DNA of 42,967 nt from a virus (Duplodnaviria > Caudoviricetes): positions 1-42,967 of IMG/VR virus record IMGVR_UViG_3300016643_000319. One strand, 5' to 3'. Within the stretch, counting starts at the first letter, position 1; each line of letters starts with the position of its first letter. Below are positions 1 to 42,967 of this stretch, piece after piece. Below the pieces are notes generated by a model. The model was given only the letters and a program-made list of their open reading frames with translations. It was not told the origin of the DNA and made no database searches. A program made the position numbers and the translations under genes.

Positions 1-1914
1 TCAGCCCTTATAGCTATCATCGTTGGCGGCATTGCTCTGAGAGTCATCGTCCACTGCTTCGCCCCGCGCACTCGCAGCAAGACTTTGGAACTCATACGCT
101 TTCTCGGCTGACTCAATCTTCTCGACCCTTGCGGCTAGTGCGGAAACTTTCCGCTCATCACAGTAGAGAAGAGATCCGAGCAAGTTGAAGCTTTGGTTGC
201 TTTCGATATCAGAAGCACTTGCCATTGATAGAAAATCAGCAATTTTTGATGGGGAGCTCGCAAAAATCCGAGATTTCCCCTCAACAACACCAACCATAAC
301 CCGGTCCCAAGTGGCAAAAATAAATCCTTCATCGACACTGTTTTTTAAGAACGTACAAACCGAAGCATCATGATCAATAAGAATTGATGGGCTTGCGGGC
401 TTCCCATCTGCAACTTCTTGCCGTATATCAGCATCCCATCGTCCAACAGAGATTATTTCGATTCCAAACTCTTCGAGAATGCTCTCAATTTTATTCTCCA
501 CTCTCCGAGGAGGAGCACCTCCCACCAAACCAAAGTGCGACAAGAAATCCTTCAAAGAATAGTCATCCGCCAACTCCTTCTTATCCCTTAGATGGCTATA
601 GTGACTTATGTAGGAGTTATTCGAAGATTTTAAAATATCTCTATTCATTTCATTAAGAGCTGAATAGGTCTGCACGTACTCCAGCGCGTCCTTACCGTGA
701 AATACAATCTCATTAACATAGCAGCGCGGCACTGCCATTGAGATTTTATGGCTAGCGCATAATTGCTGTAGTGCAGCAGCAGCAATACTGTATCTAGACC
801 TTACTGATCCGAAGCAAAGGCCAAACAGCAATGGCATTGCGACGCTTGAGTCCAACAACATCTTAACGTCAGTCGTCCTCCCAAGCGCTCTATATATATC
901 AAATGTATTAGTTGAAAAAATATGATCTAGCGTTTTTCCGTACTGGGAAACTCTGGCTACCGAAAGTCTGGATAAATCTTCGTACAATTCGTTTTTTCTA
1001 CGAACCAGATTGTGATTGGAAATAAAATCTGCCAATGCTTCCTCTTGGACCCCATCACCGTTCAGCGCGCCTTCACGAGCGGAAATCTCAAGTGCCATCT
1101 CTATAACCTGCCGGGCATCCTCGCTACTAAGAAAGTATTTCTCAGCGATAGAAACAAGATCATGGCTAGTTGACTGCAAATAATCTTCCTCAGCCACTTC
1201 AATTAGTTTTCTGGCATAATCAGAAAGTTTATAGTATCCAGCATCAACAACAACATCCCCCTTGCCTGCCAGGCGTTCCAATGCATTTTTTGAGTCGTGC
1301 TCTATATCAACGCCCGGCAAGGCTTTAACGACTCCCGCTAATATATCTCCACTTTTTGAGGAGGGGTTTTTGTATAGAAATGCACGAACATTACTTTCAA
1401 TAACGTCTTGGCGCAGGTCCTTTGCCTCATTTGAAAAAAGCAGAAGATTACTAAGTGCAATTTCTTTAGGACTCGCGGCGATCCGCCCCTGCACCAAATA
1501 TCCGAGCCTTTCATACGCAGCTTTAATTACGCCAGGAGCAGAAAGGCTAGTTGATACTCTATTCAGATCAAAAACAGTAAGATCAACCTCTCCTTTTTGC
1601 CTGTATTTTTCATTTCGAAACAACGCTAAATCAACGTCTCGAATTGGCCGATTTGTGATGTAAATAAGATGCCGCTTGCCAGCTGCGCGAGTGGCGTCAG
1701 CCTCGTCATTAATCTTAATCGCCCAATCTTTTCTTACGCTCAGTTGAATTCGAAGGTCGGTTCGCGAACAGAGTACGTCTCGGCCACCATCGCCCGCGCC
1801 GTCAATAATGCTGAGCTCTTTGTAACCTTCACTTTGAAGAAACAGAAGGGCGATGTCATAAAACATTTTCTCCTCAACGTCTTGAATTGCTCGCCGTAGC
1901 CCAGAGAAATACAT
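1..1914 (-). CDS. Multidomain protein: N-terminal PD-(D/E)xK/Mrr-like nuclease fold, central helical/wHTH region, C-terminal PIN-like domain; candidate defence protein
   Basis: DGAGDGGRDV...IQLSVRKDW is REase-like. MLLDSSV, YVNEI, IDHDA and FATWD give a PIN-like acidic pattern. GAGGA lies 7 nt before ATG 1914 (the track starts at 1965). AT-rich. Confidence 0.6.
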   Translation of the reverse strand: MYFSGLRRAIQDVEEKMFYDIALLFLQSEGYKELSIIDGAGDGGRDVLCSRTDLRIQLSVRKDWAIKINDEADATRAAGKRHLIYITNRPIRDVDLALFRNEKYRQKGEVDLTVFDLNRVSTSLSAPGVIKAAYERLGYLVQGRIAASPKEIALSNLLLFSNEAKDLRQDVIESNVRAFLYKNPSSKSGDILAGVVKALPGVDIEHDSKNALERLAGKGDVVVDAGYYKLSDYARKLIEVAEEDYLQSTSHDLVSIAEKYFLSSEDARQVIEMALEISAREGALNGDGVQEEALADFISNHNLVRRKNELYEDLSRLSVARVSQYGKTLDHIFSTNTFDIYRALGRTTDVKMLLDSSVAMPLLFGLCFGSVRSRYSIAAAALQQLCASHKISMAVPRCYVNEIVFHGKDALEYVQTYSALNEMNRDILKSSNNSYISHYSHLRDKKELADDYSLKDFLSHFGLVGGAPPRRVENKIESILEEFGIEIISVGRWDADIRQEVADGKPASPSILIDHDASVCTFLKNSVDEGFIFATWDRVMVGVVEGKSRIFASSPSKIADFLSMASASDIESNQSFNLLGSLLYCDERKVSALAARVEKIESAEKAYEFQSLAASARGEAVDDDSQSNAANDDSYKG

Positions 1915-2469
1915 GATCTTGTCCTCATCGAAATCGTTACAGATGCTAAATAGATTGGGGTCCATCCCCAGCTATTGCCTGCGAGGCGTAGAATGGTAAT
2001 TGCCTGGTGTGAATTTAGCAGATGTTTACCAGAACCAGCCACGAATTTGCTAATGCGTGAACGCGCTGGGCGAGGCCACATGCGGTGGCTAAAGGCGATT
2101 CAAAACGATCCAGAAGAATGTTCGATAGAGAGAAACCATCTGGATGAAATTTCATGAGTCCAGTTTATTAATGCTCTGCGTCGACTCTACTGCTGGATTG
2201 GGGCGGTCCGCGCTTCTAAGCACGAAGAAGTACTGAGCGAATGGCTGCTTCTGGCCAGCTGCTGCCGTTCATTGAAGGCGGCTGAGGATCGCATACGACC
2301 GCAGGGAAGCCAGTTAAACGATCCGTCCGATGATGGACGTAGCCCTCCCCAAAGCCGCCACTACCCCTGCTTTCGAGGCGTTGAGCGGCCTTTCTCGTAG
2401 CAATTTTTTAGCAAGCACCAATTTACTATGCCGCTGCTATGCTTAGCCCTTTTAGGCGGGGTGACACAC

Positions 2470-2682
2470 ATGGCAAGGGAATACTCACTCCCAGACTTGC
2501 TTGAACGAATGTATGAGAATCAGCTTGCGTTGGAAGCAGCTCTGATGGAGTTGGCTCTCCAAAGCGAAAAGCAAGGCATGGATGAGGTTGGTGACAACGT
2601 ACGTGGCGCTCTATTCGTGATCGGCGAAAACGCTGGGCATATCAAGCAGGGCTTGGCGAAGCTACGAACTAACCGTCTCTGA
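2470..2682 (+). CDS. Small helical hypothetical protein (70 aa) of a type common at Pseudomonas prophage/island ends
   Basis: ORF MAREYSLPDLLERMYENQLALEAALMEL..., with GGGGTG upstream of ATG 2470. Confidence 0.65.
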   Translation: MAREYSLPDLLERMYENQLALEAALMELALQSEKQGMDEVGDNVRGALFVIGENAGHIKQGLAKLRTNRL

Positions 2683-2713
2683 CAAAGCACACCCCGATTG
2701 TGTAGGAGTATGC

Positions 2714-2837
2714 GGGGGATTTTGGGGGATAGACCCGTGGTTGCGGGCTGTGACGCCCGCCCAAGACAGGTTGCATAAATGCATAATGGGCATTGGATGG
2801 CATAGATTGGCGTATGGTTTGCCCCATTTTTGCCCCA
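2714..2837. repeat. Two pairs of short tandem direct repeats, possible integrase arm-type sites
   Basis: GGGGGAT at 2714 and 2724, and TTTGCCCCA at 2818 and 2829; 10-11 bp period in non-coding DNA. Confidence 0.35.
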
Positions 2838-2877
2838 GTCATTCCTCTCTTATCAATTGAGAGACCTCATGCTACCG

Positions 2878-3417
2878 TTAAAACTCCTTCATAAGGACTC
2901 GTACAAGCTCCACCGCAAAGTAAACGATCAAGGTCGCGGCAGCGAGAAGTCCGGATAGCACCGAGGTCCCAAAAAAAAACATCCACCAACGGCGTCCTTT
3001 TTTACTGAAGGCTGCGCCGACACTTTGAAGCTGCACGATTGTTTGAGGGCCGTGTGACTTTGCTAAAATACTCTGAACCTCATGGAAGTATTTAGCAGTC
3101 CAGAACGCCTTTATTATTTCCCAAGCGATGAAGATCGTAAGGGAAACAGTTATAAGTAGCCCACATACCGCAAAGGTCCACTGGGGTATCTTCGCGACGA
3201 GCGTCGACCAGAATGCAAAATATCCAGCATATCCTGCAACCATGATGAGATTTGTATAACTCGCCTGATTGCTCATCTGTTTTTCTTGCAATTGAACAAA
3301 GGCTTCGATTTGCTTATCAGTCGCACTATTTACCTTGAGGGCGTGAACATCCTCATTAAGCGCATCGATCGCTCTAGCTATTTGTTCAGACCACTCTTCA
3401 AAGGGGAGTTGACTCAC
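2878..3417 (-). CDS. Membrane protein with about 3 TM helices (accessory gene)
   Basis: Hydrophobic segments LIMVAGYAGYFAFW, FAVCGLLITVSLTIFIAW and FFFGTSVLSGLLAAATLIVYFAV. GTG start 38 nt after the upstream gene. AT-rich. Confidence 0.75.
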   Translation of the reverse strand: MSQLPFEEWSEQIARAIDALNEDVHALKVNSATDKQIEAFVQLQEKQMSNQASYTNLIMVAGYAGYFAFWSTLVAKIPQWTFAVCGLLITVSLTIFIAWEIIKAFWTAKYFHEVQSILAKSHGPQTIVQLQSVGAAFSKKGRRWWMFFFGTSVLSGLLAAATLIVYFAVELVRVLMKEF

Positions 3418-3455
3418 ATCCTAGCCCTACCTATTTAAAGTTCAAAATACATATC

Positions 3456-4145
3456 TTACGAGAGCCCTAAGCTTTTCTTAACAAGATCCCCAATGACCGG
3501 CCAAATAACAGGTTGCATACCTGCCCAAGCGGGACCGCATACTTTTTCAAGTATACTTTTAGCATTTTTGCCATTACCTTCACTTGCCTCCTCTATGGCT
3601 GAAATTAAGTCCTTACGATTTTCAGATGAGACATTTAGTCCTTGCCCCTCTAAAATACCGATCAGCTTCAGCAAAGTATCGCCACTCTCACCATTAGCCA
3701 CATCCATTTTTTGAGCTGTATTATCGCCAGCTGCAAGTTGTAGATTCGTGAAGTTTCCGCCAGAGATATGGACATTATTCACAGTACGCTGAGTGGTATT
3801 AGGCCGATTAGGTGCCTTTCGAGCAGCCTTATAGCCAAGCTCTGTAAGACCTGCATATTCCCGCTTACTGTAGCCACCTATAAAAATTACGCCACTATTA
3901 GGTGCATTATCAATAACTGCATAAGGCCCAGTACTTATTAATCGCTTATTTTCAAGATCTGCAAATGCGATATCAAAATCAACTTGTGTAATCTCATCTC
4001 CAGCACAGATTGCTGCTGCCAAAGCAGAGACTTGCGGCCCCTCGTATCCGGCACTTAATTTTTCAGCATTTAGCCCGCGACTTGAAAAGTCGACTAACAG
4101 TGCGCCCAGGATTTGTTTTTCAGCTTCATCTAAATGTGCGGCCAT
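3456..4145 (-). CDS. Hypothetical protein: wHTH-like N-terminus, N/G/Q-rich beta-prone linker, helical C-terminus
   Basis: AAGGA precedes ATG 4145. GLTELG is a wing-type ending, followed by NNVHISGGNFTNLQLAAGDNTAQ. AT-rich. Confidence 0.7.
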   Translation of the reverse strand: MAAHLDEAEKQILGALLVDFSSRGLNAEKLSAGYEGPQVSALAAAICAGDEITQVDFDIAFADLENKRLISTGPYAVIDNAPNSGVIFIGGYSKREYAGLTELGYKAARKAPNRPNTTQRTVNNVHISGGNFTNLQLAAGDNTAQKMDVANGESGDTLLKLIGILEGQGLNVSSENRKDLISAIEEASEGNGKNAKSILEKVCGPAWAGMQPVIWPVIGDLVKKSLGLS

Positions 4146-4322
4146 ACTCATTCCTTTTTCGAAGGGTCCATTGCAAAACTTACTAACAGGCGTTAGTGGC
4201 AGAATGCTTAATGTGGCATGAGAATGTAGACAAACACAACCAGGTTTGAAGCACGATGCCATCATGAGCATACTCATGATCTGAAAGAGTTTGTGCAGAA
4301 CTCCTTTTCCGCCCAGGTCCCA

Positions 4323-5600
4323 TCATCTGCAGGCAACCGACCAAAGCTGGTCCAGCTTCGTGGTATAGCTTTGACTCATCATTTCGCGGCGCATACCCCA
4401 AATAGGATTCATCGGCACGCTGGCAGAGCGCAACGTTCCCCTTCCCCATCGCTCGTTGATTTGATCCAGCACCGTCATAACTTTTGTGGCTTCGGCCGGC
4501 TGCGATGTTGCAAATAGATCGTCGGTGTACTCACCTGATTGACACAGGTTCAGCAGCATTACTTCGGCCTTGCTGTACCTAAATCCTGGCCGGAAGATTC
4601 GATCAAGCGCGTCGACCGCTGCTTTGGTAAGTAGACGCACGTCATCGGTCGGGTATGGCATGTCCACTAGCACCCCGTTGGCATACTTCGCTTCTTCCGG
4701 GTTGAACATGCCTGTACGGATGCAGACGCGCACCTTCTTGCACAGCGAATTCTGGGCGCGGAGCTTTTCAGAAGCACGCATCATGTAGGTGGCCACCGCC
4801 TCTTTGATAGATGGCAGCTCCGTCAGCCGCTGGCCGAACATGCGACTGCAGCAGATCTCCTGCTTGGGCGGATCCGGTACCTCTAGCTCCAGACAAGGCT
4901 TACCGGCCAGCTCCCTTGCTGTCTTCTCGATCACTACGCTGAACTTCTTGCGGAGGGTCCACGGGTCGGCCTTAGCGAGGTCCATGGCCGACTTAATGCC
5001 CAAGGCGCCAAGATGGAGTTTCATTTTGCGGCCGACACCCCACACCTCTGCCACATCGGTATTGCGCAGCACCCAGTCACGCTTAACCGGGTCGGTGATA
5101 TTTACCACCCCGCCAGTCTGCGACTGCAGACGCTTCGCGGTGTGGTTTGCCAGCTTCGCCAGGGTCTTTGTATGAGCGATGCCAACACCAACAGGAATGC
5201 CGGTGCAGCGAAGTACATGGGCGCGGATCCCTCGGCCCAAGGCATCCAGTCCACCGATGCCAGTCAGGTCGGCGAATGCCTCATCGATGCTATACACCTC
5301 AACTGCCGGTACCATCGCCTCGATCAGGCTCATCACGCGTTCGCTCATGTCACCGTACAGCGCATAGTTGGAGGAGAACGCGACAATGCCGTGCTGCCTG
5401 AGCTTGTGCTTGATCTGGAAATACGGCTCGCCCATCTTGATGAACGGCTTGGCGTCGTAGCTGCGAGCAATGACACAGCCGTCGTTATTGCTCAGCACCA
5501 CGATGGGCACTTTCGCCAGGTCCGGCCGGAACACCCGCTCGCAACTGGCATAGAAGCTGTTGCAGTCGATCAGCGCAAAGGTCGGTTCTTGCTTAGACAT
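4323..5600 (-). CDS. umuC: Y-family DNA polymerase V catalytic subunit (UmuC/RulB)
   Basis: Motifs [25 protein letters not shown] and YSIDEAF; C-terminal [12 protein letters not shown]. Confidence 0.96.
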
Positions 5601-6018
5601 GGCTGCGCACTGTGCTGGTGATCACGCCCCAAATTGACAGCTCATCCCCTTCAAGAACGTAACGCGCCGGGTATTTGGGGTTCTCTGATAGAAGGATCAC
5701 CTCCCGGCCGCGCTTACATAGGCGCTTGCAGACCGGCTCATTATTCAGCAGCGCCACTACCACATGCCCATGAGCAGGCTCAATGGCACGATCCACCACC
5801 GCGAGATCACCTTCGAAGATACCAATCCCCTGCATGCTTTCCCCGGTGATTGCTACCAGGTACACATGCGGTGCGCGGATATTCAGAACCTCATCCAATG
5901 AGATGTGCTGCTCAATATGATCCGCTGCCGGCGATGGAAAACCGGCTGGAACCTGGAACGAGCACATAGGCAGCTTTGCGCCTGCCTCAGCGATAGGACC
6001 TAGAATGGTGAAGCTCAT
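5593..6018 (-). CDS. umuD: Pol V accessory subunit (UmuD/RulA), S24 autopeptidase
   Basis: AGFPSPA cleavage region, GESM serine, CKRL lysine; overlaps the umuC start. Confidence 0.95.
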
Positions 6019-6038
6019 GATGCGGCCTTTTACAGATA

Positions 6039-6054
6039 CTGTACGAATGTACAG
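6039..6054. promoter_or_regulatory. LexA (SOS) box between divergent umuD and SRAP genes
   Basis: CTGTACGAATGTACAG matches CTGT-N8-ACAG. Confidence 0.88.
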
Positions 6055-6119
6055 TTAACTTTGTAGGGCGCTTGCGGTCAATTTTTCTGTAGGGGATTTC
6101 GACAGGCGGAGAGGTGCGT

Positions 6120-6821
6120 ATGTGCGGACGATTCGTGCAGTACGAAGGGATGGCGATCTTCATTGAAGAACTGAGCCCCCAGATAGAGCTGTTCAGCGGT
6201 TACGACGCTCAGTCTATTGATCGCTACAACGTCGCGCCGTCGACACGGGTGCAGGTGCTACACGCCGCAGAGGATGGGCTGCATATTGATGCAGTCAAAT
6301 GGGGATGGGCGCCGTTCTGGGCCAAGGGCAAGCGCCCCGATCCGATCAACGCCCGTGTAGAGACGGTCACCACGGGAAAGTTCTTCAAGCAACTTTGGCC
6401 GAAAGGCCGAGCCCTGGTGCCGAGTGAAGGGTGGTACGAGTGGGTCAAAGACCCTGACGATCCGAAGAGAAAGCAGCCCTACTTCATTCGCCTGAAGAGT
6501 CAGAAGCCCATGTTCTTTGGCGCGCTCGCCCAAGTTCATCCTGGCCTAGATCCCCAAGACGGCGATGGGTTCGTGATCATCACCGCCGCCAGCGATCAGG
6601 GCATGGTGGACATCCACGACCGCAAGCCGCTGGTGCTGACACCTGAGCACGCCAGGGAATGGATCGAACCCGGCCTTACCCCAGGCCGGGCCGAGGAAAT
6701 AGCGAAGGAATGTTGCCAGCCTGTGGAGGACTTTGAGTGGTATGCCGTTGGCAAAGCAGTGGGGAGTGTGAAAAACCAGGGGGCTGACTTACTGCTGCCT
6801 GTACCACCCAGGGATGTTTGA
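6120..6821 (+). CDS. SRAP family (YedK/HMCES-like) abasic-site protecting protein
   Basis: N-terminal MCGRF, plus RYNVAP, INARVET, GWYEW and IHDRKP motifs. Confidence 0.93.
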   Translation: MCGRFVQYEGMAIFIEELSPQIELFSGYDAQSIDRYNVAPSTRVQVLHAAEDGLHIDAVKWGWAPFWAKGKRPDPINARVETVTTGKFFKQLWPKGRALVPSEGWYEWVKDPDDPKRKQPYFIRLKSQKPMFFGALAQVHPGLDPQDGDGFVIITAASDQGMVDIHDRKPLVLTPEHAREWIEPGLTPGRAEEIAKECCQPVEDFEWYAVGKAVGSVKNQGADLLLPVPPRDV

Positions 6822-6826
6822 CGCTA

Positions 6827-7621
6827 TCAGAACAGTCCTCCCAATGCGGCTGGCTCCCAGTTCATGATCACCAGTTCACCGCTAACCTCACTCTTTCCTT
6901 GTCGTTGGTTGGATGTGGTGTATCGAATGTCCACCATCTCAAAGTGAAACCCCTCAAACACACGCCGGATATCAGGGTGATCGTTGATGCTGACCATCAC
7001 CTTGCCTTTGCAGCGCCGCATAAAGTCGGCCATGCGCTCGTAATTCTCAAATGGAAAGTCCACGCCATAACCAGCCGTCTGCCAGTAAGGTGGATCCATG
7101 TAGTGGAAGGTATGGGCACGGTCATACCGCTCGGCACATTCAAGCCAGCCCAAGTTTTCAACATAAGTGCCGGACAACCGCTGCCATGCTGCAGACAAGT
7201 TCTCCTCAATCCGCAGCAGGTTGATGGCCGGGCCGGTCGTTGCAGTGCCGAACGTCTGGCCCGTCACTTTGCCGGCGAAGGCATGGTGCTGCAGGTAAAA
7301 GAATCGGGCGGCGCGCTGGATGTCGGTGAGGGTTTCTGGGCGGGTCATCTTCTGCCACTCGAACACCTGCCGGGAACTGAGCGCCCACTTGAACTGGCGG
7401 ACGAATTCCTCTAGGTGATTCTGCACTACGCGGTAGAGCGTCACCAGGTCGCCGTTGATGTCATTGAGGACCTCGACCGGCGCTGCCTGGGGACGCATGA
7501 AATAGAGCGCGGCGCCACCGGCAAAGACTTCAACGTAGCACTCGTGAGGTGGGAATAGCGGGATAAGACGGTCGGCCAGGCGGCGTTTGCCGCCCATCCA
7601 AGGGACGATGGGTGTGGACAT
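6827..7621 (-). CDS. DNA adenine methyltransferase (D12/Dam-like), orphan
   Basis: PWMGGK, EVFAGG, LNDIN and YMDPPY motifs; start taken at MSTPIVPW. Confidence 0.93.
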   Translation of the reverse strand: MSTPIVPWMGGKRRLADRLIPLFPPHECYVEVFAGGAALYFMRPQAAPVEVLNDINGDLVTLYRVVQNHLEEFVRQFKWALSSRQVFEWQKMTRPETLTDIQRAARFFYLQHHAFAGKVTGQTFGTATTGPAINLLRIEENLSAAWQRLSGTYVENLGWLECAERYDRAHTFHYMDPPYWQTAGYGVDFPFENYERMADFMRRCKGKVMVSINDHPDIRRVFEGFHFEMVDIRYTTSNQRQGKSEVSGELVIMNWEPAALGGLF

Positions 7622-7637
7622 GGGTGCAAGACCTTTA

Positions 7638-7653
7638 CTGTATGGATGAACAG
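7638..7653. promoter_or_regulatory. LexA box directly upstream of the methyltransferase
   Basis: CTGTATGGATGAACAG matches CTGT-N8-ACAG, 16 nt from the ATG. Confidence 0.75.
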
Positions 7654-7812
7654 GTGCTAGGCTCGCCGTGCTTTGTGCACAAGGCAGGAGCCATGGCCGG
7701 GCTTGCAGGGTTGGTCTGCGGGTTTGGCGAGCCGGTATGAATGTTGACGCATCCATCCGGCTCGTTCCTTTTTACAAAATCATTTCATCGCGCACCCTCG
7801 GGGATCTTGCCA

Positions 7813-8349
7813 ATGAACAAAAAACCTAGCAATTTTAAAAGGGATACGATTGCCTTAATAAGTAAATTTCCAAGTGAATTTATCTTAGCCTCTCTACTGG
7901 GAACTCTACCGACTGTATTCTTTAGCTCTACCGAAAAAGATGTTAATGAAATCGTACAAGGTCTCCTTGCAATCGGCCCACTAATTCAGTACTCGGCATA
8001 TCTTATTGCTCCTTACGCCCTAGTATTTATCATTAAGTATGGTATACGGTTCAGCTCTGACAAAAGCATAGACACCTTTAATTTTATCCATAAAAATATT
8101 GCAGAAGTAGGAGCAGGATTTCTTACTATCACCAGAACTGGCTTAGGTGCAACACTTGGAGTTTTAGTATTAGGGCTGACCACTGATATTATTACGATCA
8201 ACAGCCAGCAAATAATAACATTAACCGTGATGATACTTTCACTCACCCTTACTAATTGCGCGCTCGCCCTTGGGAAGGATACGTTAATAGAGCAAACCAC
8301 CAGACCATATATAAAAAACCCTATTAAGTTTAGCCCTAGCTTAAAGTAA
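7813..8349 (+). CDS. AT-rich membrane protein with about 4 TM helices (moron), opposite strand to the late operon
   Basis: Four hydrophobic segments, very AT-rich. Its stop abuts the Rz stop with no gap. Confidence 0.72.
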   Translation: MNKKPSNFKRDTIALISKFPSEFILASLLGTLPTVFFSSTEKDVNEIVQGLLAIGPLIQYSAYLIAPYALVFIIKYGIRFSSDKSIDTFNFIHKNIAEVGAGFLTITRTGLGATLGVLVLGLTTDIITINSQQIITLTVMILSLTLTNCALALGKDTLIEQTTRPYIKNPIKFSPSLK

Positions 8350-8898
8350 TCATTCATGGTGCCGGAGGGATATAGTCGTAACGTAAGCTTGGCAAGCTTT
8401 AAGCGCAATCAATCCTTGGTCGCCGGTATCGGTGATTCCGATAATTCGTTGAGCATGCGCTGGGTCAAGTTGGGCTCTTGTGGTGCCATGAACCACGCGG
8501 CCGGAGGCGGGGGTGGTTGGCATTGCACAGCTGCCGGTGGTCTCAGTGGCGGCGAGTACGACTGACAGCCGCAGATCAGCAGTAGCCAGGCGATCACGCA
8601 GACGAGCCTGCTTGGTTTGCTCATCGGTCAGTTCCTTGTGGTGGGTTTCGTCTTTGTTCTGCAGGCGTAGCTCCAGGGCCAGGCGTTTGTCCTGCTCGAT
8701 GCGCTGCAGGTCAGCAGACGCTTTGGATATCTCGTTGAGGGTGTCCGCCTGCAGCCGGGCCTGGCGCTCCAACACACGGCCATAACGCCAGTCCTGCGCA
8801 GTCCAGGCCAACGCCGCGGATCCGGCGGCGACCATCAGCAACAAGCCGCCGACGACAGTGATTCGAAACTGCACAGGAATCAGGTCGAAGAGACGCAT
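8350..8898 (-). CDS. i-spanin (Rz-like)
   Basis: N-terminal TM followed by coiled coil and C-terminal LKACQAY; directly after the endolysin. Confidence 0.88.
   Translation of the reverse strand: MRLFDLIPVQFRITVVGGLLLMVAAGSAALAWTAQDWRYGRVLERQARLQADTLNEISKASADLQRIEQDKRLALELRLQNKDETHHKELTDEQTKQARLRDRLATADLRLSVVLAATETTGSCAMPTTPASGRVVHGTTRAQLDPAHAQRIIGITDTGDQGLIALKACQAYVTTISLRHHE
8409..8624 (-). CDS. o-spanin lipoprotein (Rz1-like), embedded in Rz
   Basis: Signal peptide with lipobox LICG-C and a Pro-rich mature part, in an alternative frame inside Rz. Confidence 0.85.
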   Translation of the reverse strand: MSKPSRLVCVIAWLLLICGCQSYSPPLRPPAAVQCQPPPPPAAWFMAPQEPNLTQRMLNELSESPIPATKD

Positions 8899-9443
8899 AA
8901 CACTGCCCTCGCCCTGCCCCATAGCTGCAGCCGATCCTCCAGGCCGTTGAGGCCGCCATTGATCCGGCGGGTGATGGTGTTGAACTGATCCTGATCCGCG
9001 AGCGCATTCAACCCGTTCACCGACCAGAACCACGCCGCCGAATCTGCTGCCCATTGCGGCTGCTCGAGCAGCTCCGGTGTGCGTAACAATCGCTCATCGC
9101 CAAACAGCGCCAAGCTGCAGCGCAGGTAGTTGTCGTGACCGGTGACCTGAATCAGGCCACGACCACGGTAGCGCTGACCATCACCGTCGGCTTCGGACGT
9201 GTTACCGAGCTTGGCCGCCAGGGCGCCGGTGTCGTATTTGCTGAGGTACTGATCGCTGCCCAGTTCGCGTACGTATTGCAACTGACCAGACTCGTGGCCG
9301 ACCTGGGCGAGGAATGCGGCCTGGCGCTTGGGCGTATTGATCTTCCTGTTGATCATCGCTGCATTTAGAGCAGATACAAAAACGCCCGCTTGGCGGCGGG
9401 CGTTGGGCATGATGCGTTGAAGTTGTTGCTCGGTGATGGGCAT
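8880..9443 (-). CDS. Endolysin, glycoside hydrolase family 19
   Basis: AAFLAQVGHES, YRGRGLIQVTG, SAAWFW and TRRINGG motifs. Confidence 0.94.
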   Translation of the reverse strand: MPITEQQLQRIMPNARRQAGVFVSALNAAMINRKINTPKRQAAFLAQVGHESGQLQYVRELGSDQYLSKYDTGALAAKLGNTSEADGDGQRYRGRGLIQVTGHDNYLRCSLALFGDERLLRTPELLEQPQWAADSAAWFWSVNGLNALADQDQFNTITRRINGGLNGLEDRLQLWGRARAVLCVSST

Positions 9444-9459
9444 GGCTGTTTCCCAAGGT

Positions 9460-9483
9460 AAAAAAAGACCGCTCAATGGCGGC
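9460..9483 (-). terminator. Intrinsic terminator-like hairpin before the endolysin
   Basis: Minus strand GCCGC-CATTGA-GCGGT, then C and a T-run. Confidence 0.55.
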
Positions 9484-9506
9484 GGGTGTGAAACGGATAC
9501 TGCTGG

Positions 9507-10550
9507 TTACAGCTCCAGTACTTTGACCTCCTTGGGCTTCTTCTTTTTCTTTCCGGCCGCTTTGGCCTTACCCTTCTTCCCCGCGTTGCATTCCACTGTT
9601 GTACTCCAGCCAGACTGGGTGAACACCTGCTCCACCGAATCAACCAAAAACTCACCATCCAGCCCCTGCTTGAAGCCTTGTGCATTGATCTGCCGTTCGG
9701 CGAACAGATCTATACGCCCCAACATCTCCAGCCGAACTTCGGCAGTCGAACGATTGAACGCCGCCAACCGCGCCTTGGCGGCTTGCTCTGCAGCAGACTT
9801 GTTCGGATGAATGTGCCGGTCGGTGTGAACCGGGGGCAAACCTGCAGGGGCGTCATCGTTGTCCAAGGTCAGGTTGACTAGCTCGCCGGTTTTCTTGTCC
9901 TGATACCTGGCCTTGACGGCCTTCTGCACGGTGCGGTCGGTGAATCTGAATTGCCAGCGGCTGACATCTCTACGATGGATCGCAATCGCTGGCATGCTTT
10001 TCCCACTGGCGGTCAATCCGCTTTGACGGGGCAGCACCAACAACTTGCTATTGGCGACCTTGGCCGTGCAATCGTGATCTTTGGCTAGCCGCGTGATGAA
10101 GTTAAAGTCTGATTCATTCAACTGGTCTACGCGGGGTACCATCGTGGCAACCAAGCATTCAGGCTTCCAGCCGTTGCGTGCAGCGATGTCGCTGACGATC
10201 TTGGACAGCGGGACGTTCTCCCAGCTACCGCTGCGTGTAGTTTTACCGCTGCCGCGCATATCGCTGGCCTTACCGCGTATGACCAGGGTGTCGGGTGGGC
10301 CGGAGACTTCAATATCATCGACCGTGTAGCGGCCCAGACGGGCCATTGCTTTGTTGTCGTAGCCCAGGAAGACCTCTATTGCTGCCCCCTTTTTGGGGAG
10401 CGTGACGGCGCCGTCACGGTCATCGATGCGCAATTCGAACTCGTCCGACTCCATACCGGGCTTGTCTAGCGTGCGCAACAACAACAGGCGGTCATTAATC
10501 AGCGCTGTTATATCAGCACCGTCAGCGACGATCCGAAAGGTGGGTTTCAA
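9507..10550 (-). CDS. P2 gpD-like baseplate hub (late control D family)
   Basis: KPTFRIVADG, IDDRDG and DQLNESDFNFITRLA; TTG start with GGAG upstream. Confidence 0.9.
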   Translation of the reverse strand: MKPTFRIVADGADITALINDRLLLLRTLDKPGMESDEFELRIDDRDGAVTLPKKGAAIEVFLGYDNKAMARLGRYTVDDIEVSGPPDTLVIRGKASDMRGSGKTTRSGSWENVPLSKIVSDIAARNGWKPECLVATMVPRVDQLNESDFNFITRLAKDHDCTAKVANSKLLVLPRQSGLTASGKSMPAIAIHRRDVSRWQFRFTDRTVQKAVKARYQDKKTGELVNLTLDNDDAPAGLPPVHTDRHIHPNKSAAEQAAKARLAAFNRSTAEVRLEMLGRIDLFAERQINAQGFKQGLDGEFLVDSVEQVFTQSGWSTTVECNAGKKGKAKAAGKKKKKPKEVKVLEL

Positions 10551-10563
10551 ATTTTTGTTCTCC

Positions 10564-10599
10564 AAAAACGCCAAAGCCCCGCAATAGCGGGGCTTTGGC
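10564..10599 (-). terminator. Strong hairpin terminator after the tail moron
   Basis: Perfect 13-bp stem GCCAAAGCCCCGC/GCGGGGCTTTGGC with a 4-nt loop, followed by GTTTTT on the minus strand. Confidence 0.75.
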
Positions 10600-10613
10600 A
10601 ACAAGCTTAGATA

Positions 10614-11198
10614 TTATCGAGCGGCGTTTGCTCGCTGACAAAATAGACGAACATTAGTCGCATTGCTGCCCGTACTGCAGTACTCAAGCGCAGCCTCTAG
10701 GCCGAACTTGCGAAACGAAATATCCCGAGGCAGATTTCCAGCGTCCCAAAATACCCACTTCGACCAGTCGATGCTTCGCAGGTCGTTCCAGTTGTATGTG
10801 AGGAACAAACCATTTGAATACGTCGTAGGGCCACCGGGCGTAGAAACGGGAATTTGCGCCTGAATAATTACGACTGGAACACCTTCTGGGCGAGCTTCAT
10901 GAATGGCATTCAGCGCGTTTTGCGCGGACATCAGCACCCGCTTAGTCCAGCCGTCGCCGTCATGACTATCCCTTGGCCGATAAACGATGGTCAGCGAGCC
11001 GCCGCCATCTCTGACCTCGACTAGCTCACGGTCAGCTCGCTTGATCTTATGTTCCAACAAGATGGAAGCTTTCTGAGCATCCGTTGCCCCGGCCGGATAA
11101 CTCGGCTCACTCGGCCCCCTATCGCTGATGTCCTTATAAGCTGCTGCAATCAACCCAACAGCCGCGACGCCGAGAAAGATTTTCGTGGTGGTTTTCAA
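10614..11198 (-). CDS. Exported or membrane-anchored hypothetical protein (moron inside the tail operon)
   Basis: Signal/anchor MKTTTKIFLGVAAVGLIAAAY; TTG start with AGGGA upstream; C-terminal Cys pair. Sits between X-like and D-like genes. Confidence 0.72.
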   Translation of the reverse strand: MKTTTKIFLGVAAVGLIAAAYKDISDRGPSEPSYPAGATDAQKASILLEHKIKRADRELVEVRDGGGSLTIVYRPRDSHDGDGWTKRVLMSAQNALNAIHEARPEGVPVVIIQAQIPVSTPGGPTTYSNGLFLTYNWNDLRSIDWSKWVFWDAGNLPRDISFRKFGLEAALEYCSTGSNATNVRLFCQRANAAR

Positions 11199-11243
11199 TC
11201 CCTTGCTCCATATGAGAGTGGTCGCGCATTTTAGCGATCCCTC

Positions 11244-11450
11244 TCAATCCCACAACTGTACCTGTTCATCCATTGGTTCAGGGAGGTCCGGAAAGGTGAT
11301 CAGCAACCCTGTACGCAAAGGTTGCGCCTCATCCGCCAACAATCGATTCGCCGCAAGCACCGCCTCAACAGTGCCATTCAGATGCCCGTAATGCTGGTAG
11401 CACAGCGTATCGAGCAGGTCGCCGTCAGACGTTCTGCATATCATCGCCAT
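11244..11450 (-). CDS. P2 gpX-like (LysM-type) tail protein
   Basis: CRTSDGDLLDTLCYQHYG...VLAAN...QLWD. Confidence 0.9.
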   Translation of the reverse strand: MAMICRTSDGDLLDTLCYQHYGHLNGTVEAVLAANRLLADEAQPLRTGLLITFPDLPEPMDEQVQLWD

Positions 11451-12270
11451 AACGCGTGAACTCCAAACTAAAGGTTTGTTTACGCGGGATCCCGCCGGCC
11501 AGTAGCGCACCCTGCTCTTCCTCAAGGCTGCGTAAGCACCAGGTGCCCAGTACCAAGCCATAGCCGGTAGTCAGGTTTAATGGCAATAGCCTGGCTCCAA
11601 TCGAACGCAGGGTATCCAGTTGTTGGAGCCCGCCCTTGAAGGTCGGGAATATCGCGCCTTTGAGGCTTAACTTTTCTTCTCCCATGCCCACGCTCTGCTG
11701 CGCTGGCCTGCGACTGAGGCGCTCCTGCGACGCCCAGCGGAACTCCGTTTGCCGGCGTAACTCGTCGAAAGCCGCTGTATCCAGGTTGAAGTAAAACGGC
11801 TGAGCATTGGTTTGTAGAGGCTGAAGAATCAACAGGTGCGGAAACGGTTTGACCGCTTCGGCCATTGGCGTGGCATTCGGTGCCAAGGCGCTGGTGGGTA
11901 TGATGTTCGCCATGCGGGGGTCCACTTTGCCAGCGATCTGGTTGATCGCTGTGCCCGCCCGATAAGCCTGCTCCTTCAGCGTTCCCATACGCTCGTCAAT
12001 TCCTGAAAGCGTGCGGGTGGCCTTGTTGTAGGTTGCGAGCACGGTTCCGACTTTTGACTGAGCGGCACCAATCCCGCGCATTACACGCTGCAGCTTCGCG
12101 CCAACCTCAGGTGGCACACCTGGCAGACTGGCGATCTCCTCCGCCGCTCCGCTAATCTCACTGATAGCACCATTCACTGGGCCCATCATGTCGTCAATGC
12201 TATGCCTGCCCGCCTCCCCGGCCTGGACCAGGGATTTGAAACCGGCCTGCAATTGCTGCATATAAGTCAT
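11425..12270 (-). CDS. P2 gpU-like tail protein with N-terminal extension
   Basis: C-terminal FDELRRQTEFRW...G.VLG.W...FSLEF; follows the tape measure gene. Confidence 0.85.
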   Translation of the reverse strand: MTYMQQLQAGFKSLVQAGEAGRHSIDDMMGPVNGAISEISGAAEEIASLPGVPPEVGAKLQRVMRGIGAAQSKVGTVLATYNKATRTLSGIDERMGTLKEQAYRAGTAINQIAGKVDPRMANIIPTSALAPNATPMAEAVKPFPHLLILQPLQTNAQPFYFNLDTAAFDELRRQTEFRWASQERLSRRPAQQSVGMGEEKLSLKGAIFPTFKGGLQQLDTLRSIGARLLPLNLTTGYGLVLGTWCLRSLEEEQGALLAGGIPRKQTFSLEFTRYGDDMQNV

Positions 12271-12279
12271 CGCGCCTCC

Positions 12280-14769
12280 TTAAACATGCGGAGCATCGAA
12301 TAGATTGCGCCGAGCTTGCTCCCGGCTGAACTCCTCGAACAGCTGACGCATATACGGCATCATTTCCTGGGCCATTTGCCGTGGATCCTTGACGTCTCCC
12401 TGCACCGTCACCGGCATGGTCGGAGAGAACGTCCATGACTGGTCGACACGCGCCGGTTCCGGTTTCGCCGCGGCACCCGAACTGAGAAGTGCAGGTACTG
12501 CTGCAGCTGAGGGCGCAGCAGAAAACGAACGCGCAACGTCCCCCATCAACGGGCCGATGGAGGGCGTCGGTGCAAGTTGAGCCAGCCGCGATACGCTTGG
12601 CCCACTGGGTTTTGGTAGCAATAACGGTGAGGGCTGAGCCAAACGCTCTATCGGTACGTCCGGCACACCAAATGCTGCTTTGCCTACCGCACTACCCAGC
12701 TCACCGCCGCCCCAACTCCCGAGGAAGCCACCAATCAGGCCACCGACCACCGTGCCGATTACCGGCACAACCGAACCAATCGCGGCACCTGCCGCTGCCC
12801 CGGCCAACGTGCCGGCCAGGGTTCCTGCAGCATTGCCGTAGCCCTCGGCCTTTTCGTCGCGAGTCTCGGCATTCTGGTAGGTATCAGCAGCGATCAACCC
12901 CGCCTCAATCAGCGCCATGGGCGCACCGACCTTAGCGAACCCGAGCCCCTTACCCATCATGGCCTTGGGCGCGAACCTGTTGGCAGCAGCGTTGACCGGC
13001 GCCGCGGATGCAGCACCGGGAATTGCTGTACGGCCACCCCGACCTTTGCGACCTTTACCACGCCTGCCTTTTTTGCCCTGCCCATCAACTCCGCCACCAT
13101 CAAGCCCACCCACAGGCATATTGGTCACGATCACTTTTTGCGGAATATGGGGATTGCCCATCAGCGAACCACGGGCCACGTTGAGCATGCCTTTGCCCAT
13201 TTTGTACGCGCTCATCGCCGCGCCCAGTGCGACAATGCCACCGGCCAGAACCGTCGCGCCGCTGATGACTGTCGGAAACTTCCCTGCTAGCTCACCAAGG
13301 CCATATGCCACTTTCGCTAGCCCGTCTGCTGCCAGATCAGTCAGCGGGCGCACCGCATCACCGATACGCGTCATTGATGATTCAATGCCGGCGGTCGCAG
13401 CAGCCCACTTCCTGTTGGATGTTTCCCGCGCCTTGGCCGCGTCCGACTCAATCTTGGCTTTGCCATCCGTCTTCTTGATGGTCGACATATCAGCCTTGAT
13501 CTTGTCACCGTATTTAATCTGCGCGAGCAAACCGGCACTGGCGCTTTGATCGCTGACGATAGTCGCCAGCCCCGCCGCCTCAGTCAGCGCGACCATGGCC
13601 TGTTCTTCCTCGGCGCTGCCATCCGCAGATGCCTTGATTTTGGCCTTGAGCGCTTCGATTTTCTTGGCCTTGGCCGGATCCTGTTTTTTGATCAGTTGCT
13701 CACTGAGCATGATGAAGGCGTCGACCGGATTTGCCGCCTTGCCGCTTTTGGTCGCCGCCAGGATCGAGCCGGTCAAGTCGTAACCTTCCTTGGCGAACCG
13801 TTCCTGGCTGGTGCTACTGATCACCGCGTTCAGTAGGTTATTCATGTTGGTGGCCGCAGCCGCGGAATCCTGCGTTTGGGAGAACTGTGACTGTAGGCTT
13901 GCACCGAGGAAGCGCACCGCCTCCGGGCCTTCCATGCCCAGACGCTTGATGTTGCCGAGCATGGCCGGCAGGTACTTGGCCATGTCCTTGGGACCGAATG
14001 CGCCGATGTCACCCGCCGCCGCGACCTGGCCTAACATGGCGCCCATATCGGCCTGCTTCACCCCTGCCTCCTTGAAGGAGTTGATCAGAGTCGCAATGGT
14101 CTCGGGTTCCATGCCCTGGCCGTCGATCAGGTCGGCGATCTGCCCCGCGTAGCTCGCAGCGACATCCCAATCCACCCCTTTCTCAATCAGCGCCCCGACC
14201 GATCTTGCGAGCAGTTGCTGGCTCATACCCTTATCTGCCGCAACCTTGCTAATACTGGCTGCCAGTTTGGCTTCGTCGCCAGTACCAGCGGTGTGCGCCC
14301 ACAACGACATTTGTCGGATCTGCGCCTGGTAGTCGCCGGAAACCTTGGTGGGAATCGCCAACGACGCCGTGAGCGCTGCCGCTTTGCCGAGGGAGTTTTT
14401 CATACCCTCTTTACCCTGCTGAATCTGCGTATGGCCCAGGGCCTTGAGTTCGGCCGCTCGCGCTACCTGCCCGAGGGATTGGTATTCCTTGCGCAGGTTA
14501 CGGACCTCGATGCCCTGCTCTTTCAAGGTCTTGAGGTTGGACTCCAGTTTTCGCAACAGGCCATCGGCCGAAGCAGAGCCCGTGTCATGGGCTTTTTTCC
14601 ATTCGTCCCGCAGACGCACCGTATCGCCGATGGTGCTCTGCAGGACGCGGGCCTTGGTGCCGGTCTCACCAAGCTTCTTGATGCGGCCTTCTACATCCTT
14701 GAAGGCAGCGCCGACAGTGGAGCTGACGACGCCACCAATGACCAGGCCGAGCGCCATGTTATTTGCCAT
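12280..14769 (-). CDS. Tail tape measure protein
   Basis: 829 aa, Ala/Gly-rich and helical, with a glycine-zipper C-terminal region; after the tail chaperone. Confidence 0.92.
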   Translation of the reverse strand: MANNMALGLVIGGVVSSTVGAAFKDVEGRIKKLGETGTKARVLQSTIGDTVRLRDEWKKAHDTGSASADGLLRKLESNLKTLKEQGIEVRNLRKEYQSLGQVARAAELKALGHTQIQQGKEGMKNSLGKAAALTASLAIPTKVSGDYQAQIRQMSLWAHTAGTGDEAKLAASISKVAADKGMSQQLLARSVGALIEKGVDWDVAASYAGQIADLIDGQGMEPETIATLINSFKEAGVKQADMGAMLGQVAAAGDIGAFGPKDMAKYLPAMLGNIKRLGMEGPEAVRFLGASLQSQFSQTQDSAAAATNMNNLLNAVISSTSQERFAKEGYDLTGSILAATKSGKAANPVDAFIMLSEQLIKKQDPAKAKKIEALKAKIKASADGSAEEEQAMVALTEAAGLATIVSDQSASAGLLAQIKYGDKIKADMSTIKKTDGKAKIESDAAKARETSNRKWAAATAGIESSMTRIGDAVRPLTDLAADGLAKVAYGLGELAGKFPTVISGATVLAGGIVALGAAMSAYKMGKGMLNVARGSLMGNPHIPQKVIVTNMPVGGLDGGGVDGQGKKGRRGKGRKGRGGRTAIPGAASAAPVNAAANRFAPKAMMGKGLGFAKVGAPMALIEAGLIAADTYQNAETRDEKAEGYGNAAGTLAGTLAGAAAGAAIGSVVPVIGTVVGGLIGGFLGSWGGGELGSAVGKAAFGVPDVPIERLAQPSPLLLPKPSGPSVSRLAQLAPTPSIGPLMGDVARSFSAAPSAAAVPALLSSGAAAKPEPARVDQSWTFSPTMPVTVQGDVKDPRQMAQEMMPYMRQLFEEFSREQARRNLFDAPHV

Positions 14770-14797
14770 GGGGTAACTCCGTGCAGAGATAGGTAGC

Positions 14798-14911
14798 TCA
14801 GTCCGTGAGCCACCAGATCATCGTGGAAAAAGGCATGGACTCGATTTCGCTGGCCGCGAAGGAGAACTCCGTCGCCAAGCGTTTCGCGACCTGCTTCTGC
14901 AGGGAGGCGTT
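14798..14911 (-). CDS. gpE'-like extension of the tail chaperone, probably reached by frameshift
   Basis: The +1 frame after GGG GTT TAA C reads NASLQKQVAKRLATEFSFAASEIESMPFSTMIWWLTD*, resembling the P2 E' pattern. No clear start or RBS of its own. Confidence 0.65.
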   Translation of the reverse strand, partial: NASLQKQVAKRLATEFSFAASEIESMPFSTMIWWLTD

Positions 14912-15524
14912 AAACCCCGTCATCCTGCACCAGGCGAAAGTAGGCGGCTTGCAACCGCTGGTAGTCCGTCAGCTTGAGCCCCTCCAGATCCTTGGTGGTG
15001 GATTCAGACAGGTTGGCCAGGATGATGGTGTCGCGCTGATCGTCGTCGCCGTTGGAAGCAGACGTTGCCGCACGGACGTCGCTCACAGTGGGAGCGCGCA
15101 AGCTCAAACGGTCGACCTTCATATCGTTGATGTCATAAGGTTTGGACAGAGTGACGATTGCGCGCTCCAGATCAACGACCAGCCAGGCGGGCATTTCGTT
15201 TTCGTCGTCGGGGATGCCTGTATCCCGCAGCAACTGCCCGTAAGCAGCTTGCAAGCGTGCGTAGTCCGTCAGCTTGAGCCCATCAAGATCTTTAGTACTG
15301 GCATCAGAGAGCGAAGCGAGAATGGTCATTTCGCGCAGCACAGCGTCATCACCGCCAATAGCGTCAGAGGCGCGCACTTCACGCAACAGCGGAGCACGCA
15401 GAGTCAGCTGGTCAACCTTGCTGCCATTGATGTCGTATGGACGCGTCAAAGTGACCGCCGCGCTATCAGGACCAAGAACGAGCCAGGACGGAAGCTCTTT
15501 AAGCTTTATGAGTTTTTTCATCAT
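14910..15524 (-). CDS. Tail assembly chaperone with two tandem homologous domains
   Basis: Two copies of P.WLV...VTL..PYDIN..KVD.L.LRAP...DL.GLKLTDY.RLQAAY; lies between tube and tape measure. Confidence 0.88.
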   Translation of the reverse strand: MMKKLIKLKELPSWLVLGPDSAAVTLTRPYDINGSKVDQLTLRAPLLREVRASDAIGGDDAVLREMTILASLSDASTKDLDGLKLTDYARLQAAYGQLLRDTGIPDDENEMPAWLVVDLERAIVTLSKPYDINDMKVDRLSLRAPTVSDVRAATSASNGDDDQRDTIILANLSESTTKDLEGLKLTDYQRLQAAYFRLVQDDGV

Positions 15525-15538
15525 GAGATACCTTTCCG

Positions 15539-16042
15539 TTACAAGCCCAGGTCACGACGAACGCTGGCAAGTTGATCCACACCGTTGATGACCCGCACGC
15601 AGTTAACCGGGTCGATTTCGTACATCAGCCGCCCGCCGACTTCGAGCTTGTAATAGCTGCAAGCCACGGCGTACTTGAACTCCGCAGAGTCACCTGGCTT
15701 CCAGTCCCCTCCATCAATCTCCTTGAGCATTCCTCGAATGGTCGCGATGACGCCCGTTGTCGCGCCTTTCTGCCCCTTGAAGGAACCTCGGAACACTGCG
15801 TTGAAAGCGGTCTGGTCGGCCAAGCCGTAAAACTTCATGGCTTCGACACGCACGCCTTTGCCGGCGAAACTGGCTTCGAGTTTCTCCATGCCCTGGTCCA
15901 TCTCAATGGGGGCATCCATGCCAGCAGCGCGGAACTCATCGGTTTTCAAGGTTAATTTGGGGAGCGTCACCGTGGTGATATCCCCGGCGAAGCTGACGCC
16001 ATCGATATGGGCAGTCATGTTGTAGAGCGTTTGCGGAACCAT
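15539..16042 (-). CDS. Major tail tube protein (P2 FII-like)
   Basis: LPKLTLKTDEFRAAGMD and YYKL...EID..N...INGVDQL. Confidence 0.93.
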   Translation of the reverse strand: MVPQTLYNMTAHIDGVSFAGDITTVTLPKLTLKTDEFRAAGMDAPIEMDQGMEKLEASFAGKGVRVEAMKFYGLADQTAFNAVFRGSFKGQKGATTGVIATIRGMLKEIDGGDWKPGDSAEFKYAVACSYYKLEVGGRLMYEIDPVNCVRVINGVDQLASVRRDLGL

Positions 16043-16054
16043 CTGAGGCTCTCC

Positions 16055-17227
16055 TTATGCGTTGGTATCGAGGACTTCGGTCAACCATTGGTTGGTGACC
16101 TCGACCCGGAAGTTGGGGTTTTCTGCCGGCGGCACGTCGGTAAACCGGATGTTCCAGTACACCTTGCCCTGCTCCAGCTGGCTGGCCGTGTTCAGCTCTG
16201 GGTCGGCAAACACCTCGAAGTTAATCACCGCCCCCTGGTTTTTCAGGTCACGCATAAATGCCTGCAGGCCGTTGGTCACGTCGCTGACATAGGTCTTAGT
16301 GATCGAGCGGTCCACCGCCCACTTATGGCCGTATAAAATCGCGTCCATGACGATATCCATGGTCCGCACGCGGGTGACGAACGCCCACTTCGGGTCGCTG
16401 GAGCAGGTGCGGTTGCCCCACAGCCGGTAGCCGTCATCACGAATGATGGTGGTGATTTGTGCGTTGTTGAGCAGGTTGGCCCGGCAGGTTTCGTCACCAT
16501 CCAGAAACTCGATAGGGCGGCCGGTGCCAGTGATGCCGACAAACTCCTTGTTCGACGGCGAGGCCCAGAAACCGTATTCCGAATCGGTCCAGGCGAAGAG
16601 CCCGGCAACCCATGCTGAACTTGGTGCGTCGATGGTCGCGCTGAGTGCCGTGTCCCAGAACTTCACGCCAGGATCGACGAGGAACACCCGCTTGCTGCCG
16701 AAGTTTTCGCGGTATTCCATCGCCGCTTCATCGGTTGTGTTGGGACCATCAATGATCGCCATGGCGCGCAACTTATCGCTGAGAGCCACCAGCGCAGTCG
16801 CAGTCGCCAATGTAGCGGTGTGCTTCGGCGCCGCCAGCAAGCGAGGCTGTGCGTTGAACCGGCTCTTGCCATCCAGCAGCGCCTGCATGCCGGTGCGGGT
16901 GCCGTTCGCCAGGACGCCGCCAATGATGGCCGAGGTTTGCGCTGCAGCGTCTGCGAGCTTCTCCACGCCACAGGCGACGATGACCGCCTTAGAGCGAACA
17001 TAGATGGCCTGAACCGCTTTGGTAATCGCCGCGTCCGCCCCCCATGCTGCGATGGCTTCGCTTTCGCGGGTGATGAGGATTAGCTGGTTGGGCAACGCAC
17101 TGGCGTTGGGCCCTGGGACGAAAGTGTCACATAGACCGATGATTGACGATGAAGGAACCGCAATGGGCCGGGTGCCAGTGTCGACATTGGTCACAGTAAC
17201 GCCGTGAAAAAATCCGCTTGCACTCAT
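16055..17227 (-). CDS. Contractile tail sheath protein (P2 FI-like)
   Basis: FFHGV, GFWASPSN, GYRLWGNRT and PPAEN motifs; start trimmed to MSASG (GGAG upstream). Confidence 0.95.
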   Translation of the reverse strand: MSASGFFHGVTVTNVDTGTRPIAVPSSSIIGLCDTFVPGPNASALPNQLILITRESEAIAAWGADAAITKAVQAIYVRSKAVIVACGVEKLADAAAQTSAIIGGVLANGTRTGMQALLDGKSRFNAQPRLLAAPKHTATLATATALVALSDKLRAMAIIDGPNTTDEAAMEYRENFGSKRVFLVDPGVKFWDTALSATIDAPSSAWVAGLFAWTDSEYGFWASPSNKEFVGITGTGRPIEFLDGDETCRANLLNNAQITTIIRDDGYRLWGNRTCSSDPKWAFVTRVRTMDIVMDAILYGHKWAVDRSITKTYVSDVTNGLQAFMRDLKNQGAVINFEVFADPELNTASQLEQGKVYWNIRFTDVPPAENPNFRVEVTNQWLTEVLDTNA

Positions 17228-17239
17228 TGTGCAGTCTCC

Positions 17240-17317
17240 AAAAATAATGAAGCCCCGCAGATGCGAGGCTTCAATAGGTATGAAACAGATACGAACGCCT
17301 CGACTTTGCGAGGCGTT
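17240..17317 (-). terminator. Two tandem hairpins between tail fibre assembly and sheath genes
   Basis: Stem AACGCCTCG/CGAGGCGTT (17294-17317), then TGAAGCCTCGCA/TGCGGGGCTTCA followed by TTATTTTT on the minus strand. Confidence 0.65.
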
Positions 17318-17915
17318 ATTGGGATTGCATGACGACCCAATCAGGAGGCGAAGGTCTATGCTCAGCATTCGGAAATTCAGTAGCTACAGGCCAGTCACGA
17401 AGCGCCTGGACATAATCGAGTAGCTCGCCAGACTGTGTCGGCGTCAGGGTGGTAGGCCGCGCTGAATCGACTTCGTCACGATGTCGCTCCCGCAACCATT
17501 TAACTCGTTCAATTTCGCCATCTCGCCAAATACGCTCGGCAGCAACAAGGGCAGCTTGACGAAGATCATCATCCAACACCCAATCATGGCCGTCCCACCG
17601 ATAACCATGTCCAGGAAACGGTTTTGAGGTGAATGTTTGGGGAAGGGGCCCCAACTCATCCCACTGTTCCGACCTCCCTGTTTCTATCTGGTAAACAGTA
17701 CCTCGGTGATCAGGCACCAAGTGCCATATCTTGTCCCCTCCAGGTATATGAGCAATCGCAAAGCCCGGAACTGCGTCAGGGGGTGCGTCAGCAAACGCCA
17801 TAGCAGGGATAAGCCAATTTCCATCATCCAATGGATCAGGATCAGCCTGTAATGGGCCAACATACTCGCCAGTCAATGGATGTGCTTGATACACCAGCAA
17901 TGCTGAATCAGTCAT
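17316..17915 (-). CDS. Tail fibre assembly chaperone
   Basis: TGEYVG...ADPDPL, W.LVPDHRG and C-terminal YVQALRDWP...FP....RP.PP.W. Confidence 0.88.
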   Translation of the reverse strand: MTDSALLVYQAHPLTGEYVGPLQADPDPLDDGNWLIPAMAFADAPPDAVPGFAIAHIPGGDKIWHLVPDHRGTVYQIETGRSEQWDELGPLPQTFTSKPFPGHGYRWDGHDWVLDDDLRQAALVAAERIWRDGEIERVKWLRERHRDEVDSARPTTLTPTQSGELLDYVQALRDWPVATEFPNAEHRPSPPDWVVMQSQ

Positions 17916-17923
17916 GGTTTACC

Positions 17924-19882
17924 TCAATACTTAATGCACATAAGTCGAGCCGTACTACGTGGTCGAGCCTCACTTCCGCCAGAAGAAGAAGTCGCGTACT
18001 GAACTTGCCCAGGTGTCACACCTGCAATGCCGGTTGGACTTAAGCCGTAGTTGGTATTGTGTATAGCGCCGTAAAGGTGGTTATGGTCCTTGTTTTGAGA
18101 ATCTTGCCAACTGCCTACAGACCTACCTGGATCAATGCCTCGGCCATCATCAGCACCTCGAATGAACTCGCCACGGCTGTCTGGCAAGTTAAATGTCGTA
18201 CTCCCATCGCCAGCGCCATAAGTTGTTCCGATTGCGGCAAAGAGGTTTGCGTATGCCACTCGCGAAATCGCTGCGCCATTTTCCTTGAGGAAACCCGCAG
18301 GCACTCCAGGGCCAGCAAAGGCGATAGTAGTTCCAGGCGGAAGGATGAGATTCGGGTCAAGGTTGCCGGTGTGCCACAGCTTGCGTGTATTACCCCAAAC
18401 ACCATTTGAACGGCCGCCACGCACATAAATATCGGGTTCGATCAACCCCTGCCGAAAGCCAATTTGGCCGGCATAACCTGAGTTGCCATAAGGGATGTTC
18501 ACCAAGCCGACATTATTCGCAAAGCCCGTTCCGCCATCACCGTAATAGTAAAAACCTCCAGGCAAACCAATGGTGTCAATCGCTGTCATTGGGGCAGCGG
18601 TCGCGCCCAAACCGTATTGACTTAGCGCTATAGCATCAGTAATGCCGTAGCCCGCAAGCGTAGTGGCTTTAGGCGCTTTTCCATTTAACGCCGTTAAAAT
18701 AGTGGTTGAGAAATTGGGGTCGTTTCCTAAAGCCGCAGCCAGCTCCTTTAGCGTATCCAACGCCCCAGGCGCGCCGTCCATTACGGCTGTGATAGCGTCC
18801 TGCACGGCCTTTTGTACAAATGCTGTGTTAGCCAAAAGAGCGTTGTTCGATCCAGTGGGAGCCGTTGGACAACCAGGCGCCCCCGTAAATACTGGACTCG
18901 CCAAGGAAGCCTTTAGATTAAGCGCGCTATCGATCTGCCCCATGGTGTAAGCGTTAGCTATGCCATAACCAGCCAAGGTGGTGGCTTTGTTCGCTTTGGT
19001 CGCGGGATCGAAGTTTCCGGTGTGCCAGAGCTCACGAGTCGCCGTCCAGACATTGGCCGCTTTACCACCACGCACTAGAATTCTTGGCTCTGTATTGCCC
19101 TGTTCAAAACCGATTTGCCCGGCATAGGAATCTGCGCCGTAAGGGATGTTGACCAGGCCGAGATTATTGCCGAAAGTGCTCTGGCCGGCGCCAAAGTAAT
19201 AAAAACCGCCGGGTAAACCAACGGTATCAATAGCAGCAGGAGGAGCCGTTGTACCGCCCAGGCCATGCTGGCCTCTTGCGATACCGTTAGTAATGCCGAA
19301 GCCCTCTAGCGTAGTCGGGTTCCTACCTGATAGAACCAAACCTCGCCTATCAGTGGTTACCTGAAACCAAGCGCCTGGTGTTTTATTCGATGGGAGTACC
19401 GCATCAATCGAAAGATCAACGTATTCACGGGTTGCCAGAACAATCGCGGGGTCAATTTTTAGAACAACATTTGTAATGCTGGAAATGATGAAATTCATCC
19501 GCACGATCTGCGTGCGACCAGATCCCTGAGACAAAAGCGACTTGTAGCTCGGCGCACAGTTGGCAACAGCGATCAGGTCGCCATCTGAATCATACAAACC
19601 AATTTCCCGCACCCACCAACCACCAACATCAGCCGGGATCACCTGTTCGGCGATCAAAACGGAGGGGTTAAGGGGATCAATCATTAGCTGATTGAGCGGC
19701 GCCCTGCGGCGCTCGTTGATCAGCTTCGTTTGCAGTCGATCCGGGATAGGATTTGTATCGTTCGCATCCCCCACTCCCATCTGTGCAATGTTCCATGGAA
19801 TACCCAGCGCATCAGCGTTGGCCTGCTTCGCCTCGCCTACCCTGGTGAGGATGGCGAAGAATTGTGAATTAACGTCGATCAT
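17924..19882 (-). CDS. Tail fibre protein (P2 gpH-like N-terminus, collar domain)
   Basis: EQVIPADVGGWWVREIGL N-terminus, DTLKELAAALGNDPNF repeat and collar YANLFAAIGTTYGAGDGSTTFNLPD.RG.F.RG. Confidence 0.93.
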   Translation of the reverse strand: MIDVNSQFFAILTRVGEAKQANADALGIPWNIAQMGVGDANDTNPIPDRLQTKLINERRRAPLNQLMIDPLNPSVLIAEQVIPADVGGWWVREIGLYDSDGDLIAVANCAPSYKSLLSQGSGRTQIVRMNFIISSITNVVLKIDPAIVLATREYVDLSIDAVLPSNKTPGAWFQVTTDRRGLVLSGRNPTTLEGFGITNGIARGQHGLGGTTAPPAAIDTVGLPGGFYYFGAGQSTFGNNLGLVNIPYGADSYAGQIGFEQGNTEPRILVRGGKAANVWTATRELWHTGNFDPATKANKATTLAGYGIANAYTMGQIDSALNLKASLASPVFTGAPGCPTAPTGSNNALLANTAFVQKAVQDAITAVMDGAPGALDTLKELAAALGNDPNFSTTILTALNGKAPKATTLAGYGITDAIALSQYGLGATAAPMTAIDTIGLPGGFYYYGDGGTGFANNVGLVNIPYGNSGYAGQIGFRQGLIEPDIYVRGGRSNGVWGNTRKLWHTGNLDPNLILPPGTTIAFAGPGVPAGFLKENGAAISRVAYANLFAAIGTTYGAGDGSTTFNLPDSRGEFIRGADDGRGIDPGRSVGSWQDSQNKDHNHLYGAIHNTNYGLSPTGIAGVTPGQVQYATSSSGGSEARPRSTARLMCIKY

Positions 19883-20484
19883 GGGTACACGTCCAGGGTG
19901 TCGATAGTGTGCTCACGTCCTGACGCGCCAATGTAGCCAGTGACATCAATGTCACGCTGCATGGGCGGATAGACGTTGATTACATCGCCTTCATAAACGG
20001 CGACACCAATGTTTAAAGCGCCTTGGGTTTCGAGGCTGATCGCCAAACCGGTTAGCTGACGGCTGACGGGCTTCGCGTCATCGACCAGCCGTTCCAGCTC
20101 CAGGTACATCTCTTCGGTAATACCGGTGTCCAGCACGCCGACCTTCAAAGCAAAGGTGCCAGGCACACCTCGCGGTACGGTCTGCCACCACTCGATCACC
20201 TCGATCAGGTAGCCCAACGGCTCCACCACGCGCCGGAGCGCGCCGATAGTGCCTTTGTGGGCATGCACGTAGAATGCGGAACGAATGGCCGAACGCTTGA
20301 CCGCCTCAGTCCAGCCGCTGTCCCACCGGTCTACCGACCAGGTCCACGCTAGCCAGGGCAATAAGTGCGCTGGGCAAGTGTCCGGGTTGTACAAAGTACG
20401 TAGTGGAATCTCAGTGGTTTCAGCCAGCGCGGCCTCGATGGCCCGCTCCAGCTGGGTGCTGCTCAGGGGTAATAAACTGGTCAT
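19879..20484 (-). CDS. Baseplate wedge, P2 gpI-like
   Basis: LYNPDTCPAHLLPWLAW..SVD.W and H.HKGT motifs. Confidence 0.93.
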   Translation of the reverse strand: MTSLLPLSSTQLERAIEAALAETTEIPLRTLYNPDTCPAHLLPWLAWTWSVDRWDSGWTEAVKRSAIRSAFYVHAHKGTIGALRRVVEPLGYLIEVIEWWQTVPRGVPGTFALKVGVLDTGITEEMYLELERLVDDAKPVSRQLTGLAISLETQGALNIGVAVYEGDVINVYPPMQRDIDVTGYIGASGREHTIDTLDVYP

Positions 20485-20485
20485 G

Positions 20486-21367
20486 TCAGCCTCCAAGGAC
20501 CACGCTGTAGTCCGTGCAAAAGGCCGCCTGGAACTTGTTCGGCTTCAGATCACCCCAGCCGCGCAGCTCGACCCGACCGACGCCGCTGATGTGCAGCTGC
20601 GCATCGACACCGGATCGCGCCACCTCCAACGCCAAGCGCTTTCGTGGATTGATCCAGGCGGCGAGACGCTTGATCGCCTCGGCGAGGATGGCGTCGTTTT
20701 CCGGGCCGACGCCCTGCATGTGCAAAACGGCATCAATTCGATATTCGAGGATCTCCGCGCTCTGCACCGTGAGGCGGTCGCCAACCGGGCGGATGTCGTC
20801 GTCGCTGAGCTTGGCGAACACCTGGTCCAGCAACGCTTGATCAGCCCGGCCGTTGCCGTTGAGACTCAGCACGGTCACGACCACTTCAGCCGGTGACGGG
20901 CTTTCCGCCGTGGCATCGGCCACCAACGCCGAAGCGTTGCGAGCGTGGAAGATGTAGCTGTTTCGAGGGCCTGCAGTGGTGAGCCCCTCGTAGACCAACT
21001 GGATGCGCTCACGCAGGGCATCGTCCGACTCCCTGACCTCCTCAACCGGCGGTACCGAGAACAGGTTTTCCGGCTGGATGACCAGGCGCTTGAGCCTGAC
21101 GTTGGTCGCAAGCTGGTCGAGGTCTTCCTTTTCGGCGTAGGCCAACATAAGGGCTTTGGCCGCATCATTGACTCGTGCCCTGTTTTGCATCTTGCCGTAG
21201 GCGCCCAACTCGACGAGCTTGACCACCGGATCGCTCTCCAAGGCCGCCGACCAGTTCTCTCCCATGTATCCGCGAAAGGCTGACAGCCCCTCTTCATACA
21301 ACGCCTCGTAGTCCAGAGACTCCAGCACCTGCGGCGCCGGCAACGCCGATAAATCCACCGTGCTCAT
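20486..21367 (-). CDS. Baseplate J-like protein
   Basis: DLSALPAP, ESDP, ESDDALRER, AGP...Y.FHA and RPVGD motifs. Confidence 0.94.
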   Translation of the reverse strand: MSTVDLSALPAPQVLESLDYEALYEEGLSAFRGYMGENWSAALESDPVVKLVELGAYGKMQNRARVNDAAKALMLAYAEKEDLDQLATNVRLKRLVIQPENLFSVPPVEEVRESDDALRERIQLVYEGLTTAGPRNSYIFHARNASALVADATAESPSPAEVVVTVLSLNGNGRADQALLDQVFAKLSDDDIRPVGDRLTVQSAEILEYRIDAVLHMQGVGPENDAILAEAIKRLAAWINPRKRLALEVARSGVDAQLHISGVGRVELRGWGDLKPNKFQAAFCTDYSVVLGG

Positions 21368-21690
21368 GCCGACACCTCAAGCAGTAGGCTTTCGCCTTGA
21401 TATTCACCGGTTAATTTGAAGTCGATACGGCCGCCGACAATGGCGACGACCTGTACCTGTTCCAGCTTCAGCCGCGGTTCCCACCGCCCAAGCGAACGGG
21501 CCACTTCGGCCTGTACAGCGCTCTTCCAGCCAGCATTGACGGGCAGGTCGACAAAACGCCGTATCTGGCTGCCGTACTCTGGTCGCATCCGCCGGCTACC
21601 CACTGGCGTGGCGAGAATGTCCTCAATGGACTGCCGGAGATGGTCGAGACCGGACAACAGCATGCCGGTGCGACGATCCATTCCGATCAT
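21364..21690 (-). CDS. Baseplate gpW/gp25-like protein
   Basis: HLRQSIEDILATPVGSRRMRPEYGS and RWEPR. Confidence 0.93.
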   Translation of the reverse strand: MIGMDRRTGMLLSGLDHLRQSIEDILATPVGSRRMRPEYGSQIRRFVDLPVNAGWKSAVQAEVARSLGRWEPRLKLEQVQVVAIVGGRIDFKLTGEYQGESLLLEVSA

Positions 21691-21695
21691 CAGGC

Positions 21696-21911
21696 TTACT
21701 CCTGTACCAGTTCCAAATCCGGATGGGCCTTGAGGAAGGCGAGCTGTTTATCAGTGCTGGCCGAAACACGACCCTTGGTCACGGATGCCGTGCTGCCATC
21801 GGGAAAGACCAACGTACGTGACGTGTAGAGCGTGTCGCGGAAAGTGCTGCCAATGACAATGGGCAGCTCAGTCTCGATAACGTCCTGGCTGTCAGGTTTG
21901 TTTCTACTCAT
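21696..21911 (-). CDS. Small hypothetical protein between gpV and gpW
   Basis: 71-aa ORF (FRDTLYTSRTLVFPDG) with GGAG upstream; fills the gap in the operon. Confidence 0.65.
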   Translation of the reverse strand: MSRNKPDSQDVIETELPIVIGSTFRDTLYTSRTLVFPDGSTASVTKGRVSASTDKQLAFLKAHPDLELVQE

Positions 21912-21924
21912 GAAGGGATGCTCC

Positions 21925-21952
21925 AAAACGAAGAAACCCGCACGGGGCGGGT
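21925..21952 (-). terminator. Terminator-like hairpin after gpV
   Basis: Stem ACCCGC/GCGGGT followed by TTCTTCGTTTT on the minus strand. Confidence 0.55.
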
Positions 21953-21957
21953 CGGAA

Positions 21958-22515
21958 TCAGTGTTTGTGGTTGGGTGTATTACCGCCGACATCGATGACC
22001 TTGCCCGCACTATTAATGTCGCCGGTCGTTGTCAGCGGCCCGTCTACGGTTACCGTACCTACCAGGTTGATCTGCCCAGATACCAACCGCGTACCGCTGG
22101 GCGTCATCTCCAGAACTGAGCCACCCACCTTGACCGTGACGGTACCGGCCGGCAGATCGATGGTGTAGCTGTTGGCTTCCCAGTCGTAGACCAGGGAGCC
22201 ACCATCGTCGAAACGCCAGACTTCTACGTGGTCTCGATTGTCCGGTTGCGCTCCAGTATTGCCGTACAGACCAGGAATGAACGTGCCCATCGCAGGCTCA
22301 CCGCTTGGGCTGAACAACACGCCCTGCTCTTTCAGGCTTGGCACCCGCCAATGGCGCGCCTTGCCCGCAGCGAGGCTGTGCCAGCGCACCCAGGCGCTGG
22401 TCCATTCATCCGCCTGTACCCGAACCATGGCCGTGGACAGATCCACCGCCACCACCACACAAGGCATCAACATCGAGGCGATCATTCGATCATGCTGTGC
22501 GGAGGCGTAGCTCAT
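21958..22515 (-). CDS. Baseplate spike, P2 gpV-like
   Basis: AAG.ARHWR.PS..EQ, F.DGGSL.YD and C-terminal H-x-H (NHKH). Confidence 0.92.
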   Translation of the reverse strand: MSYASAQHDRMIASMLMPCVVVAVDLSTAMVRVQADEWTSAWVRWHSLAAGKARHWRVPSLKEQGVLFSPSGEPAMGTFIPGLYGNTGAQPDNRDHVEVWRFDDGGSLVYDWEANSYTIDLPAGTVTVKVGGSVLEMTPSGTRLVSGQINLVGTVTVDGPLTTTGDINSAGKVIDVGGNTPNHKH

Positions 22516-23048
22516 AGCAGATCCTCCGGCTTGATGTATTTATGTTCATTGCCTGGCCCCGTGTCATCGTTGAAACCAAACACCAACGTGCCCGGCGGCT
22601 CATCCGGCCACGGCCATTCCTCAGCTCCCAGATAGATCGTTTGATCCCACTCCACCAGCCAGACGAAATAGCCATCCAGTTCAGGCTTGGTCCAGTCCTG
22701 GGTGGAGCGCACAAACTCGGCGCAGTTGACTTCCAGGCCCCAGCTTTGCGACCGCAACAGCACGGCCAGTTGCGCCGCCAACTGCACGGCCTGACGTTGC
22801 GGATCTGCACTGATCGAATCGACGACAATCCGCGCTTCGAACTTGCAGTTCAGCGATGTTTCACCGGTACCGATATCTGGCGCGGGCTCCATCTCGGCCA
22901 TTTCCAACAACACCACAGGAGTAGGGATGGTGGTCTCTGCCGACAGATCCGGCCAGAAAGACACGGCCTGAATCCCCGGCAGATGCTCTTGCAGGTGCTG
23001 CTCGATAGCTTCATACAAGCGGTCGAGGCTGAAAGGCTGATCAGACAC
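22512..23048 (-). CDS. Tail completion/terminator-like protein
   Basis: Acidic 178-aa ORF between the Z-like gene and gpV, with an overlapping GTG start. Confidence 0.7.
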   Translation of the reverse strand: MSDQPFSLDRLYEAIEQHLQEHLPGIQAVSFWPDLSAETTIPTPVVLLEMAEMEPAPDIGTGETSLNCKFEARIVVDSISADPQRQAVQLAAQLAVLLRSQSWGLEVNCAEFVRSTQDWTKPELDGYFVWLVEWDQTIYLGAEEWPWPDEPPGTLVFGFNDDTGPGNEHKYIKPEDLL

Positions 23049-23697
23049 GGATGTTCCCCTTGAGGTACTTCTGCAATTCAAAGTTCAGCTCTTGCTTGAG
23101 GATCTCCAGCAAGCGCCCATCGGCGCGTTTCACCCAACTGTCGAAGTGCGGTCGCACCTGGTCCAACGAAACCTTGGCTTTCGCCAACGGGAAGCGGTTG
23201 TCGCTTTCCGCCACGAAACCCGAGCTGCGGCGGCCCTGCGTACTGCCGGGATAGTCCGTGGCGTTGAAATGCTTACTCGACGTGCGGATCCAGATGTCGG
23301 GGCTGCTGCCATACACCTGTTTGAAGAACGCGCCCTGGTAGCGCCTACCCGCCACAGAAACCCCGGCGCGAGATTGACGAGGCCGTCCAATGCGGCTGGC
23401 CTCGATAGCGTTGACACCGAACCACAACTTGCCGCGCATCGCCCCGCCGCTGACCGGGTAAGCCCGCAAGCGTTGCCGGACGGCGCCAATGGCAATCCGT
23501 TCCTGCTTGCCCACAGCACGAGCGATGTGGGTACGCAACCAACCTAACGTCTTGTTGATCGCACGGCGCTGGGCCGCTGCAGCAGCCTTGGGCACCAGTT
23601 GCCCAAACTCGCGCAAAGCCTGTGAATGCACCGCAGACGGCTGGATGTTGATCATCCCGCTATCGCGGTTCTGCTGCACATAGCTACCGACGCTCAT
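23041..23697 (-). CDS. Neck/minor tail protein (lambda gpZ-like)
   Basis: Basic protein with RAINKT and GAFF motifs; position after the head-tail joining gene. Confidence 0.72.
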   Translation of the reverse strand: MSVGSYVQQNRDSGMINIQPSAVHSQALREFGQLVPKAAAAAQRRAINKTLGWLRTHIARAVGKQERIAIGAVRQRLRAYPVSGGAMRGKLWFGVNAIEASRIGRPRQSRAGVSVAGRRYQGAFFKQVYGSSPDIWIRTSSKHFNATDYPGSTQGRRSSGFVAESDNRFPLAKAKVSLDQVRPHFDSWVKRADGRLLEILKQELNFELQKYLKGNIRV

Positions 23698-24014
23698 GGA
23701 CGTTTCCTCAAGATCAGTGCCACCAGCCCATTGCCATCGGGCGCCAGCTGCATCAGGTCGTAGTCACCGCCGCCGTCCAGACTTGGCAGATTGACGGTGA
23801 CCCGCAGGCCCTGGCTCAGGCCGTCCGAATCCTTCACGCGGATCTCAAAGCGAGGCTCGCGTATGGCGGTGTGTACCTTGCCGAACGCCGGTTGCTTCCA
23901 GGGTGCAGAGAACATCCCCAGCACCGGCTCGGCGCGACCTTCGATCACAGCACTGTCGCCCAGGGTTTCAAAAACCACGTCGTCGATGTCGTCGATCAGA
24001 TCGCGGAAGGCCAC
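23694..24014 (-). CDS. Head-tail joining protein (lambda FII-like)
   Basis: Follows the capsid gene; C-terminal PDGNGLVALIL. Confidence 0.7.
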   Translation of the reverse strand: MAFRDLIDDIDDVVFETLGDSAVIEGRAEPVLGMFSAPWKQPAFGKVHTAIREPRFEIRVKDSDGLSQGLRVTVNLPSLDGGGDYDLMQLAPDGNGLVALILRKRP

Positions 24015-24016
24015 GA

Positions 24017-25012
24017 TCACATCTCCAGCAGGATCTGCGCCCGAGGTCGCGTGCACAGGTGCAGCGGGTTGGACTGGGCTTCGCCGGCCACACCCTTGTT
24101 GAACGGCAGCGGCTCGATCTTGCTGTAGTACGGGATGCCCTGGGTGTTGACTGTTTCCATGTAGTCGGCCGGTGCGAAGGACGAGATGTACAGGTCAGGG
24201 ACGCCCTCGGGGATCAGCAGCGCCTTGTCGTCGTGGACAAACGCAACACCAGCAACCTTGCCGCGATACCGCTCCCAGACGATCCCGCCGAACTCGAAGG
24301 CTTCACGGGCATCGCCACGCAGAGACGCGGCTTGCATGGTGTTGAGGTAAGTCTCTTTGACCGACTTGTGGACGATCAGCTTGTTCCAGAAGTTCTTGCC
24401 GCACATGGCGCGGGAGCCGCTGCTGGTGACGCTGCCGAGGGCTTCTTCCTGCATATCCAAGGCTTCACCGCATTTGATCCGCAGCTCGGTATCTGGGCTG
24501 TTCAAGCCCATTGGCAGCTTCTGGCGATTCACGCCGAAGGATTTATAAATATCCAACAGAACCGTCTTGCCATCGGCGTCCAGCACCTGCCCGTTCAACG
24601 CGCCCATGCGCTGGAATTCGTGGGTGGCATCCAGCTGTCGTCGGGCCTTTGCCAGGCGCTTGTTGACTACATCCTGCACGGCCTGCAGTTCGCTGCGGGT
24701 ACCGAAGGCGCGGATGCCCTGGATCTCATCAGCCTTGATGGTGAAGCGCTCAGGGAGGTGCACGGTGTTGAAAGGAATCAACGTGCGCTTGGTCCCGCCA
24801 ACCACCAGGCCCGAAGTGCCGCGCTCGCCCGATGGCACCAGGGCCAGGGTGTCGCCGTCTTTCTCGATCTGCACGGTCAACGTGCTGATACCCTCTTCGC
24901 GGAACAGGCCAAGGCTGCTGATACGGCCCGGCAGGTATTCCTGCTCATTGATTGCAGCAGTCAGCGAGGAGACGCTGAATGCATCGTCTTCAAAAATGGC
25001 GATATCGGCCAT
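24017..25012 (-). CDS. Major capsid protein (lambda gpE-like)
   Basis: MADIAIF start with GGAG upstream; ADEIQGIRAFG, FAPADY.ETVNT.G and QSNPL motifs. Confidence 0.93.
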   Translation of the reverse strand: MADIAIFEDDAFSVSSLTAAINEQEYLPGRISSLGLFREEGISTLTVQIEKDGDTLALVPSGERGTSGLVVGGTKRTLIPFNTVHLPERFTIKADEIQGIRAFGTRSELQAVQDVVNKRLAKARRQLDATHEFQRMGALNGQVLDADGKTVLLDIYKSFGVNRQKLPMGLNSPDTELRIKCGEALDMQEEALGSVTSSGSRAMCGKNFWNKLIVHKSVKETYLNTMQAASLRGDAREAFEFGGIVWERYRGKVAGVAFVHDDKALLIPEGVPDLYISSFAPADYMETVNTQGIPYYSKIEPLPFNKGVAGEAQSNPLHLCTRPRAQILLEM

Positions 25013-25026
25013 GAGGTACTCTCCAG

Positions 25027-25054
25027 AAACGAAAAATCCCGCACTCGGCGGGAT
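25027..25054 (-). terminator. Terminator-like hairpin between decoration and capsid genes
   Basis: Stem ATCCCGC/GCGGGAT followed by TTTTCGTTT on the minus strand. Confidence 0.6.
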
Positions 25055-25074
25055 GGTTAGATGAGGTGAAAGCC

Positions 25075-25413
25075 TTAGCGGACGATCACGAAATGGGCGG
25101 CCAGGGCCTTTTCGGCGGCGGGGTCGAGGCCGGTCAAGTGCGCTTCGCTGACCTCGGCCAGCCGCACAATGGCACGACCGCGCCGGGCCACATCGGACTC
25201 GCCCAGCGGCCCATACAGAATCGCGACGGCGTTTTCGGTACCGTCCTCGGCGGTGGGCTGGTACGGGGCAAACTCGCTGCTGGCGGTGACTAGGCCGAGG
25301 ATCTGGCCCGGCTCCAGGGCTGGCCCGGCTGCGACGTTGATCGCTTCGCGGGAAATGTTGCCAGCGCCTTCGGACAGCAGGAACTCGCCTGCGTGCATCG
25401 ATTCGATTTTCAT
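25075..25413 (-). CDS. Head decoration protein (gpD-like)
   Basis: EFLLSE, G.ILG and DG.E.AVAIL motifs; between protease and capsid. Confidence 0.88.
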   Translation of the reverse strand: MKIESMHAGEFLLSEGAGNISREAINVAAGPALEPGQILGLVTASSEFAPYQPTAEDGTENAVAILYGPLGESDVARRGRAIVRLAEVSEAHLTGLDPAAEKALAAHFVIVR

Positions 25414-26552
25414 GCTCTTGCTCCTTTCGAGGTTCCGTTCTGTGCCGCCTGACGCGTAGCCCAGATTGAGTGGGTATCGACCTGTTTGGCCTTAATGGTC
25501 GGTTCCGGATCGTTATCCAGCGGCAGGCTGTTGTTGATCTCAAAACCACCGCCGCTGCTGACCAGCTTGTCGAACAGCCGAGCACGAACTGCGCTTTCGT
25601 CCAGACCCGCCGAGATAAACTCAGCGGTCAGTTCCGGCAATCGTGCGGCTACACACAGACCATGCAGCGTTTTCGCGTTGGTCAGTGCTGCCGTAACTAC
25701 CGCTTCGCTTTCCAGCCTGGTGGTGGCGAGCAGCGGCTCCACCAGGTTACTGATGCCGGCCGCCGCGCAACCCTTGGTGACCATAAGTGCCAGTCCAGCA
25801 GCGTCCAATACGGGAGCCGGTTCCGGTGGGTCGACAGGTTCAGGCGGTTCGACATCTGGCTCTTCATCCAACTGGGCGAGCAATTCAGCCGGGGCATGCT
25901 GGAAGCGCTGCAAGACACTGCCCTGGCCGAGACAGGCTTTGACCTTGAGGCCGTCGCCCACCTCATCTGCCAGGCCCAGCGCCACCGCCTCATTGGCAGT
26001 CAGCCAAGTCTCGGCGTTGACCATGCGCCGCAGCTCGGCCTCGTCAATGTCCGGTGCTTTGGACTTGTAGGCCGCGATGATCGCTTCCAGCGTCTGGTCC
26101 AACACATCAGCAACACGGCGGAAGTCTTCAGCGTCCCCCCCAGTGAATGTATAGGGGTTGTGGATCATCAACATGGCGTTGGCCGCAATCACCACCCGGT
26201 GAGCGCCGCACACCGCGACACTGGCCGCGCTAGCCGCCAAGGCATCAATGCGCCCGGTACAGCGATCGCCCAAGCGCGACAGCGCGTTGTGAATCGCCAG
26301 GCCGTCGAACAAGTCGCCACCGATGCTGTTGAACGCAACGATTACCGGCGACGCGCCGTCATCCATGGCACGCAGGTCCTGGACAAACTGATTAGCGCTG
26401 ACACCCCAGGTGCCGATCTCGCCGTATACAAACACCTCAATAGTTTGCTGCTCGGCTTCACCGCTGGCCTGAAAGGTGTACCAACTCTTATCCGCGACTT
26501 TTACCTGCTTGCCAGCCTTGTCATAAATGCGCGGGATCGCTTTTTTACTCAT
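25410..26552 (-). CDS. ClpP-type prohead protease with C-terminal scaffold
   Basis: NSIGG, LAASAAS, MIHNP and ETWLTA.EA...G.AD motifs. Confidence 0.93.
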   Translation of the reverse strand: MSKKAIPRIYDKAGKQVKVADKSWYTFQASGEAEQQTIEVFVYGEIGTWGVSANQFVQDLRAMDDGASPVIVAFNSIGGDLFDGLAIHNALSRLGDRCTGRIDALAASAASVAVCGAHRVVIAANAMLMIHNPYTFTGGDAEDFRRVADVLDQTLEAIIAAYKSKAPDIDEAELRRMVNAETWLTANEAVALGLADEVGDGLKVKACLGQGSVLQRFQHAPAELLAQLDEEPDVEPPEPVDPPEPAPVLDAAGLALMVTKGCAAAGISNLVEPLLATTRLESEAVVTAALTNAKTLHGLCVAARLPELTAEFISAGLDESAVRARLFDKLVSSGGGFEINNSLPLDNDPEPTIKAKQVDTHSIWATRQAAQNGTSKGARA

Positions 26553-28030
26553 GGTTGTTCCTTGTCATCTGTCGGCTCGATGGCATCAAGCGTGGTGTAG
26601 TTGAGGCCCAGATCCGTGGACCTAGCGAGGTCAGCGGCGTTTTCCGAGTCGATGGTTTCCGCGTCGTAGCCGTTGCGCAGACACATCTCACTGCGTGAAC
26701 CGAAGCCCGCCTGCACTTCCATCCGCCGCGCCTGCACGTCCTGCACCGGCTGGATGTAGGCCCATCCTTGTGGCACCCAACGTGTACGCAGATATTCGCG
26801 TCGACGTTGCGCGTAGTCTTCCAGTACAAGGGCACCGGACAGCACCGCCATGTCCATCCAGGCGGCACGCACCGGGCGACACAGTTGATGCACGTAGACG
26901 CCGAATTGCAGCTGCTCCAGGCGCCGCCGAAACTCGTTGAGTACCACCCGCAGCGCCCGGTCATTGACCTCGCGCATGTCGCCCGTGAGGATCTCGTACG
27001 GCGTGCCCGAACCCGCTGCCGCAGCCATCAGTTGTTGACGCATGAAGTCCGGATAGTTGTTGCCGGCATCCGGTGGTTTGGAGAACTCCACCTCTTCACC
27101 TGGCCCCAGCTCCTGCATGGTGCCGGGCTCCAGGGCCACCATCGGTGTGAAGCCGTCGCGGTCGGTGGTCAGCAGTTGCCCCGTTACCGGGTCACGCGGT
27201 TGGTGCCCGCTGTCCGGCGCCGGTCGCTTGATGAAGCCAGCAAACAGGTTTGCCACCTCCTGGCGAAACAGCACCGCGTCATCGTAGTTGTCTAGGCTGC
27301 GCAGTCGTTTCAATACTGGTGCCAGACGCGGCACGCCCCGCAATTGCCCTGGCTCCATGGGTTCGAAGATGTGCAGCACCTGCGTCGCAGGCACCCGCAC
27401 CAACTGGTTGTACCCGGCATTCAACGACGACGAATCGCGTGGATGCGAGAGGTACATCCAATACGCCACACGCTTACCGGCCGGATTGAACTCGATCCCG
27501 GCGCGGATGACGTTGCCGTTTTTGGCCGTTTCAAACTTGTCATGTGGGACAAACTCCGGGGCCAGCGCCTGCAGCTGCAGCGGCACCGCTAAACCTGCGC
27601 TCGGGCTGCGCGGCCGCAACCGCACAAAGCATTCACCAGCAGTTTCCACGGTACGCGCCACCAGGGCCTGCATGCCGTAGAAGTCGGTCAGCTCGTCCGC
27701 GTCCGCTTCATCCACCCAGTCATCCCACAGCTGCTGCTTGAGTTTGCGCAGTGCCGCGTCGTCCGTGGTCGGCCTGGGCGTAATGCCCGTGCCGATCAGG
27801 TTGCTGACGCGCTTGTCGATGACGTTGAACGCGTATGGGTCGTTACGTACTGCCGCCCGCGAGCGGGCCCGCAGGTTGCGCAGGGCCGGGGTGTTGATGC
27901 TGTTGATGCCGTTGTCGGTGGCTTCCCAACTGGCCGAACGTCGGCCCTCTCCGGCGCCTTCGTAACTGGCCTTGATGTTCGACGGCAGCAAGAATCCATT
28001 ACGGGTCAGCGTCGGATAATGTCGGGCCAT
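26549..28030 (-). CDS. Portal protein (lambda gpB-like)
   Basis: LRARSR...RND, GIEF...G...AYW, GQLRGVP and YEILTGD motifs. Confidence 0.94.
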   Translation of the reverse strand: MARHYPTLTRNGFLLPSNIKASYEGAGEGRRSASWEATDNGINSINTPALRNLRARSRAAVRNDPYAFNVIDKRVSNLIGTGITPRPTTDDAALRKLKQQLWDDWVDEADADELTDFYGMQALVARTVETAGECFVRLRPRSPSAGLAVPLQLQALAPEFVPHDKFETAKNGNVIRAGIEFNPAGKRVAYWMYLSHPRDSSSLNAGYNQLVRVPATQVLHIFEPMEPGQLRGVPRLAPVLKRLRSLDNYDDAVLFRQEVANLFAGFIKRPAPDSGHQPRDPVTGQLLTTDRDGFTPMVALEPGTMQELGPGEEVEFSKPPDAGNNYPDFMRQQLMAAAAGSGTPYEILTGDMREVNDRALRVVLNEFRRRLEQLQFGVYVHQLCRPVRAAWMDMAVLSGALVLEDYAQRRREYLRTRWVPQGWAYIQPVQDVQARRMEVQAGFGSRSEMCLRNGYDAETIDSENAADLARSTDLGLNYTTLDAIEPTDDKEQP

Positions 28031-28236
28031 TAGAGTCCTTTGCCTCCATGCATGAGCCGAACCACGCGAGAGCGCGGCCCGGAGGCGTTGGTCAGCGACG
28101 TGCGAATCTCGTCGCGAGCCTTGAGCAGTTCGTCGATGGAGCGGTATTCCACCGTGCGGTCGCTGTAGCGCACGGTCTTTTCACCGCGTGCGATGGCGCG
28201 CTCGATGGCTTCGAGGTGCTTCGGAGTAAACGACAT
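28030..28236 (-). CDS. Head completion protein (lambda gpW-like)
   Basis: 68 aa, V.Y.DRTVEYRSIDEL; between terminase and portal. Confidence 0.88.
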   Translation of the reverse strand: MSFTPKHLEAIERAIARGEKTVRYSDRTVEYRSIDELLKARDEIRTSLTNASGPRSRVVRLMHGGKGL

Positions 28237-28237
28237 A

Positions 28238-30238
28238 TCAGCGTCTCTTCAGGTAGCCACTGGTGGAGCTGCGGCGTTGTGGGGGTGCAGCGGGTCGTGG
28301 TTGGGCGACCTGGGCAATGGGTTGCGGCGCCACTTGCGGTGTCGCGCTAGCCTGCTCGGCGACCGTTACACGCTCAGCAGCGACCACCTTTTCATCGAAC
28401 AAACCGGCTTGTGCCAGCGAGTTCCGTACCCGGTCCCAGTCGTGTTCCTGATACCGGTTGATGCCGAGGTAATGCGCCATCGCCAGGCAATACACCATCA
28501 GGTCGAGGGCTTCGTTGCGTTCGGCCTTGCCCTTGATCCACTCGATCCGCTTGTGGCCTCGGACGTACTTGGCGACCTTGCGCTCGGCCACGCACTGGGC
28601 GAAGAACTCGTCCGGCAGGTCGTTGGCAAAGTGCAGCGCACCTGGGCCGGACTCGAACGGGTAACGGTTGTAGATCCAGTCTTTTGCGGTGTCGGTACCG
28701 ACAAACCACAGCTCGGCGCCGCCGCGTTCGGTCTGGCCCTTCCAGGTCACATCAACCATGGACGGCCGCTGAGCGATCACCGGCTTACCGGGTTTGCTCG
28801 CGCCCTTGATGGCGAAGATGTTGCGCCAGCGCCGCACGCGGCAGAACTGATAGACCTCGTCGGTGTGGTGGCCGCCGGAATCGACGGCGACCGCGAGAAT
28901 GCCCAGGCCGACGCCACACGGATGCCGGTACCGCTCTTTCAGCAGGTCATCCAGTACCGCCCAGGTGCGTTCATCCGACGGGTCGCCCGCGATCACCCTG
29001 TGGTCGATGACCCAGCGCTCCATGCCGACGCCCCAGCCCATTGCCATGAACTCCAGGCGGTCGGCCTGTACGTCGACGGCGCCCGTGATCATCATTACGG
29101 CGGCGGGCATCTCACCGAGGGAAAACCCTTCCCGGCGCGCCCGCTCAATCAGTACCGATGCCTTGGTCTGCTCTTGCGCGCTGTCCCACACCTTAGCCAG
29201 GCGGGTGTTGTAGAACACCTGCATAGGCTCAAGGTCGCCTTTGGCTTGAGCCTTTTTCGCCTTCTCGAATTGCTTCGCCAGCGACTTCCAGCCCGTCCAA
29301 CCCAGCGGTGAATACAGCGCGTTGAGGTGGAAGCCGACCGTCTCGCCATCGCCCTTGGCATGGGCACGCCATTCACCACGGGCGAGCATGTCGCCCTTGT
29401 GGTGCTCCTCGATCAGCACGTCGCAGTCAGGCCCGGCGCACTCGTAGTGCACCACGCTGAAGTCCTGGGAGTAATGCAGCCGCTCCCACTCCAGGGTTTG
29501 CATGTGCCCGCAGGTTGGGCACGGCACGTAGTAGTAACGCTGGTCGCTACCCTCGAACAGATCGTCGATACGCGAGGCGCCCTTGATCGTCGGCGAACTG
29601 GAAAAGTAGAACTTGGCATTGCGGCCGAAGGTACTGCCCCGCGTCTCAGCCAGCTCGATGGGGTCGCCCTCTTCGCCAACGTCGACTTCCCAGCGGTCGA
29701 TCTCATCGCCGTACACGTAGCGCGCCGACAGCTCGGCCAAGTTGGCCGCAGAACCTGCGGTGGTGACGTACAGCGAGCCGCCTTCGAACTCCTTGGTGTC
29801 CATGGTGTTGCGCGAGTCCCGCGAGCGGCTCGCCGCCACACGTTCGCGCAGCACCGGGGTGGCCTTGATGGTCTTGCCGATCCGCGACGATACCCGCTTT
29901 GCCAGGCCTAGGCTGGGCAGCAGCGTGAGGATGTTCGACGGTACCATGTGGATCAGCGCACCGATCCAGTTCAAGGCGATCTGGGTTTTCATCAGTTGCG
30001 AGGCGACCATGGTCACTACGCGCTTGCACGGGTGAGCCGGTGACAGGCACCGCATCGGCTCGCGTGCGTAGGGTGTTCGCACGGTGCGATATTTCCCTGG
30101 CTCGGCGGCGCCGGTATCACGCGGGATGCGCATGTACTCGTCGGCCCACTCGTCCACCCAGAGGCTGGGGTCTGGACGCAGCCCACGGAAATACGCCTCA
30201 CGGTACACCTCAGCGCCGTCAGGTTTTTCCGTCTGCAT
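28238..30238 (-). CDS. Terminase large subunit (lambda gpA family)
   Basis: TPY.REPM, SQLMKT, DEIDRW, SSPTIKG, VDSGG and RNEALD motifs. Confidence 0.96.
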   Translation of the reverse strand: MQTEKPDGAEVYREAYFRGLRPDPSLWVDEWADEYMRIPRDTGAAEPGKYRTVRTPYAREPMRCLSPAHPCKRVVTMVASQLMKTQIALNWIGALIHMVPSNILTLLPSLGLAKRVSSRIGKTIKATPVLRERVAASRSRDSRNTMDTKEFEGGSLYVTTAGSAANLAELSARYVYGDEIDRWEVDVGEEGDPIELAETRGSTFGRNAKFYFSSSPTIKGASRIDDLFEGSDQRYYYVPCPTCGHMQTLEWERLHYSQDFSVVHYECAGPDCDVLIEEHHKGDMLARGEWRAHAKGDGETVGFHLNALYSPLGWTGWKSLAKQFEKAKKAQAKGDLEPMQVFYNTRLAKVWDSAQEQTKASVLIERARREGFSLGEMPAAVMMITGAVDVQADRLEFMAMGWGVGMERWVIDHRVIAGDPSDERTWAVLDDLLKERYRHPCGVGLGILAVAVDSGGHHTDEVYQFCRVRRWRNIFAIKGASKPGKPVIAQRPSMVDVTWKGQTERGGAELWFVGTDTAKDWIYNRYPFESGPGALHFANDLPDEFFAQCVAERKVAKYVRGHKRIEWIKGKAERNEALDLMVYCLAMAHYLGINRYQEHDWDRVRNSLAQAGLFDEKVVAAERVTVAEQASATPQVAPQPIAQVAQPRPAAPPQRRSSTSGYLKRR

Positions 30239-30241
30239 GGG

Positions 30242-30847
30242 TTAACTCGTAGTGATCAGATCGCGTTCAAGGTCAGCCGAAGACATGCGCTCGGCCTCTT
30301 CCAGAGACAGCCGTAGCGCCTTAGTCAGGTGCTGCTCAATTTCCCAAGGGTCGGACATCGCCGCCAATTCAGGGGCCAGTTGCGGGGGCATGCTGAGCAG
30401 TTGATCGCGCAGCATGCGTCCGGCGTTGTAGGCCCCGGTGGTGACCGCCTTCATATCCACCAGCGAGCCTTGCACCTTGTGAAACTCGGCCTCGGCCAAC
30501 TGGGCCAGATAGTACTCGCGGTGTGCGCGGGCTTTCTGGAAGTCGGGTTGCCCGCTCTTCGCGCCAGCAGGCTGCGGCGGCGCAGCCATGTTAGTCGGCT
30601 CGACCATCGGGGACAGTTGGCTGTAAACGTCACGCTGAAGCCGATCTTGCTGGTGGCGAGCCGCAACGGCGGCCTTGCTGGGGTCGGCGGTTTCGAAGAT
30701 CAGCGCTTCTGTTGCCAGCACGTCGACCTTCTTGCCATCCGGCGACAGCACCAGGCGGTTGTTGTCTTTCAGCCAGGTGATGTAACTCGGCGTCCTGCCG
30801 ATGCGAACCGCGAAAGCGCTTTTAGACAGGAACAGTGGATCCGTCAT
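30242..30847 (-). CDS. Terminase small subunit (Nu1-like)
   Basis: N-terminal HTH and coiled coil ARAHRE...A.LAE; directly upstream of TerL. Confidence 0.88.
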   Translation of the reverse strand: MTDPLFLSKSAFAVRIGRTPSYITWLKDNNRLVLSPDGKKVDVLATEALIFETADPSKAAVAARHQQDRLQRDVYSQLSPMVEPTNMAAPPQPAGAKSGQPDFQKARAHREYYLAQLAEAEFHKVQGSLVDMKAVTTGAYNAGRMLRDQLLSMPPQLAPELAAMSDPWEIEQHLTKALRLSLEEAERMSSADLERDLITTS

Positions 30848-30857
30848 AAGCCCTCCT

Positions 30858-30909
30858 TTTCAACGGCTTTTCAATGGAAACCTTTCAATTTCAATGGATT
30901 GAATTTCAG
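30858..30909. repeat. TTTCAA repeat cluster upstream of terS, putative packaging (cosB-like) region
   Basis: TTTCAA at 30858, 30869, 30883 and 30889, TTTCAG at 30904; TTTCAATGGA occurs twice. Confidence 0.5.
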
Positions 30910-31053
30910 TAAGCTGGCAGCCCAGCCGCTAACGCTTTCCCGCGGGTTTCATGCCCCGTGTCCCTCGAATGTCGCCAGGGTCCCAGGCGATTTTTCGGCG
31001 CTTCGTTTTGGCAAGACACGCTACAGACCACGTATTCCGTGGTCTCCAGCGAA

Positions 31054-31398
31054 TCACGCCTGACCACCGCCGGAGGGCGGCACATCGCACACGCCCAACC
31101 GCTTGGCTGCCCAGCGTTCGTACAGGCCGATGGCGACATCGGCGCCGGCCATCGCGGTGAGGCATCCGATGCTCCCTGCCGCCAGGACCGACATGCCCGA
31201 AGCGTGCAGCAACATCATGGTGGAAAGCCCGCAGACCACGCAGGCCCCGGACCGAAGGAGCAAGCGGCGTATCAAGGACCAGCCGCTTACCCCCGCTTTG
31301 TCGGCGCGCCATGCCTCGCCGGATATGCCGCCGACCAGGGACAGTACGATCACCATCCAGATCGGCATATCAATAAGCGCTTGCTGCTCGTTCGTCAT
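31054..31398 (-). CDS. Holin (Pseudomonas phage/tailocin type)
   Basis: 114 aa with 2-3 TM helices; GG.SGE.WRADK and GADVA.GLYERW motifs. Confidence 0.88.
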   Translation of the reverse strand: MTNEQQALIDMPIWMVIVLSLVGGISGEAWRADKAGVSGWSLIRRLLLRSGACVVCGLSTMMLLHASGMSVLAAGSIGCLTAMAGADVAIGLYERWAAKRLGVCDVPPSGGGQA

Positions 31399-31417
31399 CG
31401 CCCTACCCCATAAACGC

Positions 31418-31442
31418 AAAAACCCGGCGCAATGGCCGGGTT
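31418..31442 (-). terminator. Intrinsic terminator in the late (holin) leader, tR'-like
   Basis: Minus strand AACCCGGC-CATTGC-GCCGGGTT-TTT, about 20 nt before the holin start. Confidence 0.75.
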
Positions 31443-31495
31443 CAGTGTGGTGGTGTGTCCCGCTGCTTGCGGTCGCACCTATCGAAGATGGGTAC

Positions 31496-31524
31496 TTTTT
31501 ACAGGTGGATTCCGGTGGCAGCAA
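31496..31524 (-). promoter_or_regulatory. Putative late promoter (pR'-like)
   Basis: Minus strand TTGCTG-N17-TAAAAA upstream of the leader terminator; imperfect consensus. Confidence 0.35.
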
Positions 31525-31622
31525 GGGAGTTTTAATGCCATGGCGCAATAGGGGTGCAATACAGGTATGACGCAGGTGCAACGCAGGGATAACGCACTCA
31601 ATCGGCTATCGCTTCTGGTGCC

Positions 31623-31900
31623 CTGTCTACTTGTCCCACTATTCTGGATCGAAGTAGGACAGCTACAGGCGCCCAAATACGGAGCTCTGCCCTACTGTCC
31701 TACCTTTTTTACTTTTCTCTTGTGTATAGAGAGAAAGTTAAAAGCACGCGTGCGCGCCATGGGCGCGACTACGTGCCCGCTATGCTCATGTGTGCGTGGG
31801 GCGGGTAAAGGTTGGACAGTAGGACAGCCCAGCAACGGCGCGGCCTGCGCCTGTCCAACTGCGCCAGATGGCAGTCGGACAAAGCAGGACAGTAGGACAG
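31623..31900. repeat. Putative replication origin: GGACAG-core iterons in both orientations around an AT-rich tract
   Basis: GTAGGACAG 31654, CTGCCCTACTGTCCTAC 31687, GTTGGACAGTAGGACAG 31811, CTGTCCAAC 31851, and further copies 31874-31900; downstream of the primase-helicase. Confidence 0.55.
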
Positions 31901-31924
31901 AGGCACGCGGAGTGATGCCGAGGA

Positions 31925-32290
31925 TCATGCAGCCTTCCCCATCAGCATCCCTGCGATGTGCAGGTGTGCCTCATGGAGCCGCTGGTAATAGGTATCCCGA
32001 CTGCATCCGCAGTGGGTGTACTTCTGCGACAGGAAGCTTTCGTGGTTGCAGTAGTGCTCGCGTACGACAAGCGACAGCTGCGGCGGCAAGTGCTTGTTGA
32101 CGATCAGCTCAATGTCGGCCGATTCATCCAGCAGCACCCGACTACCCCGCGTGCCACGTATCAACTCTCCTTTGCACTCCATCAGCATGGCGATCATGTT
32201 GCCGCCACTCGGCCCGCCAGAACCGTCCGGCACAGGCGAATGCAGATCCTGCGCCCAAAGTTTGAGCATCTCGTCGATTCGCTTAATCAT
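31925..32290 (-). CDS. Putative late-gene regulator with C-terminal sigma-4-like HTH (Q position)
   Basis: IDEMLKLWA N-terminus and CGCSRDTYYQRLHEAH HTH-like end; last early gene before the late promoter. Confidence 0.7.
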   Translation of the reverse strand: MIKRIDEMLKLWAQDLHSPVPDGSGGPSGGNMIAMLMECKGELIRGTRGSRVLLDESADIELIVNKHLPPQLSLVVREHYCNHESFLSQKYTHCGCSRDTYYQRLHEAHLHIAGMLMGKAA

Positions 32291-34502
32291 CGAAACAAGG
32301 CTCCTCGATCACCGCCTGCTGCAACGCAGACGCTCGCCCCCAGCCCGCAGGCTTTTCATAGGCCCATGGCCTCACTCCGCTTTTTGGCAGCGCGGGCATA
32401 CGCCGCTTGCGCCATCCCAGCCGGTGCATGATCGCCCCGACCCGCATCTGCTCGGGCTTGCCCCAATGGCCGAAGTCCAGCTTCAGCGCCTGGGTCAGGA
32501 TCTCGTTGCCGGTAGCGGTTTCCCCGATCTGCGACTCCTCCATCCAGGCCAGGATTGGCCCTTCCCACTCATCCACCACAAAGCGCTCGTCTTGAGCCTC
32601 GGCGAACATCTTGGATTCGTCCTTGTTCACCCACCAGATATCGCCCGCCTCAAAGCAAAACAGCGCCTCGGCCCACAGCTGATCGCGGATCTCGCGCAGT
32701 TGCTCAAGATCGACCTTGTTGCAGAACACCGGCCAGTAACGACGGTTGCCCGTGGCGTCCTTGAGGTACTCCTCTTGGTTGGTGGTGCCCACGAAAACAC
32801 ACTGGCGTGGCACGTCATTCGTTCTGCGGCCGTAGCTCTCGCGGTAGGTGTCGGTGGACGCAGAGAAGAACTGTTTGGCCTTGGTGCTTTCAGCCTTGTT
32901 GAAACTGTCCAGTTCCCCCAGTTCGACGATCCATTTGCCGCGAATCGCCTGGAAGCTGTCCTTGTCGCCGAGGGCAAATGGCGTATCCATGAACCACTCG
33001 CCACCGAGCACGCCCATGGCCGTGGACTTACCGGCGCCCTGCCCGCCTTCGAGGATCATCACCGAGTCTGCCTTGCAGCCTGGACGCATCACACGGGCAA
33101 CCGCTGAGATGAGCCAGCGCTTACCGACCTTGGCCGAGTACTCACTGGCCTGGACGCCCAGCACGTCGGTCAGCCAGGTTTCAATGCGTGGCACGCGATC
33201 CCATTCCAGCTTCTCCAGGTACTCACGCACCGGGTGGAAAGCGTGGTCGTGGGCAACCACGCTGACCGCCTCGATCACATGGGAGGCTTTGACACGCAGG
33301 TTGTATTGCTGCGCGAGCCACTTCATCACTCGCATGTCGTCAATGTCGGCCCAGTCGCCGGCACCGCCGCCGAAGGGCGCAGACCGCAGCTTGACGATCT
33401 TGGAGCTGAACACGCTGTAGCCGATGACGCCGGCCCAGCGTTCGTCATTGCCCAGGATCAGTTCAACGTTTTGCATGTGCGCGATCAAAGAACCATTTTC
33501 GGTGCGGGCTAGTTGGTCCTTCCAGCCACCCGCTGCAGGAGGCTTGACCACCGCAAGCACCTGGCGGCGGACGGCCTCCAACCCCTCGGCGACGTGCAAG
33601 TCGTTAAAGTCCGTCCACTTAATCTCGCGCTCACCGGAGAACACCGGGGCGACGACTTGACCTCCGACAACCAGCGCGGCGTTGTTGGCTTTCTCTTCAC
33701 CAGGGTTCCAAGGGTCACCGTTGGGGCGCTTGGTTTTCCAGTCGTCATCGCGACAGATGATCAGCGGGCAGCCGGGGAAGCGCTCGCGCATTGCCTTGGA
33801 GACTGGCAGCAGGTTACCCGCGTCGAAGGCGATAGCAACAGTGAGCGACGTCGCCATGTGCAGGCTTGCGCCTGTGGCGTAGCCCTCACACACCAGCACC
33901 GGTTCGCCGGGCTCTGGGTGAGGGCCGATCAGGTGGAAAGCGCCCTCTTTTGACATACCGGGCGGCCAGTACTGCTTATCCCGCCCAGTGTCTTCTTGCT
34001 TGGCTGGGAAGATCACCTGCAGGCCGACAATCTGGTCGCGGACGTTGCACATGGGCACCAAAAATGCGCCAGTACGTGGCGCATAGCGAACCTTGAAGCC
34101 GACGATCTGTTTTCGATCCAGATAGGCGCTCTTACCCTTTTCGGGCATGCGCTTGAACAGGCCGGCAGCACGGTTGGCCGCTCGGCGTGATGCGTTGGCC
34201 GCGATCTCGGCAGCCTTACGCTTGGCATCCTCCTGCCGAGCGCGCATGACTTCGCGCTCCTCGGGGCTCATACGTCCGGGTTTAACTTTGATCTTCTGGG
34301 TATCGCCAGAGCGCCAGTCACCGAAGCTGCCGAAGATCAGCGTCTCGTTCTTTTCAGTGCGGTGTTCGTGAATGACGTACCAGCCGTTTTTTTCCTTGCC
34401 TTTGTCCTGGGTAGTTTTGCAGCGGGTAAGCTTGCCAAATACCAAGGGTTGAGCGGGCTCAAGACCATAGTCCGCGAACTGATTGATCACATCATCGAGC
34501 AT
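32283..34502 (-). CDS. Primase (TOPRIM) fused to VirE/VapE-type helicase
   Basis: CEGYATG and ICRDDD (TOPRIM), DFND, Walker A GGQGAGKS, GTTN and TGNRR.W; start MLDDVIN. Confidence 0.92.
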   Translation of the reverse strand: MLDDVINQFADYGLEPAQPLVFGKLTRCKTTQDKGKEKNGWYVIHEHRTEKNETLIFGSFGDWRSGDTQKIKVKPGRMSPEEREVMRARQEDAKRKAAEIAANASRRAANRAAGLFKRMPEKGKSAYLDRKQIVGFKVRYAPRTGAFLVPMCNVRDQIVGLQVIFPAKQEDTGRDKQYWPPGMSKEGAFHLIGPHPEPGEPVLVCEGYATGASLHMATSLTVAIAFDAGNLLPVSKAMRERFPGCPLIICRDDDWKTKRPNGDPWNPGEEKANNAALVVGGQVVAPVFSGEREIKWTDFNDLHVAEGLEAVRRQVLAVVKPPAAGGWKDQLARTENGSLIAHMQNVELILGNDERWAGVIGYSVFSSKIVKLRSAPFGGGAGDWADIDDMRVMKWLAQQYNLRVKASHVIEAVSVVAHDHAFHPVREYLEKLEWDRVPRIETWLTDVLGVQASEYSAKVGKRWLISAVARVMRPGCKADSVMILEGGQGAGKSTAMGVLGGEWFMDTPFALGDKDSFQAIRGKWIVELGELDSFNKAESTKAKQFFSASTDTYRESYGRRTNDVPRQCVFVGTTNQEEYLKDATGNRRYWPVFCNKVDLEQLREIRDQLWAEALFCFEAGDIWWVNKDESKMFAEAQDERFVVDEWEGPILAWMEESQIGETATGNEILTQALKLDFGHWGKPEQMRVGAIMHRLGWRKRRMPALPKSGVRPWAYEKPAGWGRASALQQAVIEEPCFDD

Positions 34503-34719
34503 AACGGGCAGCCCTCTGATCATCGACGGTCTTGCACTCAATGCAGAGCGTGCAACCGGGCTGTGCCAAACGACGGGCCTCTGGGATAGGGCCGTCGCAT
34601 TCTTCACAGAACATCAGGGAATGCTGAGCCGTGTTGGACATCAGCGCCAGGCGTGCAGCGACGGCTTGATCGATGCGCTCTTGCACCAGATCATTTGCGA
34701 AGTCAGCGATATCAGCCAC
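34492..34719 (-). CDS. TraR/DksA C4 zinc-finger protein
   Basis: DIAD acidic tip and CEEC...IPEARR...CTLCIEC. Confidence 0.9.
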   Translation of the reverse strand: MADIADFANDLVQERIDQAVAARLALMSNTAQHSLMFCEECDGPIPEARRLAQPGCTLCIECKTVDDQRAARYAR

Positions 34720-35230
34720 GTTCCACCCCACAAGTCGTCTGATTGACGTAGCGGGCGCGGTTATACATGCCTAACAACCCCTGAATGCCTCGAAACACCA
34801 ACTGGCGTATCTCAGCCAGCTCACGGTCATCGACCTTGCCGTCGCCAATGTGCTTGGCCCAGGTTTCGGACAAATCAGCAACCTGCCGGAAAAACATGGC
34901 GATACCCGTGGTAAGGGTCTCAGGCATGTCATTGGTATACGCCTCAGCCAGTTCCTGCCAGATCGTGTCGCCGACAAGGGCGTGCACCGCATCGAGAATG
35001 CGGCGGTCCTTGGTCAGTTCGAGGATCTCGCCGAACTCCTGGATGTTGACGGTGTGCGAGGGATGGGTGGGAGACAACTTGTGTTGCAACGTGGTGGCAT
35101 TGCGGCCGGTGGTGGCGGCGATTGCGGCGGCACCGCCGGGATAGTCCCGTGCGGCGTGGTACAAGGCTAATTCGAGCGTCAGTACTTCCTTTTGCGCTCG
35201 ATCAACACAGCTTAAAGCTACTCGGCTCAT
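34712..35230 (-). CDS. Phage regulatory CII-like protein
   Basis: YPGG..AIA...TLQHKLSP HTH and DG.VD..E motif; downstream of cro. Confidence 0.8.
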   Translation of the reverse strand: MSRVALSCVDRAQKEVLTLELALYHAARDYPGGAAAIAATTGRNATTLQHKLSPTHPSHTVNIQEFGEILELTKDRRILDAVHALVGDTIWQELAEAYTNDMPETLTTGIAMFFRQVADLSETWAKHIGDGKVDDRELAEIRQLVFRGIQGLLGMYNRARYVNQTTCGVERG

Positions 35231-35260
35231 GGCATTAATCCTACTAAGTTGCCAGTGCCC

Positions 35261-35522
35261 CGCGACGTGTAGTGGTGATACATTTGCCGCGTGGCTTGAA
35301 AGGGCCCAAACGCCGGCAAGATCTAGGGATCGAAACCGGCACCGTGCCGAGGCGAACAATCCGTTGCTCTCCTCTGGCGCAACAGCTGCCTAATCTGTGG
35401 TGGAAAAGGCAGCAACCCAAGACATCCGTGTCTTGGCAGCGCGATAAAGGGAGGTGGTTTGCATGTGGTGTGCCCTCCTACCTTCGTCGCGACCCGACAG
35501 CACTGTGGTGGTGTGTGCCGGG
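35261..35522. ncRNA. Candidate structured RNA in the cro-cII spacer (at least six hairpins); strand unresolved
   Basis: Hairpins at 35268-35282, 35355-35368, 35385-35413, 35417-35436, 35441-35490 and 35493-35522. Four have GTGGTG/CACCAC loops and two have TCCG/CGGA loops. Confidence 0.5.
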
Positions 35523-35530
35523 AGAAACTG

Positions 35531-35554
35531 GGCGGCCCTAGGGTCGCCTTTTTT
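35531..35554 (+). terminator. Intrinsic terminator oriented against the pR transcript
   Basis: GGCGGCCC-TA-GGGTCGCC-TTTTTT. The G-U pair and U-tract both favour the + strand. Confidence 0.7.
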
Positions 35555-35558
35555 CTAT

Positions 35559-35819
35559 CTACGCTGCAGCTTTCTGCGGGGCCGATGCGTTGAGCAACCA
35601 GGCAGCGTCAAACGCGTTGCCCTTTTGCTCAGCGGCGGTCGCTAAGAGTTTTGCGTAGTGGGTTTCACCGGTGTAATCGGTGCGTGGAAGGCTGGCAGCC
35701 AAGCGCCATTTATTGAGTGCTTGGTAACTCCTGTCACATACCTTGGCGGCGGCTCCGATGCCGCCTACTGCTTCAAATGCGAACGCGATGGCGTTCGGAA
35801 AATCTGCGGGGTCCAACAT
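35559..35819 (-). CDS. Cro-like repressor
   Basis: 86 aa with HTH GGIGAAAKVCDRSYQALNKW; divergent from cI; GGAGG upstream. Confidence 0.85.
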   Translation of the reverse strand: MLDPADFPNAIAFAFEAVGGIGAAAKVCDRSYQALNKWRLAASLPRTDYTGETHYAKLLATAAEQKGNAFDAAWLLNASAPQKAAA

Positions 35820-35832
35820 GGCAACCTCCATT

Positions 35833-35907
35833 TATCAACTCGCGGTTGATATTAACATCAACTGACTATTGCGCAAGCCCTATGAGAGTATCAACTCATG
35901 GTTGATA
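35833..35907. promoter_or_regulatory. Right operator region OR (three 17-bp sites)
   Basis: ATCAAC-TCGCG-GTTGAT (35834-35850), degenerate ATCAAC-TGACT-ATTGCG (35857-35873) and ATCAAC-TCATG-GTTGAT (35890-35906, covering the cI ATG). Confidence 0.85.
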
Positions 35908-36623
35908 AGAATGAGCTACGGGCAGCTTTCACGGCGCGCCTTCACGAAGCACTCGACGATGCCGGTGTACGCACCCGGGGGCGTGGGGTGGATATTCATA
36001 AGCATTTGGTAGCGGTAGGGGCTGAAAAAAGCACTCAGGCCATCAGTAAATGGCTGAATGGGGAGTCAATACCTGAGGCTGACAGCATGGTTGTGCTGTG
36101 TTCATGGTTGAAGGTGCGAAGGGAGTGGCTGGAGTACGGCGTACTGCCGAAAGAGCAAACCGGCGATAGTAATGTCCGTCAGTTCGGAGCTGTGGGCGAA
36201 AGTAATGTCCGTGAGGTAACTCGGCAGTTTGGAAAAGTCCCGCTGATTTCGTGGGTGCAGGCAGGTGCATGGTGCGAGTCGAATTTTGAGCAACATGACG
36301 ATGAATCGTGGCTATCCTGCCCCGTGCCTATCAGTGAAAGTGGTTATGCGCTAAGAGTGCTTGGGGACTCCATGACGAATCCTGGGCCAGGTCGTAGCTA
36401 CCCAACGGGATGCATTATTTTTGTTGATCCAGAGGCCGAAACAAAAACAGGAGATAGAGTAATTGCGAGAGTTCCACGAACTAATGAAGCCACATTTAAA
36501 ATATTAGTTGAAGATGCTGGCCGGCAGTTTCTGAGACCAATAAATCCGCAATATCCAATCATTGATATTACGGAGGAAACTCATATTTGCGGAAAAGTGG
36601 TCGGATCTTTTATTCCTGAGTGA
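35898..36623 (+). CDS. cI: CI-like repressor, HTH + S24 peptidase
   Basis: STQAISKWLNG HTH, VQAG cleavage site, GDSM serine and TFK lysine. Confidence 0.93.
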   Translation: MVDKNELRAAFTARLHEALDDAGVRTRGRGVDIHKHLVAVGAEKSTQAISKWLNGESIPEADSMVVLCSWLKVRREWLEYGVLPKEQTGDSNVRQFGAVGESNVREVTRQFGKVPLISWVQAGAWCESNFEQHDDESWLSCPVPISESGYALRVLGDSMTNPGPGRSYPTGCIIFVDPEAETKTGDRVIARVPRTNEATFKILVEDAGRQFLRPINPQYPIIDITEETHICGKVVGSFIPE

Positions 36624-37449
36624 GCTGATTTATATTTCGAATTTGCCTTGCATAGTATCGTCCTTCAACGCTCCTCCATGAAAAACCATTTTGAAAATAG
36701 TGAAGAGCATGAGCATAAAGAGCGTCAACAGACACGCTCGCTTTACGGCCAAAATCCCTAATTTTCTTATTCACAAATCTTAACACTGCGGACTGTAGGA
36801 AATGCCCTCTCATTAGCAGCACTACTGGAACACTCTCAATTAATTTGTAGTCGTCATCAGTGCATACAATGCCATGGTCCATGTGTAGCCTCTCCAAGTG
36901 TTGGTTCAGGCTTAAATGATCAATCTCTTCAGAGGTTCTACTCATCATAAATTTTTGGCAATGCCCCGCCCCAACATCAATCTCAAGCCCTTTTCTAAAA
37001 TTCACAAAATCAAGGTGAAATAGCGGACCAACGAGATCTGAAAACCGTCCCAACCAGCTATCTACGTCTTTAAGACAGTCGATATCTTTCTTCGACCAAA
37101 AACCAATAACAGATGATATAAGATCCGACTTGTAAATAGTATTTTCTATTGAATAACCAAAAGTATATAGGACTCTTGGATGACGGACGAACCCAGGAAC
37201 ATACCTTGTATAATCTGAATCTTGAGCCACCAGACAGGTTAGATCCCCACCTTTAACCTTATCGACATAAGGTTGTAACTCATTAACTCCGCCAACCGGT
37301 CGTATATCAACAGTAAGGTTAGAGCATTTTTCGAACACCGTTCGCCAAAAGAGCACATCATCGTCGCCCTCTACAAACAAAATATGATCGCACTCCATAA
37401 AAGCATCAAGTGCATTCAAAGCATCATCAGAATACTCAAGCGCTGACAC
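36610..37449 (-). CDS. ariB: DUF4435/TOPRIM-like effector, PARIS AriB-like
   Basis: FVEGDDD..FW, QDSDY (DxD), GYSIEN and RGH motifs; overlaps the upstream ATPase gene. AT-rich. Confidence 0.78.
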   Translation of the reverse strand: MSALEYSDDALNALDAFMECDHILFVEGDDDVLFWRTVFEKCSNLTVDIRPVGGVNELQPYVDKVKGGDLTCLVAQDSDYTRYVPGFVRHPRVLYTFGYSIENTIYKSDLISSVIGFWSKKDIDCLKDVDSWLGRFSDLVGPLFHLDFVNFRKGLEIDVGAGHCQKFMMSRTSEEIDHLSLNQHLERLHMDHGIVCTDDDYKLIESVPVVLLMRGHFLQSAVLRFVNKKIRDFGRKASVSVDALYAHALHYFQNGFSWRSVEGRYYARQIRNINQLTQE

Positions 37450-38710
37450 GGAGTATTGCTCCCATATTTATAATGTCCTTCTTATATTTACCAGCAACTT
37501 CAGGAGAATGGGTTGCAACGATAATTTGGGCGTTGGGATTTAGCTCTCGAATAGCAGGGATAATATTTCTCTGCCATTCAATGTGAAGAGATAACTCTGG
37601 CTCATCAGCCAAAAAAACATAAGGTTTCTGTCTCTGGAGCAGAGCCTCTACAAAAAGAATAATCAATTGCTTTTCGCCAGATGACAAACGCTCAACAGGA
37701 ATTCTTGCATCAGATCCTGACTCAAGAACGTTTACACGGTAAATTGCTAACTTCCCAGAACTATCAATCCTGAAATCCTTACCAACTATAAACTTCGATA
37801 AAAGCTGAAGAAAACTATTTGCATGACTATATAGCTCTTTAGTCTTTTTCTCGGCCTTCAAAGACATATTAAAAACGTTGTGAACTCTTTCCGCAGCGTC
37901 AAGCGCCTCAAGATCGATCGAATTCCAATCAGGAGGATCTACTCGATACAAACTAACAGCTTCTTTAACCAATCCTAAATGCTCATTAATCCGCTTATTA
38001 ACTTCGGAATCCAATATGCCTAAATTCTTATAAACCGAGATGAGATCTTTTCTTTGTCTATCCTCGTCAAAATCAGAAGCAAAAACATTTCTAACTTTTT
38101 CTTCACGGCGGTAGAGTAGAGAAGTCAAAACTTCCTTCTGCAAACCTACAGATATATTACGAGAGGCCTGAGATAATTCCAATTGATACTCAGTCAACCC
38201 CCTCATTAAACTTTCGAGATGCAAATCTACCGGACCTAGGATGCGCTTCCTTTCTTTCAAATCTACATCAAGGCTGGCGCGCAGCCTATAAACGGACAAC
38301 GAAGCGACGCACACTATTTCACTTAGGGCTTCCTGAACGCCAGATATGAGATCTAACGCCCTTCTGCGCGCCATACTCCCATATCTAACCTCCTCCCCAA
38401 AAACCAATGGGAAAGCATAGGAGTTTCGTGAGACATTATAATGAATAGAAAAAAAGTTTTCCTGCAACTCCTTCTTAACCTTGACAGTTTTTGTGTGCTT
38501 CCCTTTGCGCAACTTTATAACAACCTGCTTGAATTCATTTTCTTCAAGAGCTATAGGATCAACATTAAGAACGGCGCTTAGCACATTCATAAAAGTAGTT
38601 TTACCGGTACCATTTTTCCCGATAATAATATTTACATCACCACCGAATGTAGTAGAGGCCGTAAAATCTTGCCAAAACCCATCAATGGAAACTTCTGCAA
38701 TTTTATACAT
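37436..38710 (-). CDS. ariA: ABC/AAA_21-type ATPase sensor, PARIS AriA-like
   Basis: Walker A GKNGTGKT, signature LSSGEKQ, Walker B LADEPELSLH and ATHSP; start MYKIAEV. AT-rich. Confidence 0.8.
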   Translation of the reverse strand: MYKIAEVSIDGFWQDFTASTTFGGDVNIIIGKNGTGKTTFMNVLSAVLNVDPIALEENEFKQVVIKLRKGKHTKTVKVKKELQENFFSIHYNVSRNSYAFPLVFGEEVRYGSMARRRALDLISGVQEALSEIVCVASLSVYRLRASLDVDLKERKRILGPVDLHLESLMRGLTEYQLELSQASRNISVGLQKEVLTSLLYRREEKVRNVFASDFDEDRQRKDLISVYKNLGILDSEVNKRINEHLGLVKEAVSLYRVDPPDWNSIDLEALDAAERVHNVFNMSLKAEKKTKELYSHANSFLQLLSKFIVGKDFRIDSSGKLAIYRVNVLESGSDARIPVERLSSGEKQLIILFVEALLQRQKPYVFLADEPELSLHIEWQRNIIPAIRELNPNAQIIVATHSPEVAGKYKKDIINMGAILRVSA

Positions 38711-38826
38711 CCAAAATCCCTTTCCAATGTGCAGTTTTATCACTACATGATGATTCATATTTATAGTGGCGGAATGCTAGCTCGAGTGAGCACGGATGTC
38801 ATGGAAAAACCTCTCGGACGTGAAAA

Positions 38827-38867
38827 ATCAACCAATAGTTGACACAAAACAACCATTGGTTGATATT
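38827..38867 (+). promoter_or_regulatory. Left operator OL and pL-like promoter
   Basis: ATCAAC-CAATA-GTTGAC (38827-38843) and AACAAC-CATTG-GTTGAT (38848-38864) overlap TTGACA-N17-GATATT (38839-38867). Confidence 0.85.
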
Positions 38868-38902
38868 TGCTTCACTCTTCCACCACAGAGCGATGCAAAA
38901 CC

Positions 38903-39079
38903 ATGCACACCACAGCTACCCTGCACGTCCACCCGACCGCTGCTAATCCCTCCCGCATCTTTGAAATCCGCCGCCTGGCGCAAGACCTTGGCTGCAAATT
39001 CATCGTGTCCAAACCTAAGCCGAAAGAACGCAACGCGCCCTGCCCGTTCGATCCAAACGGCGGAGGGCACGCGGCATGA
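38903..39079 (+). CDS. Small basic protein, first gene of the pL operon (lambda N position)
   Basis: 58 aa; its stop overlaps the next ATG (ATGA). The RBS is weak. Confidence 0.65.
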   Translation: MHTTATLHVHPTAANPSRIFEIRRLAQDLGCKFIVSKPKPKERNAPCPFDPNGGGHAA

Positions 39080-39657
39080 GCAAGTACAAACTCGACAACC
39101 GTACCCTTACCCTGCTCAAGGCCCAGGTAAACCTGACCGAAACCTTCAACCACCTGCTGCGTGCCGAAGTTCAGCGTGAGGCCCTAGCCTTCCGCCTGAA
39201 AGTTGAGCGCCGCAAAGCCGACACACACTTCACTGTTGAGCTGGGAAGCGAACGCCACACGCTGACCCTGACCAACAGCAAGAAAATGCACCTTAAGCTT
39301 GCGGATTTCATCGAGGAGATCGTCAACGGGCCCGCCGACCCAAGCGGTGCGTCGTCTATACCGCACGCAGACCGCCGCTACGGCGTGTTCAAAACTGAAC
39401 ACAAGCAGCGCGTGTTCGATCTGGTGCAAACCGGCGGCGCGCTGACGCTCGATATGGGATTTGAGCAACCTATCAACCTGGCAATCCATCGCAACAAAAC
39501 ACGCACTGGCATCACCACCATCATGAGCATCGGTGTCAAGAAGCCATTCAGCAAGTGCTTCACGGTGTGCGGCAGTGACGTGGAGATCTACTCCATGGTG
39601 GCCGAATCCATCACCCACCTGGCAGCCGTGGCGACTCCAGCCGCGCATGCAGCCTAG
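39076..39657 (+). CDS. Hypothetical early protein
   Basis: 193-aa ORF with GGAGG RBS, translationally coupled to the previous gene. Confidence 0.75.
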   Translation: MSKYKLDNRTLTLLKAQVNLTETFNHLLRAEVQREALAFRLKVERRKADTHFTVELGSERHTLTLTNSKKMHLKLADFIEEIVNGPADPSGASSIPHADRRYGVFKTEHKQRVFDLVQTGGALTLDMGFEQPINLAIHRNKTRTGITTIMSIGVKKPFSKCFTVCGSDVEIYSMVAESITHLAAVATPAAHAA

Positions 39658-39666
39658 GAGGCCGAA

Positions 39667-39951
39667 ATGGAACGTAGCCTGGATAAAGCCGCCAAGTACT
39701 TCGGCCTCACCCGCCCAAAGCTGATCGCGCTGATGCGTGAGAAGGGCTTGCTCACTGAGCGCAACCTTCCGGCGTTCCCTGTACGGGACCGGGAATACCT
39801 GCGGATCAAGAACGGCAACTGGTACCACGAGACGGCCGGAATGCAATACAGCCAGTCGACGAAGGTACGGCAAGCCGGCATGCCCTGGCTGGCAAGTCAG
39901 CTGGGCCTCGAACTGCCAGCCATCCCGGCAGACAACCGTGACGTGGCCTAG
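39667..39951 (+). CDS. Antirepressor KilAC-like DNA-binding protein
   Basis: AAK.FGL.RPKL...MREKG.L...and T.V...G..WLA pattern; AGGAGG RBS. Confidence 0.75.
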   Translation: MERSLDKAAKYFGLTRPKLIALMREKGLLTERNLPAFPVRDREYLRIKNGNWYHETAGMQYSQSTKVRQAGMPWLASQLGLELPAIPADNRDVA

Positions 39952-40156
39952 GGAGTACGCCCGCCAGATCGTCGCCATGCACACACGCGAGAAGCGCAAT
40001 GCCGCGCTCCTCGAAGTGCCGGAGCATCTGCGGGAGCTGACCAAACGCCACTGCCTGAATGCCTGGAGTCACCCCTCACGACTAAAACGCAAGGAGGCCG
40101 CTGCCCATGAGCAACAACAGTCAAACACCGCTACGGCTGCAACCCGCGCCGGATAG
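39938..40156 (+). CDS. Small hypothetical protein
   Basis: GTG-start ORF WPREYARQIV...AALLEVPEHLR, filling the gap and overlapping both neighbours. Confidence 0.55.
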   Translation: MTWPREYARQIVAMHTREKRNAALLEVPEHLRELTKRHCLNAWSHPSRLKRKEAAAHEQQQSNTATAATRAG

Positions 40157-40433
40157 CGCAACCGTCGAGATGCTGCACCAACTCTTCGGCGACGTGCTTA
40201 TCCCCCTGGAAAAGCTGCGCGTGCATTACTTCAAGAACCTCAACGAGAAGACCTTCACCGAGGCGATCAACAGCGGGCGTATTCAACTTCCGGTGACAAC
40301 CTTGGACCACAGCGTCAAGGCTATCCGGTATGCCCACATCAAACACGTCGCAGCACTGATCGACATCCGCGCTTACCGAGCGGACGAAGACATGCCCCGG
40401 CCACAAAACGATTCAACCGAGCAAGACCAGTAA
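40107..40433 (+). CDS. Pyocin activator PrtN-family protein
   Basis: T...L...FG..LIPLE.L...YF, I..G.I.LPV and H..HVA..ID pattern; AGGAGG RBS. Confidence 0.8.
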   Translation: MSNNSQTPLRLQPAPDSATVEMLHQLFGDVLIPLEKLRVHYFKNLNEKTFTEAINSGRIQLPVTTLDHSVKAIRYAHIKHVAALIDIRAYRADEDMPRPQNDSTEQDQ

Positions 40434-40481
40434 CCCAGACGGCTGCCACCACCAGCCACGAAACTACCAGGAGCACACCAC

Positions 40482-40883
40482 ATGACTGCAATTCAAATTT
40501 GCGCACTGATCAGCATCGTAATCGCCGCCGGTATCCTCTATTGGGTCGGGTATCGAGGCGGCCTCACTGACGGCAAAAATGATGGCTACGAAGAAGGCTA
40601 TTCCGACGGCTACGTCTTGGGCCGGGACGAAGCTTCAGCCGCATACGCAGCCTCTATCAAAGCAATGTCAGATCAATGCATGCGAACTGAACTCCTATTG
40701 AGCCGGGAACCGCAAGACCGTTACACACTTCTCGCCATTGCCGAAAAGCTGAAGCTCGCCGCAGACACTTTCCGCGCCGTTAGATCCGAAAGCCAAGCAA
40801 CTCAGGCACTTGCCCTACGTGAAAAAGCACTGAACATGGCTGCGCTGATGGATCGTTTCGAACTGAAGGGGGAAGCCGCATGA
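40482..40883 (+). CDS. Hypothetical protein with N-terminal TM and GxxxG(Y) repeats
   Basis: Hydrophobic N-terminus, then GYRGGLTDGKNDGYEEGYSDGY; AGGAG RBS. Confidence 0.75.
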   Translation: MTAIQICALISIVIAAGILYWVGYRGGLTDGKNDGYEEGYSDGYVLGRDEASAAYAASIKAMSDQCMRTELLLSREPQDRYTLLAIAEKLKLAADTFRAVRSESQATQALALREKALNMAALMDRFELKGEAA

Positions 40884-41422
40884 ACTGGATCCTCACCTCC
40901 ACTGGCAAGCGCTTCGATCTGTTCGAGCCCGACGCCGACATGATCGACCCACGGGACATCTCGCACTCGCTGGCCCACCTGTGCCGCTTCAACGGCCACA
41001 CCCTCGAGTTCTACAGCGTGGCCCAACACAGCTGCATCGTCGCCGAGCAGGTGCCGGAAGAGTACAAGCTCGCGGCCTTGCTCCACGATGCCGCCGAGGC
41101 GTACGTGGGTGACATGACTCGGCCACTCAAGCAGTGGATTAGCGCTTACCAGCACTTCGAGGACTGCATCTGGTGGCGCATTTGCGAGCGGTTCGACATC
41201 GCTCCAAAACTCCCCGCCTGCATCTACAAGGCCGACTTGATTGCGCTGGCGACCGAACGCCGAGACCTCATGCCAACCGATCCGGCTATCTGGGATTGCT
41301 TGGTCGGCATCGAACCCATGGCCGAAACCATCCGCCCTTGGCCTGCAGCAGAAGCTCGACTTACCTATCACCAGCGCCTGATGGACCAACTCGCTATCGA
41401 ACACCGGAGGAAAGCGGCATGA
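40880..41422 (+). CDS. HD-domain phosphohydrolase (YfdR/YfbR-like deoxynucleotidase)
   Basis: CRFNGH, YSVAQHS, LLHDAAEAY.GD and KAD..AL.TE motifs. Confidence 0.88.
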   Translation: MNWILTSTGKRFDLFEPDADMIDPRDISHSLAHLCRFNGHTLEFYSVAQHSCIVAEQVPEEYKLAALLHDAAEAYVGDMTRPLKQWISAYQHFEDCIWWRICERFDIAPKLPACIYKADLIALATERRDLMPTDPAIWDCLVGIEPMAETIRPWPAAEARLTYHQRLMDQLAIEHRRKAA

Positions 41423-41916
41423 AGAACCACCAGGACAACACCAACGCCCTGCCCGCTTTGCTCCGCATAGCCAATGGTGGCGACACGCTAGAAACAAACA
41501 GTCTCTGCTGCGCAGCAGCAGGCATTACTGCTCCTTCCAGCGCCACTGCCGAGGCATATGTACCCCACGAAAAGCTGCGCGGGGCAGCGCTCGCTGATGC
41601 AACGCTAAACGCTCAGGAACGCCCGCTCGCGCAGCCTGCCGTGGGGTATACGCATCATTCACGCACTAGAACTTTAGAAACTGAAATTTTCTCGGACGAA
41701 GAACTGGCCGACCTTACTGGATACAAGCAGCGAGCCCATCAACGGAGATGGCTCAACGACCGCAATTGGGTATTCGTTGAGAGCCGTGGTGGCCGCCCAT
41801 TGGTCGGACGCATGTACGCTCGCATGAAGCTTGGCATGACCAATCCAACGTCTGCAGAGCAGAGCACACCGCCGCCGCGACCAGCTTGGACACCTGACTT
41901 CTCCAGGGTGAACTGA
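41419..41916 (+). CDS. DUF4224 excisionase-like domain with an apparently fused N-terminal half
   Basis: C-terminal EIFSDEELADLTGYKQ...Q.RWL...G.PLVGR...PDFS directly before int. ATG 41419 is coupled to the HD gene. Confidence 0.7.
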   Translation: MKNHQDNTNALPALLRIANGGDTLETNSLCCAAAGITAPSSATAEAYVPHEKLRGAALADATLNAQERPLAQPAVGYTHHSRTRTLETEIFSDEELADLTGYKQRAHQRRWLNDRNWVFVESRGGRPLVGRMYARMKLGMTNPTSAEQSTPPPRPAWTPDFSRVN

Positions 41917-41917
41917 G

Positions 41918-42967
41918 ATGCGACCTCGAAACACTGAGAACAGGGACTTACCGCCGGGAATGGTGCGGAGAAAGCGCCCTCGCAAGAACGGTAAAGTGTG
42001 GGTTGGTTATTACTACAGAGACTCAACGGGTAAGGAAATCCCGCTTGGGGGAGACTTGAGCAAAGCCCGATTGAAGTGGGCAGAGCTTGAGTCCAAGGAA
42101 AAGCCAGCCGATCTGACGATGATGAAGGGGATCTTTGATCGATACGTTCGCGACGTCATTCCGAAAAAAGGCGAGCGTACCCAGAAGGATAACCTAGCCG
42201 AGCTCAAACAATTGCGGCCCATGTTTGACGGGGCGCCCATCGACTCAATCACACCAGCCAATATCGCCGGATACCGCGACGCCCGTACAGCCAAGGTACG
42301 GGCCAATAGGGAGATCGCCCTACTCTCCCACGTGTTCAACATGGCGCGGGAATGGGGCCTGACCGAGCGGGAGAATCCGTGCCAGGGCATCCGCAAGAAC
42401 AAGGAAACGCCACGTGATTACTATGCCAACGCCGCGGTTTGGGATGCGGTCTACGGGATGGCTGAGCCGGAACTCAAGGAAGCCATGGACCTGGGCTACC
42501 TGACAGGCCAGCGGCCAGCAGACGTGATCGCCATGCGCAGGGACGACATTGAGGGCGATTACTTCTTGGTCACGCAAGGCAAGACAGGGCTTAAGCTTAG
42601 GATCCTGATGTACACAGAGGAGGGAGAAAACAGCTTGGGCAGGTTGATTCGGGAAATTACGGAGAGGAATGCCGGCCACGTCTCGAAGTACCTGCTGATA
42701 AACAGGCACGGAAAGCGAATGACGAAGGGAATGCTGCGCTTGCGCTGGGACAAGGCGCGGGAGAAAGCTTGTGCCAAAGCAATCAAAGAGGGCGATCCGC
42801 TCCTCGCCGCGAAGATTGGCGGTTTTCAGTTTCGCGACATCCGACCGAAAGCAGCATCGGAAATCATCGATATTGGCGACGCAAGCCTGCTACTGGGACA
42901 CAGTAAGCAGGAGATCACAAAGCGGGTTTACAGGAGGATTGGCGCCACTGCTAAACCATCAAAATAG
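41918..42967 (+). CDS. int: Tyrosine recombinase (phage integrase)
   Basis: TGQRPAD (R), QGKTG (K), FRDIR, LLGH and VYRR (Y); N-terminal arm-binding region. Confidence 0.95.
   Translation: MRPRNTENRDLPPGMVRRKRPRKNGKVWVGYYYRDSTGKEIPLGGDLSKARLKWAELESKEKPADLTMMKGIFDRYVRDVIPKKGERTQKDNLAELKQLRPMFDGAPIDSITPANIAGYRDARTAKVRANREIALLSHVFNMAREWGLTERENPCQGIRKNKETPRDYYANAAVWDAVYGMAEPELKEAMDLGYLTGQRPADVIAMRRDDIEGDYFLVTQGKTGLKLRILMYTEEGENSLGRLIREITERNAGHVSKYLLINRHGKRMTKGMLRLRWDKAREKACAKAIKEGDPLLAAKIGGFQFRDIRPKAASEIIDIGDASLLLGHSKQEITKRVYRRIGATAKPSK

Follow-up and report, generated by a model that had tools for sequence, protein, structure and literature searches.

The nut sites of phage lambda and the put sites of HK022 lie after pL and after cro. 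In phage 186, the CII half-sites are at -38 and -58. CII of 186 activates pE to establish lysogeny, and a lambda-like CII set comprises repressor establishment, integrase and late inhibition (PMC8538670, excerpt). In lambda, aQ works alongside pRE and pI (PMC12197685, excerpt). The CI RNA of P4 pairs with seqA and seqC (PMC4825925, excerpt), and the a' and b' regions of C4 RNA are shown in a supplementary figure (PMC2864571, excerpt). Among RNA sites read by host proteins, the ACGGAU hexaloop on a stem is a high-affinity RsmE site (PMC4005645, excerpt).

Here these systems are compared with a 42,967-nucleotide Pseudomonas-type prophage sequence (the window) in which CACCAC recurs in the leaders of the lytic transcripts. 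We consider it probable, from sequence patterns, that the repeats are partners of a CII-activated multi-target antisense RNA, C4-like in action though not a C4 member. The original prediction had offered an antisense target among several options; the antisense option fits best, and its likely partner, in the cro-cII gap, was overlooked.

Results

Inspection of the window found CACCAC on the inferred transcribed strand at 9/9 of the coordinates listed in the original prediction. Folds of the pR strand agreed with the proposed hairpin loops at all four sites of the cro-cII gap, and these loops were almost totally unpaired in the ensemble fold. A word said to be common to the pL and pR leaders is indeed shared (38878-38889 and 35394-35405), but it is 12 nt rather than 11 nt long; the 13-mers at 31446 and 35504 are identical, as described. 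Three unrelated 12-mers match the gap by chance. In four non-coding leaders (506 nt), CACCAC was observed 10 times, in 8 distinct positions, and GTGGTG was absent. In 2000 dinucleotide shuffles CACCAC had a mean of 0.87 and a maximum of 6, and no hexamer, whatever its identity, was seen more than 6 times; these comparisons carry some selection bias, since the leader set was picked around the finding.

Loci from related phages were counted; because they are related and some are present twice, the counts are not independent. Locus L121, which was mis-anchored, entered no count; the terminator count omits one locus that was too short, and the covariation count omits L420, where the first pL gene is missing. 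Cultured members of the phage family include Haddon, U5, LPPA36 and H4907. The CACCAC loops were conserved in the relatives, even across phages whose CII proteins are ~40% identical, and the claim that the loop is kept while the stems differ held for P. aeruginosa and Halomonadaceae phages. The repeated CACCAC loops are real and conserved. Retention of the loop while the stems change makes it likely that the motif is recognised at the RNA level. Repeats by chance, a reading that could appeal to the 45 copies of CACCAC in the whole window, are already refuted by the conservation of the sites, and the leader excess also speaks against them; we give this reading practically no credence.

The gap is bounded by a cII gene of the Phage_CP76 (phage 186 CII) family (34712..35230, minus strand; PF06892, E = 1.7e-20; phrog_101), located downstream of cro on pR, and by a cro-like repressor gene (35559..35819, minus strand; phrog_35, E = 1e-4). 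Family searches placed a CI-like S24 repressor at 35898..36623 (plus strand). Sequence similarity between the solved 186 CII and the CII of the window is weak (E = 0.24). A TGGCA-N15-TGCCA palindrome (35230..35254), the predicted CII-binding site of a pE-like promoter, has half-sites at about -59 and -39 and overlaps the cII ribosome-binding site of the other strand. Next to it lies a predicted antisense promoter (35255..35284, plus strand) with -35 GTGCCC (35255-35260) and extended -10 TG-A-TACATT (35276-35284), so that, as a sequence pattern only, a two-half-site operator adjoins a promoter facing cI. The strict promoter pattern was present in 187/204 loci and in 54/57 genome loci; of the 17 loci missing it, 13 came from Halomonas and combined the same palindrome with an altered -10, and the other 4 differed by a single base. 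The TG extension of the -10 was kept in 56 of 59 distinct versions, while the base following it varies.

With a start placed by promoter spacing, the predicted antisense RNA would be ~265 nt (35291..35555, plus strand; ~140 nt in Halomonas), a row of hairpins with three GUGGUG loops that ends in an intrinsic terminator facing cro (35530..35556, plus strand). Its fold has z = -3.0, and 21/78 consensus pairs showed compensatory change among 30 relatives. The terminator is confined to the antisense strand (151/203 loci, against 0/204 for the sense strand); a strict script detected it in 0/38 P. aeruginosa-type loci and did not find it in 12/13 Halomonas loci. With a terminator before cro, a small RNA would be the chief product; the P. 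aeruginosa group is without it, and there the transcript may continue to cI. Rfam gave no gathering-score match in the window or in 7 relatives, and none at E ≤ 5 in 31000-41000, so that a search proposed at the outset matched no described family. A small sense-strand ORF from loop B was not conserved (2-47 aa) and was rejected.

For every loop in the window there is a separate match of 12-13 nt, located in a leader or at a translation start. Loop A (GUGGUGG; 35394..35405, plus strand) is perfectly complementary, over 12 nt, to the hairpin loop in the pL leader (38878..38889, plus strand), which follows a predicted pL promoter (TTGACA-17-GATATT; 38839..38867, plus strand). CACCAC was kept in this first target in 185/189 loci, and in most relatives the ribosome-binding site lies within the 3' arm of the hairpin. 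Loop B (35462..35473, plus strand) complements 12 nt of the stretch from the ribosome-binding site to the ATG of gene 40482 (40473..40484, plus strand) and 10 nt at codons 1-4 of the first pL gene (38905..38914, plus strand), where ACCA stands near the start in 183/189 loci. Loop C (35504..35516, plus strand) is a 13-nt complement of the late-leader site (31446..31458, minus strand; just 5' of a terminator at 31418-31443). The late-leader site is the weakest of the candidate targets; it is partly base-paired within its own hairpin and is the least conserved of the sites (e.g. 0/36 P. aeruginosa-type loci). A further candidate is the CCACCAC-loop hairpin after the PrtN-like gene (40441..40457, plus strand; CACCAC in 150/173 loci). 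Since it lies outside the predicted RNA, the loop in the hairpin just 5' of the cII ribosome-binding site (35272..35277, minus strand; 152/204 loci) is a candidate trans target on the pR mRNA; it overlaps the extended -10 of the opposite-strand promoter.

The first pL gene (38903..39079, plus strand) encodes 58 aa, has no assigned function, and ends in a stop codon that overlaps the start of the gene after it. Downstream lies a KilAC antirepressor-like gene (39667-39951), and gene 40482 heads a run of gene 40482, an HD hydrolase gene, xis and int. PF11112, considered for a possible link to the pyocin regulatory locus, was carried by no control genome.

We considered whether the sites are instead read by protein on the mRNA strand, either as nut-like sites, for which the 58-aa protein would be an N-like candidate, or as translational operators, for which the cro-cII array would act like an RsmZ decoy; the opposite-strand promoter would then be no more than an ordinary pE for cI. 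The positions do mirror nutL and nutR, and the sense-strand loops are 7 nt, fully unpaired and hairpin-borne, at the targets too. Counting against the antisense RNA, its GUGGUG words are less open than the CACCAC words of the sense strand, loop C the least. However, the sense strand offers no conserved intrinsic terminator that would need overriding: none lies between cro and cII on that strand, and downstream ones were seen in 2/25 representative loci for pL (3 kb) and 9/27 loci for pR, all of the latter ~1 kb or more away. The 58-aa protein was modelled as one helix (pTM 0.40, low confidence) with no fold or family match to support it as an N analogue. Moreover, a terminator closes off the antisense unit ahead of cro in 150/152 non-aeruginosa Pseudomonas-type loci. 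We regard protein sites as an unlikely, though the strongest, rival, and nut-like antitermination as a weaker option than the antisense one.

Base-pair substitutions were used to ask which strand is read. Among 14 distinct terminator stems, free stem extension gave 5 G-U against 0 A-C pairs; this test did not pass its own control of known sense, and for the loop hairpins it was abandoned. An alignment-based version gave G-U to A-C ratios of 14:9, 4:3, 1:3 and 5:9 for the loop hairpins, picking no strand, and its pL and post-prtN controls yielded too few pairs.

Covariation between loop and target was found in Halomonadaceae. There the loop nearest the promoter agreed with codons 1-4 of the first pL gene at 74/76 flank positions over 19 distinct pairs (permutation mean 48.4, maximum 67; 100,000 permutations), and at 24/24 when one pair per loop variant was used (1 of 720 orders). 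The agreement spans changes of the encoded amino acids; one mismatch was present in 6/32 Halomonadaceae loci. One phage of this group carries two different loop words, each tracking its own target, which tells against the protein-site explanation. In relatives with a duplicated gap (P. guariconensis type), the copy with the intact promoter matched the phage's own pL target better in 13/13 cases (mean 19.4 nt, against 14.9 nt for the promoterless copy), in favour of the antisense RNA. The promoterless copy retains its loops, a point for protein sites. Inside Pseudomonas no flank covariation was observed between loop A and the pL leader loop (180, permutation mean 180.3; 32 distinct pairs), which also favours protein sites, and fluorescens-type targets were matched by P. 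aeruginosa-type RNAs as well as by their own (23.5 vs 21.7).

In enterobacteria, C/A-rich translation enhancers are targeted by G/U-rich host small RNAs such as GcvB. A host small RNA target or C/A-rich enhancer could account for the clustering of sites at translation starts, leaving the gap complementarity as a by-product. It would not account for a gap loop and its target changing in concert within phages, nor for a conserved phage promoter and terminator enclosing the complementary loops, and we judge it very improbable.

Only two exact copies of the palindrome occur in the window, the second at 31516-31540. It follows the gene for the Q-like product (31925-32290) and overlaps a predicted late promoter (31496..31540, minus strand; -35 TTGCTG, 31519-31524; -10 TAAAAA, 31496-31501), an arrangement present in 198/199 loci. 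In 11/33 Halomonadaceae loci a copy stands on the pL strand, 232-241 nt before int in the 7 loci with int in view. Since the palindrome recurs at the late promoter and at the integrase, CII was assigned as its likely binder, and CII likely activates the antisense promoter. The presence of the palindrome at the late promoter could also point to a real antisense RNA whose palindrome is read by the Q-like product, PrtN or TraR, so that the RNA would turn off early genes in lytic growth rather than aid the establishment of lysogeny. But overlap with the late -35 suits repression and abutment to the antisense -35 suits activation, the third copy, pointing at integrase in Halomonadaceae, completes a lambda-like CII set (PMC8538670, excerpt), and palindrome and loops are both missing from one CP76 relative whose HTH sequence differs. 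Another regulator thus seems quite improbable.

The pR mRNA also carries two hexaloop hairpins of RsmA/CsrA type by sequence (ACGGAU, 35359-35364 and 35424-35429, span 35359..35429, minus strand), which fit the pattern of an ANGGAN hexaloop on a stem. ACGGAT was found in 172/202 loops counted, and in Halomonas relatives in 0/12 distinct gaps; the antisense-strand control with GGA loops gave an unclean result (71/152). Such loops on the sense strand imply that this strand is under RNA-level selection, a further point for protein sites.

Discussion

We favour the CII-activated antisense RNA, and from these patterns we infer its transcription, CII as binder, pairing in vivo and a repressive sign. 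Early CII made from pR would bind TGGCA-N15-TGCCA beside the -35, the promoter would fire at ~35291, and transcription would end at the terminator facing cro. The three GUGGUG loops would initiate loop-loop contacts at two pL starts, each with a pair of sites separated by 27-29 nt: gene 38903, at the head of the run to the antirepressor-like gene, and gene 40482, at the head of the one that leads to Xis and Int. Pairing would also take place in cis with the pR message and perhaps with the late leader. With the start codon or first codons covered, translation would be blocked and lysogeny favoured, and through the palindrome that lies across the late -35, CII would act as a direct repressor of late transcription. 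More tentatively, and with considerable doubt, an establishment promoter may have been recast from CI to a modular silencing RNA whose loops are independently evolving guides, one per lytic translation start, while RsmA sites on pR bring host Gac/Rsm input to the lysis-lysogeny choice within the same 300 bases.

If true, a widespread family of temperate phages of Pseudomonas and Halomonadaceae would choose between lysis and lysogeny with a CII-controlled RNA layer, in which a single transcript with several loops has targets spread over different operons; the known phage antisense RNAs compared here act on one gene, or inside one operon. The predicted CII operator, promoter and RNA ends, with the natural loop-target variants, are ready for compensatory tests. 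Our literature search found no description of the present element. The H4907 genome paper contained no passage on antisense, sRNA or promoter, and the main text of two motif-discovery papers no phage or Pseudomonas match.

The CACCAC sites resemble nut and put in position; they differ in that further copies stand at start codons, conserved intrinsic terminators are lacking downstream, and no N-like protein was found. Like the RsmY/RsmZ decoys and RsmA/CsrA sites, the pR strand bears ACGGAU hexaloops on stems (PMC4005645, excerpt), but here these alternate with CCACCAC loops in a phage message and are absent from the Halomonas relatives. As at 186 pE and lambda pRE, a CP76-family CII, a two-half-site operator and a promoter at the cII start facing cI are present (PMC8538670, excerpt); here, however, the transcript would usually be stopped by a terminator before cro. 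As in C4 RNA of P1/P7 (RF01695), whose targets are the a1b1 sites, several single-stranded regions are complementary to paired short sites of the phage message, and, as with C4 and P4 CI, a small first gene is followed farther down by an antirepressor-like one. The C4 covariance model is unmatched here, and C4 is a ~85-nt multi-stem RNA (PMC2864571, excerpt), in contrast to the longer tandem hairpins predicted here. P4 CI RNA arises by processing of the very transcript that it regulates, whereas the RNA here has its own predicted promoter and usually a terminator on the opposite strand; its targets are in a separate, divergent operon and its synthesis is predicted to be CII-dependent. With lambda aQ and OOP and P22 sar it would share antisense control over the lysis-lysogeny choice, but these have one overlapping gene each, whereas the RNA predicted here would reach several distant targets through short loops.

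Organization of the switch region

The record is that of a temperate phage of Pseudomonas type, with genes for a CI-like S24 repressor (35898-36623, + strand), a cro-like protein (35559-35819, − strand) and a CII of the CP76 family (34712-35230, − strand). Past cII come TraR, a primase-helicase and, at the position of Q, a gene of 121 aa (called Q-like from that position and the annotation of the corresponding gene in Halomonas H4907); holin and terminase are next. Transcribed divergently, the pL operon has as its first gene a 58-aa ORF of unassigned function at 38903; beyond it are a KilAC antirepressor-like gene, a PrtN/Xis-like gene and gene 40482, and then genes for an HD hydrolase, Xis and Int. 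The order PrtN, S24 repressor, TraR zinc finger, Q-like, holin (30929-40433) seems to resemble that of the pyocin regulatory locus of P. aeruginosa. Between cI and pL lies an AAA ATPase plus DUF4435/TOPRIM pair (36610-38758, − strand), where relatives carry other DNA; it looks like a swappable defence cassette. A UmuDC-like pair (IMS polymerase, S24 peptidase) is found at 4323-6018, at the left end of the record. Short GGACAG/CTGTCC repeats cluster behind the Q-like gene (31640-31900, seven hits), possibly origin iterons for the primase-helicase.

Conservation of the CACCAC sites

All nine CACCAC sites of the original prediction, located in the pR, pL and late leaders, were found on the strands given, and the four between cro and cII were borne out as hairpin loops on the pR strand. 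Counted by strand, the non-coding leaders (506 nt) held 10 copies and their complement none (dinucleotide shuffles: mean 0.87; maximum for any hexamer, 6), in regions picked around the finding itself and against 45 copies window-wide. Of 189 related loci, 185 retained the pL leader loop; a site behind prtN was kept in 150/173 and the loop nearest cII in 152/204. At least two copies were present in the cro-cII intergenic segment (hereafter the gap) in all 57 genome loci. The loci compared are kin, some of them represented twice, and these counts measure spread rather than independent events. Three P. aeruginosa phages (Haddon, U5 and LPPA36) and Halomonas phage H4907 also keep the loops, on stems that differ; their CII proteins share ~40% identity with that of the window. 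The late-leader site is the weakest, being partly base-paired and missing in 36/36 P. aeruginosa-type loci. An Rfam search returned zero matches for the element. Conservation across related phages settles the reality of the sites, and we conclude that the CACCAC system is a real, conserved regulatory code.

The late leader itself (31418-31490, − strand; ~80 nt) lies between a predicted late promoter and a terminator, and its first hairpin is conserved across relatives; it might accumulate as a stable small RNA or serve as a sponge. The window pL leader (38890-38902) lacks the ribosome-binding word GAGG, which in most relatives forms part of the leader hairpin (3' arm).

A predicted antisense RNA and its candidate operator

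The same word on three messages needs either a complementary strand or a protein. Promoter and terminator patterns predict an antisense RNA with three GUGGUG loops on the + strand of the gap (35291-35555). An intrinsic terminator at 35530-35556 closes this strand; such a terminator was found in 151/203 loci on the antisense strand, against 0/204 on the sense strand, and its 14 distinct stems contain five G-U and no A-C pairs in the + orientation. By strict script the terminator was detected in 0/38 P. aeruginosa-type loci and was missing in 12/13 Halomonas loci; P. aeruginosa-group loops may be carried on a longer transcript running on to cI. At the other end of the gap, the palindrome TGGCA-N15-TGCCA (35230-35254) is followed by GTGCCN and then TGn-TAnnnT. 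Palindrome and promoter pattern occurred together in 187/204 loci (TG extension in 56/59 distinct versions), the misses being 13 Halomonas loci with an identical palindrome and a variant -10, plus four single-base variants. Among 30 relatives, 21 of the 78 pairs in the predicted fold showed compensatory change. Choosing a strand for the loop hairpins by G-U versus A-C counts favored neither, which is compatible with structure on both strands but does not count as support.

The window has just two exact copies of the palindrome, one at the start of cII and one over the predicted late promoter's -35 (31516-31540; retained in 198/199 loci, 191 of them exact). Of 33 Halomonadaceae loci, 11 have a third copy, on the pL strand; in the seven of these with int in view it precedes int by 232-241 nt. 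Half-site centers at the antisense promoter fall near -59 and -39; those of phage 186 CII are at -38 and -58. Palindrome and loops were both missing from one CP76 relative, whose HTH sequence is different. The 186 CII, namesake of the window cII's family, activates pE via a two-half-site operator, and lambda CII serves an establishment promoter, integrase and late control (PMC8538670). We infer from these sequence features that CII binds the palindrome, and the late-promoter and Halomonadaceae integrase copies would make up a candidate CII regulon.

Proposed pairing of the loops with their targets

For every loop of the predicted RNA there is a perfect match of 12-13 nt at a leader or a gene start: loop A (35394-35405) with the pL leader loop (38878-38889), loop B (35462-35473) with gene 40482 and also with 10 nt of codons 1-4 of gene 38903, and loop C (35504-35516) with the late leader. 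The gap also has chance matches to three unrelated 12-mers, so the weight rests on match position, not length.

In Halomonadaceae there are six variants of the promoter-proximal loop, and the opening codons of the first pL gene change alongside. Loop and codon flanks agreed at 74/76 positions in 19 distinct pairs, drawn from 32 loci (permutations: mean 48.4, maximum 67 in 100,000); with a single pair per loop variant, 24/24 positions agreed (1 of 720 orders). The changes are scattered over the CII tree and alter the encoded amino acids; the remaining loops and the leader loop stay mostly unchanged as CCCACCAC, and six loci have one loop-target mismatch each. Counting against pairing, covariation of loop A and leader flanks within Pseudomonas was at the expected level (180 vs 180.3), and P. 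aeruginosa-type RNAs fit fluorescens-type targets as well as fluorescens-type RNAs do.

Some relatives, among them the loci L143, L145 and L211, carry the gap as a tandem duplication that lies about 270-700 nt upstream of cII; locus L119 has a similarly displaced promoter. The cII-proximal copy has lost the palindrome and -10 and retains short CACCAC loops; the intact-promoter copy was the better match to its own pL target in 13/13 cases (19.4 vs 14.9 nt). The CACCAC loops could alternatively be nut-like antitermination sites, which would also explain this result because the promoter-bearing copy adjoins cro. Counting against antitermination, only 2/25 representative loci have an intrinsic terminator within the initial 3 kb of pL, none lies on the sense strand of the gap, and the 58-aa first pL protein was modelled, at low confidence, as a single helix with no fold or family matches. 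Halomonadaceae covariation and the duplicated gaps discriminate pairing from protein recognition better than the window matches do. Our best reading, which we consider rather probable, is a CII-driven, multi-target antisense RNA.

Proposed mode of action

CII made from pR would likely activate the antisense promoter. The RNA loops would then kiss exposed CCACCAC loops and mask the start codon or first codons of two pL genes, each via a site pair spaced 27-29 nt, lowering translation for the run to the antirepressor-like gene and for that to Xis and Int; target position suggests the repressive sign. Two features would damp expression of cII, primase and Q: full complementarity in cis to the pR message and, as a target in trans, the loop next to the cII RBS. 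CII bound over the -35 of the late promoter would act as a direct repressor of the late genes.

Host RsmA may act on the cro-cII segment too. ACGGAU hexaloop hairpins occur on the pR (−) strand at 35359-35364 and 35424-35429, and ACGGAU is described as the loop of the high-affinity RsmE site (PMC4005645). Such hairpins are common in Pseudomonas relatives and missing in Halomonas. NNGGAN stem-loops were found in 124/152 distinct gaps and in 0/12 Halomonas gaps; the opposite-strand control (71/152) was not clean.

Comparison with known systems

We found no literature description of this element, although supplements and subscription papers may contain one. The predicted RNA would resemble P1 C4 and P4 CI RNA in mode of action (PMC2864571; PMC4825925) but falls outside that group, having no Rfam match, a different size and shape, a gene on the opposite strand and targets in another operon. 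The predicted antisense promoter occupies a position equivalent to phage 186 pE, and lambda aQ is a parallel in purpose (PMC12197685).
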